Source: Podarcis liolepis (taxonomy: Eukaryota). Taken from it: a stretch of 64,000 nt of DNA. The stretch is from NCBI GenBank assembly GCA_965112155.1, contig OZ218100.1; one strand, given 5' to 3'. The translations under genes were made by a program, and so were the position numbers. The notes under the pieces were generated by a model. It saw only the letters and a program-made list of their open reading frames with translations, was not told the origin of the DNA and did no database searches. Below are positions 1 to 64,000 of this stretch, in pieces; the stretch's first letter is position 1, and each line of letters starts with the position of its first letter.

Positions 1-67
1 ATCACTTTCTAGAAATGTAATAAAGTTGCAAGCAAAGATAACCATACCAACCGTTAAGTACCATGTC

Positions 68-203
68 CAGTGCTTTTTTTTCTGGGGGGACACAGAAAAA
101 ACATTTGTGAATCTAAGTTTGGCCTCACTGAGGGACAGTATTTCAATATGAGTAGGAAAATGAGAGTACCCCTAAACATTTTTTTAGAAAAAAAAAAACA
201 CTG
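68..203 (+). mobile_element. hAT-type MITE (CAGTGCTTTT ends)
   Basis: Ends CAGTGCTTTT.../...AAAACACTG; perfect 8-bp TSD ACCATGTC at 60-67 and 204-211; related to 3747-3931 in opposite orientation. Confidence 0.85.
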
Positions 204-1817
204 ACCATGTCTGCACATAAAAGAAGAATACCACAAAAGCTGTGTGGAGATTAGTGCTTTGCAGAAACCTTCCCTCTGGTTTCTCAAATGTTTTCTTCCT
301 CTGTGAAAAAGGCTTCTGTTTTTCTGCCTCTTTCTGGGGGCACTTTATAATTTTGATGGGTGCAGGATCGAGCTTACCTTACTGTTGAGAAGTGTCTATG
401 GGTGGTGTGGCTGTTTTATTTTCTGTTAAACATTCCCCCAGCACTCAGCAGCCTCCCTAGCTGCCTGCACTCCCTGGTATGAAAAAAAAAAAGTCCCATG
501 GGAGGAGTTAACATCATGATTTATTTAAGTGAAGCACAGGCTGTAGCTTGCTAAGAGTGCTGGGAATCTTAGCTCTGTGAGGTATAAACTACAGTTCCCA
601 GAATTCTTAAGAGGAAGCACAATGTATGGCACAGGCGTGACCTTTATTAACACACACACACACACACACACAAATCCTTTGCTTTTTTGAAGTGAATTTG
701 ATGTGCTGTGCAGGGTGACAAATTTCTGGCATACACTTGAATCCACGCTGCAAAATACTTTTGCACACCATCCTAATCTCGAAGCAGTGTGCGATTCCAA
801 GAGTTTCAGGCGCTTACCCAGGGTTCATGTTTCCTTTTGGAATGAGGTACAATGATGTCTTCATGATATACAGTTTATTTACACACACACAAATATATAT
901 GCAATCTAATCTTACGATAGGGGGTTCACAGCATCAACACTATGTTTCTCCCATAATGGTAGCCTCGGATTCAAACTGAAATCAGACATTGCTTTCATTC
1001 TCTCTCCTGTTCACTACTTTTACTTCTAGGTCACATCACTGCTACCCTGACTTCGTCTTCCTAACTAACTGCAAACTGAGGGAGTGGTCCCACCCAACTT
1101 TGCCCCCTCCCAAGGCAACCCTACTGGCTTATAGATTAACACTTGCTGGATCCAGGGGCTAGAAGGGTCTGAGCATAAAGCCTATTTCCTTTCCCTGCCC
1201 ACCCCCCAAAAATTCATAATAATACTGACAGTCTGGAGGCAACCTAAGATAGTCTCAAGGCAACTTACAGAAAATAAACAGGCAAAATATAAAGCAAAGC
1301 AACAGAAACAATGCAACATTAAAAACCATCCCTTCCAAGAAATACCTATAATATCTCAACCCAGACTCCAGTCAACAATGCCCAACAGAAAAGTAGTTTG
1401 AAAACACCTATATACTTGGCAGCTGTGGGTTACCTCAGATATAGTAATCTTCAGTCCAGAAATGGAGGCTATTGGCAAATAATGGTACAAAAAAAAAATA
1501 CACCTGCTGTTTTTTCTTGTTTGCTGGTTCCTGCTAAATTTAATATTTTTAATAAATGCCATTTTATATGCTTCTTTCTTCACCTGACTAGTAATAAGCA
1601 GTAAACAACAAAGAAGAAACCAGTATCTTAGAATATCCTTCTGTATTTTTGAACAACTTTTTGACAGTTTTGTAGCCAAAATATGTTTGTATCTTGTGGG
1701 GAGAAATGCACATTATGCTATTGTCACTGTAAGCAACAGAAATAAATTAAAGGTAATTTCCACTTTTAAAGTCCTGTTTCTATGGAAATATGAGTAACTG
1801 CCATTACTGCAGAGCTT

Positions 1818-1831
1818 GTTACCATGGTTAT
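1818..1831. promoter_or_regulatory. Candidate RFX X-box
   Basis: GTTACCATGGTTAT is close to the palindromic X-box GTTRCCATGGYAAC and lies in a TE-free stretch; motif match only. Confidence 0.3.
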
Positions 1832-2101
1832 GTCAAGTAATTCCAGGGTATTAATGCCCTTCAACCTAAAGTGATAATTTCCCCCCAACTTGCCATTCAA
1901 TGAAATCTTACCTCAGAGCTCCCCAGCAGACATGTGGGAAAGGAAAAGGTGCGTGGAGACGCTGTAGACTATTCTGAGCACAGTTTGGAATTCTCTTTTT
2001 CCCTTTGGACTCATCCGCAAAACACACAGACAAGCGTGCAGAGCTGAAAACTTGCAGATGCTGAAATTCAGTAGGCAGAATAACATTGCTTATGCTGTTC
2101 T

Positions 2102-2104
<3 letters not shown>

Positions 2105-2146
<42 letters not shown>
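2105..2146. repeat. (AT)n microsatellite
   Basis: Pure AT dinucleotide run. Confidence 0.98.
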
Positions 2147-2149
<3 letters not shown>

Positions 2150-3746
2150 GGGGGCAGCTATAGTCATTCAAACTTAAAAAGGAATTGCAACCTTCACATC
2201 CTTGTGGAAAATATCTGTGTAGGTTTTAATGTTCACTACTCACCTGCTGAACTGCTGCCATTTCAAACAGGATTCTGGCCAATACGATTTATCACCTCAG
2301 CACAATTTCCTTTGGGAAATTTCCTTTGTGAATTTATTCATTTTTAAGTGTATGTACTGTTTTTCCTAAACAGGTTCACAAAGCTGCTGTGCTCACACTT
2401 TAAGAGCTGACAATATTTGGGAGGAATTTCTGGGTGCTCTACTGGAACAGCTACTGACATTCTTATAGCTAGGGATGCTTTGAAGATTGCAAATAATATG
2501 CTCCACAGATGAGATTTGCCTGATCTGCCTTCTACCCTAAATTGCCACAATCCGACTCCATAAATTGTTTGGTACGAAGTATCTTAAGTATAGGGAGTTT
2601 TGTTTCTAAACGTGCCACAGCACTAGCATCTCTCCTTTTATAGATCACAAGCAGCCTTGTACCCAATGTTGATCAGAAATTCTAAGAAACCAAAAAACTC
2701 CCGATAATTCAGCCTAGATAGATAGTTGATAAATAGAAGATAGACAGAAGTGACACATGGGTATTAACTGAAATGCACTGTCTCTACAAAGACAATTCAT
2801 GCTCTCTTAAAGCAGGAATATTGTGTTTGGTTACTATTTGGTCACCCTACTGGAAAAAGTTCAGTGACAGGAAGTGGGAGTTTCTTTTGTATTCTGTAAC
2901 CTTTTTCTTTCAACAGATTTCAAGAAGAACATGCTGGTAACATTAACTATATCCCATGTGACCTTTATGCCTATTACAGTATTTTTCATAAAGGACATGC
3001 CTTTTCCCTTTTTGGTTTATAAATCAATCCTTGAGTATAACTGCTATCTGAAAAATGTTAACAATTAAACAATAATTCAGAGATTTTGAATTTAAGTACC
3101 CTCTGTGTGAGCAGATTAAGAGAATATTGTCTACGTAATTCAGGAGAAAACCAATTAAGCCTGCTATATAATGAGCAATGATGCTCTCTCACATCTGCCA
3201 GCAAAACCAATCAACATAATCTATTACAGAGTGATGTGCTTTCTATTTTGTGTATTACAGGGATGATTCAGCACTATAAATTATATAACTATAATCAACA
3301 TTTGTTAATATGATAAAAAGGACACCGTTCTCCTTAGACCCAGAATCACACTGAATATGAGCCCAAAACAGGATCTTTAATTCCGAATTTATCAACTGCA
3401 CAGTTCAATTTGTTCTGCTTCAAAAGTCCAATGCTGACAAGATTCCAAAATGTAGGGACTGAGCACATCACGACTCCTCCAGCAGTGTAAGAATCAGGCC
3501 TGGGATGGAGAACTCTAGAAGGAGATAAGGAGGAATGGGGAGGTGAAACTTAAACAGATAGAAACCCTACCCACTGCCCTCACCAATCCCACCTGGCTCT
3601 AGTATAGAAATGGGACTTCACCTCTCCTGAGGGGGGCGGTGCAGAGCCTCAGTCTAGAGTGACTGAGCAGGATTCAGAGAGACAGATCAAGTGCTCTCTC
3701 CCAGGACCAGACACTGCCTCAGGAGAAGGGAACAGATGCCCCCACC

Positions 3747-3931
3747 CAGTGCTTTTAATAACATTTAATAAAAAATGTTTAGGGGTACTCTCATTTTGAC
3801 TCAAGAAAATCACCATTTCATAGTTCAAATCGAGAAAAATAAATACAGTAAATGGACAAAAGTACAAAGATTCACAAAATATTTGGGGGTATGCGTATGC
3901 CTGTGTCCCCCCCCCCAGAAGAGAAGCACTG
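3747..3931 (-). mobile_element. hAT-type MITE, same family as 68-203
   Basis: Ends CAGTGCTT.../...AAGCACTG; perfect 8-bp TSD CCCCCACC at 3739-3746 and 3932-3939; internal TGTTTAGGGGTACTCTCATTTT is the reverse complement of sequence in 68-203. Confidence 0.85.
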
Positions 3932-5739
3932 CCCCCACCTAGACGCAGTGCCCACTTGCAGGTTAGCCACTGACGCAGGGATCAAACCTCTCTCACCTGC
4001 TGCGAAACAGTATATTTAAATTTGTGATATCATGGAAAAAGTAAAGATGCCTGCATACCAAGGACCAGGAGACACCTGAACTACAGCCAGGGACAGCTCA
4101 AATAGGGTAGAAGAGATCCATTCTGCTCAACTTATTATGTATATTCACCCTCTCACCACAAGGCTTTGAAGAGCCCATTCTGCTTGCTTGAGGCCTATTC
4201 CAACCTTACTCAGAAGATACGTGCACAGCCTTCATTTGCATGCCTGTTTATCGGTTGGTCCCTCTAAAGCAAAGCTAAATTCACTGACATCAAAGCAAAT
4301 CTAGGCCGACTTGTGCTTTTGATATTGCCTGACATCCTGATCTTAAACATATCTACTCGGAGTTGGTGTAGTGCAGTAGTTGGGGGATGAATCTGAATGA
4401 ATGTGGCAGGCCAAGGTCGGTTGGCCTTGAGCAAGTTACTGTCACATCGACTAGCCTGCTTCAAAGAGTTGTTATACAATGACATAATGAGCATAGGATA
4501 TTGTTACCTGCCTGAAGGCCTTAGAATAAGGAAGAAAAGATACCCAAATAAGTAAAGGCCTAGTAATTTCATTCCAAAAAGGCTTGCACCAAGGAACATC
4601 CCAAAGGATCGTCCATTTAACCAGGGCTTTTTTTCAGGAGAAGGTTGCCAAAAAATAAAATTAAAAAATGAAGAGGAGGAAGAAGAAGATGGAGCTAAAT
4701 TCATTTAGCATGGTATTGCATGCTGAAAACTGTTGTATATTCTGAATTGATTTAATACCTCATGCTGAGTGCTGAAACCAAATAAATAGAATTGGGAATG
4801 ATTTATATCTCCAACCAGGCAAGTATCCCATAGCTTGTGTCAAGAAGCAGAATTGTCCAAATTTTTAACACATTACCATGCTGCTGCCAACCTGCTCTGT
4901 TGCAACCTGGTTATGGCACTAGCTTCAGTATTTCCAAATTGGCTTATATTTAAGGATGTCACCTTACATTATAGACTGAATTGTTCCACTGCCACAGGTT
5001 CAACTCCTGACCTCACCTAGCACTGTAAACCCAAGTTTAGAGTCAATTGGCCACAGCAATATGATCAAGATTTTACTGTTGCTTCACACTTCCACTTAGA
5101 TTATATTTTGATAATTGGATTCCCATCTGCATCATAACATGAGAGAAATAATGAAGTCACTGAGTGAAGAAGAGCTGCTTACTTTTCACTGAAGTTTGCA
5201 AATCCTGTTCACTATATATCGCCATCATTAGAATTTGAAAAGAACCTGGGGGTCAGCTTATACGCCATATATATATTTGCATTGGCATCTACTGCATAAC
5301 TGCCATCTCTGTGCATTCGTACTCCTGGCAGTAATTTGCTCACTGTATTTGGCACTATCAGTGCATTTTATGCACTTCCAGAATGCACCATTTTTAAGAC
5401 AAATTGGATGGATTTGATTAAAAAAACAAAAACTCAACGTCTGCCAAGTGGCAAGCTCATGAAGAATGCCTTTGAGAATGGATCTTGGGCATTGCTGTTG
5501 AAACAATTCATCCCAATAATTATGACATCGTCCTCACCTAACACAGTGTCACCACACCTGCCCCACCATGACCACTGAAATATTATTAAAGGTGATGCTC
5601 AAATAATGCTGCATTCATGTTTTATTCTAAGAGTTATGATAACAGAGTTTTGCATGGTTTTAGTTGGTTTTAACTGGTACTGCTGCTCTTGTCGAATGCT
5701 CTAAATTCTTTTCTAAAACAGACAGGCCATCAGCTTGAA

Positions 5740-6094
5740 TCCTAAACTGCCTCGTACCTATATACCTGTCTCCACCCCCAGTGTTCAGTCCAGACACTGA
5801 GATCCAGCACTGAAGGCCTTCTGGCAGTTCCCACACTGCAAGTAGTGAAGCTACAGGGAACCAGGCAGAGGACCTTCTTGGTAGTGGTGCCCACCCTATA
5901 GAATGCCCTCCCATCAGATGTCAAAGAAATAAACAACTATTTGACTTTTAGAAAATATCTGAAGGCAGCTCTGTTTAGGGAAGCCTTTTAATGTGTAATG
6001 TTTTATTTTGTTTTTACCTATGTTGGAAACCGCCCAGAGTGGTTGGGGCAACCCAGTCAGATAGGGGGGTACTACTACTACTATTACTACTATT
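5740..6094 (+). mobile_element. L2-clade LINE, 5'-truncated 3' end with (TAC/TAT)n tail
   Basis: Degenerate L2 ORF2 C-terminus (LQGTRQRTFLVVVPTL*NALP), 3' UTR and simple-repeat tail; related copies at 19570-19832 and 39640-39885. Confidence 0.8.
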
Positions 6095-6104
6095 CAGCAT
6101 ATTA

Positions 6105-6511
6105 CAGTGGTGCCTCGCAAGATGAAATTAGTTCGTTCCGCAAGTTTTTTCTTCTTGCGAGGGGCGGCGGGGAGAAGATCGCTTCTCCCCGTTGCCGCCC
6201 CTTGGTTCAAAAGGGGTCCGGGGAGAGAGGGGAAGGCGTGCGCGCCTTCCCCTCTGTCCCCGGAGATTGCGGGGCTGGCAACGGGGAGAAGCGATCTTCT
6301 CCCCGCCGCCCCTTGCTTCAAAAGAGGTCCGGGGACAGCGGGGAAGATGCGCTGCGCTTCCCCACTATCCCTGGAGCTTGCGGGGCAAGCTTCGTTTTGC
6401 GAAGCAAGCCCATAGGGAAATGCGTCTTGCGAAGCGGCTAAGAAAACGAAAAACTCCTTCGTCTAGCGAGTTTTTCATCTTCCGAGGCATTTGTCTTGCG
6501 GGGTACCACTG
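6105..6511 (+). mobile_element. Tc1/mariner (Tigger/pogo-like) MITE with GC-rich hairpin core
   Basis: TIR CAGTGGTGCCTCGCAAGA / TCTTGCGGGGTACCACTG; TA TSD at 6103-6104 and 6512-6513. Confidence 0.9.
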
Positions 6512-8044
6512 TAATGTGAGCATTAGTTTTGACACGAAGAGTTATTCATTCTGAGGGAGGTTTTCCTCTGTATATTTTTTGTTGAATGTTTCTCAGAACC
6601 AAGAAAGACAAAACCTCTCTGTTTCTTTTTCCTCAGATTATACACTGTGTTTTGTTACGTTTTCTCATTACGGTGTTATTGCGATTTGCCTTCTCTCTGG
6701 ACTCTGCTTGCATTGTTTAAGTGACTTTGCTAACAGTAAATAATATCATAGAACTTTACAATGCCTTGGAAAAATGAATTGCTGCTTATTTGTACATTAA
6801 ATACCTCAGTGCAATGAACTTCTTATGAGGTCTAGTTCTCTCACCTGCAGAATGCAATCTATAGCATTATCATCAACATTATAAGACAAGCTGTGATGAA
6901 ACATACATGCAACCAGAGGCAGGAACGGACATGCAAAGAGTACAAACAAAATATTATGGAGCTCTGGTAAAATGTTTCATGCACCCACATTTGTCACTGA
7001 CTTCCCATTGCCAGCAAAACAGCAGTGGGAGTTTAGCAGGGCAGCGGGGGGCAGGGCTTTAAACCTATTTAATGGATGCATAAAATTAGTACTACAACTT
7101 CAAACCGGGGCTGATGATTCACCCTAGCAGCATGGGGTGGGGGGAACTGTGCAAGGAAAAATGTGTTTATATAAAAATATGAATCAACATTTCACGTCAC
7201 ATATCTGAAACACATAGGAATGTGTTGCAGTTAGCAGCTGATGCAAGGAGATTAATTTTCAGCTGCACTATTCAGTTCGCCTTAAGTGAATGTATTAGTA
7301 TGTAATTGTATGAATGCCTATTGACAAATGACTGATTCTTTGTGGTCTTGCTGAATAGGGAAGTCTGTCATAACAAATTGCTACTGTTAAGGAACAGGAA
7401 CATAGAAAGGACTGATACAGAGAACTCCACTGATTCTTGGCCAACACTTCACACAACAGTGGCAAGTCATTATTGTTTTCCTCAGTATTTTCAGTTGCCT
7501 CATCCATCAGAAGGAATTCTTTTGGCATTCATGTGGGCATAATGTGTATTGCCACAGGAATTGTGTTCTAATTTAGAATTAACATCAATTAGTACCCATT
7601 TGTTGTGAAGAACTTTTGATTTATGTGTACCATTGCACTGCAGAGATGAGCATAAATACTGCTGTCTGTGGCATGAGAAACTATCCCATGATCCACAGCC
7701 ACCGCCAAAGATTTTATTTAATTTTTTACTCCATGAAAGAGAGACAGATTTAAGGTCAGTTTCAAGAACCTACATGCTGTAAAAATGACATTTTCTTCTG
7801 GATTTCATGTGCTAATCATAAGGATTTGTCCAAGTTACTGTGACAGAAATGATGGAAACCCTTACAGATTGTAGATAAGAATGAGGTATTCTGTTCTCAA
7901 CCTTGAACCCTCCACTCCCTTTAATAATTCTTCTTTTTTGCCAGTGATGAAATCAAATCCAAAAAAATAAAGGAGTGATATATTAATATTTGTAGAAGAT
8001 GGAGAGTATTTCCAAGAAAGTGTGGCGTATTGAGATCATAAAAC

Positions 8045-8400
8045 CACCACTCCCCAGACCCTGCAGTCAACATCTGAGGCCCTTCTTTGTGTGCCTCCTC
8101 CATCAGATGTCCAGAGGGTGTCAACATGAAAATGGGCATCTTCTGTGATGGCTCCCCATTTGTGGAATGCTCTCTCCCCAGGGAGGCTCACTTGGCACCT
8201 TCATTCTATATCTTTAGCGCTAATAGCGCTAATCCGCTAATCCACTAATCCGTCAATGGGCTTGCTTCACAAGACGAAAAAACCGCTAAATGAAGAGAAT
8301 CACAGAACGGATTCTTTTCATCTTGCGAGGCACCACTGTACATTTTTACGGTACTATAAATAATAATAATAGTAGTAGTAGTAGTAGTAGTAGTAATAGT
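8045..8400 (+). mobile_element. L2 3' fragment interrupted by a half MITE, ending in (TAA)/(TAG)n tail
   Basis: TTCTGTGATGGCTCCCCATTTGTGGAATGCTCTC (FSVMAPHLWNAL) is an L2 C-terminal motif; simple-repeat tail near 8358-8400. Confidence 0.65.
8214..8338 (-). mobile_element. Truncated mariner-type MITE (family of 6105 and 23950)
   Basis: Single TIR TCTTGCGAGGCACCACTG followed by TA at 8339-8340; GCTAATCC tandem units; other end missing. Confidence 0.8.
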
Positions 8401-8923
8401 AAAAGTAAAAATTGTTTAAACTACAAGTTACTGCGCCATAGCAGGCCTTTCGCCTGCCCAAGATACTCAGAGCAGAAGAAACAGAAAATTGATGTGCAGT
8501 TAAATGGTTATATTTGGTATCTTCCCACATGGTTAGCTCTGGAGCAAAGGAAATGCTTAAACAAGATAAAGTTAATTGACTGGGGTAAATTATGCTGACT
8601 TAGCAAAGAGATTTTACAAGGTTCACACATTTTCTGGACTTAGGCTGCTCTCCCTCCCTCTCCCTCCCTCCCTCTCTCTCTCTCCCTCCAGCTTCCGTTG
8701 CATTTCTAAGGAGTCATGAATGAAACACAAACTTTCACCAAACTGCTGGTAATTTTGCAAAAATGTGTTTCTGTTTCAGCTTCAAAGATAATGCAGTGGC
8801 CCTTGAGGTGACTTCCCTGACAACAAACTTCCAATTATCACTTTTTCCAAGGGATACATTATACCTCTGTATTTAGCATTCTCCCCTCTCCTTGCGCAAC
8901 AGAAAGAAAGAAGATTTACACTA

Positions 8924-9165
8924 CAGTGGTACCTCTGGTTATGAACTTAATTCGTTCTGGAGGTCGATTCTTAACCTAAAACCATTCTTAACCTGAGCTA
9001 CTACTTTAGCTAATGGGGCCTCCCACTGCTGCCACACAGCTACCTCGCGATTTATGTTCTCATCCTAAGGTAAAGTTCTTAACCCGAGTTACTACTTCCA
9101 GGTTAGCGGAGTCTGTAACCTGAAGTGTTTGTAACCCGAGGTGTTTGTAACCTGAGGTAACACTG
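8924..9165 (+). mobile_element. Tc1/mariner-type MITE (CAGTGGTACCTC-GGTTA family)
   Basis: TIR CAGTGGTACCTC / GAGGTAACACTG; TA TSD; similar to 9412-9653 and 26628-26853. Confidence 0.9.
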
Positions 9166-9249
9166 TACTGTTGTTTCTCCAACCTGCAGTTCTTTTATGT
9201 TCATAGTTCTTTCAAGGTTTGTTCCCTGTATTACACCAATTCTGTCAAA

Positions 9250-9410
9250 TGGAGATGTTGGCACCCATCTGTCTCAGGAGTCAATGGAAGAGTGCACCAT
9301 TACGGGGTGAAGTCAAACAGTTGAAAGGTTACAGTGTTGCTGTGAATTTAGAGACCGATACAGAAGAGATATGTTTTGTTGCAGCTGGGGCAGCTGAAGG
9401 CATTTGGTGT
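9250..9410 (-). mobile_element. RTE-clade 3'-end fragment
   Basis: TGTTGGCACCCATCTGTCTCAGGAGTCAATGG...GGGGTGAAGTCAAAC is reverse-complementary to 60660-60720, an RTE-like terminus. Confidence 0.55.
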
Positions 9411-9411
9411 A

Positions 9412-9653
9412 CAGTGGTACCTCAGGTTAAGTACTTAATTCATTCCAGAGGTCCGTTCTTAACCTGAAACTGTTCTTAACCTGAAGCACCACTTTAGCTA
9501 ATGGGGCCTCCTGCTGCTCCCGCACTGCCGGAGCCCTATTTCTGTTCTTATCCTGAAGCAAAGTTCTTAACCTGAAGCACTATTTCTGGGTTAGCGGAGT
9601 GTGTAACCTGAAGTGTATGTAATCTGAAGCGTATGTAACCCGAGGTACCACTG
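9412..9653 (+). mobile_element. Tc1/mariner-type MITE (CAGTGGTACCTC-GGTTA family)
   Basis: TIR CAGTGGTACCTC / GAGGTACCACTG; TA TSD at 9410-9411 and 9654-9655. Confidence 0.92.
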
Positions 9654-9959
9654 TACAGTACTGCTGCAGATGCACCATGGTGTTTATTCAGTTTGCAGTC
9701 CTCTTAGTGGTCATTCCTCCTCTGGTCACTGCTATAGATGCATGACCTGATTGCCTGTCTCCAGGCACTGTGATCTATGTAAGGGATTCCCACACAGCGG
9801 GGAAGATGTTGTAAAATGTAGTCTCACATATCAATCCCACTGAAATCTAGCTGTACAGGGGAGGTGTGCAACTGCCAAATTAGGGTGTTGCTGAAGTGTG
9901 AAAATAGAGAATGCAGGGCAACTTCTCTGCATGCAAAATTACCATGTGCTTTCCTGAAG

Positions 9960-10456
9960 GTAAGGGTGGACAGTCCATTTCAGTTTCTTCAATCTTAAAT
10001 TCAGTTCTCCACATTTCTGCAGCAATTGGCATTCTTAAAAAATACTCACTCAAAGCAGCATTTAGTAAAAAATTATCCTTACACATTTCTGTATGAAATT
10101 TACATCCCTTTGTCCCAAAGGAGCCTAAGGCAGCGAACATATCAGTAATATGAAACATTTTGAATGGTATTTTTAGAACAGTTTAGAACATTCTAAAAAT
10201 GTTTAACCAGTGACTCTGGGGTTGCTGGAATGGTATCCTCCAGCCATTCTTGGATAAACAGGAACGTTTGAAATTTCCTCCTAAGAGTCAGTAATGACTG
10301 ATATACATTACTGGACTGGAGAACTGCATTGCAAAAATTCAGAAAACTCCAAATTTTGAAGGATGGTTGTGTTTTGATTCTCAAATTGTTTTGGAAAGTA
10401 TGAATAAGGTAAGTTTGCCTTTAAATTCAAACTGCACCACATTTGTCACCCACCCC
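9960..10456 (-). mobile_element. Old non-autonomous DNA-transposon-like repeat, same family as 40437-41113
   Basis: ~10300-10365 (TACATTACTGGACTGGAGAACTGC...AAATTTTGAAGGA) is reverse-complementary to ~40530-40592. Confidence 0.55.
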
Positions 10457-10981
10457 GACCTGCACGTCTGCGCTCTGTGAAATGGTATTATGGCAGGAAA
10501 GTATCTTATTTTCATGTGTATAGAAAAAGATATTCAGAGTTGCAGTCACTAGTTTGAAGTAAGTGAAACTTCTGACCCAGAATGTGGCTATGATTTCTGG
10601 AGCATTGCCCCATTTCTCCCCATAACTCTTTGCAGTCTTCCTTTTTATCTAGTTTCCAGAAAATAAAAGTGAAATAGACTAGTGGTAGAGCTCCAAATGG
10701 TGGAACCAATTCTTTTAATGTAGATTTGTATTGTTCTATATATATAATAGTTTAATTACTTTTTAACTATTATATTTTATATGTTTTAATATTGATATGT
10801 TTTATTCATGTTTGCTTTAATTTTTGTGAGCCACCTTCAGTCCCAGTTCTAGGGAAAATGTGGGACATTATTAATGTATTAATAATATCCTTACATTATT
10901 TCCTAATAAATAAATATTCCATCTGATGCTGTTTTCTCATGAGTTAAATTCAAGCAAATGGTAAGACCCAATAGACCAGAC

Positions 10982-11242
10982 CAGGGGTCAGCAAACATCT
11001 TCAGCAGAGGGCCAGTCCACTGCCCCTCAGACCTTGTGGGAGGCCAGACTATATTATATATTTTATTTTATTTAAAAAATGAACTAATTCCTAAACCCCA
11101 CAAATAACCCAGAGATGCATTTTAAATAAAAGCACACATTCTACTCATGTAAAAACATGCTGATTCCTGGACCATCTGTGGGCCAGATTTAGAAGGCGAT
11201 TGGGCCGGATCCGGGCCCCGGGCCTTAGTTTGCCTACCCATG
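10982..11242 (+). mobile_element. hAT MITE (CAGGGGTCAGCAAAC family)
   Basis: Imperfect TIR CAGGGGTCAGCAAAC / GTTTGCCTACCCATG; 8-bp TSD GACCAGAC at 10974-10981 and 11243-11250; sister copy at 56140-56391. Confidence 0.92.
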
Positions 11243-11329
11243 GACCAGACCATTAGCACCTCTTCTACACTCCTAGACATTTTTTTTAAAAAATGTTCTT
11301 GGCTTTATTAACTGTTTTTAAAGAGTTTA

Positions 11330-11585
11330 GAGAGCCAGTGTGGTGTAGTGGTTAAGAGCGGTAGTCACGTAATCTGGGGAACCGGGTTCGCGTCTCCGCT
11401 CCTCCACCTGCAGCTGCTGGGTGACCTTGGGCCAGTCACACTTCTTTGAAGTCTCTCAGCCCCACTCACCTCACAGAGTGTTTGTTGTGGGGGAGGAAGG
11501 GAAAGGAGAATGTTAGCCGCTTTGAGACTCCTTAAAGGGAGTGAAAGGCGGGATATCAAATCCAAACTCTTCTTCTTCTTCTTCT
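11330..11585 (+). mobile_element. Squam3/POMSINE-like tRNA-derived SINE, young
   Basis: Box A TGGTGTAGTGG, box-B-like GGTTCGCGTC, (CTT)n tail; near-identical to 12324-12578 and 51930-52161. Confidence 0.9.
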
Positions 11586-11657
11586 CTGATTCCTCTCTGC
11601 TAATCCTATTAATGCTCCGTGATTTTTCCATTTTAACTAACAATGGACATTATGATC

Positions 11658-11717
11658 AGAAGAAGAAGAAGAAGAAGAAGAAGAAGAAGAAGAAGAAGAA
11701 GAAGAAGAAGAAGAAGA
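11658..11717. repeat. (GAA)n microsatellite
   Basis: Pure GAA run; explains the poly-K ORF 11510-11845. Confidence 0.98.
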
Positions 11718-12323
11718 TAAACATTCCAAAATGTTCAGTTCATTTTTTTAAGGCAGAAGTGAAACTTATAAAGGCTTGTTCCGATAACTTGGAAAGGTTT
11801 TGGCCTAGAGGAACAATTTTAATATTGAAACGGCAGCTACACTGATTCATGCATAATTTCCCTATACTTTAAAGGGAGCACAATCTTCAACAGACAAGCA
11901 GCACCTTACTGCAGAACCTAAGGCCCTTTTTTAAATTTAAGGAGAAAATGGCCTATTTATGCCCTTGGTTCCCATCGCCAGTCAGCCATTTTACATATCA
12001 CTTGACAGGAGAACTATTTTAGGTTAATTTCTACTTCTGTAAGCCAATTGATAACCCCACAGTTATCCGTTTCTTTAAAAAAAACACAAAAAACCACCCC
12101 ACTTCTGCTCTTCAGTTTTGGATTATGTCCCTATTGTCAACATTGTTCTCAGAAAATACTTCATTATCAGAATTAGTATTTATAAAAATAAAGGAATATG
12201 GTTTTATTCTCAAAAATGGCAGGTTCCCCTCAACTCAGGGATAGTTAGAGGGTCAAAGCCTGAGTTCAGAGTTGAGTTATGTGAACCAGAAGCTGGAAGA
12301 AAACTGCACGCTGGATTCTGTTT

Positions 12324-12578
12324 GAGAGCCAGCGTGGTGTAGTGGTTAAGAGCGGTAGTCACGTAATCTGGGGAACCGGGTTCGCGTTTCCGCTCCTCCA
12401 CATGCAGCTGCTGGGTGACCTTGGGCCAGTCACACTTCTCTGAAGTCTCTCAGCCCCACTCACCTCACAGAGTGTTTGTTGTGGGGGAGGAAGGGAAAGG
12501 AGAATGTTAGTGGCTTTGAGACTCCTGAAGGGGAGTGAAAGGCGGGATATCAAATTCAAACTCTTCTTCTTCTTCTTC
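12324..12578 (+). mobile_element. Squam3/POMSINE-like SINE with TSD
   Basis: Same structure as 11330; TTCTGTTTGA duplicated at 12316-12325 and 12576-12585. Confidence 0.92.
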
Positions 12579-12899
12579 TGTTTGAATCCAAGGCTGCAGA
12601 TTTGAGACAAACAAGACCCTCTTGGGGTGTCAATGCTGTGAACCCCTTCATTGTAGGCTCAGGTTGTATATACATATATCCTGAAGACACCACAGCCTCC
12701 ACTTTCAAAAGAAAAAATGAACATTGAGTAAGCACATGGAAGCCCTGGAATCTCAGAGATTGAGGTGGCGTGCAACAATATTCAAACATAATTAGCCAAG
12801 TATCCAAACAACTTCCAAGGTTGACAAACCAATAAAAGCCTAAAAACTGTACACAGGTATCAGAATGGTTTCTTCCTGGTAAAGCAAGTTCCACACTTT

Positions 12900-13700
12900 T
12901 TTTAGCATTAGTATTACAGAGTGCAGCAGTTGCCAAGGAAACAAGTTTTGTTTTTTGCAACAACAAAAACCAACCAAACAAACAAACACCAGCTTTGTCA
13001 ATAAGTGCACACACTATATTACTTGTCTCAGCTGTCAGGGTAAATTACGCCCCTTTTGCTTCAACACGAATTCCCGTCTTTATTGGGAAGTGTGAAGTCT
13101 GTTTATTACTTGTATGAGTGACTCTGCCCCTTTTGGCATAATGTGCTCTTCTGTATGGTCAGGTGACACAAACGTACTTACCCTCACGATAATGAATTTG
13201 TTTTCCCTAATCAGGAGAGCATAAGAAAACCAACAAGGGAAATTAGAGCTCTGTGGCTCCTGCAAAATGAACGCCACAAATGTGGTAATTTCCCCCAATG
13301 AATTAGAAAGGAAGCTTCCCTGCAGAGGAAAAAATATATATTTTAGAGGAAATTTAACAGCAGCCTAGATAGCCTTTGGTTATGTGAGGAAATGGAAAGC
13401 AAACAGCTGCAATGACATTTTGTTTCCAGATAGCACAGGATAGCAATGAGTCATTTTTCCCTGCTATGCCAGAATACCTTTCCAGCATAAGAAGGCACTG
13501 AAGTGAAAGCAAATGTAGCAGAGAAATGCTTAGGGTAAATGTATGACTGGCAAGTTTTCCAAGGATGTAACATATTAAGGTGGCATAAGCTGTTACTACA
13601 ACACTCCATTTCCAATATAACCAGAATTTTGGAAGCCTTTTGATACAGGGAAAGGAAATTGCATTGCACTCTTGCATTGCAAAAAGTGCATTAAGATAGA
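12900..13700. promoter_or_regulatory. Candidate conserved non-coding element / enhancer
   Basis: No recognisable TE; RFX X-box GTTGCCAAGGAAAC at 12929-12942, TALE/Meis site CTGTCA at 13032-13037, several TAAT/ATTA cores; conservation not tested. Confidence 0.35.
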
Positions 13701-14397
13701 AATCTGTATTCAGAAACATTTGTGTAACCTTACAGAAGCCTGAACCAAGCATAGCAGAATTTGACTACCAATATAAGTAGTATAATTGGCAATATAAATC
13801 ACTTTAAGGCCATATGTAATAAACTAAAAAGCTGGAGATGTGTAATTCATAACCTGTCTGTTTCTCTGATAATGATGTACCGTAGTTTGGTTGAAAAAAT
13901 GTCACCATTGTGGACTTTTAATTGAGATAAAATACTCCAACATTTTTTGGTGGTGGTGGTTGTTTAAAAAAGAATATCTGTGTACATATTCCTTTAAATA
14001 AATAGCTTCTTGTGAAAACATTCTGAGAAACTTCTGAAATTCTGATATGTACAGATCTGGCAGTAATGGCATTTGTTATTCCACAGTCTTGCATATGTTT
14101 CAAGACCATGTCTTTCTAGAGCAGATGGCAGATTTCTTCCCAATTAAACCACTTGCTTTCTATGCTGATTTTGGTATGTACAATAATGCCATTGTGGCAG
14201 CTGTAAGGGACAGAATGTCTCATTTAAGCAAATCCATCCAGGAATTAGCATAGCAGAGTATCTTCTTGCACATTTTTGTGAATTAAAACTCCTCTGCTGT
14301 ACCCGCACTCCACCTCACCCAGTGCAGAAATGACTTTCCTACCTTTTTGCCAATCTATGATTGTAGTCATCATCATTGTCTGAGAAGCCTTGATTTA

Positions 14398-16524
14398 GGG
14401 ACTTCCGGGTTAGCGCCATCAGCAATGGCGGAGTTCCTCTGACCGAGAGGAACCCGCTCCGTGAAAATCGGGTCTTGCTGCTGCGGCGAAGGCGGAGACC
14501 CTTTAAAAATCCCAGGCAGAGGAAGCCTGGGAACATGGGATTCAGCTGACACCAGGAGCGCCTCCCCTACTCGCAGGGAAACCCCTTTTTGGGGATCCGA
14601 AGCGATGTGGGGTGAGCGGCGCGGTGTTTTGAATCAACTGCTACTTTTACGGAGTGAAGCCGCACAGCCGTTGCCGGAGAGCGCTGACTTTTTCCTGTGG
14701 ACAATTGGACTCTAAACAAGTACCCATGAGTAAAACAGAAAATTGGATTAAGAAACATTTTAATTTGGCACTGAAGCAGGAAGGTTCTAAACAGGAAGTC
14801 CGCCTTCCGCTTTTTGTAAATAGACTGAAGCAAAAATTTGCAAGCTAAAGTCTGGAAAGTCGCAGATAAAGGACTAAATTTCCTTCAGTTATAACCATCA
14901 AAACCCCTCTTGGAAGCAGGAGAAAAGGGGGGAATTCTGAATGTTCAAGCCTGCAGGAGAGAGAGTAAAGAAAAATAAATTTCCACCGTCTCAAACCTGG
15001 GAACGGGGTGTCAGAGACAGAAATTCTTGGGGAAGTTCATTGACTGTGAATGGAACATCTTTTGACAGATAGTTAAAAAAAAGAGAAACAAACTGATTCC
15101 AATGTTGCCTTTTGCAATCAAAAGATACAAAATATATGAAAAATGAAAGTAATTTTCTTTTGTTGGACCTGCTTTCAAAAGATGGATACAAATAGAAATT
15201 GTCTCCTCTAGAGGGAGCTTGTTAAATTGTTGCTGGAGTCGATCTGGGGATTTTACAGCTGCGAGATTAGGATTGTGAGACCAGACTCTGGCCTTGAATA
15301 AAAATGTGTTTAGAAGAAGTTTTGGTGCTTGCTTTTTGCAAGACAAGCGCTTTGTTGGAGCAGATGCATGAGAAGATGGATTTGATGACTGTTGCAGTCA
15401 AAAACTTTGGACAAACGGCGAATACCCATATAGAAACCATTCAGGAACCAACTCAGGAACTTGTTTTGACAGGGCAAGTGCAAGTGCAGAAGATAATGGA
15501 GGAGGTCGCTGTCGAACCTCAAGTAACACAAATGGAGAGACCCGAGGCCCTGCAGGAGCATAAGCCGCTGTTCTTGAAGATTGAATCGGGAGTGGGCCGG
15601 GGGGGTTGGAGTTGTGGGGGCTTTTAATTTTGGAGGGTCTTTGAAACATGCTTTTAAATACTTTTTGGACTACAGTGCTGAGTGTGGGGAATGGGACTGT
15701 GGGGAATGAGCTGATCTGCTGAGGGGAGATGGAGATATTTTTGGGTCGGAGTCTCCCCGAGACCTATTCCTCAATGAGAAAGGAAAGAAACTAAGAAAAA
15801 GATCAACAGAAGACAAGGTAAAGTGCAGGTATAAACAAGAAGAAGATCTGCAGAAGGGGCATGGAAGAGACTTAAGAGCCTCGGACATAAGAGCACCAGG
15901 TTGATGGACTAGATGGAATGGACAGTAAGGACTGACATAACCCGAGACCAGGAAGAAGAGACGTTGGATGAAGATTGGAAGAAAGTTTTTTAAAAAAATT
16001 ATTTTGAGAATTAGTGTAAAACTAATGAGTATTAGGAAAAATGTTGGAATGAAATTATTTGGCTTTAGTAGAAATGATATAAGGAGTTATGTATAAATAA
16101 ATATTAAGTTTTAAGCTTTAAGGTATTTTATGGTAAGATAAGGTTAAAATAAATTAAGGTAAATTGAATGACAGAACACAGTGAAAGATAGCAAGGATTT
16201 GCTGAGTGAATTAATATGTTAGACCGTTAAGATAAATTACTTAACAAAAACTGAGAAAGATGGAAAGAATTTGCTGGAAAAATTAACTAAACTAGAATAC
16301 AAAAAGGGAGGTGTGAGGAGGTCGAGGAAACAAGCAAATGAAAGATAAAGATATGGAGTATTGGATGTGTATTTTTTATTGTTGTATTGTTGTATTGGTT
16401 TTTATGTTTTTTATTTTCCTTTTTTATGTATTGAAATGCATGTCTTGTTGAATTTTTTGTTGTTTTCTTTTTTCTTTTTTTGTAATTTCTAAACTTCTAA
16501 TAAATATCTTTTTTAAAAAAAATA
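14398..16524 (+). mobile_element. Non-autonomous, internally deleted L1-clade LINE (~2.1 kb) with both ends
   Basis: TSD GAGAAGCCTTGATTTA(GG) at 14382-14399 and 16525-16542; CpG-rich 5' end GGGACTTCCGG...ATGGCGG; ORF1-like remnant 15304-15627; ORF2 C-terminal-like peptide RDQEEETLDEDWKK at 15943-15984; T-rich 3' UTR, AATAAA at 16499-16504, short A tail. Confidence 0.8.
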
Positions 16525-16941
16525 GAGAAGCCTTGATTTAGGCACCTAATCCAACACCTACATTATTTTGAAACACATTTCCAGCTCTTAAAAAAAATGG
16601 GAATATTACAGTTTGCCTCAGGAGTTTTAAATCTTCACTACTACTTGTAGACATTGTCTCACCATTTTCTCCATTTTGTCTGCCTGAATTGCAAGTGAAT
16701 CATTTCTGTGGAAGAATTATTATTTGGAGATGATCTTGAGAACATTAAAGGCTTATACTTAACCTCTATTACAACCCAGAATCAAATTAACCTCTCTCTT
16801 TCGTATAAAAGCAGCTAATGTGTTTTTCTTGTAAAATCGTGAAATCTCACATTTTGTCTCGCATATAGTGCTCATATAAATTCAGTAATATTTTTCCCCA
16901 GAACATTTCAACATTTCAATATATTTGGTTGCAAAGTATTT

Positions 16942-16958
16942 TGTGTGTGTGTGTGTAG

Positions 16959-16997
<39 letters not shown>
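16942..16997. repeat. (TG)n-(CA)n inverted microsatellite pair
   Basis: TG run, short TAGATA spacer, then CA run; self-complementary. Confidence 0.95.
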
Positions 16998-17002
<5 letters not shown>

Positions 17003-17685
17003 TTTCTTGGAAGTTTTTAACATAAAAAGCAAACAAATGCATTTACATTCATTGACTGTTCAAAGATAAAAAAGGAGAATAGTCATTTACAACTGCTGTC
17101 TATATACAGTATCAAAACATACAGATATCACTGAGATTGCATTGCATCATGAATAGCAAAAAATGGAGGGGAGGCAGGGAACCCTCTGTATGATTATGCA
17201 TCTAGCTGGCAATCCTAGAATTGTGCCAGTTGGACAGGGATAGGATTTCTACTGAACCCTATGTGCCAGTGCAACTTCATGTGATGATGACATGCAGAAA
17301 TCACAAGTGTTGGGACAGCAGAGAGGGATTTAGTGAAGGAGTGGCCAGCTTAGTCCAGATCCTCTCTTTCCTAAATAAAATCCTGCCTCCGCAACTGTGG
17401 TAACATTAAGATAGCCAAGGAACTTTTGTAAACATATACATATCCATTGATTCAGTAGAGTGTCGGCATGGTTAGTCCCCCAACACACACCTTATCCCCT
17501 TTTAAAAAGTTGATCTACTAATATTTGTCTTTCTGCCTCAGATTTAATATACACAACTTAAAAACCTAAGGATACTCGCACAAACGCACATAATTAGGTG
17601 TGACGTTAATTGCATGGAACGCACAAGAAAATCTAAGGAATACGTTTCAGTAAATGTACTTTCATAAAACCCCTTCATATGCTAC

Positions 17686-18579
17686 TGTTAGGAGTCCAGG
17701 TTCCCGACTTGATAACACAGTAAGCGTACATAATTAAAAAGGAGGATTTATTGCAAAAAGCAAGCAAATATCTCCAGATGGCTCTAGCAAGCCTCTGGCC
17801 CCCATCACTCAGTTGACCCTTCTGAGGAGTTCTTCCTGTGTTGACAGAAGAGATTGACCCTTCAACCTTGACGTTTCTTATTTTGCTTCCTGTGCAGCAG
17901 CCTTCCTATACGCCTACGCCTCGGACTTATTTGGTCAGCTGCAGCCCTTTCCTGTCTCTGTGGCTTTCCGTGCCTGTTTGGATTTCCAGGAAACTTTGGC
18001 TGTGTTCCAATCTGCTCTCCTTCCTCCCTTATCAGCTGGCCGTCCAAGGTCACAGAGACTTGATGCTGGCAGCTGTGGGCTCTCATGTGTTGGCGTAAAA
18101 GCCCAGCCTCCCTGTTCCTGACTGCATTCTGCAGCTGGCTGCGAGATTACACTTGGAGCTGGTGTGTTCGTGACAGCTACTTGCAAAAAAGGCAAATTAC
18201 ATTGAAAGGGGCTTGCAAAGTTAGCCCTCCCACTCAAAGTCACACAGCTCCTCCTGGCCCCATTCTTGTCATCCACATGTCAGCATGAATGTCTGATGGA
18301 CATGTGAGGTGAGAAAGCCTTCACACATAAGATTTCTCCTGGAACCATGTATGATCAGTGTTCTTGTATCTAATGAAGCCTCTGCACATAGATGCCTTCA
18401 TATTAACCTCAGACATTACACTCATACATGGATGGCAAATGTGTGGTCTCAGAGGAGCCATGTGACATGAGAGATGGAGTTAAAAATGCCACCCCATAGT
18501 ACAATTTAACACATGTTGTCTGTTCCTGTGAAAAAACATGGGAAGGGGGCTTAAGAATGTTTTCAGGGGAAAAAACCAT
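17686..18579 (-). mobile_element. LTR-like interspersed repeat, right boundary uncertain
   Basis: Starts TGTTAGG; TTTATT (minus-strand polyA signal) ~60 bp inside; ATATGCTACT repeated at 17677-17686 and 18580-18589. Confidence 0.35.
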
Positions 18580-19569
18580 ATATGCTACTACTGTGTCATC
18601 ATACCTGGTTTTTGCCAGGATTGCTTCTGAAGGAATTTTCTAAGACTTGACTGGTAAACACAACATAATATCGTGAACTTGTTTATCAAATCCCAATGAA
18701 CAAAATTTGGTCATGACTGACATTTCCTTCCAACAACATCTATCCTTCCCATAAAGAAAAATCTGTCATTCGATAAAATATATGAGCTGCATCACCTGCA
18801 CTCTCACCGACACCCCACATAAGCACCCACAAAGTTAAGGGTAATTTTTATCAATCTTGTTATCAAGTTCATCAACCCAGTCTAATTATCTACTTGCTAA
18901 TCAGAAATATTCATTTATCTGTGTCTAGCTGCTTATCCATCATCTCTTGCTGAACTTAATCAAAGTTGTTGACTTTATTTTACTAAGTATCTGATTTATT
19001 TTCAACTTTAATCACCCTGTTCTCTGCTTACTTATTCAAAAGTTCAAAACTTTATTGTCTAAAAAAGTTTGCATTTATGTTATCGTGTGGGGTCTGTTGG
19101 TTACACGTTATTCTCCCTGCTTCCAAGTTAATTCTACTGATGGTTTAGTTTGTTTAATGTATATTTTAATATTGTTCTCCCTTTGGAGAGCTTCACTTTG
19201 AGAACTTGAAAATTCAGGTTGAAAGGCAAGCTTGATCTTTTATCAATGCAGTAAATTGGATTCTATGCTACTTCTGTAATGTTTGGAAATCACAATGATG
19301 GTAGTGATAAGAAGACTTCATGGGCTAAGTGCCAATATAAGCTCTCCAGTTCCTGATGGAGTTGGCTTGGGAACATACCACATGACATACTCCCTCCTAC
19401 ATGCTCTCTCTTATCCTATTATTACCGGAGTGGTTAGGAACCCAAGCCCTATCTACTCTAATATTATGTTTTCATAGTGGCCAGTAAGCTGAGCATTGCC
19501 CACATACATGAGTGCAGTAGCACTTTTATGCAAGAATGACTTGCCGAGTGACTTGTCTGGTGGGATGGA

Positions 19570-19832
19570 GATAATGATGATGATGATACATCATCTGGCT
19601 CCCAACAGAATATTAAAAACATGATAAAACATCAAACATTAAAAACTTCAGATGTCTTCTATAAGTCAGACCATTATTTATTTCCTTGACATCTGATGGG
19701 AGGGCATTCCACAGGGTGGGCACCACTACCGAGAAGGCCCTCTGCCTGGTTCCCTGTGCCCTCACTTCTCACAGTGAGGGAATGACCAGAAGGCCCTCGG
19801 AGCTGGATCCCAGTGTCTGGGCTGAACAATGG
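19570..19832 (-). mobile_element. L2 LINE 3' fragment
   Basis: Reverse-complementary to 5790-6000 (GGAACCAGGCAGAGGGCCTTCTCGGTAGTGGTGCCCACCCTGTGGAATGCCCTCCC). Confidence 0.8.
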
Positions 19833-20415
19833 AGCAATAAGCTCCTGGCAGCACCATCACTGCCCTATACCATGAGGAGTGAGGCAGCAGTAAGCTTGGG
19901 AGGACCGGATGCACCAGCTGGAGCACTGGATTGGTTCCACCAAAGCATCCACACGGCCCTGACCTTCTCAACCTTCCCCTCTTGATGAGTGGTGGCAATG
20001 TTGCTGCTCCTGAAGCTCTGCTGTTGCAGTTCTGCCTCACCAGGTGAGCCACTCCTGCTCTTATGGTAACTCTTACAGTAACGTGTATGTATGTGTCCAA
20101 AATGTCCACCTGACACGTTTGGCTGTAATCATAAGAAGGCATCACACAATCAGAAGAATTCAATGTCGTGCTAAAATGTTCTGCCCATGCAAGTATTTTT
20201 GACTGCTCAACCGAGCTACCTCCCTGTCCCTCCCTCTTGCTCTCACCATAGCCAATTGGGATGGGGGGGGGGGTTGTGAAGGCACACAGGGAGAGGAGAG
20301 GAAGGAATGCTCCATTGCACTAGTAGCAGCCCTTGCACTGGTTCTGACTAGGTGAACTACATAATTGAATCAGTCAATATTCCAAATGTACATAAATGTT
20401 CCCCAAAATGTGCCC

Positions 20416-20774
20416 TAAAGGTAAAGGTACCCCTGTCCGTACGGGCCAGTCTTGACACACTCTAGGGTTGTGCGCCCATCTCACTCAAGAGGCCGGGGGC
20501 CAGCACTGTCCGGAGACACTTCCGGGTCACATGGCCAGTGTGACAAAGCTGCATCTGGCGAGCCAGCGCAGCACACAGAAACACCGTTTACCTTCCCGCC
20601 AGTAAACGGTCCCTATTTATCTACTTGCACCCGGGGGTGCTTTTGAACTGCTAGGTTGGCAGGCGCTGGGACCGAGCAGTGGGAGCGCACCCCGCCGCAG
20701 GGATTCGAACCGCCGACCTTTCGATGGGCAAGCCCTAGGCGCTGAGGCTTTTACCCACAGCGCCACCCGCGTCC
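20416..20774 (-). mobile_element. Sauria SINE (Squam1), full length
   Basis: tRNA-like head with GGTTCGAATCC box B on minus strand; ACCTTT-repeat tail; many CpGs retained. Confidence 0.92.
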
Positions 20775-21373
20775 TACAGCTTGATAATTACAAAGAAAAA
20801 AAAAGATCTGATTAATTCCCGTGTGGAATGCTTTAATTTTCCAAACCCATGTGTTTCCCAAAAGTGGGACAAAATATATCCTTCAGACATTTTGCAAATT
20901 TAACATTTAATTTTTCAATCAACTGATATACCCTTATAAAGATAGGCTGAAATCTGTGTATACCTACCTAGTCCTTGCACTCTCCATAAATTCTGCATTT
21001 TCATAAGCAGACACTCTGTAAAAGCTTTTATGAGAAAATATGGTTGAGGACAGAGACAGCTGGCATTTAAATTAGCCAAGTGAAAGAAATTACTCTTACT
21101 CATTCACCAGATGCTTTTATTCATATATAAATTTTTAAATTAATAATTTCATAATGCTATGCAATCCACACTGTTTTGCTCACTGACCTTAACAAGCTTT
21201 GACATCTTTTTTCATTACATCCAAAGAGTGCAGCACACTTTGCCAACTTCCATTTTGATGAAACATTCTAACAAGGGGAGAGAGGGAGCCAGCATCCACA
21301 AGCATGTTATGAAAAGTTTTGGTAAGTTATTTCTGCTTCCGGTTTAGAATCAGAATCCCAAGAAAGTCAGAGA

Positions 21374-21400
21374 TAGGTAGGTAGGTAGGTAGGTAGGTAG
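21374..21400. repeat. (TAGG)n microsatellite
   Basis: Tetranucleotide run. Confidence 0.95.
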
Positions 21401-22854
21401 CTATATGCTATCTGTAAAATAAAAATATTTTAAAAATCTTGTATTCATCTTCTTTTCAGTATGTATTTTGATTCACATCAGGGCTGGCTGAGGGATGGAC
21501 TTTGGTAAACTTTCATAATATGGCACCCTGTGCATGACCAAAATTTGGTGCCTTCAAATGGATCTTCTCAAATTATGGATCTTCTCAATTTTGCATCCCT
21601 CAGCTCGGTGCCCGGTGCAAGGAAACTGCCTGCACTGCCCTAAATCTGGTGCTTGTAGGCTAGGCTGCAAGCTTTTTGCATCCTCCCCAAACTGCCCCTG
21701 ATATAGCCTTTTTTTAAAAAAGCCAATATTAACCTATTTTCTGCTTTCTCCTCTTCCACAATAGGCCTTGGGGCATCTAAAACACCTTCAAGTCTCTCAA
21801 CTGAGCACCTCTTCTTGCTTTTAAAAGGACTTCTTCTCCATCTGACATTGTAGTAAACAGCTCCGGGAACAAGACGCAAGGAAACCATCATTGTCTTTCT
21901 GCTGCTGTGTATATGTGTGTGTGTTGTTAAATGTCTGCTGAGTTTGTTTCCACCCCACCCACCCACCCACTGCATGTGTGTATCTGCTGTATGTGGAGGT
22001 GTGCTCATGAGAATGGTTGTGTGCATGCACTCAGAGGGGTGGCCAGTCCTCAGTGTGGCCTTCAAGCCAGAAAGGGATAGCTGCTCTGTTCTGGCCAAGC
22101 TGCCTAGCCACCTGCTAAAATCTTGGTTGTTTGTGTGCTCTTCAGTACGGAAGAACCTATGATGCTTTGACATACTAGTATATGCCATATGTATGTGCAT
22201 AGAACCTAAATATATTTCATGTTCAACATTATAGCAAGAGTGACTTCAGTTATCTGACCTAAAAAAGAAAAGAAAAGAAAAGAAAAGGAAGACAGCCTAG
22301 ATCATCAGTTATACTTTGCTTAAGTGTGTACTTCCAAATTATTAACACTGCTGTAGCTGTTGGAGACCTAAAGGTATTCTCTGATCTGATACTCTAAGAT
22401 CAGTATGCTTTATGTGCAGTGAAAACCATCTGCAGATCATAAAAGACAGAAATAATAACCCTGCCAAGCAGGTTGCTTCAGAGCAGGTTACTCCATAGAG
22501 TGCTTTGGAAGAACTCTCATTTTTTCTGACATAAAACAGTGGCGTTTCAATATTTTCTTTTGTGCAGGCTGTGATTCAGAAACGAAAAGTACAGTAGCAG
22601 TCCTGGAACTTCTACTGCTCTATATGTATCATGCAACATTCAATTTTTTGAACAGATGCATGTTTTGTAGGTATTTGAGAACACCTCGTGTCATGGCCCC
22701 ACAGGTTTACAAACTGAGAAACAGGTTAGGAATCAATTGCAGTCAAATATCTTAAAGCCTTCAATTGTACCCCTGATGAAGATCCTTCAAGTTAAAAGAA
22801 ACTAGATTTTTAATCTAAGCCAGCATTTCTTGGCCTATGGAGCAGAGCTACCTA

Positions 22855-23198
22855 GGATGCGAGTGGCGCTGTGGTCGAAACCACTGAGCCTCTGGGGCTT
22901 GCTGATTGGAAGGTCAGTGGTTCGAATCCCCACAACGGGGTGAGCTCCCATTGCTCTGTCCCAGCTTCTGCCAACCCAACTGGTGTTCAAAAGCACACCA
23001 GTGCAAGTACATAAATAGGTACCGCTACAGCGGGAAGGTAAATGCCGTTTCCGTGCACTCTGGCTTCCATCGCAGTGTTCCATTGTACCAGAAGCAGTTT
23101 AGTCATGCTAGTCACATGATCCAGAAAGCTCTCTGTGGACAAACACCATCTCCCTCAGCCTGAAACAAGATGAGCGCCGCACCCCATAATCGCCTTTG
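22855..23198 (+). mobile_element. Sauria SINE, tail eroded
   Basis: Box A TGGCGCTGTGG, box B GGTTCGAATCC and typical body. Confidence 0.9.
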
Positions 23199-23463
23199 TT
23201 GGTGTATAAGCAAGGCCATTCAAAGATTTTTGCATGCCATTGTTAACCAAAAGGCTGAGGTCCTATGCACACCTCCCTGGAAGAAAATATCACTGAATTC
23301 GATGGGGGTTATTTCTAAGTAGGCATGTGTAAGATTGTGTTGTAAGGCTTGCAGTTTTCAGATGTATCAAATGTGAGCCCATCAGGATTGCTAAAGGAAA
23401 GACTCCGGGTTCGCAGCATAAGTGGCACAATGTTAGCAGATGTGAAAGATGAACTACCTTGTA

Positions 23464-23817
23464 AGTAAAGGTAAAGGGACCCCTGACCATTAGGTCCAAT
23501 CGCGGACGACTCGGGGGGTGCGGCGCTCATCTCGCTTTATTGGCTGAGGGAGCCGGCATACAGCTTCTGGGTCATGTGGTCAGCATGACTAAGCCGCTTC
23601 TGGCAAACCAGAGCAGCGCATGGAAACGCCGTTTACCTTCCCGCCGGAGCGGTACCTATTTATCTACTTGCACTTTGAGGTGCTTTCAAACTGCTAGGTT
23701 GGCAGGAGCAGGGACCGAGCAACGGGAGCTCACCCCGTCACGGGGATTCAAACAGCCGACCTTCTGATCGGCAAGTCCTAGGCTCTGTGGTTTAACCCAC
23801 AGCGCCACCCGCGTCCC
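23464..23817 (-). mobile_element. Sauria SINE, full length with 14-bp TSD
   Basis: TGAACTACCTTGTA at 23450-23463 and 23820-23833; ACCTTT tail. Confidence 0.95.
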
Positions 23818-23889
23818 ACTGAACTACCTTGTAGGAAGTACCTATTACTGGAGATTCCATTCCCAGCTTTGTGCAAGGAATACTTTTTC

Positions 23890-24420
23890 TCCAGGGCTTT
23901 AAAGGGCTTTAAAGGTGAGCATTAACTGTGAATTGTGCCCAGAAACATACAGTGGTGCCTCGCAAGACGAAATTAATCCGTTCCGCGAGTCTCTTCGTCT
24001 TGCGGTTTTTTCGTCTTGCGAAGCACGGCTATTAGCGGCTTAGCGGCGCTTATTGGCTTAGCGGCTTAGCTATTAACGGCTTAGCGGCTTTAAGAAAAAG
24101 GAAACAAACTCGCAAGAACTCGCAAGACGTTTCGTCTTGCAAAGCAAGCCCATAAGGAAATTCGTCTTGCGGAACGACTCAAAAAACGGAAAACTCTTTC
24201 GTCTAGTGAGTTTTTCGTCTTGCGAGGCATTCGTCTTGCGGGGCACCACTGTACTGGGAGCCAATGAAGATCCTTTAGGGTCGGTGTTATATAGTTCCAG
24301 TGGCCGCTCCCAGCCTAACTGCTGCATTCTGGATTCGTTGTAGTTTCTGAGTCACTTTCAAAGGTAGCCCCACATAGAGTGTGTTGCAGTAGTTCAAACA
24401 TGCATGCCCCATTCTGGCGA
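23890..24420 (-). mobile_element. L2 ORF2 fragment split by a MITE
   Basis: LNYCNTLYVGLPLKVTQKLQRIQNAAVRL; removing the MITE and one TA rejoins HWLPV-CFWAQF. Confidence 0.85.
23950..24251 (+). mobile_element. Tc1/mariner-type MITE (CAGTGGTGCCTCGCAAGACG family)
   Basis: TIR CAGTGGTGCCTCGCAAGACGAA / TTCGTCTTGCGGGGCACCACTG; TA TSD at 23948-23949 and 24252-24253; internal TAGCGGCT tandem array. Confidence 0.95.
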
Positions 24421-26105
24421 CTACAGGTTGTAATCCTAAAACTAGTATAATGGGGAGAGAGTTCATAATATAAACAAGACTAAGCAAAGAAGGAGAGCAA
24501 CTCTCCAGCCAACACCAGTCTGTTTCATTAGATGGCCTCTTAATATTACAGTGCAGTCCTATACATGGTTACTCAAACCTAAGTCCCACTGAGTTCACTC
24601 CTAGTAAGCTGGCCAGTTGCTTTATACGACAAAGAATTTAGGATGCTTACCAATCGGAATACAAACATAGCAAGAATAATAATAACCTCAAGGTGCTGTT
24701 CTCCTGGGGTTTTTTATAATAATAAAAAGAGTTGTAAAAAACCCTCAATTTCTTTTTTTAACAAAAATATATTTCAGAGCTCAAAATTTCAGAAATGTCA
24801 GGATGGGCTTTGTCAAGACTTATACAGATTCCTATTGAACAAAATAAATTTACATGCTCAAATATGCTATTTTCTTTATTGTTGCTTCTCATGCCTAGGT
24901 TGTTCTGGCACTGAAAACCAGGTCAGTTCTGAGTCCTCTTCAAATTAAGTCTTGATGTTGAATTACTGATTGTCTACTTTATTCTAAAAGCTTAAGTTGT
25001 TTAGTAGACTCAATAACCCCTTATTAGCCCCTCAAGGATAGCAAAGGCTTTAGATTACTCCGTATCAGGAAATTACAGCAGCTTGCATCAATGCACTAAT
25101 TAACTTCACTGACTCATCAACAGCAAAAAAACAAACAAAAATCGAGATCTCCAACTGGACAGCATAACTTTGACCTTTACATCCAAACCTCTCTCCCTGT
25201 TCAGGGGTTGGAATACAGAAACCAAACTGATTCGCATGACTCTCTGGGGGCTGGTGTGCACTCCCTGTGCACACTTTGACTAACACAAACAAACTTCCCC
25301 CATTAAGGAATTCTGCAGAACCATGTTTACAATGGAGAAAAACCAGCGAACGTGCAAGAAAATCCACAAGGGGAGCAGCGTGGTATAGAGGTAAACATTG
25401 TAATGGTGGTTTTGTTTTTGTTTTGTTTTGTTTGCTAGTCACAATAGTAGACAACTATTCCAGATGAAAAACCATCTTCAGTCACTCAGTCCCCAACCTT
25501 CCTTGTGTTGATGAGGGGGTCAGGTCTGCAATGGGCTTTAATTCGCATCTCTTGAACACAAGTGGAACACCCTGTGAACTCTGTCCATACATGAGCAGGG
25601 TCTTGCTTTGTTGAGAGGAGTGGGGGGACACTTTTAGCCTTGCCCACAACATCTCTAATGCTTTCTGCAATGACTATGTGTTGTGTGTGATTGTCTGCAG
25701 TGAAATTTCAGAGCACAAACACGTTTATGCTTAGGCACACCACGTGATTGGGATACCTGGTTGTGCAAGTGCATCATGTGAGTAGACGCTTGCACCTTAG
25801 AATATCACTCCCAAACCACCCTGAGGAACATGTCATTGTTGCAGAAAGGATTAGAGATTGTCAAGGGCTCAGAAGCATATCCCAGTGAGTTCAATGTAAC
25901 TTACTCCCTAGTAAATAAGCATGGTTTGGAGGAATGGCATTTCAAATTCTCAAAAATCAACTCACTCTGACAGGCCTTGACACTTCAGCATCTTACAGTG
26001 ACTGAAGGAAGCAAATATGGTGCTTTATTTGTTCTATTCATAACAGTCAATGCATAACTGAAGTTTCAGATGATCAGATTTTCATATAATAGCTGCAGGA
26101 AAAGA

Positions 26106-26107
<2 letters not shown>

Positions 26108-26160
<53 letters not shown>
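26108..26160. repeat. (GT)n microsatellite
   Basis: Pure GT run. Confidence 0.98.
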
Positions 26161-26163
<3 letters not shown>

Positions 26164-26627
26164 TGACTGCGCTAAGCCAATTCTACAAATCTCTTGTTCT
26201 ATCACAGTCACAGATAAAGGAGATATTGCTCTTACCTAGTGTTTTTGGCATCTATCCAGCTCCACTTTTTTTGTAGCAATATTAATTTCTCTTTCTACCA
26301 GTTGCAGCTGTGAACAAAGGGGGGAGAAGTCATTTTTTACTATCTTAGCAGGATAGAACACACATTCTAATTTATCACTGAATTAAGTTAATGATCAACT
26401 GCTGCAAAACTTCCTTGGAATGACCTCGAGACAGTTGGAGATCAGCGACATCGTTTTCTTGCATCTGGTCCCCCCACCCACTCTGTGCTTTGACTATGGC
26501 AATAGGTACACATTATAGCAACTGATTTAGAGAGAACTTATTCAGCACTTTGTAGTACAGGAGTAAACAGATCGGCCATTGTTTTTCCATTGGGGTGCAT
26601 AAGCCAATCTACACCAAGAGGCATATA

Positions 26628-26853
26628 CAGTGGTACCTCTGGTTAAGTACTTAATTTGTTCCAGAGGTCTGTTCTTAACCTGAAACTGTTCTTAACCTGA
26701 GGTACCACTTTAGCTAATGGGGCCTCCCGCTGCCACTGTGCCGCTGCTGCACGATTTCTGTTCTCATCCTGAGGTAAAGTTCTTACCCCAAGGTACTACT
26801 TCTGGGTTAGCGGAGTCTGTAACCCAAAGTGTTTGTAACCTGAGGTATCACTG
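26628..26853 (+). mobile_element. Tc1/mariner-type MITE (CAGTGGTACCTC-GGTTA family)
   Basis: TIRs and TA TSD at 26626-26627 and 26854-26855. Confidence 0.9.
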
Positions 26854-27884
26854 TATGCAAGTCCCACTTTGTTGGAGGAAGCAGCCAAAACAGCAGTGGC
26901 CTCAGCAGTCAGTTCTAGAGACTAATCGGAATGCTTGGCATTCCACAATTCCAATTCCATGCTTGTCACCTTCAGGGGAGACTTTTAGTACTCAGGAAAA
27001 AGAGCAGAGTATCCATATTTTGCACTGCCACCGATGAACCCCCTTATCTTTATCTAGGTAAGCAGAGGTGACTTCACCTATTTTGTTTGCCTCCTTCCAT
27101 ATCAAAACTACCATGTTTTCTGCAGTTGGGTATTTTTATGGAGTTAGATGAGAGCTTTTGATCACCTTGGCTGGGGGCAGGCATCCTCAGGCACAGGGAT
27201 GAGATGTGACTCTCTGGGCCTTCCTCTTTGACCCTTAGGATTCTTCCCAGACCCCACCTCTTCCTGGACCTGTGCCACCTCTTCTTCAAGTGCTTTTGTC
27301 TGGCTGGAATAGGTGCTTGACCTGTCAAAATGCCTCTTGCTTGCTTGGATGGAGGTGTGTGTAAAAACCTTGGACTTTTACAAAGCTGAAATGTAAGCCC
27401 ACGGAGCAAAAACACTTACATGGCTCCCATCCCAGCACTTTATTACTCTTGCTGTGGCTGCTTCATCTTAACCATCACCATCCTGACAAACACAACGCTG
27501 CCACCATGAGAATACCATTGCTTCTCTAACCTGCCAACAAGCCACCGCCATATTTGTTTGAAGTCTTCCATAGAACAATGACTACTTAACATGCAGAAGA
27601 AATGCAAGGAAGTGATCTTTCAATATACAAAGGATAGACTGATCTAGGAATCTAACCTTTAGATCTCATGCAAGTTGGGCTGGCCAAGTTGGATGCTTTA
27701 ACACTCAAGGTAACTACAGACTTCATATAAAAGGAGAAAAGCTTTATGTTTCCATCCCACCATCTCACACCACAATCTACAACACCTACTGCAAAACTCC
27801 ACAATGTGTGTGTGCTTTTGCACAGTGCAAGAATTAGTTAATGTGTGTACCTTTTCCAGCATGGTTACATTATACAAACTGAGA

Positions 27885-28115
27885 CTAAGTGTGGATGTAG
27901 GGTGGGGGTTAGAGTGTCACACTATGGCTTGGGAGACCAGGGTACAAGTTGCCATGCAGCCATGAAGCTTACTAGGGTGACCTTGAGCTTAATCATTGCC
28001 TCTCAGCCTAAAATACCCCCCGGGTTGTTGTGAGGATTAATGGACGTGGAGGAGAACTATGTGCACCATTTTGAACCCCTGGGAGAAAAGGGTGGATATG
28101 AATGCAATCAGTAAG
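27885..28115 (+). mobile_element. Old Squam3/MIR-like SINE
   Basis: Degenerate tRNA head, GGGTGACCTTG...CTCTCAGCCTA...GGGTTGTTGTGAGGAT core; related copy at 49441-49647 (-). Confidence 0.65.
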
Positions 28116-28356
28116 TAAATATTTTGTCCATTATAAAATTATGAATAACTCCAGGTTATTTATTTGGGGCTGAAAGTCCAAGGAAAATGGTGGGTTCCTT
28201 CTCAAGGAACACATTATGTGAAATTGTAGACTGTCTACTGCTTACATGGTGTGGATGTTAAGGCAAGCATCTTAAGTTTCAAAATCAATGTGTGTGCTTT
28301 TTTGTTGAGTGCCTTAACTGTGGCAATAAGAAGGTTTTTTCCCATTAAGTTGAAAA

Positions 28357-28735
28357 CAGTAGCTCCCAAACTTTTTGTTTTCCCACAAACAACTTGAAAA
28401 ATGCTGGAGATCCCTTAATTATTTTTCCGCCTGTTTCAGCAGTTGTAATGTGCTGTGCCAGATGCTGTATGATTTTTTATTGCTGCTTTTATTTCTTATA
28501 TATTATATTTTATTGTATTACAATTTGAATTCCATAGAATTAGAAGTGCAGTACAATAAAATACAGTAGAAGAAATAATTGAAGCATTAAAAGACAATTA
28601 AAAATCAATATGCATACTTAATTCTGTGTCCCGTATTTAACCACAAATCCGCAGACATGTTGTGGATCACCTAAATGAAGCTAGTCTGCCACTGGTGGTC
28701 CACAGATAACAGTATGGGACCCCCCCCCCCCATGC
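28357..28735. mobile_element. Old hAT-type non-autonomous element
   Basis: CAGTAGCTCCCAAAC left end and degenerate GTATGGGACCCC right end; AT-rich interior; TSD not clear. Confidence 0.45.
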
Positions 28736-29635
28736 TAGAATAACATTTCATGCACATGTAAGCATCCTATCTGGGCCTTTCAAAATGGAAAAGTCAATGT
28801 CAAGCAAGGAGCTATGAAGCTTCATCAAAGTGTGTTCTTTAGAAAATCTTTCTGGAAGCTTGCATGTTTCTTAAACCATATACATGCCCTCTGATTGCCT
28901 CCATACAGTCAGCAGAGGCAATGGAACAGCTGCTGGTTTGGCCCCACCGTTAATTTTAATTGGTCTCTCTCTCTCTCTCAGCACCTGAATTAATTGTGGG
29001 TATTTGGTCTAAACACTGTTTTAAACATTTCTGATGGTTCTGGTGCATCCCTTTATGAGGCACCAGATGTGCAGGTCCTGAAATAGCTACTATCAGCTTC
29101 TACCCACAGGGAAAATGATGGGCATTTGAAGTGTGGGGTTTCAAAACAAGGATAAGGAAGAAGCCTCTAGTTGTATGGTGTATATGTGTTCATTATAAAA
29201 GAAAGAGGGTCTAGCGAGACCCCCCAAAAGTGTTATGAAATGTGTTTTTGCATTTTCCCAGGCTTGAGAGTTGCAGCTGGATGGCATTAGAGGCCTGGTA
29301 ACATCAGCACATCATGTTACATTTGACATTTCTCCCCCAACTTTTTTTTTAAAATCTCCTTAATGCCACAATATCCTCCAAAAGGTTATCAGTGTGTTTT
29401 TGCAACCCTGGAGCATTTAAGCAGGTGAAGCGCAGGGCACAGGTGATTTAGCAGGGTGTTCATGCCATCAGCTAAAGCAAAGCAGCCTCCTCAGCTTCAT
29501 CTGCCTCTCTTGCTCTGGTTTCCTGAATTAATCTGATTCTCTGGAGAGCAGGTTTAGACAATCCCAGTACTGGGACAAAATATCAACAGAAAAGAGGTAC
29601 AGTTCTTGCAGCAGTTCTTCCCTACGCTCCACCAA

Positions 29636-29639
<4 letters not shown>

Positions 29640-29685
<46 letters not shown>
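29640..29685. repeat. (GA)n microsatellite
   Basis: Pure GA run. Confidence 0.98.
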
Positions 29686-29690
<5 letters not shown>

Positions 29691-30510
29691 TGGGGAGTCA
29701 AATGTTTACAAATGTATACTTACAAATATATGCAGCCTAATGTTATGCATGTTACTGTTAAGTATAATTGTTTAATTGACACTGAAATGGAGAATGCCTA
29801 TGTGTATTGCTGAAAGGGTTTAACTGGAAGATTCCACTGAAGCTAAAGAAAAGCGAGAAGGGCTCTCTGAGCTCTCTACTGGTTTGATAATTAACTATTG
29901 TTGTTCTTAAGTAGCTAACACATGAGTGTCACATGAGAGCTATTGAATTGCAAATTTGCCATCTTGGAAGGGTGGTGGCTGAGTCTTTGTACTCTGTGAC
30001 AGCGTGGATGTGTAAATGATTCTCCTGAAGGGAGTGGATACAGCTCAGGGCAAAATGGAGGCTGTAGAAAGAGAGACTTCTGCTTCTAGGTCTGTTTGGA
30101 AGTATATTTTATTTCTAAGATGCTGAACCTGTGCTGGACAGCACAAGATATTCTATGGAATTATTTGGATGTATCTTTGATGTTTTTGTTCTGTTTTGAA
30201 GAAAGTTCTGCAAGTAAAGTTTTGAACAATCTAATGGGTCTGGCCAACGTTTCATTGCAAAAGGAGTAAGTTTTTGTGCATCCAGTTGCTCCAAACTGTG
30301 CAATATTAATATCTGCAATAGTTAGTAACCCTCCCCAAGCAAAAATGGGCCTTACTTCCAAGTATATATCCATATAATTCAGTTGGTAGCATAGAATTCA
30401 TTTTCACAGAACTGTTTGTTTGCGGCATTCCCAAACACCTGAATTCATCCACAAGCAGTTCTCAAACATCCTGTCTCTGTGGTACATATGGAAAGAAGTT
30501 TCAATGCAAT

Positions 30511-30662
30511 CTGCCTTATACTGAGTCTGCCCATCCAGCTTAGTATTGTCTACAGCGACTCTCCTGGATTTCAGGCAGGCGTCTCTCCCAGCTCTACCCC
30601 AGAGATGTTAAGGATGGAACCATGGGCTTTCTGCATGCTTTATTACTGAGCTATGGCCCTTC
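30511..30662 (-). mobile_element. Squam2-like SINE (tRNA head, CR1-like tail)
   Basis: Minus strand reads GGGCCATAGCTCAG...GACTCAGTATAAGGCAG; related fragments near 61020-61110 (-) and 62955-63165 (+). Confidence 0.65.
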
Positions 30663-32017
30663 TCAATTTTCCACAAATCTTAATAAATACATCTCAGATC
30701 TACTGCGTCCCAAGAATATTTGGCTTAACAAATTTCTTCAATAGAAAGCAACATTTCCAGGATGCTGAACTTCATGAGTTTGGTAGAAAAAATGTTTGAG
30801 AATGTAAGACTAGTTAATTTATTTAACCTGTTTCCTTACATTTATATCCCACCTTTCTTCCATCATGGAACTCATGCATGCAGTGACCAGACCCAGACCT
30901 ACTTCACACCCTCCAATGTTACTCAGATGAAATTAGGGATATTTCTCATTCTCTCCCAACTGATCCTCCTCAGCCCCCCATTTTTGTCCCCTTACCGCAG
31001 AGAATTTCCTGTCAGAAAAAGGATGAGTCTAACTACCACTATGCCAAAGGGACACGGCATACATGCCCTCCTCTTAATCCTGATTTGTTTTTATTTTATT
31101 ATCTGGTAGATTTACAAAAAGAAAAACACACACCAATAAATAAATTTTAGAAGGGGGCAAGATTAGATGCAGACACACAATGCATTTTTTAAAACAAACA
31201 AACAAGAAAACCTACAAGAATTGTTGTGCTCTGCTCTCCAGCAGCCACTATGAGCTGTCCAAGGTAGGAGGCCAGCAGCAACGGCCATGGAGAGGTGATG
31301 GCATGCCTCACTAACATGGATTTACACAAATATATAAATTCCGTTGCTGCATAAAACGTACAGTTTAATAAATAAAAATAACAGTAAAAAGAATTGCTCA
31401 GTTGGCATGATGGGCCCCCAAAAGTCTCTTGCAGGAGACTCCAGATTTTGTGCTGCAGTCCTGATCATTACATAGCAGTCCTTAAATTGCACCACTATTA
31501 GCTGTAACTATTGACTATTGTCAGAGCTTTGCTGCCGCCAGTGAAAAGGTCAGGCCTTTTCATTTGTGTTGTTTTTATGTGATGAATACCAAATAATAAA
31601 ACACACAGTTTATTGGGCTGCTGAGTTTTGTTTTGTTTTCTACAAATCCTCAGTCATCACTTTTGCATCTGCCTCTTCCACCTCCCCCCTCCCCCCCCGT
31701 TACTTTTAATGTAAGCTAAGAAAGTAGCACTTTATATTAGTGCTGTTAATTTCCCAGAGAAGAATAACACCAGCCATATGCTTGGCTCTAAAGAACCTAA
31801 GGATTTTGCATTGGGGACATGACGACATTGAGGATTTCCCCCACTAACTTGGCAGATTGGACTTGGACTTTATGGAACCAGGGGCAATGAAGATTCATTA
31901 CCCACTGAAGTCAATCTTTTATGATGTACTTTCCTAAAGGTTTGCCAAAAAAAAAAAAATCAAGCTTGCTATTAGGACGCTGAAAGAAGTGTGTACTGCC
32001 AAACACAGCAGTACCTA

Positions 32018-32270
32018 TTCAGAAAAGGGTGATTAAAATGACCAAGGGGATAGAGCCACTCCTCTAGGAAGAACAGTTGCAGCGTTCATGGCTTTTTAAT
32101 TTAGAGAAAAGGCACATAAAAAGTGACATGATAGAAGTTTATAAAATTATACATGGCATAGAGAAAGTGGATAGAGAAAAGTTTTTTTCTACCTCTCTCA
32201 TAATGCTAGAACTCATGGATATCCAATGAGGCTGAAGATTTGAGACAGAGAAAGTACTTCTTCATAGGAG
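32018..32270 (+). mobile_element. CR1 LINE ORF2 3' fragment
   Basis: QKRVIKMTKGIE...LEKRHIKSDMIEVYKIIHGIEKVDREK resembles the CR1 ORF2 C-terminus. Confidence 0.8.
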
Positions 32271-33132
32271 TATTAAAGTATTATGTGTTGTATACATGAG
32301 CACTATACTGTAATTCCTGCACCCAAAATGACTGATAAGTAGTCAAATAAGTAGTCTGAGGGTGGTTCTCTGTGTGTGTTGGGTGGGGGAGTTAAGTTGT
32401 GACTCGGAAGGGCAGAAGTTAAGGATTGCTGCTGGTCTAATGCTCAGAAACTAATTAAGCACCCTGCGGAAGCTATTAGGTGATGAAAGGCTCGGACTGA
32501 GCTCAGACATTGCCCCCATTACATTTGCCTTTAATTGCTTAGGCAGCAAGTTTTCAACTTGTGGGCTAGTTTTTAGAACAGAGCAAATGCCAAGCGGGGA
32601 TAATGAGGGATTTTCTGATACCTGATAACCACAACAGGAAGTTTTGCCCTGCTCACATCTGCAGCAACTCTTCTGCAAGAGCTGAAAAACATACAGAACA
32701 CTTTGTGTTCCTCCCCCCCCCCGCCCCCAGGGCTCAAAGAAGAAATGCAGCAAAGTATGCTTAGCTCCTCGCAGGACTGCCAAGATAATAATAGCAGCGT
32801 GGAGCCCTCGCCACACTGTTTTCGTGATATTTACAATGTGATATTCAGCAAACACAGCACTATGATTCAGAGTTTGAAAGGATATTCTAACCAAAGCGAG
32901 TGCTCAAAATAGGGATGACACTAGGGGAAAGGATTTGGTTATTTCAATAACTGTGTAGTTGCCAAGACAATTGATAGTTATAATATACGCCTTTCTAAAA
33001 AGAAATCCTCCTTGTGAACTCATATAAAGCCTTGTGCTTCCAAATTTCAAACAGAATCTCATACCTATTTATTGACTCCCTGCTTCCTCTGGTCTCTGGA
33101 ATTATTGCTCCCCCATCTCCCTATACTAGCAC

Positions 33133-33254
33133 TGGACAACCAGCTGCCCTCCAGATGTTTTGGACTACAACTCCTATCAGCCACACAAAGCACTGGTTAG
33201 GACTGGTGGGAGTTATAGTACAAAACATCTGGAGGACACCAGGTTGGCAAAGTC
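33133..33254. mobile_element. Old palindromic hAT-type MITE
   Basis: CCTCCAGATGTTTTGGACTACAACTCC...GGAGTTATAGTACAAAACATCTGGAGG inverted arms. Confidence 0.7.
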
Positions 33255-33274
33255 CTAGTCTGTATACCTTATTA

Positions 33275-33410
33275 CAGGCATCCCCAAACTTGGCCTTCCA
33301 GATGTTTTGGGACTACAACTCCCATCATCCCTAGCTAACAGGACCAGTGGTCAGGGATGATGGGAGTTGTAGTCCCAAAACATCTGGAGGGCCGTGTTTG
33401 GGGATGCCTG
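33275..33410. mobile_element. Palindromic hAT MITE (CAGGCATCCCCAAAC ends)
   Basis: Perfect 15-bp TIR; left TSD CCTTATTA at 33267-33274; right TSD reduced to CCTG by a 4-bp loss (see finding). Confidence 0.92.
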
Positions 33411-33659
33411 CCTGTCTGTCCTAGTCTGTATTACCTTATTGTTACCTTATTGTTTCCCGATATTTATTTCAGACTGTAAACCCCTTGCCAGGAGAGACCT
33501 GTCATACAAAGTGCACCAGGTTGGTGAATATTGGACAAGGGTAATGAGAAAGCAGCAATTCCAGAGGCAGCAGGAGAAGGAAAACAAGGAAACATAGGAA
33601 TGACATTGAGTTTGAAATTGGCAATCCTGTTCTTTGTAAAGTGTTGTGTACATAGATGC

Positions 33660-33660
<1 letters not shown>

Positions 33661-33705
<45 letters not shown>
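33661..33705. repeat. (ATT)n microsatellite
   Basis: Pure run; a second one lies at 34523-34568. Confidence 0.98.
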
Positions 33706-34521
33706 GCCGTAGAGCAACAACACAGGGTAGTGAGGATGCAATTATACTTCCTTTTCGTATTTCCAAGCCTTCCACTGTGCTTCTCATATGTTGCGAAACG
33801 CAACCGGATGAACTTTGCTATTCACAGACTCATTCTCCTGCAATCCATCTAACAGATCTTCAGAACCAGGAAGAGAAAGATGCAATGATCTCCATAGCTT
33901 TGGTTTGGATGAAAGTGACATGAAGCAATTTCTCTTTCAAAGGGCAAACAACATTCTGCTGAGTTTCTGTTAAAGGATGTACCTGTGATCCATTTTGTTG
34001 TGCTATGTGCAGGAGGAACACAACTTTTGTGATTGCTTGTTCGTTTAATGCACTGATCTATCCTACGTACCATGTAAAAATGGATGGATGACAGCCACAT
34101 CAAAGCACCTTAGAGAAGGCACAGTAGAAGTGTGTTGAGAAGGAAAGCTTCTTTATGACTCTGTATCTTTAATCCCATACTAACTTCCTTCTGTGGTAAA
34201 AGTTGCTTCCATGAATTTTTAGATGGCAGTGTAGAGTTTTGATAACTCTTTGTCCTTCATTATAGACCTATCAAATAACAAAACACAATGGATCATATTC
34301 AGTGTAGTTCTAAAATGAACATTCAGTGTAGTTCTAGAGTGAACAATGATTTTTCCTTCCTTGGCAGGATGTCCTTTCCCCCCTCTGTGCATCTGTTCTA
34401 TGTTAACCCTTAACCCTCTGGAGCAGATTTGTGGGTGGTGCATGCCAGGAAAGAGAGGGGGAATTCCCTTGTGCTAGCAAAAAAAGTTAGTTGAATACTT
34501 CTCAATGTTCCAATCCCAAGC

Positions 34522-34569
<48 letters not shown>

Positions 34570-34620
34570 AAGGACTTTGTATGTAAGCTCTGGGCACTGT
34601 TTGTCTATAATAGTCTAAAA

Positions 34621-34792
34621 CTGTGGTTCCCAACTGGTGGTCCATGGTCCATAGCCCACTCAGGGGATCTGTGGCACCAGTCACATAACCAAAACTACCA
34701 CAGAGGTATCAAAATTTGCAAAAGTAGAGGGTCCATGGTTTGGCTTTTGAAAAATAGGGGGTCCACAGTACTTAGCTAATTGGGAATCACTG
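34621..34792. mobile_element. hAT-type MITE
   Basis: TIR CTGTGGTTCCCAA / TTGGGAATCACTG; degenerate 8-bp TSD GTCTAAAA / GTTTATAA. Confidence 0.7.
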
Positions 34793-37498
34793 GTTTATAA
34801 TATACACTCATCAAATAACAAAATGCAATGGCCCGAAATCCAGCAAATTCTCCCCCCCCCCCCCTTCAAAACAGGAATTGATGTGTGTAAGCTCTATCAA
34901 AGTGAACTGTGGTTTTATATCAGCATTGCCTGATGGCTTAAGCCCACGCAATGTATTTGATATGGAAACATCCACAGAGATAGATGAGAGGAAGAAGACT
35001 TGCTAGAGTTACTTTATTGTTTCATAAGAGTTGCTGGAAATATTTATGTTGGGCTTTGAAACAATTATCTGCTTTCATTAGTTCAGTCCATTTATTTTCT
35101 GGTTTTCCTTCCTTCAGCAGCATTGACTCAGATAGAATTCATACTCTAATGTTTGGTACCCACTGAACACTAATCACACATTTGTAGTATTGATCCATAG
35201 CTTTCACATTTACTACAGTTAAGCTGAAAAACAGTCACCTAAAGAATTCAACACTGTACAGTTTTTTGGGGGGTGGAGCACAAATAAGACACAATGGCCT
35301 GCTTTGTTATCAGTTGGATATATTTTATCAATATTTAGCAAATATAAAGGGAGATTTTTACAAGCACACTTCCTCCTACACAGGATGCGTTTTTAAAATT
35401 ATCCTATGGTGATATTCAAGTGGAATTCATAATGGCTCCGAATTCATAATGCAGTCAACATCTATAAAACCATGTGGTGCAACACAGAATTGCAACCAAA
35501 GCTTGTTTTGAGGAAGTTCTGCTCCCACCCACTCCCTGTATTTTGAGCTTCTCAAGGCCAGTAACAGCTTGCTGACTAGCTCAGAGAACCACATTTAAGA
35601 GTCTTCACTCTAAGGCAAGTTCCTTTGAACTCACATGAGATTGACAATGTAATCCTATGCCTGTCTTCTCAGAAATATTATTATATTACTGATATTTATT
35701 GTTTTATTTATTCATCACTTTTCTCACAAAACGGGTCCCAATGGGGCTTTCAAATTAGTAAGATACATAAGGCACTGAAATTGCACAAACATAATCAGGG
35801 AAACAAAGTACCTAAAATGCTCATCCATCAATATTTATAAAAAGGACAAATCCTACTTCCCCATTCTGCTAACATGATGACAAACTGAGGACAGGGGACA
35901 TATCTAATTACCCTCCAAATTAACTATCAAAAGCTGGGTGGAAAGGTTTTAGTCTGGTGCCTAAAAACAGAGCATGTCGGCTACAAGTATGCAAAAGTCT
36001 AATTGAATTCAATGGGACTTACTCACAGGTAAAGTGTATATAGGCTAAAATTCTATATGCATGTGCCTGTGAAAGATATACATGGGATTGCAGTATTACT
36101 TTCCCCCTTATAAAATAGATTTCACCTCCCTTTTCTTTCAGCCTCTTGTTTCTTTCTATATAACTCCAGCACCATCACTGTCTATTTCCTGATTCAACTG
36201 TTCATACCACCATAAACATTTAGCCTTTAAAGTGCCACTGGAGTCCGTTGTTTCATTTTTGTGAGTAATTCTACAAAAAATCCTCCTGGAGTGATCCTAT
36301 TCTATTAAATATTATTAGTACACATAGCCCATAATATAAAATAAAATAAACATGGGATCTGAAAAAAATCTATAGCCCTTTTCGTTTTCGGTTTTAAAAA
36401 ATAAATTTCTTGCTGACTTGATTTTGCCGCTGTGTATTACCCATTACGTATATTTGAAGGGACACTGTCCATTATAAGGATACACTGTGGTTGCATACTA
36501 CCATCTAGAGTCTAAGGATATACTCACAGCCCTTTCACATGACTGAATTTTTTAAAATATAGTTTCCCACATATAGGGAAACAAGGGAAGTATTTTCCAC
36601 ATCATTTCAGTGGCCACAGGAATCTCTCTAACATAAATGCACATACCCTGAGCCAAAGGTTCTGGCGTCTTCATCAGGGACCAAAAAGTAGCTCTTCAAT
36701 TGACTCTATGAGCAGCTAGCACTGAAACAAATTTTGGAGGAAATTCTCAAGCAAATTCAAATTTGCTTGCCTTCAAAAAATACCGGTACTTTAATTCTCT
36801 GCACATTCCAAGTCATGGGTGGTGCTGAATTTAGGGTGTTAAATGTAAATTGTTCAACATTAACATTCCCAATAGGATTTCAGACTCCATTCTTACATTT
36901 TGCCACATATCAGATAAGCACATTTTATTTCAGCAACGCACATAACACTGCTCATTTCCAGAAACCTATAAAAATGGAAGGGCCCTGCTTATTTTGAGCT
37001 CCATGTCACCTTCAGCCACTCAAGGAGTTTTGGAGGAAAATGCTTTGCTATTTTTTCCCCCCTGTTGGCAACTCTAGCAAAGCCTTATAGTCAGGCTTTA
37101 TAACTGCTGGCCGGGGGGGGGGGGCAGGGGGCGGGGAGGACACAAATGCTTAGTGAAGAGCCTGCCAACAGCTATACCGGTACAATGTCACATCTGGTTT
37201 TATGCCACATTATCGGGGATTTGCAGATTGAGAAGGAAATGGGAAAAAGCCCAAGACTGCAAAGCACCAGACAGAATTAGTAGCCACTGATAGCCTTAGC
37301 CTCCATGATTTTTTCCCTAATCCTTTTTAAGGAAATTCAAGTTGGTAGACATTGCTACATCTTGTCGGAGCAAAATCCATACTTTGTGTACTGTGTGAAG
37401 TAGTATTTCCTTTTGGCTGTCTTAAAACATTCAAGTCAGCTTCACTAGATGCTCCCAGGTTCTAGTATTAGGGAGAAAAGCATATTTCTCTTTCTGAC

Positions 37499-37526
<28 letters not shown>

Positions 37527-37529
<3 letters not shown>

Positions 37530-37844
37530 TATTTATTCAGTGGTCTGTGTTTGCCTGAGCTTGAGTCTGGACTAAGGATTCTGAGCTCCTGTGTTCTAAT
37601 TCGATACATGATATCCAGTCACAGAACATTTCAGGATTTGGGCCTCTGCCATTGGCCCTTAAACTTTGAGTCATGATTCGCAGCTTGGAAGTTTAGACAG
37701 CCAGTCACTTTGGGAGTGGGAGTGGCCCAGGCCTTCAGAAATATATATAAGCAGTTGCTTTGCCCCTGTTGTCCAGTTCTGTTACTTCAATAAAGGCTCT
37801 TGCTGTTATCACTGTGTCGTGCCTTGTGGGAACCCACCTATACT
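37527..37844 (+). mobile_element. Solo LTR-like element
   Basis: Starts TGTTA, contains TATATAAG then AATAAA, ends ...CCTATACT; sits inside a (TCTG)n tract so the TSD is uninformative. Confidence 0.5.
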
Positions 37845-37928
37845 TCTGTCTCCGTCTCTGTCTCTGTATCTGTCTCCCTCTCCCTCCCTCTCTCGCTCTC
37901 CCTCTCTCTCTCTCTGCTGTCTCCACAC

Positions 37929-38139
37929 CAGGCATAGGCAAACTCGGCCCTCCAGATGTTTTGGGACTACAACTCCCATCATCCCTAGCTAACAGGACCA
38001 GTGGTCAGGGAAGATGGGAGTTGTAGTCCCAAAACTTCTGGAGGGCCGAGTTTGGGGATGCCTGCCTTATTGTCTGTCCTAGTCTGTATTACCTTATTGT
38101 TACCTTATTGTTTCCCGATATTTATTTTGCCTATGCCTG
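37929..38139. mobile_element. Chimeric hAT MITE carrying captured genomic flank
   Basis: Outer TIR CAGGCATAGGCAAA / TTTGCCTATGCCTG; TSD CTCCACAC / CTCTATAC (6/8); internal foreign TIR ending at 38064, then a copy of 33411-33469. Confidence 0.9.
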
Positions 38140-38457
38140 CTCTATACCATGCATTATTATGACCCCCCCTTCCCTCACCATTTTCTAAAAACAACAACTA
38201 AAAAGACCCTAATGTGGTAACCTTTCCTTATACAGATGCTGCTCCAGCCCCTTGATCATTTTGGTCTCTGGTTTCTGAACTTTTCCCAGCGCTACAGTAT
38301 CCTTTTTGAGGCTGATAAGCACATTCATCCAGCCACACTCTTCTCTGGTCCCTGCCTGATTCATGAATGTGATATGCCAAATGGCCCATGATCCGTCATG
38401 GCATCTAGCTCGACAAACACTTCATTTATTTACTCACCTCTCTAATCTATCCTCAGG

Positions 38458-38463
<6 letters not shown>

Positions 38464-38531
<68 letters not shown>
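38464..38531. repeat. (TC)n(AC)n compound microsatellite
   Basis: Adjacent TC and AC runs. Confidence 0.97.
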
Positions 38532-38532
<1 letters not shown>

Positions 38533-38869
38533 ACACACCCACCCAAGATATAGTAAAATGCATTTGTATGGTACTTGTGTTTCAATAGGAAGCTTCTCTG
38601 TGGAGGGGCTCTTTCTTGTATCTTTTCAAGGCAGCACTCACCGACAGCTCTTATAAATAATAGTAACCTAATAAGCCATTTAGAATTCAAAGCACAACAT
38701 GTCAGGGTGAGAAAGGAAAAAAGAAAACCAGGGGCCTGTATGCCTCTAAGTTTCTCTCCCCCCACCCCCTTCCTTTAAGATTCCTTCCTTTATCTCAGGC
38801 ATGTCAGCCTCTTCCCTTTCTGCATCTCTACATTTTTATGAATATCTCTTTTCCTCAGAGAGTTGCCTA

Positions 38870-39470
38870 GAGCTATCGGTGGTCCATAGTGCAGCGGAAT
38901 TAATGCAGTCGGTAAGCGATAAAATGGAGAGAATGTTGGCAATATGCGATTACAGATTAAATGATGCAATTTCAGGGTCAGCACTACAGAAGGCACTTTA
39001 TAAAGAGACTGACAAGTGAAGATGAATGGCAAATGAATGAGGGCAGTTACAGTATTTAATGCACATTTGCCTGTCCTGAGATCTACAGACTCTGCTACCA
39101 TCTGCTGGCTTATGAAAAAGAGCCAGAGAGTCTATATAAGAGGTTACATGCATAATCTTTCAGCTGTCTCTCATTATGAGAACAGCCCTCATTCCAGGTT
39201 ATATCACACCTCCGGCCTCCATGGACCTGTCAATTAGACTCTCTTTTGTATGCGGACGCATTTTCGGCAGTGTGTGTAAGAGAAGCTGGCAAAGGAGCAG
39301 AGGGCAATGTATTTCACCAACCAAATATTATGTCCTGCCTTTCCAAAATGCAGAGATTGTTAATTTTATTAAACACCCTGCATTCTCCAGGGCACAGACT
39401 TGAGTGTCGTCTGAAAGGTATGCAGTCTGATGCTTTGGAGGGATATACATTCAACAATTTAGTTATTTAT
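38870..39470. promoter_or_regulatory. Candidate highly conserved non-coding element
   Basis: TE-free, high complexity, retained CpGs; homeodomain-type motifs AATTAAT, GATTAAATGA, CTTTATAAAG palindrome, CTGTCAATTA at 39227-39236; conservation not tested. Confidence 0.45.
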
Positions 39471-39639
39471 TAAAAGAAATTGACCATGTTGTAAGTGAGT
39501 TGTCCCGGTGACTGTGTTAGAATGTCACAACAAACTGTGATGTATCATTACAGTTTATTATCATTATAACCTTTGGCTTGCATGCTCCTTCATCACCCTG
39601 TGGTAGGGTCATTCAGTCCGGACACTGGTGGTTCCTTCA

Positions 39640-39885
39640 TTCAGATAAGTAAGGTTACAGGGAACCAGGCAGAGGGCTTTTTTTGGTACTCATGCCCACC
39701 TTTGGTACTCAAGCCTCCCAGCACATGTCAAACAGATAAACAGTTATGTGATTTTTAAAAGACTTCAGGGAAGTTTTTAGTGTGTGATGTTATATTGTGT
39801 TTTTATTGTTATTTGTTGGGAGCTGCTCAGAGTGACTGGGGCAACCCAGTCAGATGCGTGAAATTTAATTTTATATTATAATTAT
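39640..39885 (+). mobile_element. L2 LINE 3' fragment
   Basis: Matches 5850-6065 (GGGAACCAGGCAGAGG...GGGGCAACCCAGTCAGAT). Confidence 0.75.
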
Positions 39886-40109
39886 AAGATTTGAAACTGA
39901 CTTCTGATTTCAGTTTAGAATTATGTCCGTAGCTTTGCCTTTCTAGTGGAGGCTACTAACCTCAATGGCTACTAACCTCAATGGCTACGTTCTGAATACG
40001 AGTTGAGGGGAATCACAACTGGGGAAAGTGGTGATTTGCTCAGATCCTTCTTGTGGTCATCTGGTCAGCCACTGGCTTGAGAACAGGTTTGATCCAGCAG
40101 CCTCATATT

Positions 40110-40285
40110 CAATACAAATCTATGGTGCAGCCACATTTGGAATACTGTGTACAGTTCTGGTTGCCCCACTTCAAAAAGGATATTGTTGAGTTGGAAGTGG
40201 TTCAGAAAAGGGCCTCAGAAATGGTCAAGGGGGTGGAGCAACTCCCCCATAAGGAAAGGTCACAACATTGGCACCTTTTTAGTTG
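40110..40285 (+). mobile_element. CR1 ORF2 fragment
   Basis: YKSMVQPHLEYCVQFWLPHFKKDIVELEVVQKRASEMVKGVE is a typical CR1 post-RT motif. Confidence 0.92.
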
Positions 40286-40436
40286 GGGGAGGGGGGTATG
40301 AGAGAAAGAGGCAACGTGGTAGACATTTATACTGTATAAAAATGCATTTTGTAAAGTTTGAAGTGATAAGGAAGCCTATCGCCCTTCTTCCCCATATGTG
40401 TCAAGGCCCATGTGTGACTATTCTTCAGCTGCAGTA

Positions 40437-41113
40437 AGGATGGGAACAGGATGCAATGTAATTTGCATTTAAAGGAAAAACTACTTAAGCCACACTTTCC
40501 AAAACGGTTCACAAAGAAAAAACAAAGCTATCCTTCAAAATTTGCGCTTCTCCAAATTGTGCAGGGCAGTTCTCCAGCCAAGTAATGTGTACAAAATGCA
40601 AATACTGGAGTAAAGCACACATTAAAATGCATATACAGTGGTAATTTGGTTCTTGAACTTAATCCGTTCCGGGAGTCCGTTTGACTCCCGAAACCGTTCA
40701 GAAACCAAGGCACAGCTTCCAATTGGCTGCAGGAGCTTCCTGCACTCAAGCAGAAGCCGCATTGGATGTTCAGCTTCCAAAAAACGTTCGCAAACCAGAA
40801 CACTTACTTCCTGGTTTGCGGCGCTCGGGAGCCAAGCCGTTCAACAACCAAGGTACCACTGTATCAGGCAAAATAGTGTATAAAAATGCATTATATTAAG
40901 AGAATTTGCTTTGCAAAAATGTGTCTATTAGGCAAAATCACATACAAAAATGTGCCTGTTAGGAGAAATTCACAGTAATATACTGGTACATTCTTGTGAG
41001 GACATTTTTTGTGTTGTTTTTTTGAAAAAAATACATGAACAGTTGTGAAAGCATGGAGAACTAAAGAGTGGCAAAGCGAGACACTGAAACTGAAATTTAG
41101 ATTCTCCCATCCT
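40437..41113 (+). mobile_element. Non-autonomous DNA-transposon-like element hosting a MITE
   Basis: 9-bp inverted ends AGGATGGGA / TCCCATCCT; homologous to 9960-10456. Confidence 0.55.
40636..40861 (+). mobile_element. Tc1/mariner-type MITE, third subfamily
   Basis: CAGTGGTA / TACCACTG ends; TA TSD at 40634-40635 and 40862-40863. Confidence 0.85.
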
Positions 41114-41287
41114 GAAGCTCCTATATCTCTGAGAACTTTACTAATTCTAGGCATGTGAGTCTCCCTGTTTTGATGCACCTGCTCCAACAGCCTCTATTTA
41201 CAGCAACATTAAGTCATTATTTTGTGTATTGACTATGAATGTATCTAAGATTGGGCCACTCAATATCATCTCCAGCTACAATCCTCT

Positions 41288-41355
41288 TCATAGAATCATA
41301 GAGTTGGAATAGACCACAAGGGCCATCGAGTCCAACCCCCTGCCAAGCAGGAAAC
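41288..41355 (-). mobile_element. Very short CR1 3' end
   Basis: (ATTCTATG) tail on the minus strand; nearly identical to 63199-63266. Confidence 0.85.
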
Positions 41356-42229
41356 TCTTTGCTGCCCTATCTCCCTAAATTCTGAAAGGGCATCCCTAAT
41401 GAGAAGTGCCTCCCTCACCCAAAAAGCCTGCAAATGATTTGTAGGTAAGTCATCGCTCAGACTATCAGCCCCTTTGCAGGACTTTTCAATGGTCCCTTCA
41501 GCCCCCCTAAAATATTTGAGGTGGCCAAGCCCCTCCAAAGTTGATGGGCGTTGCCATTCAAATGGAGGGGTGCCCCCTCTCGTGACTGATTATGCTTACC
41601 TGCCCCCCTATTTTATTTAAGTTGGCACCCTTGTGCATACACTTCCACAATTCCTTGCTTTTCGTAGCTTCTTAAGAACAATCCCACGCTGAACAGGATC
41701 ATGAAATATTTAAGCCCACACCTGCTAACACCCTCTTATTTACATCTCCAATGCTTTTTAATAGGAGATTGTGCTATGTTAACATTTGCTTTAGGAAGGA
41801 AAGATGGATAAGAAGTTCATAGAACTCCCAGGAGAATGAAGTAACAAGAATTATAGGTTGTGTGTTGCTCAGCATCAGCTAGGTTAAAGCAGAATCTGGA
41901 GAGAGAGAGAGAGAGGCTATGACCAAAACATTTAGATAACTTTGTTTGATGTAATGCATTAAGGACTGAATTAATAAATCAAGCATTTGCATTGACTGAG
42001 GAGACTGAGGAAAGAGGCCAAAAAGCCACACTTGGATCACATCGGTAGCTGGTCCACATCAAAATGCTACAGCAGTCTTTATTTCCTAGTAAATCACTGC
42101 CTCTGTTTTTCCTCTGGGGCTGTCTTTCTTAAAAAGAAAAAAGAAAAGAAAAGTGTGTGTACATATGCACTAGAATAGTAGAAAGCAGAACAGGGAATAG
42201 AGATTCAGCCGGTGCTGGATCAGGGTAAC

Positions 42230-43615
42230 ACTTCTGGGGATGATACAGTTTCACAGTTTGGGCATGTTCCTGGCCTCATCCCTGAGCATGAATGCCCAGA
42301 TCTCTGGGGTGGGCTAGAGTGCATTTGCACAGCTAAAGCTAGTGTTCCAGCTGCAACCATCCCTTGAGACATCTGATTTGGACACAGTGACACACAACTT
42401 AGTTTCATCCTGTTTGGATTTCTGTAGCATGCTCTATGTGCCTTTGAAAAGTCCTCAGAAACCTCAAATGGCCCAAAGAAGTACAGCCCAATTGTTGGCT
42501 GGTGCTGGTTATATAGGGAGCTGTGGCGATCACACAGGGTCCCCGGACGTTTGACGATCTATTGATCCCTGTGCCACCACTGTGATTGCTTCCCCGCTGC
42601 CACCAACCCGTTTCTCTCAGGTACGCAGAGAGTCCAGACAGTTGTTAACATTAAATCAAATAAGCAAGTTTATTTTATAAGCATTAACAAGATTATGGTT
42701 TCAGATAATTTTTCTTGTCAGTTTCTTAATCTTAGTTTCTTTACCAGCCTATACCTTCCTAATAACTTCTAACTGATTATCCCAACTGTCTATCTGACTC
42801 CTCCTAACAGTTTCTCTCACTCTCTCACAACAAAACTAGACCAACCCACAGACTTATCCTCCCTCTTCCTTCTCCAACTCCCAACTGACTTCCCAACAAC
42901 TCCAACTCCAACTCTAACTCCTCCCCTTGGGTTCCCACTGGCCAATCACTTCACACTCATTTAACCCTTTCCTTATGACCCACCTAGGAGGGCAAACGCC
43001 ACAGGAGCATATGACTCCCTTGTTACAATAACTCCACTGGCTACCAGTCTGTTTCCTGGCACATGTCAAAGCATTGTCTGTGACTTATAAAGCCCTATAT
43101 GGCTTAGGCCCAGGCTATCTGAAGGACTGTATACTCCCATACGAACTTGCCTGGGCTCTCAAATCTTCAAGAGAGGCCCTTCAGTCAGTCCCACATGCCT
43201 CACAGGCATGTTTGGTGGGGATGCAGGAGAGGGCCTTCTCGGTGGCTGCTCCCAGACTTTGGAACTCCTTCCCTAGAGAAGCTAGACTGGCTCCCTCCTT
43301 GTTGTCCTTCTGCTGGCAGGTGAAGGTTGGTTTTTTCCCTACAGGCCTTTAGGAACTGACTTCCTAAAGGAACTGATTTTCCTAAAAAGGAAAAAGGAAA
43401 GGGCTTTTAAGAGTGTTGTGCTTTCTTTTCTTTTTTTACTATATGTATTTTAATATATTTGGTTTTCTGATGGTTTGATTCTATTAGAGCTCAATTGGTC
43501 TTTAAACTATTATCTTTTATATGTATTTATCTTTTTGTATTTTACCTGTGTTGTTTTGATTTGTGCAAACTGCCTTGAGTCCCATTCTGAGGAAAAGGTA
43601 GGATATAAATAAATA
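42230..43615 (+). mobile_element. L2 LINE 3' portion split by a solo LTR
   Basis: LVSSCLDFCSMLY...LHWLPVCF...TYKALYGLGPGYLKD...ERAFSVAAPRLWNSFP, then T-rich 3' UTR. Confidence 0.9.
42522..43003 (-). mobile_element. Solo LTR, 482 bp
   Basis: TGTGGCG...CGCCACA inverted termini; perfect 5-bp TSD GGAGC at 42517-42521 and 43004-43008; TTTATT near 42668. Confidence 0.92.
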
Positions 43616-46385
43616 TCATAGCAATAGCTCTTTGAGGGGTAAACTACAGATCCCAGGATTAAGGGGAGGCGGGGGGGGAGCCATGTGCTTTCAGTGTGCT
43701 TTCAATGTACGATTTGGATGTGACCATTAAAAAATCCAAATAAATTATAAAGTGCCCTGCAAAAGAGGAAGAAAAATTGAAACCTCTTTCACCGATGAAG
43801 CAAACTTTTGAGAAATGGGAAGGACAGGTTTCAGCACCAGACTGCGACATCCTCAGGAAGAACTCCAGCACCACAAAATATCAAAACCAGGGGAGTAACT
43901 GTCTCCATGGCACAAAAGAGGAGGAAGCAGAAGAGTAAAATGGACTGTTTTTTAGATAAAAGGTCAGCCATCTTTACAGAAGCTAATGAATCAAATGTCA
44001 TTATATATAGAAGATACAAAAGGTCAAATAAATATCCTGAACTTGAGCTAAAATGTTATTGAACAATTGAAGAAAGAGAAGGTGAACAACTTTTTCCCAT
44101 ATAATAAACTATAATTAAGGATATAACACTTATTTTGGCTGAAGTGTTGTTGCTTAAAAAAACAAAACAGGGCATTGAAACTACTGAACTTCAGGAAACA
44201 GAGAGAGGAAGAGGAACAGGAAACAAGCTTTACATCCTCTCAGGAGAAGAGGGGGCATAACCCGGCTGAGTCTACTGCAGAAATTAAATTCTGTGGTTCT
44301 TAACCCCTTCATATACTAACTAGCAAATATGCATGGTTAGGTTTGACTGCTAAAAACTCCCACAGTGTTTAGTAACACTGGATACAAAGTCCTCACATTC
44401 TCATATGACCACCATCCTCTTGCATTAAGATGGTTTGCAGGGCTGTAGAGCTAGAACATAAAGACTGTTTACTCAGGGGTCAGAGACAGGATTTTAAAAG
44501 TAAATGAAAATACTCCCTCCTTGTAGACTTCTTGAACTTTCTCGCCTTTACAGGTTTGCATAAGAGTGCTGCTATTTAAACTGGAAACTATTTAAACTGG
44601 AAAGATCTGTTTTGAAAAAGTGGGGAGACTTTAGGAGAGACTCTGCTTTATCAGGCAATGCTATTCTTCTTTACATTTTGCTGACTGTTTCACCGGAATA
44701 GCATTCCAAGTCTAGGGGGTGGAGAGAAGCATTGCTCCAAGGAACAATTTCATAGCAAATAGCTCTCGTGAAACACTGATGGTACACCAGCAGATTTAAT
44801 AATAAATTTGGATACCTGTCAAGTGAGATCAAATAGGATGAGAAGGAATTCCTTATAGAAAAGGGGAGACAGGACATTTCCAACATTTGGGAGACAGTGG
44901 ACTAAGCTCAATTCATTTTAAATCCAGATTTAGTTCAAAGATACAGAAGCCTCTTGGATGGGGGGGCGGGAGAGAGAAGTATATATATTGAAGGAAAGCT
45001 GATAAAATATATTTCTGAAAAGGGAACACTTACAAGTTTTTTAATATAAACATTTAAAGGGGGGAACACATGTTTTTAAAAAACTATAGAAGCTAACCAC
45101 ATGGAGAGGCATATGCACTTCTATAAGGTGAAACATGGTCTTAATAATTTCTATAATAACAGTGCACAATTATGCCTGATTAGGCAAAAGTGAAGATAAT
45201 CTGGCAATAAAACTATCAAGCTACCAGCATGTAACCTAAGAAAATTATTGACTTTGACTGAAATCTCAACTCTAAAGGCAATTAGCTGTGTGGGCATATG
45301 ATCTTACAGCCTTGTGCAAATCCCTTTTTGGATATGCTTTAAATAATGGAATCTGCAATTTTGATTTTTTGAAGGTGAAATGGCAATATTAAGATTGAAG
45401 ATTTTTTTAAAAAAAATCCATAAAAGTAACACAAGAGGCAACAAATAGCTCAAGGCAGAAATATTATGTCGGCTAAACTCCTGAGAAGATTTACATTTTT
45501 GTTGTTGTAGAAATGAACAACAAGAGGGATTTAGAGATTGGAATAATATTAAGTTATGCTTAAGTGCAAGCCCATAAAGTGGTGCAAAGGAGCACAGTTG
45601 CATCTTCTCCCGTAGAATCATGATGGCTTCATGTCAGCAAACTGAGGATCTGGACCGCAACCTTTTTAAAATAAAGAGCCTACAGCAGCAAACTGGAGAC
45701 AGAAGCTCCAGTGGTGCTCATAATGTGAGTGCCTGGTGAGTATCCAAGAAAATATAGGAGCTAGCATCAAATCTCCCAGCTAAACGTTGTCCATAAAATA
45801 TTAACTAAAACTCTGAGCAAAAAAAAAAGAAGCCTACAAAAGATAAATATTTTAAATCCAGGTCAAGTTAGTTGTGGGCCGGGGAGCTAGCAGTAGTTAA
45901 GAAGGGTGTTCAACATATTGTTTCTGACAAGACTAAATGGTATCATCTGCAATGTGCTTCAGGGGGAATGTGCCCTGGGTGTAGAGGGTTTCATGATGTT
46001 GATGCATCACCTGAGCCTTTGAAACAACCTGAAATGGAGCCTATGGCTTTTAGCTGCTTACCTGCCACAAGGGTAAAGAGAACCATAGAAGCATGAACCT
46101 CTTGCAGCACAGCATCAGCGGCAAAGTAGCTCTGTTCACTGCCGGGGAAGCCCTCTTCACGAACATGCTTGTAGCTAAATCTGTCCGAATATCTGACTCC
46201 AAGGGGGTCCAATCAACCATAAGATGCCAGTGACACCTCTAGTGACTTTTGGTGGCTAATCCCAACTCTCCATCTTGTAGTCCTTCTTCTCAACCTACGG
46301 TATTTCCCTAGCTCTGTCTGTAGAACTCATCTGGACCAGGAGGAGGGAGGAGGGATGAATCTGTTTTAAACAGATTTATATATGG

Positions 46386-46508
46386 CAGACATGTCCAAGG
46401 CATCAATTGCGATTGAAAGGTCGATTGCGGGATGGATTTTGGTCAATCGCACTATGGCAAATTTTTTTGCGTGCATCCTCTTTCCTCCTCAGAGGATAGC
46501 ACCCCCTA

Positions 46509-46545
<37 letters not shown>

Positions 46546-46952
46546 CACTTATCTTTTATCTAAGTTATGGTAGTAACGGTAGGAAACATACGGCAATCCA
46601 GAAGGGCACAAGCTTCAGCCATGTGCGCCCATCCCTGGGAGCCACCAAGGGTCCTGCAAGTGGTCGGCAGGGCAGTTCTGAAGCTGGTTGCAGCACTGGG
46701 ATTCAGTTGAGCATTATGTTTGGGCCGTCTGAGAGGGACCCTTCACACCGTGACCGAGTGGCCCCGCAGTTTCACATTAAAATATATTGATTTATGGAAG
46801 CGATTATCATTTGTTGTTTGTTTTTTTATCATAAGCTCAGCCAAATATAATATGTTTAAGTTGAAGAATGACAGTGGGAGAGTGTGGTAAATCACTGCCA
46901 GTTTTTGATACTGGATAGTAGATTGCAGCCTACTTGAAGTTAGACATGCCTG
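46386..46952. mobile_element. hAT non-autonomous element
   Basis: TIR CAGACATGTCCAA / TTAGACATGCCTG; 8-bp TSD ATATATGG / ATATATGA; internal (TA)n. Confidence 0.8.
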
Positions 46953-48967
46953 ATATATGAAATTTAGCGGTGCTGACCTGATCAATCTTTGCCTGCATTG
47001 GACCACCTCTAGCATTGAGCACCCACATATGTTTGAGCCTCCTGCACATTGTCAACCGTTTTTTGTTTTTAAAAACTTACTAATTGTATGCAAAAATACA
47101 TATGGTATGCACATCAATCCCCATGTGCTACTATATTTCTGAAGCATATTTTTTTATATATTAACACATAAGTATTTCTATGCAGTTATCTGCATTGTTG
47201 TTTGTTTTGTTTATGTGCTGGTTACATTATGAAATCCGTATATGCATATAATAAGTATATAATAATGCATGTAATATTGCAATAATTGGTTTTTTTTAGC
47301 ATAACCTGTAAAATTCCCTGCCTTCTGAGATCAAGCAGGATCCTTACTGTACTCTTCTGTGCCTGCTAAAAGTGTTCCTATTTAGAAAAGCCCACCCAGA
47401 TGATTAGAAAGTTGAGGTAATTTTAATCTGTTTTAGTATTTAAACTTTTGTATGTTTTAAAGTAGGGTTGTGATTTTTTCTTGATGTTACTGTTTTATCT
47501 TTTTTTAACCGCTTTGAAGTTTCTCACAGTCAAGTGGTGTATAAATTTTATGAATAATAAAACAAACAAACAATTCATTTCTCATGAACAGCAAGAAGTG
47601 AGATGGAATTAGGGGGGGAAATCCATGTGGATTAAGATCAGGTTTTCCAGAATTTCCATCCCTAACTAGGGCCATCTTCAGCCTGAAGCCCACCTACTCA
47701 CCTTCACTCAGAGCTGTCAGCAATTTGACTTTCTCGACCGCACTCTTGCTCTCTTCTCCTCATTCGTCTTGTAAATTCTACAGCAAACATTTCCAGCGTC
47801 CACAAAAGGGAAAGGGAGCACATGAGTCTGAGATTTTCCACAATGGATTTCCCCTTACATCAGAAGCGGGTCTATTTTTTTCACGTACTACCTCAGATAT
47901 CAAACTTTCATATGTGGCATAAATACAAATCCCAGGTGTCCAGAGGTGCTTTTAGTCCTTTTCCCACAGGCCCAAACCATGTAGGACACATGCACCTGTC
48001 CCCACACCACGCATTAATTGGTTCCATGTGCACAGAAATAAGTTGTAGGTAGGTAGGCACTATAACCTAGGATCCTGCCACCCTCTCCAATTTCAGAAAG
48101 AGAGCCTACACACATACAAGCTGTTCTGTACACCCAGAGACAGTGTGCCTGGAAGTGAGGGGCAGCAGACACAATCCTGCATCTTCTGAACACATCCATT
48201 GTACATGTTTCCAAAACATGCCAGAATGAAGCAGGTAGCCAACCAGGTAGCCAACTGTCATTCCCAGTTTTTGGTGAATTCCAACCTGGCCAGAATTTGT
48301 TCAGCTGAGAATTAAGCCTACTTCCCAGAAAGTCATTTCTTCACTTAAGAAGAAAGAGCACACAGCTTTAACTGATCTAAATGTGTCATTTGTCACAGTT
48401 TGGGCTCCTTATGAGTGCCACTTGGAACTTATTTTGTCAGCAGACTGTTTCAACCTTGCAGTTGTGCTAAAGAATTCCTTCCACCAATGTCTAGAAACTA
48501 AGAAAGGATTTCACTTTTCAGAGCAAGACTTTTGGCTCACCCCCTTACCTTTTATCTCTCCTCCCCTCTTACCTACAGATAGGTCTTTTCTTCTGAGTTG
48601 AAGCCAAAGATGCTTAAGGCATTGCAAACATTTTTGCTTTGTGAAAGCAATTGAATCACTGCTACGGTTGTATGATCCTACTTTCATTGGCTATATTCAT
48701 CCCCTACTGATGAAAGCTTTTTTTTTTCTTCAGTTCATTGACTCATGTATGATATCCCGGCTTTCAGTATCCCATTCTTCCTTGACCCCCTCCCATCATT
48801 ATTTACAAATATCTATATATATATATCACCTTCTCTGCCCACTGCAGGTGGGTGCTGAAGTCAGTTTTTGCCAATGTCCTCTGGCTGCCTATTTACAGTA
48901 TCTATATTTCACATGATGAGCACTCTTTGGGTTTGGTCAGTCAGCCCCAAATCCGCCTAACAGTTGC

Positions 48968-49265
48968 CTCTTCACACCGTGCATAGTTAAGCGATGGAAT
49001 TCGCTCCCACAGAAGGCAGTGAGGGCCACCAACAGGGATGGCTTTAAAAGACAAATTCATGGAGATTAAGGCTATCAATGGTAAGAGCCATGTTGGCTGT
49101 CAGAGACATTGTGCCTTTGAATACCGGTTGTTGAAAACTGCAAGAGGGAAGAGTGCAGTTGTGCTCAGGTCTTGCTTGTGGACTTCCTCTGGGAATCTCG
49201 TTAACCACTGTGAGAAAAGATTCTGAGTTAGACAGACCTTTGGCCTTCTCCAGCTTGGCTCTTTG
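48968..49265 (+). mobile_element. CR1 3' end with 3' UTR
   Basis: FTPCIVKRWNSLPQKAVRATNRDGFK motif followed by squamate CR1-like 3' UTR. Confidence 0.8.
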
Positions 49266-49301
49266 TATGTATGTATGTGTGTGTGTATGTATTTAATATG
49301 T

Positions 49302-49438
49302 GGGACGTGGGTGGCAATGTGGTCTAAACCACTGAGCCTCTTGGGCTTGCTGATCGGAAGGTCGGCGGTTCTAATCCCCACAACGAGGTGTGCACCTGTT
49401 GCTCTGTCCTAGCTTCCACCAACCTAGCAATTTGAAAG
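49302..49438 (+). mobile_element. Sauria SINE 5' part
   Basis: GGGACGTGGGTGGC head matching 22855 onward; stops after about 135 bp. Confidence 0.85.
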
Positions 49439-49440
49439 TA

Positions 49441-49647
49441 TTAAATATCCTACCTTTTCCTCCAAGATGGCCAAGGTGCAGTGCGTTATTTTACCCTTCC
49501 CCACTTAATCCTCCCAACAACCTATGAGGTAGGTTAGGCTGAGAGGCAGTGACTGGCCCCAAGTCACCTAGTGAGCTTCGTGGCTAAGATTGGACTCTTT
49601 GTCTCCCATTTCCTAGTCTGACCATCAAACCACTGCACCACACTGGT
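49441..49647 (-). mobile_element. Old Squam3/MIR-like SINE
   Basis: Minus strand CCAGTGTGGTGCAGTGGTT head, GGTGACTTGG...CTCTCAGCCTAACCTACCTCA core. Confidence 0.7.
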
Positions 49648-51127
49648 TCTCAATATGAACATAATTATGTTCATGCTCATAATCCCCATGCTCCAGATGT
49701 CATCACAGTTGCTTACCTGGTAAGGGCAGGAGATGGTGGAATACAAAAGCACTAGCAGACATGCACATGGCAGAGGGATCAGCAGGACAGCTGGCAGGGC
49801 CATCTCTGAATAGTCCATCTTTGCATGTTCTTCATCTGCACAGAATCCTTTACTGATTTGTCTTGCCAGTGTCTATGAAAGCCACGCCGCAATACATGTC
49901 TTTTCATGCGTCCAATACGTGGTGGTGGTTGTTTTTGTGAGAGACACAAATGGGAATACTCCAAAGGTAGACTAAAAATTTCATTGACACAATTTATAAG
50001 CATGAGCTTCAGGGAGCAACTCTCCTTGTCTCTTTCTCTGCACCCAGCTGACAAACATAAACATAATTATCGCTATATTTTTGGTTCTGATTCTGGAGAA
50101 ACCAGTGGCTCTCCTAACAGTAGTGGTTTCTACATGGATGATGCACCCTGTTAAGTGATTACAGTCAAGGGACAAGCACTACACAGGAAGAGTAATCAGC
50201 CAGATAGGCAACGGCATTGTTGTTCGTTGGTGCCGCAGCTGGCAGATCATATTCTTCTTTAATTATTTGATTTGTTAAATATTTATGAAGAGTGTCTGGT
50301 GAACAAAAAAATAAAACCACCACCCAGATGTTTGGAGACCTTGTAGCTGAATGTTAATTCGTAGCAGGGTGCCCAGCGGCACAGCGATTTCCATTCAGCG
50401 GAAAACAAACCACCCTAACAAAAGATAATAATTCAATTAGTATAACAGAAGGGGCAAAACATCAGGATCCTTTTAGTTTAGGATTGTGTGCACAAATGAC
50501 TTACTCCCAGCATGCAAGGCCAAACATGCGCTTGGGGCAGGATTTACACTCACTTTATACCCTCTGCCCTCTCTGCTTCTGTTGAACTTGTTGATATCCA
50601 AACCCATTGTTCAGCCGGAATATTAAAAAAGGGGCTTCACCAGTGAAGAATACAGCAGGTATGACGTTCATTGTTGTGCAAGGAACTTATTTGAAAGGGA
50701 AAATAAGCACGTGGGTCTCAATTAATTCAGTGCAGAATGGTTTTTACTTTATTTCCCCCCTTGGTCAGTAACAAGTTTTCTGGGTAGCACACAAGGTAAA
50801 AAATATTGTTTCAAAAAACAAGAATATAATTTCAATAGAATAATTATATTGTTATTATATTTATTTATATCCAGCCTTTTCCCCTGACGGGGACTCAAGG
50901 CAGCTTATAGCTAAAACAGAAAGAGCTAAAAGTATGGAGGGCAGAATTATAGCAGCAGATGAAACGACGCAAGGAAATAGAGAGAAAGTGGTTGAAGCAA
51001 AGCCTGGCAAAAACAGCTTTCCAATGGCCAATCCCTTTTGGCCTCTTCCAATTTCTGAGAATCTTCAAATCACTTGGCTTAAAAGTTGATTTGGGATCTT
51101 CCTTGAAATGCCTCTGATCCCATAAAA

Positions 51128-52224
51128 CAGAGGTTTTCAACCTTTTTGAGTCCACGGCTCCCTTGACCAACCACATTCTTTCTTTGGCACCTCTGAAGGG
51201 CTTAGGAGCCCAGTTATGTCACCCCTTGCCTGAAGAACTAGTAGCTTCTCACCCTCTTTTGAACACCCTCCCTTGTGGAGTGTTCCCTCAGTCTGCTCTC
51301 TTCTCCCCTCTCTTTGGGGAGAAGTCTCCTCCGGGCAGTCGCTGCTGCTGCCCCTGGTCTCTGAGCTGCACCCCCCTGCCTCCAAGAGAGGTGCCTTCCT
51401 ACAGGGGCCTGGGAAGAGGATGCCCCCAGCCTTAGTGGCCCAACGTAGACTAGCCAAAGGTGAATGTGAAGCCAGCACCTTGTCTTGGGAGACAGCAGGG
51501 GCAGCAGTAGGTGCTGCCAGGCCTGCATGGCAGAAAGGCTCCCCTTCAGTACCAGGCACTCAGCTGCCAAGCAGGCCTTGCACATGGCAAACACAAGAAA
51601 GGGCAGGGCATCACCTGTCTGCCTGCTTGCCTGCTTGCCTGGCTTCCCACTTATCTGCCCATTCCCAACAGCAATGGCTGGTGGACTGGCTGGCTGGGCT
51701 CCCTCGCCTGCTTGCTTGCTTACTCTGAGGACACCTCAGCTCCTGGCAACCAACAGCCCCTGGCCAGCCCCAGAGACACCATTTGCCTGCAGAGCTTGTA
51801 GCCAGGGCTGCTGCAACAAACAGCCATACAAGCCTTTGGGAGGCAGACACACAAGAAGGCAAGAGAGGAGAAAGGGAAGGAAAGAGGGACAGAGGCCAGT
51901 GTTGCCTGTAGCACCCATGACCATCATTCAGAGCCAGTGTGGTGTAGTGGTTAAGAGCGGTAGTCTCGTAATCTGGGGAACCGGGTTCGTGTCTCCGCTC
52001 CTCCACATGCAGCTGCTGGGTGACCTTGGGCCAGTCACACTTCTTTGAAGTCTCTCAGCCCCACTCACCTCACAGAGTGTTTGTTGTAGGGGAGGAAGGG
52101 AAAGGAGAACATTACCCACTTTGAGACTCCTTCAGGTAGTGATATCAAATTGAAACTCTTCAGATCCAAATTCTTCTATTCAAGGGACCCCAGGGTGCCA
52201 CGGCACACTCGTTGAAAACCACTG
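51128..52224. mobile_element. hAT non-autonomous element (~1.1 kb including a nested SINE) with GC-rich interior
   Basis: TIR CAGAGGTTTTCAAC / GTTGAAAACCACTG; perfect 8-bp TSD CCATAAAA at 51120-51127 and 52225-52232. Confidence 0.92.
51930..52161 (+). mobile_element. Squam3/POMSINE-like SINE nested in the hAT element
   Basis: Near-identical to 11330-11585; ATTCA at 51926-51930 and 52178-52182 may be the TSD. Confidence 0.9.
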
Positions 52225-53392
52225 CCATAAAAGCATTTGTTTGAGGGAGGAAATTATTTACCTTTGTCATTAATATCGTGCAAATCAGATGCATCAGAAA
52301 GCCCATAAGCAAGGCCGAGGGAAGGCTAATAACCCTTCTCTGCTGTTAGTCTCCCCTGCTTCAGCAGACTTCACATGAAGGTTACTTCTGAAGCTGGAGG
52401 AGGAAAGTCGTCCATCAATGGATGTTTGCTGAAGTTGTTATACGGAACTTCCAGGTTCAGAGGCAGTCTATCTCTGAATGTACTGAGGCTGGGAAGGCCA
52501 ACAACAGGAAAGAACTTTTGACTTCAAGCCCAGCTGTGTCTAACCTAATTTAATGGCTGCAATCCAATCTGAGGCTGCAATCCAAACCTCTCTCCCCACC
52601 CCCACCCCGAGTATGGAACAGGACCACTGCCGCATCTAGAGCCCTGCCATGCACGGGGGGGGGGGCAGGGTAGAAGGTAGAGGGGGCAGGCAGACTGCTG
52701 CACCACAAAAAGGAGGATCTCAGCTTGTATAGCTGCAGAGCTATTAGGAGAAAGTCCACACCTCCTGAAATGTACCATTCTAAGAAAATACTAAAAGTAC
52801 AAGAGCGTTGGCTCTTACTGAATCTGTCAAGCCTGCACTCATCTAAAGTGAGATATTGGCGAAATGCTAAGCTACTCTCAGAAAGGTTATTAATTCAAAT
52901 TTAGATATTTTACTGAAAACCGCAAACACTCAAGTTCAGTTTGCAGATCTGCAATCACCAGATCTGTTTCAGCTCTGCTGAAAATAACCTTTTAAAAAGC
53001 GCCTGAAATGAATGCTTGCATTCCAGCTCTCAAAGAAGGAGGGAAAAACTAAGGTCAAAGTTCTCTCGTTTGTTGCTGTAAGCAAGTGTCACTGTAGCAG
53101 GTAAAATAAGTTGTTTTAGGTGAACAGGGAAGACTAGCAGGCCAACCTAGATCTGTATCATATCTCTTGCAGTGGCTGGTACTAGAAAATATTTTTTTAA
53201 AAAATAAATAAATCATGAAACCCCAGTGTGTACAATTACAGAATAATTTGTCCAAAGAGAAAGTTTACTTCCACTGCAGGCAGGCACAAATGGGTTTATA
53301 TTATAAAACATGGCAGCTTACATCTTGCCAAACAAATTAATGCAGATGTTTATATTTTCAGGATTCAGGCGGCAAACATGAATGTGTAAACA

Positions 53393-54048
53393 ATAGGGCT
53401 GTGCACCAGATTGGCCCAGTCAAATATGGCCCAAATTGGGCTTATTCTGAGGCATTCTGGTATCAGGCAAGATGGGCTGAGACAGCCCTGGATCATTAAT
53501 AATAATAATGATGATAAATTTTATTTATACCCTGCCCTCCCCAGCCAAGGCCAGGGTCAGGGTGGCTAACAACAAATAATAAAAAAGTTGAATCAATATA
53601 ACTTAAGAACAAGATTAAAATACAACATTAAAACACTAAAATGCAGCCTCATCACAGGAGAAAGGAAAAAAGAAAGAGGGGGAGGGAATCAAATCGACTC
53701 CAAGCCAAAGGCCATTGCAGTTCAGGTTGGATTACCTAAAGGAAACCTTTTGCAAAGCTGCACCCTGCAGAATGGATGCCTTCATACAACAGCTGTTCTC
53801 TGCAAGGAAACCACTTGAGAAGGAGCTCCCCCGCCCCCGACCTCCTGCTCTTGGTGTGTTTAATTAGGGGTTTGATTTTATTTTTTAAAGCAAATTAATC
53901 ATTAGCCCCATCCCAAACTAAATCAGGACCAGATCTGGGGCAAGGGGTCCCTGAACTGACCCTGGGTGGGTCAGCCTGATTTTTTTTGGGGGGGGGTGTG
54001 TGGATGAATCAGTGCAACAGGGCAGACAGTGGGGTTCTACACAGCTCT
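53393..54048. mobile_element. Non-autonomous DNA element with a nested minus-strand L2-type tail (~53498-53712)
   Basis: Inverted ends TAGGGCTGTG / CACAGCTCTA; internal (TAA)n plus TTTATTTATACCCTGCCC tail motif. Confidence 0.5.
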
Positions 54049-56084
54049 AATAATCAACCTATCGGAGCTATCTTATATGTTTTTTCCTCGTTCTGTCCCA
54101 CCTAAAAATGAATATGAATCATATGAGCCTTCCACCAAATTAAGCCTCTTTAAGGCCCACTGAAGTCAAAGCAGGGAGTGAAGCATCTGACTTTAGGCTG
54201 CAGTCCTCCACACTGGGGGTAGGAAACTTGTAGCCTTCCAGCAGGACTCCTATCAGCCCCAGGCAGCAGAGTCACTGGTCGGGGTGCCAGAAGTAGTCCA
54301 AGAACATCTAGAGAGCCATAGGCTTTCCATTCCTGCTATATTCTATACCTGAGAATAAGCCCTGTTGACCTGATGAGACGTAATTCTGTACAGGTATGTA
54401 TAGGATTGCTCTGTAAACTCTTATCCTTGGCTGAATCATGCCATAATTTGAGGGAGAAGAGAGAGAGGTTTCGCCCACCACTATTCATCTGTTTAAACAA
54501 ACCTTTGATTTGGTTGTTGCTTAATTTAATTCATTCATTTATTGTTAGCTCTGGCTTTCTATGCTCTTTGTGCCTTTCTCCTTTTCATTCTGGTTGTTTT
54601 TGGTAAATGATTTTGTTTTGTGGAGAATGAAGGAGATGTTACTATGAGGAGGGACCCTCTTTGCACCTGAAATGCGCTAATACGTTTCACTAAGCTCCAT
54701 CTGCCTCTGTGGACATCAAGCAGTGGAATGTATATGTATGAATGGCAACGAATATGGTGAGAAAAAAACAGGTGTGTGTGGATATGACAATCCTGCACCA
54801 ACAAAAATAGGATTTGAACAAGGCTGTTTGCCCAGGACATTTATTCCTAAGGAAACGTAGAAATAGCCACTGTAGATTAAGCACAGGCCACTTCAGTGGG
54901 TTTGATCACAAATATAAATGTAAGTCTTAATGTAGAAGTTTAAGCCTCTTTTACCTTGAAATCACTACGCTTAAGTGACAAGTTTTTATATTAAAAATCG
55001 CTCAACACTGAATAGTTTTTAATTATGAATAAGCTATCACTTCATTTAGCACATCATTTCATAATTCAATTTACACATTTCAATGGCCTCCCAAGGAGTC
55101 TCATCTTATAGTCTTTCATCAGCAAACCAAAGCATATGGCAGCATGAAAAACGATTATCTTATTAAATAAATAAATAAAATGCCACCAGATAATTTAGAA
55201 AGTAAGCCAGAAATCATTAATCCATTGATATGAGCCCTCAAAGTTATAAAATGAAATTTCAAAACATGGATCTTTAATAACACTTAGTTCACAAAAGTTT
55301 TCATACCTTTAGTTCTCATTGTAAGTGATATTTTCCTAGTATTAGTAAAGGCACGTGCTATTTCCCTTAAGTTTCTCAGAACATCACACGAATTAAGACA
55401 CTGTGATATTTATTTTAGTTGATTAATTAATTACTTTGCTAAACAAGAGCCAGTTAACTTACTGTACTTTAATTAGGCTAAGATTTATATTGTGACATGT
55501 TCAAATAATAATTCCATGAGATTTTTTTTCTTTTTCTAATATTCAGGTTATATCCTGTCTTTTCTTCTCTTTGCTTCCTGGAGTATAACTGATGCAAGGC
55601 ATTACTACTCCCAACCTTATCAGATAGCCAAATAAATGGGTTCACCGCATCTCACAGTAAAATGATAGCCATTTGGCCTCCAATAGCGTTTCCATCCATC
55701 ACAGGCAATTTAAAACTGCCAAAGGTCCAGAATGACTCACGAAGAGTGGCAGGTAGGACTTGGAGAATAACACATACATTTGTGTTGGTCCAACCTTATC
55801 AGCGGGACATATCCTCACAGCTGATAGACTGCAGCCATTAACTAATACTCCACACCGTAGCTGGATAACCAGCAGGAGAAGAGAAGGGTTGACAGCTAAT
55901 TTCTAAAGTGCCTTGATCCTCGAGTAAGTGACAGAGCAACCCTAATTATAGGAAGCTGGTGGAACTAACACAGACTTAAGGCACCCCTGTTCCAAGCTGC
56001 GCTCAGAAGTAGGGCTGCTGCCTCCTTAGCCAACCCAAGCCTGGCAGAGGGAAAACAAGCCTTTAAAATAGAGTTTGACTTAGC

Positions 56085-56756
56085 ATCATGGAACCATAGA
56101 ATGGTACGGTTGGAAGAGATGCCCAATGATCATCTAGCCCAGGGGTCAGCAAACTTTTTCAGCAGAGGGCCAGTCCACTGTCCCTCAGACCTTGTGGGGG
56201 GCTGGACTATATTTTTTTTGGGGGGGGAAATGAATGAATCACTATCCCCCACAAGTAACCCAGAGGTGTATTTTAAATAAAAGGACACATTCTACTCATG
56301 TAAAAACACTGATTCCCGTACCCTCTGCAGGCCGGATTTAGAAGGCGATTGGGCCGGATCCGGCCCCCAGGCCTTAGTTTGCCTACCCATGATCTAGCCC
56401 AATCTCCTGCAATGAGGAACCTCAACTGGATCACACGAGACGGTGATTTATTTGTGCTTTTTGTCTCTTGTGAACCACCTTGAGATTTATTTATTTTTTA
56501 TGAAGGGTGGTACATAAATTAAAAATGGCCACCCAACCTATGCTTAAAAACCTGCAGTGAAAGAGAGTCCGCAATCTCCCGAGGGAGACCATTCCACTGT
56601 CAATCAGCTCTTGCTGTCAGAAAGTTCTTCCTGATGTTTAGTCGAAATCTCCTTGTAATTTGAAGCTGTGGGTTTGAGTCCTACCCTCCAGAGCAGGAGA
56701 AAACAAGCTTGCTCCATTTCCCATGTGACAGCCCTGAAGATATTTGAAGATGGCTA
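56085..56756 (-). mobile_element. CR1 3' end, interrupted
   Basis: Minus strand gives ...LNIRKNFLTARAD*QWNGLPREIADSLSLQVFK... and a CR1-like tail; split by the MITE at 56140. Confidence 0.8.
56140..56391 (+). mobile_element. hAT MITE (CAGGGGTCAGCAAAC family)
   Basis: 8-bp TSD ATCTAGCC at 56132-56139 and 56392-56399; sister of 10982-11242. Confidence 0.93.
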
Positions 56757-57100
56757 AACCACAGAGCCTAGGACTTGCTGATCAGAAGGTCGGCGGTTCG
56801 AATCCCTGTGACAGGGTGAGCTCCCGCTGCTCAGTCCCAGCTCCTGCCAACCTAGCAATTTGAAAGCAAGTCAAAGTGCAAGTAGATAAATAGGTACTGC
56901 TCCAGCGGGAAGGTAAACGGCATTTCCGTGTGCTATTCTGGTTCGCCAGAAGTGGCTTAGTCATGCTGGCCACATGACCCGGAAGCTGTACGCCGGCTCC
57001 CTCGGGCAATAAAGTGAGATGAGTGCTGCAACCCCAGAGTTGGCCACGACTGGACCTAATGGTCAGGGGTCCCTTTACCTTTAACCTTTACCTTTACCTT
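56755..57100 (+). mobile_element. Sauria SINE lacking its first ~20 nt
   Basis: Box B GGTTCGAATCC, full body, (ACCTTT)n tail. Confidence 0.92.
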
Positions 57101-57352
57101 GGACTCGATGGCCCTTGTGGTCTCTTCCAACTCTATTATTCTATGATTATCATATTCCTGACTGTAAGAGCTGCTTGACAGTGGAACTTGACTCCTTCGG
57201 AAGGTGGTGGACTCTCCTTCACTGCAGGTTTTTAAGCAGAAGTTGGATGGCCATCAGATGCTTTAGCTGTGATTCCTGCATTGCAAGGGGTTGGACTTGA
57301 TGACCCTTGGGGTCCCTTCCAACTCTACAATTCTATGACTCTATGGTTCTGT
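57100..57352 (+). mobile_element. Two CR1 3'-end fragments
   Basis: TTCCAACTCTA...ATTCTATGA tails near 57125-57147 and 57317-57352. Confidence 0.8.
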
Positions 57353-58655
57353 GACACAACTTTGTGGATCCTATACACTTCTGCAGTTTGAGAAGAAACA
57401 GCAATAGAGGAGAATAAATGAAACCAGGGGAATTCTTAGACATGGCAGACAGATTCTTGGCAGTGTTGGGCCTTGTTATTTCAGGAACTGACAAAGAACT
57501 TTACCTGAACTTCTCTGAATGGACAGCCTGCATCCTGCTCTTATAGAAAGAAGAGTCAGACCCTTGATGAATGCTGTTTTTATGTCTAAAGCAATTGAAT
57601 TCTGAGCATTCTGCCTGCTTCCCTCATTGGGATGTAGAAGCATTTCTTTCTGATTAGTCCCAATGAAATTTTATCAGAAAACAGTTTGAGGCATATCTTT
57701 TATAATCAGTTATGGTTGGTGGTGGTGGTGGTTTTTTTACCACATTTTCATTTTAATGACTATTAAATTTAGAATCAAAAGTGTATTCAACTAGTAATGA
57801 TATAGAAGGCAGAGGAAGCATTATTAAAATATTAAGATTAAAATCCAATGCATAGTTAGGTGGGAGTAAGCCCCTCTTAGCTTAATTGAACTTTCTGAGC
57901 AACATACACGAGATCAGGCTGCATGCATGCTTTCCAGTGTAAATTGCAAAATTCAGAGCAAAGTACCCTCTGTCTGTAACGTATGGAAATTCTTACCATC
58001 TCTCCCCCCCATAGGACATTTTGAAATGGAAATGACAAAACATGAATTTAAATGCTGCAATTGCTTCTTAGCCGACTTATCCAGGGGGGCTAAAGTGTGC
58101 GCCCACGCACACACAGACAAACCTATCACCATCCTGATTGCTTTGTTCTTAGCAATCTTATGTGTCACTGACATTTGATAAAAAGTGGATTGGAAACAAT
58201 GTTTAAAACTCCTGCGCATGTAATCCAAATATGCATTTCTTCTCAAACAATTTTACATCAGTGGCTTCCAACATTTATCAAGGCACAAGGAAGATTATAT
58301 GGCAGATGAAGAAGACCTTTGACCACATCTTTGCACCTAGACAATGTCTTTGGGAGTCAGCTCCGTTCACATGATTGACTTTGAAATACAAGAGCAGGCT
58401 CCATTCCACTGCCTAGGTTTGCATTAATTGATTGATTAAAAATAGTCAGCACAGCATCCGTGTCGGGACGCTGAGTGCAGTACTTTCATCCAGATGGAAA
58501 GTTGCATGTGAAATATTGCAGACCTGTGATATCTTTTATTGGACCAGCATTGAACCAGTTCACATAAACATCACAACAGTATGGATGAACCAAGAAACAC
58601 ACACACTGTGCTTGATCTAAAAGGGCTGGATTATATAAAAATTGCAATATATCAT

Positions 58656-58657
<2 letters not shown>

Positions 58658-58691
<34 letters not shown>
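58658..58691. repeat. (GT)n microsatellite
   Basis: Pure GT run. Confidence 0.97.
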
Positions 58692-58693
<2 letters not shown>

Positions 58694-59094
58694 CAACACA
58701 CTGGAGCAAGTATAGATTATAAATGCATTTCAAGCACTTGAGAGCAATCAAAGGCAATTTTTAATAACTCAAAGCAGCGATGTATGACACTACCAAAGCA
58801 TGTAGCAAATTTGTAGGAAGAATCATAAACAGTACAGTAGGTAGGAGTCTTTTTCGTTGCTATTATTTTTAATGCTACTGTGTAATAGAAAGGTGAGGGG
58901 TAGTAGGAGGATGGAAAATGTAGCAACAGAAAAGTGAGCAATTCAGATTTTGATGCATTTCAGAATCAAGACTGAAGGGAGTGGGCAGCTGGTACACATG
59001 AAAGTGTGGGGGAATTGTTAAGAATAGGTTATTGACAATGGGTAGATGGCATCAAAAATATCCTGGAACTATTATTATAAAGTAACTGGGTTTA

Positions 59095-59456
59095 TATGCC
59101 TGTTGTTTTTGTCCATGTAGTTTTCTTGGCAGGAATACTGGAGTGGCTTGCCGGTTCCTGCTCCAAATCAGCCCTGAGTGCTCGCTGGAAGGACAGATCC
59201 TGAAGCTGAGGCTTCAATACTTTGGCCACCTCATGAGAAGAGAAGACTCCCTAGAAAAGACCCTGATGTTGGGAAAGATGGAGGGCACAAGGAGAAGGGG
59301 ACGACAGAGGACGAGATGGTTGGATAGTGTTCTTGAAGCTACAAACATGAGTCTGACCAAATTGCAGGAGGCAGTGGAAGACAGGAGTGCCTGGTGTGCT
59401 CTGGTCCATGGGGTCATGAAGAGTCAGACACGACTAAACGACTAAACAACAACAAC
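59095..59456 (+). mobile_element. BovB (RTE clade) 3' end with an inverted 5' segment
   Basis: ISPECSLEGQILKLRLQYFGHLMRREDSLEKTLMLGKMEG.RRRGRQRTRWLD is the BovB C-terminus; (CAA)n tail; TSD AACTGGGTTTA at 59084-59094 and 59457-59467. Confidence 0.95.
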
Positions 59457-60289
59457 AACTGGGTTTAACCTGTGCCTGAGCTGAATCTATATTGTCTGAT
59501 GCTGTGGTTGGGGATGGGGTAACCCTATCATTTCAAATTCATTACTGTTGTTGTGCTAGAGCCTAGAACCTTTGTTCTCATGTAGCATTGCAGCTGGAAG
59601 GTCAGGAGATTTTCAGGGCATGTACTTCTATATTTGTCTTCCATAATGGGTACCTGATAACTTATATTCTGATTATGGTAATTAGAGCCCGTAAGTAGGG
59701 AAGAACACACTGCCTCCATTGCCATTCCACAATATGTAGAACTTAAGATCAGCAACATAAACCAGCATTTGTTTTTGACACCATCTAGCATACCTCCTAC
59801 TCAGATGTCATGAGACTACATTGTGCATAATAACATCCAACTCTTTCATATTTCCGTGGCTTTCATAATTGCAGACTTATACACAAAATAAGGGCATGTC
59901 CCAGACAAGGTCAATACACTGATGGAAATACAGAGGTGCATGTTTAACCATCACAGTGAAAGCCATGATTTAATGCTTAACTGTGGTTAGATAAGGGGTG
60001 TTGGGGGGGGTAGTACCTCTAGTGGGACATGTCTGCTTTTGGTCTCCACACTGCACTTCTCCCCCGTGGCTCCTAGACGATGTCAGCATGTGACAGTGGC
60101 CACGTCCCTGGAATTGCTTCAACTGGCCAGCTAAACAAAACAAAAAAAAAAACAAAAAAAACTGGCCAGCTAAACCAGGTGGAGTTGGCTGATGGGTTTC
60201 AAACCCTTGATGAATTAGGGACTTCATGCAAAGACAGGGTCTAGTGGATTGAGTGGATGAGACCAATAGTGGGTCCAGTGGTCAAGAAG

Positions 60290-60720
60290 GCTATTTGCTA
60301 CTGTGAAAGTGATAGGTAGATGAGGCTCCTCAATCTGGGAAGGTAGCCCATCTAGGAGAAGGAAAGCTCTGATCCTGAACCTTCACTACTTGGCATGATA
60401 TCTTTAGGAGAAGAAAAGGCTAAGGAATAAACCCTACACCAATCCAGAGTGGAGTCCCTAAGACAATCGGATGTTGTATTCTACACCTCCTTCCAGCAAC
60501 TCCTGCAGCCAAGCTGGTGGCAAAAGTATTGTTCTGCCTCCCTTTGGACCACATCAGAGAGGCCAAGAGGAGGGTCTTGTTGTCTGGGCAGCCCAGGACC
60601 TCCATACACACTGTCCAGGCTTGTGCTCCAGGGAGGTCACTTTGGTGTTGCTAATGCAGCAGTTTGACTTCACCCCTGGAGGCACACTCCATTGTCTCTT
60701 GAGACAGACAGATGCCAACA
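60290..60720 (+). mobile_element. RTE-derived non-autonomous (bipartite) element
   Basis: RTE-5'-like CTGGGAAGGTAGCCCATCTAGGAGAAGGAAA...AACC joined to RTE-3'-like CCATTGTCTCTTGAGACAGACAGATGCCAACA within ~430 bp. Confidence 0.55.
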
Positions 60721-60727
60721 GGTTAGA

Positions 60728-60843
60728 ACAAGACTGGCAAGCCTATGGCGCTCCAGATACCATTGGACTCCAAGTCCCATCAGGTCCAGCAAGGGTGCTG
60801 GGAATCCAGCAACATCTGGAGGGCTGCAGGTTCCCCATCCTGG
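60728..60843. mobile_element. Old palindromic hAT-type MITE
   Basis: CTCCAGAT...ATCTGGAG arms like 33133-33254; similar remnant near 54215-54335. Confidence 0.55.
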
Positions 60844-63198
60844 GTTTGATTATGCCCTAAGTCTTTTATTCACATATTATTGTTTTCAAATCCATTACTA
60901 TCTCATTCTTACTTATTATTATGTTCTTCAGGTATACAGAGTCATATCACTGGTCTACCTACCCCACTACTTTCAATTCTGTGGATCCCCACAGCCACAA
61001 TAGAGGTTTTCCCCAGTCCTGCTGTCTTTTAAGTAGAGATCGCAGGGAATGAACTTGGGAACTTCTGCATACAGAGTGTATGCTGTACCGCCAAGCTACG
61101 GCTCCTTTCAAAGAGCTTCCATGTAGAGCTCGCAGAAATTACACACCAAGGTGCTAAACACTTACATCACTCCAGTTTGCTAATAGATTGTATCCTTAAG
61201 GCTGGCTATTAAATTAAATGAACTCTTTATTTTCACACTCCAAGCCAAAAAAAGTCAAGGCAGCCTGTGAGATCTTGCCAGTACCTCAATGAAAATGAAG
61301 AGGCTGAATTTAAAGGAGGACTTGTGGCCAGGGGTGAAGAGGGGAAATGGAATCTGGTAGTATTTTATAATCTAATTGCAATAAAAAAATTAGAATTCTT
61401 CTCCCTTTTTTGCCTTTTTCTTCTTCTGCAGTGCTTTGAAACACACACACACACCATTCTAAACAATAAGAAGCTTCCTAAATGAGCTACATAATGTTCC
61501 TTGCCATAATCACCACTGCAACGAGAAAATTGCTAACATCATTCCCGAGCCAGATTTGTCAGTCATGCTGCTCTGTGCTCTGAGTAACAATGTTCTGTGC
61601 AATTAATATCAAACCTTCCAAGGCAGCTCGGTCTGGTGAAATTCAGTGTGCTTCTGCCATCAACAGAAAACTGCAATGATGCTATACAAGAGTGTAGAAA
61701 GCAAAGGGGTGGAGGAGAAGAGAAACAGCTTTGTACCCGATTGGGCCAGGAATAGAAAGATAATTGCAGTGCATTTTGCACAAAATTGCAGCAGTTTGAA
61801 ATGTCTCCCCACTCCCCACCACCCCGCCCATTTTCTGTTTAATTATAGTTATTATTGCACTCTTAAGAAATTCAGCTGGTGAGAAACAATTCCTTTTCAA
61901 GCACATTCAGCCCAGCCATTATGCACTCTTCCCTTGTGACCTGAGATGAAACCCAAGTGCTAGTTGATTCCTATTTACACTCGGGGTCCTTAGGTGCAAT
62001 CATTATTTTTGGGGGTCAGCATGCACATCTTGCAGAAGGAAACGGACAAGACGAGGCGGGGAGAAAGAAAGGTAAACAAAGCTATTCTTCTTGGCCTCTT
62101 GCTGTGCTTTGTAGCGCGGCGGTTTTTCGCTGGTATCCAAGAACGGCATTATCAGGCTGTAATGAATGTGGGAAGGACCCAGTGGAAAGGAAAACAATGT
62201 TTCAGGTATGCATGAAGCAATCTGGAAACAGTAACCCCCGTGTGTGCTTAAACAGATATGAGCCTAATGCTGTGATTGGCAAAGAAACAGTCACAGCATT
62301 AGCACCGAAGAGGCAGGGGACGAAGGGAAGGAGAAGCCCACAAAGGCATCCCTTCAAAGCCATGCAATCGAAGCTTATAAATGGCTGGTTAAATGCACTT
62401 TGCTCATTTGAAGCTAGCCAGCATAATGCTCAAAAAGCAAATCCAGGTTGGAGAGATTCTTTGATTGGGGTTTGGATTCCAAAAGGAAGCAGCTGTGTGA
62501 GGCAATGCAGGATGGAAATACACTGGAGCCCGCAGGACGCAAGATGGGGCTCATTTCAGTGTTGCTACGGAGGGTAATGCCAATCAACTTGGTCCTCAAT
62601 CCAAAGAGCAGTCCTGGTGAAATCAATAAAGCCACTTGCTTGGAGATGCTATGCTGGCTTCCTCATTATTAAAAGAAAAAGAGGTGTTAGCCTGTCAAAA
62701 TGAAAACAACTCGGTTTTCCTAAGGGGTGGATAGAATGGCAGGCCCTTATGCTGTTTATTATTGTTGTTAGTTGTGGGAATTTATAATTCAGAAGCTGAT
62801 CTTAAAAGTACATATTGTGTACATACGGAGTCCCAGGATCAAAAATCAGCAGCAGCTCCACCTGAAGGACCTTAAGCAACAGGGTGGCAAAGGACCAGTG
62901 AAAACCAAGCAGCAGCAACCTATGAGCCACATCCTATCACAAAGAACCCATGTAGAAGCTTAGTAGCAGAGTGCATGGCTTGCATGCATAAGTTACCAAA
63001 CTCAGCCTCTGCCATCTCCAGCAAAATGCGTATCTACATTGCAGAGCTGATCAGGGGGATATTTCTGCCTGAGACCTGGGAAAATTTCACCAATTGGATT
63101 GGATGTGTCTGAGTTAGATGGGCATGTGGTGTGGCTCAGGATAAGGCTCAGCTCCATGTTGTAGTGGGGTGGAGAATCTCGGGCAGATTTTTTGCTTT

Positions 63199-63266
63199 TC
63201 ATAGAATCATAGAGTTGGAAGAGACCACAAGGGCCATCGAGTCCAACCCCCTGCCAAGCAGGAAAC
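63199..63266 (-). mobile_element. Very short CR1 3' end
   Basis: One substitution relative to 41288-41355. Confidence 0.85.
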
Positions 63267-63851
63267 GTATCTTTTAAAGAAAGGGAGTGATCTTTGGGTT
63301 GCCTATGAGCTACAAAGAGCATCAGTTCTCATCAACGTGGAAGAGGATGACCCCCCTGTATAAATAGATAGTGTCTGTTCCATATGCCCCCCATTACATC
63401 ACTGGAGCAGAGGAAGGGAGTTGGGAACAATGGCAGAAAGGCTTCTGCTGATGAGAAGTGAACCTCTTACTCTTGCTGTTCTTTTTCTGCTGCAGTACAG
63501 ATACATATAGGAGTCATTAGAACAGGTTAAAGAGGGTCAGAAACAATGAAGGATGGTGTTAATTGATGGGAAGGGCCTGTAGAGGTCATCTGGGGGCAAT
63601 GCTATACTCTATAACGTATTGTGTTTCATCCTGTAACATCCCATCCAAAGCAGTTTATCTTATACTTGCCAGGGCAGGGAGGACAATAATCCAACTAATG
63701 CATTCCTGCCAAATCACTCCCCCTAACACAGGGTGGGGGACCTTTTCCAGCTTGAGGGCCACGTGCCCTTCTGGGCAACCTTCCAGGGGGCCACATGCCA
63801 TTGGTGGATGGGGCCAGAGGGGATCTGGGTGGAGGAATGAATATATAAACA

Positions 63852-64000
63852 GTTACAGATAGGTAGCCGTGTTGGTCTGCCATAGTCAAAATAAAAAATT
63901 CCTTCCAGTAGCACCTTAAAGACCAACTAAGTTAGTTCTTGGTAGGAGCTTTCATGTGTATCTGAAGAAGTGTGCATGCACACGAAAGCTCATACCAAGA
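63852..64000. mobile_element. Penelope-like element terminal repeat in fold-back arrangement, running off the window
   Basis: 63937-63958 TCTTGGTAGGAGCTTTCATGTG is reverse-complementary (20/22) to 63979-64000 CACACGAAAGCTCATACCAAGA; GTAGCACCTTAAAGACCAAC resembles reptile Penelope ends. Confidence 0.75.
63958..63995 (+). ncRNA. Minimal type-I hammerhead ribozyme (Penelope-associated)
   Basis: Stem I GTAT/ATAC; core CTGAAGA at 63962-63968; stem II GTGTGCATGCACAC at 63970-63983; GAAA at 63984-63987; palindromic AGCT helix III; predicted cleavage after C63991. Confidence 0.7.

Follow-up and report, generated by a model that had tools for sequence, protein, structure and literature searches.

How a MITE can come to enclose DNA that belongs beside another copy of its family is the question raised by positions 37929-38139 of a 64,000-nucleotide stretch of Podarcis liolepis DNA (assembly GCA_965112155.1, contig OZ218100.1). 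This whole stretch, which is free of N, is referred to here as the window. Between its outer tips, the element carries a second right tip of another subtype followed by 63 nt that are also found next to a sister MITE. Our preferred answer, to which we give a probability of roughly 0.8, is that a one-off templated repair or template switch was anchored on the sister MITE and read out into the flank of that copy. The sister copy is called the donor and the composite the recipient. The features are as follows.

33128-33256, + strand: older MITE, diverged but related to the palindromic hAT group, a short way upstream of the donor; given for context only, with approximate ends
33267-33274, + strand: left 8-bp TSD of the donor, CCTTATTA, a 7/8 match to the first 8 nt of the cargo (38065-38072)
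33275-33410, + strand: donor MITE, 136 bp, with 58-nt inverted arms (95% complementary), a 20-nt loop and the major tips CAGGCATCCCCAAAC and GTTTGGGGATGCCTG
33411-33469, + strand: donor flank, the putative template; starts CC then TG where the copy has CCTTATTG, the donor being 4 bp shorter
37921-37928, + strand: left 8-bp TSD of the recipient, CTCCACAC, a 6/8 match to 38140-38147; resembles the nTCTAGAn preference of the family
37929-38054, + strand: the recipient's own left tip (minor subtype, CAGGCATAGGCAAAC) and body, with private substitutions at 38012 (A) and 38036 (T)
38055-38064, + strand: donor-type right-tip end, GGGATGCCTG, the first part of the putative copied tract; GGG>CCT is common here in family reads
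38065-38127, + strand: cargo, 63 nt of low-copy non-MITE DNA from the right flank of the donor, starting with a copy of the donor right TSD, CCTTATTG
38126-38139, + strand: right tip that belongs to the recipient but has been displaced, TTTGCCTATGCCTG, of the minor subtype; the end of the cargo overlaps with its T run (2-3 nt of microhomology)
38140-38147, + strand: right 8-bp TSD of the recipient, CTCTATAC, a 6/8 match to the left TSD

The shared stretch and its borders

We aligned the two loci and found that 33275-33469 and 37929-38127 share the 136-bp palindromic MITE and 57 identical flank bases, with a single 4-bp indel. The two MITEs have the same length (136 bp) and the same orientation and lie 4.65 kb apart. 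The 63 nt at 38065-38127 align with the 59 nt at 33411-33469 as CC, the 4-nt indel and then 57 of 57 identical positions (33413-33469 against 38071-38127). A 57-nt exact repeat in 64 kb cannot have arisen by chance. The homology stops at 33469/33470, where the donor locus reads CAGACTG… and the recipient locus continues as TGCCTATG…; the recipient sequence at the homology end is TGCCTATGCCTG, with CAGACTG as its counterpart. Self-BLAST of 32-40 kb against the whole 64-kb window returned no further homology between the two neighbourhoods, and the window holds no other copies of the cargo. A larger segmental duplication was ruled out, the self-BLAST homology being confined to 33275-33469 and 37929-38127.

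The composite contains three tips. The left tip, CAGGCATAGGCAAAC, occupies 37929-37943 and has the reverse complement GTTTGCCTATGCCTG; the outer right tip, TTTTGCCTATGCCTG, occupies 38125-38139, and its last 14 nt, TTTGCCTATGCCTG (38126-38139), match the reverse complement of the copy's own left tip exactly. The inner right tip, which ends at 38064, is GTTTGGGGATGCCTG and is identical to the right tip of the donor. The first-pass annotation had described outer TIRs of one subtype with a TSD of their own, an inner right TIR of the other subtype, and about 63 bp matching the DNA to the right of the 33275-33410 MITE. The alignment recovered each of these features at the coordinates listed above.

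The differences between the two copies are unevenly placed. The stretch 37929-38064 differs from the donor MITE by eight substitutions, made up of a CCC>AGG triplet in the left tip and five single substitutions in the body, all of them within the MITE. The copied flank contains no substitutions, and its sole difference is the 4-bp indel. Apart from that indel, 38050-38127 shows 0 differences in 74 nt vs 5 in the 106-nt body (Fisher P = 0.08). Substitutions and an indel between the copies had been offered as an argument against an assembly duplication. Both do exist, but the flank that was copied contributes none of the eight substitutions.

The net insert is 75 bp, with TTTG on both borders. 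On the right, a run of four T leaves three possible places for the junction and thus 2-3 nt of T microhomology; rejoining at a T microhomology, as first proposed, agrees with the alignment. The left junction falls within the shared GTTTG at 38050-38054 or further to the left, and the left edge of the putative copied tract can only be bounded, between 37939 and 38055. Within the body, A at 38012 and T at 38036 are private to the recipient: 94-97% of family reads differ at these positions, where the donor shows the family consensus. The T at 33395 is apparently a private change of the donor, as no variant row is listed at 38049. The most economical tract would start at 38050-38055, end at 38125-38127 and measure ~75 nt. 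Because the contrast between body and tract (P = 0.08) is suggestive at most, the tract could also have spanned nearly the whole MITE, with substitutions arising later.

Donor, recipient and target-site duplications

We compared the flanks of both MITEs to establish which locus supplied the shared segment. The outer flanks of the recipient, CTCCACAC and CTCTATAC, match at 6 of 8 positions (P ~0.004 by chance). The inner alternative, CTCCACAC against CCTTATTG, matches at 2 of 8. This suggests that the element with the outer tips was inserted first and that the 75 bp were added later. At the recipient locus the segment splits a MITE tip, and the two halves, …GAGTTTG and CCTATGCCTG, would be contiguous in a normal minor-subtype copy. 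At the donor locus the same segment runs on into unique DNA, and its 8-bp TSD partner is found across the donor MITE: the left flank of the donor, CCTTATTA, matches the start of the copy, CCTTATTG, at 7 of 8 positions, vs 4 of 8 for the present right flank of the donor, CCTGTCTG. The motifs GTCCTAGTCTGTAT and CCTTATT also recur on both sides of the donor MITE. Because a TSD partner and shared motifs flank the donor MITE in this way, the segment can be regarded as native to the donor locus. As judged from the tips and flanks, the direction of copying is shown to run from the 33-kb locus to the 38-kb locus. The earlier claim that donor and direction are both readable was borne out by the continuity of the donor locus, the TSD partner, the split tip and the outer TSD.

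The 4-bp difference in the flank lends itself to a similar argument. In the simplest reading, the donor would have lost 4 bp (TTAT) of its right TSD after copying, a polarity given by TSD logic alone. The first-pass annotation had stated that the copy preserves a TSD since lost by its donor. The better match of the copy (7/8 vs 4/8) stands, but CCTTATT is repeated locally at the donor site (33267, 33434 and 33445), and the loss itself is one that we infer. Since CCTTATTG is a locally repeated motif, the 7/8 match is weaker than its nominal P.

The same evidence bears on two other histories. In the first, two MITEs would have been inserted 63 bp apart at the recipient locus and the second truncated to its last 14 bp, so that the cargo would be native there and the 33-kb locus would be the copy. 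That Pack-type elements can form as hybrids of closely spaced neighbours is published, as PMC13317346 relates citing Catoni 2019, and the inner MITE is complete at 136 bp. However, this inner element would have mismatched tip subtypes and a TSD of 2/8, with 6/8 left to the outer flanks, and the segment at the 33-kb locus runs into unique DNA, bears the TSD partner of a MITE and shares motifs with the left flank. We regard this history as extremely unlikely.

In the second, end-bypass transduction, the donor MITE and its right flank would have been transposed to the 38-kb locus by way of a pseudo-end downstream. hAT elements hop locally, and P elements offer a documented case in which flanking DNA was captured through end bypass (Tsubota and Huong 1991, cited in PMC8277862). 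Against this, the left tip of the composite is of the other subtype (ATAGGC, not ATCCCC), private body substitutions occur in the composite and in the donor, and the outer tip TTTGCCTATGCCTG is absent downstream of the donor, where CAGACTG follows 33469. We give this history hardly any credence. Both the end-bypass model and the hybrid-of-neighbours model were ruled out on the tip subtypes, the TSD matches and the absence of an outer tip downstream of the donor.

The older MITE at 33128-33256 lies 20 bp upstream of the donor. Complementarity between its arms, 33137-33180 and 33203-33246, is 84%, and its identity to the MITE core is 77%. Its tips resemble CAGGCTTCGCCAACCTGG, one of them resembling the CAGGCTTCGCCAACCTGGT-type ends of the loose-end consensus described below. 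A repeat of the last bases of this older MITE together with the flank next to them (GTCCTAGTCTGTAT) is found on the right side of the donor MITE, at 33418-33431.

A low-copy cargo in a high-copy MITE family

To characterize the family and the copy number of the cargo, two raw-read runs (~1x genome coverage) and two contig sets were mapped on 37650-38440 (791 letters). The MITE core attracted ~16,000 raw reads at ~1x, which places it at well over 10,000 copies, and the right tip attracted ~2,600-3,900. At 38055-38057, GGG>CCT was found in 26-33% of these ~2,600-3,900 tip reads, corresponding to the 'GCCTATGCCTG' subtype, and a further ~800-1,200 reads had loose ends running into …GGCCGAAGTTTGCCTATGCCT. 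From these two classes of reads it follows that both tip subtypes, CCCC (major) and AGGC (minor), co-exist and are abundant genome-wide; the outer tips of the recipient are of the minor subtype. Some reads combine the MITE core with SPIN-type tips (CAGCGGTTCTCAACCTGTGG). The sequence GGGACTACAACTCCCATCA is present in each MITE arm, at 37960-37985 and 38008-38033.

The family was found to have the features of hAT elements. Outside the tips, the loose ends share a (G/C)TCTAGAG consensus on both sides in four of four runs (…TCTAGAG followed by CAGGC, and GCCTG followed by GTCTAGAG), which points to TSDs of 8 bp and a preference for nTCTAGAn. Novick et al. 2011 (PMC3014272) tabulate the hAT criteria and the Charlie-like Anolis families with TSD patterns NTCTAGAN and NYYTARRN, and the loose-end consensus conforms to the nTCTAGAn / NYYTARRN target preference of these Charlie-like Anolis hATs. 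The TSDs are 8 bp in both copies, with matches of 6/8 at the recipient and 7/8 at the donor (CCTTATTA and CCTTATTG, the latter as kept in the recipient). In accordance with the YARNG terminal motif and short TIRs of hATs (PMC3014272), the termini of both copies are CAGGC and GCCTG. The arms of both copies are 58 nt long and 91-95% complementary. An autonomous element is absent from the 64-kb window.

Among Anolis elements, hAT-N1_AC (135 bp with 57-bp TIRs; PMC3014272) compares with the 136 bp and 58-nt arms found here, and the tip CAGGCATCCCCAAAC is identical at 13 of 15 positions to that of hAT-HT2_AC (tips of hAT-HT2_AC and hAT-N4_AC, CAGGGGTCCCCAAAC). The 8-bp TSD with a NTCTAGAN-type preference and the presence of thousands of copies are likewise shared with the Charlie-like Anolis hAT MITEs. 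Unlike those, the present family belongs to another lizard lineage and has two co-existing tip subtypes, and the likeness is judged on tips and architecture alone.

The cargo was found to behave very differently from the MITE. In both raw-read runs, depth dropped from ~16,000 over the MITE to 0 at 38082-38108, with unique flanks at ~1-2; at ~1x the raw reads are too thin for judging presence or absence in other organisms, and unique bins were also empty. In X15, the summed contig depth dropped ~50,000-fold, from ~2x10^7 on the MITE to ~420 on the cargo, with unique DNA at ~78. Thousands of reads go loose exactly at 38064, and the consensus beyond this point is random except for the TCTAGA target motif. 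Because the read depth collapses and the loose ends share no continuation, the 63-bp segment is outside the dispersed family and the cargo is low-copy. The X15 depth of ~420 is ~5 times that of unique DNA and above the ~200 estimated for two loci, and a few further partial copies of the cargo are possible.

These data address the explanation that the 63 bp are part of a longer dispersed element or MITE variant, of which both loci would be copies with no local copying between them. The surroundings are repeat-rich, with ~500x raw depth at 37650-37838 and low-copy repeats in the right flank, and the summed X15 cargo depth is ~5 times the unique depth. In contrast, a dispersed variant does not agree with zero raw depth at 38082-38108 in two runs where the MITE reaches ~16,000, with the thousands of reads that go loose at 38064 without a common continuation, with the lack of further copies in the 64-kb window, or with a segment at the donor locus that has no bounding tip on its right side. 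We consider this explanation very unlikely. Membership of the segment in a dispersed MITE consensus had been named as the result that would overturn the proposal of local copying, and the proposal survives this comparison with reads (depth 0 on 38082-38108 vs ~16,000 on the MITE).

The composite itself is also represented in short reads. An exact 130-nt X15 contig with a depth of 92.9 (unique ~78) equals 38098-38227 and spans the cargo, the outer tip and the unique flank. Its start leaves 30 nt of the shared segment, and in our reading this is the point at which branching of a k=31 graph is expected for a cargo present at two loci. X15 matches the window letters exactly and possibly comes from the source individual, so this junction contig is not independent of the assembled individual. 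The contig supports the right junction; the left junction, including TTAT, lies outside the listed contig. In X15, another contig (112 nt, depth 61.8, 7 differences) aligns from the outer tip at 38126 onwards, preceded by 11 unaligned letters that do not belong to the cargo, and an X13 contig from another species (304 nt) also starts at 38126, with 6 unaligned non-cargo letters before it. These contigs may represent the cargo-less junction in a paralogue, an allele or an orthologue.

An assembly artefact, in which a chimeric or mis-polished consensus mixes reads of two MITE loci, was weighed on the same material. A high-copy palindromic repeat is present at both loci and is a classic place for assembly and polishing errors, and X15 is perhaps not independent of the assembly. 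Nevertheless, the exact short-read contig spans the junction at a depth close to that of unique DNA (92.9 vs 78), the copies differ by the 4-bp indel and eight MITE substitutions, and clean microhomology junctions with a matching TSD are not expected of polishing errors. An artefact is thus highly improbable.

Several other repeats were observed around the two loci. The region 37650-37838, to the left of the recipient MITE, is a dispersed repeat with a raw-read depth of ~400-560 at ~1x in two runs; 85-95% of the reads differ from the window at many positions, which marks it as a member, older or diverged, of a family of intermediate copy number. A low-copy repeat lies in the right flank of the recipient (38195-38309 against 40171-40285, inverted, 76%, 2 kb downstream), and the raw-read depth is 10-25x at 38271-38324. 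Identical 48-nt GCC(ATT)15 stretches are found at 33658-33705 and 34520-34567, 862 bp apart, and could reflect a local duplication or one element present in two copies, whose tails they would be.

Probable route of capture and comparison with known cases

The reading that we prefer, templated copying from the sister MITE, can be laid out as a series of steps. A minor-subtype 136-bp palindromic hAT MITE with an 8-bp TSD would already have been present at 37929, as the outer tips and TSD suggest, and its uninterrupted right end would have read …GAGTTTGCCTATGCCTG followed by CTCTATAC. This right tip would later have been interrupted ~10-14 bp inside the element end by a break, a fork stalled at the hairpin or an excision gap. 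The 3' end on the left side would then have paired with the sister MITE, which lies 4.65 kb upstream in the same orientation and is 95% identical, and would have been extended across the sister tip (GGGATGCCTG), its TSD and 55 nt more of unique host DNA. Finally, the new strand would have left the template and rejoined the recipient tip at 2-3 nt of T microhomology, for a net result of +75 bp with no recipient sequence lost.

The products agree with templated repair. A template close by has the same sequence as the inserted tract, which begins and ends in homology or microhomology: its left border falls in the shared GTTTG, preceded by ~120 nt of 95% homology, and its right border in the run of 2-3 T. 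The event is non-reciprocal, with the donor MITE and flank intact except for the 4-bp difference, which looks secondary. The breakpoint is 10-14 bp inside the element end, away from the site of transposase cleavage. The donor MITE is a near-perfect palindrome (58-nt arms, 95% complementary, with a 20-nt loop), and the hairpin fold of the MITE reaches -64 kcal/mol (z = -12.7). Such a hairpin is a plausible fragile site, and given its high stability a fork-associated or structure-induced lesion is plausible.

The first-pass annotation had named synthesis-dependent strand annealing (SDSA) on the sister copy, with run-through into host DNA. The templated copying is supported, but SDSA is one of several pathways that would do equally well. 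The same product is compatible with SDSA, with excision-gap repair in several invasion cycles, with a FoSTeS/MMBIR-type switch and with a polymerase-theta-type templated insertion. Both the lesion and the pathway that followed (gap filling of the SDSA type vs a replicative template switch, whose products are alike) are therefore matters that we infer.

Ac/Ds elements undergo abortive gap repair that leaves filler DNA, in which repair synthesis from the broken or excised transposon uses ectopic templates and ends at microhomology. The recipient resembles the Ac/Ds and P-element cases in that a homologous template was copied, that a template in cis was preferred, that synthesis ran into non-homologous DNA and that the ends were resolved at microhomology. 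Those cases are induced or transposase-dependent, whereas the lesion here, 10-14 bp inside the end, shows no sign of a transposase break. For P elements, gap repair from ectopic templates was described by Gloor et al. 1991, as cited in PMC8277862.

The closest comparison is with the animal Pack-TIRs of Tan et al. 2021 (Nat Commun, PMC8277862). These authors reported 370 animal Pack-TIRs, with hAT as the commonest superfamily (208/370), and attributed single-copy Pack-TIRs to transposition-independent gap filling. In their set, 57% were within 15 kb of the parent, most of those <5 kb away; microhomology was found in 68%, with a median of 2 bp, and the TE gap was tiny. They required a filler >100 bp and discarded parents with a TE within the flanking 100 bp, as a guard against segmental duplications.

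The composite resembles these elements in many respects: a copy of nearby non-TE DNA interrupts a TIR element, the parent is in cis at <5 kb, the breakpoint has microhomology, the TE gap is tiny with no recipient sequence lost, and the element, apparently single-copy, is a hAT. TIR parts of at least 10 bp of the consensus terminals are present on both sides (the whole MITE on the left and an 11-14 nt tip on the right). For the parental copy, where an identity of at least 90% and a length ratio of 80-120% are called for, the values are 59 vs 63 nt and 57/57 identical within the window, with genome-wide uniqueness judged by read depth only. Unlike the Pack-TIRs of Tan et al., the filler contains 63 bp of host DNA (75 bp for the whole insert), short of the >100 bp cut-off, and the parent adjoins a sister TE, the 33275-33410 MITE, so that their pipeline would discard it. 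One junction consists of ~120 bp of 95% homology with the sister MITE, not of microhomology, and the filler therefore starts inside a TE and carries the tip and TSD of that TE. The breakpoint also lies in the terminal 10% of the element, where theirs skew to the interior. The composite is thus an element that works like a single-copy Pack-TIR, though the pipeline of Tan et al. would miss it.

The hybrid model for Pack-CACTA elements, in the form in which PMC13317346 reports it from Catoni et al. 2019, also involves two neighbouring copies of a family and host DNA between TE ends. The pair in the window departs from the model as given there: 4.65 kb separates the two neighbours, which are both still intact; the host DNA derives from the flank of the other copy and not from the interval between them; and the TSD pattern contradicts a hybrid origin.

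The composite had further been called the first step of Pack-type capture. This holds for its structure, which is TIR-bounded with host cargo, but goes no further, as there is no sign of transposition. By its sequence the composite is probably best described as a single-locus element with no sign of later mobilisation or of a function. It is a clear single-locus example of the already published gap-filling capture by cut-and-paste transposons. This process is known in animals and shown experimentally for P elements, and one 63-bp non-coding capture has little consequence by itself. What distinguishes the locus is that donor, recipient, direction, both junctions and the earlier state of the donor flank are legible in one 5-kb stretch. 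It illustrates that homology between TE copies can bring unique host DNA into a TIR-bounded unit, a step required before Pack-type mobilisation. The example would gain in value if donors next to a TE turned out, in a genome-wide count, to be common yet filtered out by existing pipelines. We regard it as rather doubtful, and put it forward only tentatively, that read-through anchored on a sister copy is a recurrent capture route for the abundant hAT MITEs of this lizard. If it were, Pack-TIR surveys would systematically miss the class, since TE-adjacent parents are discarded, and its signature would be an internal TE end with a donor TSD beside the cargo.
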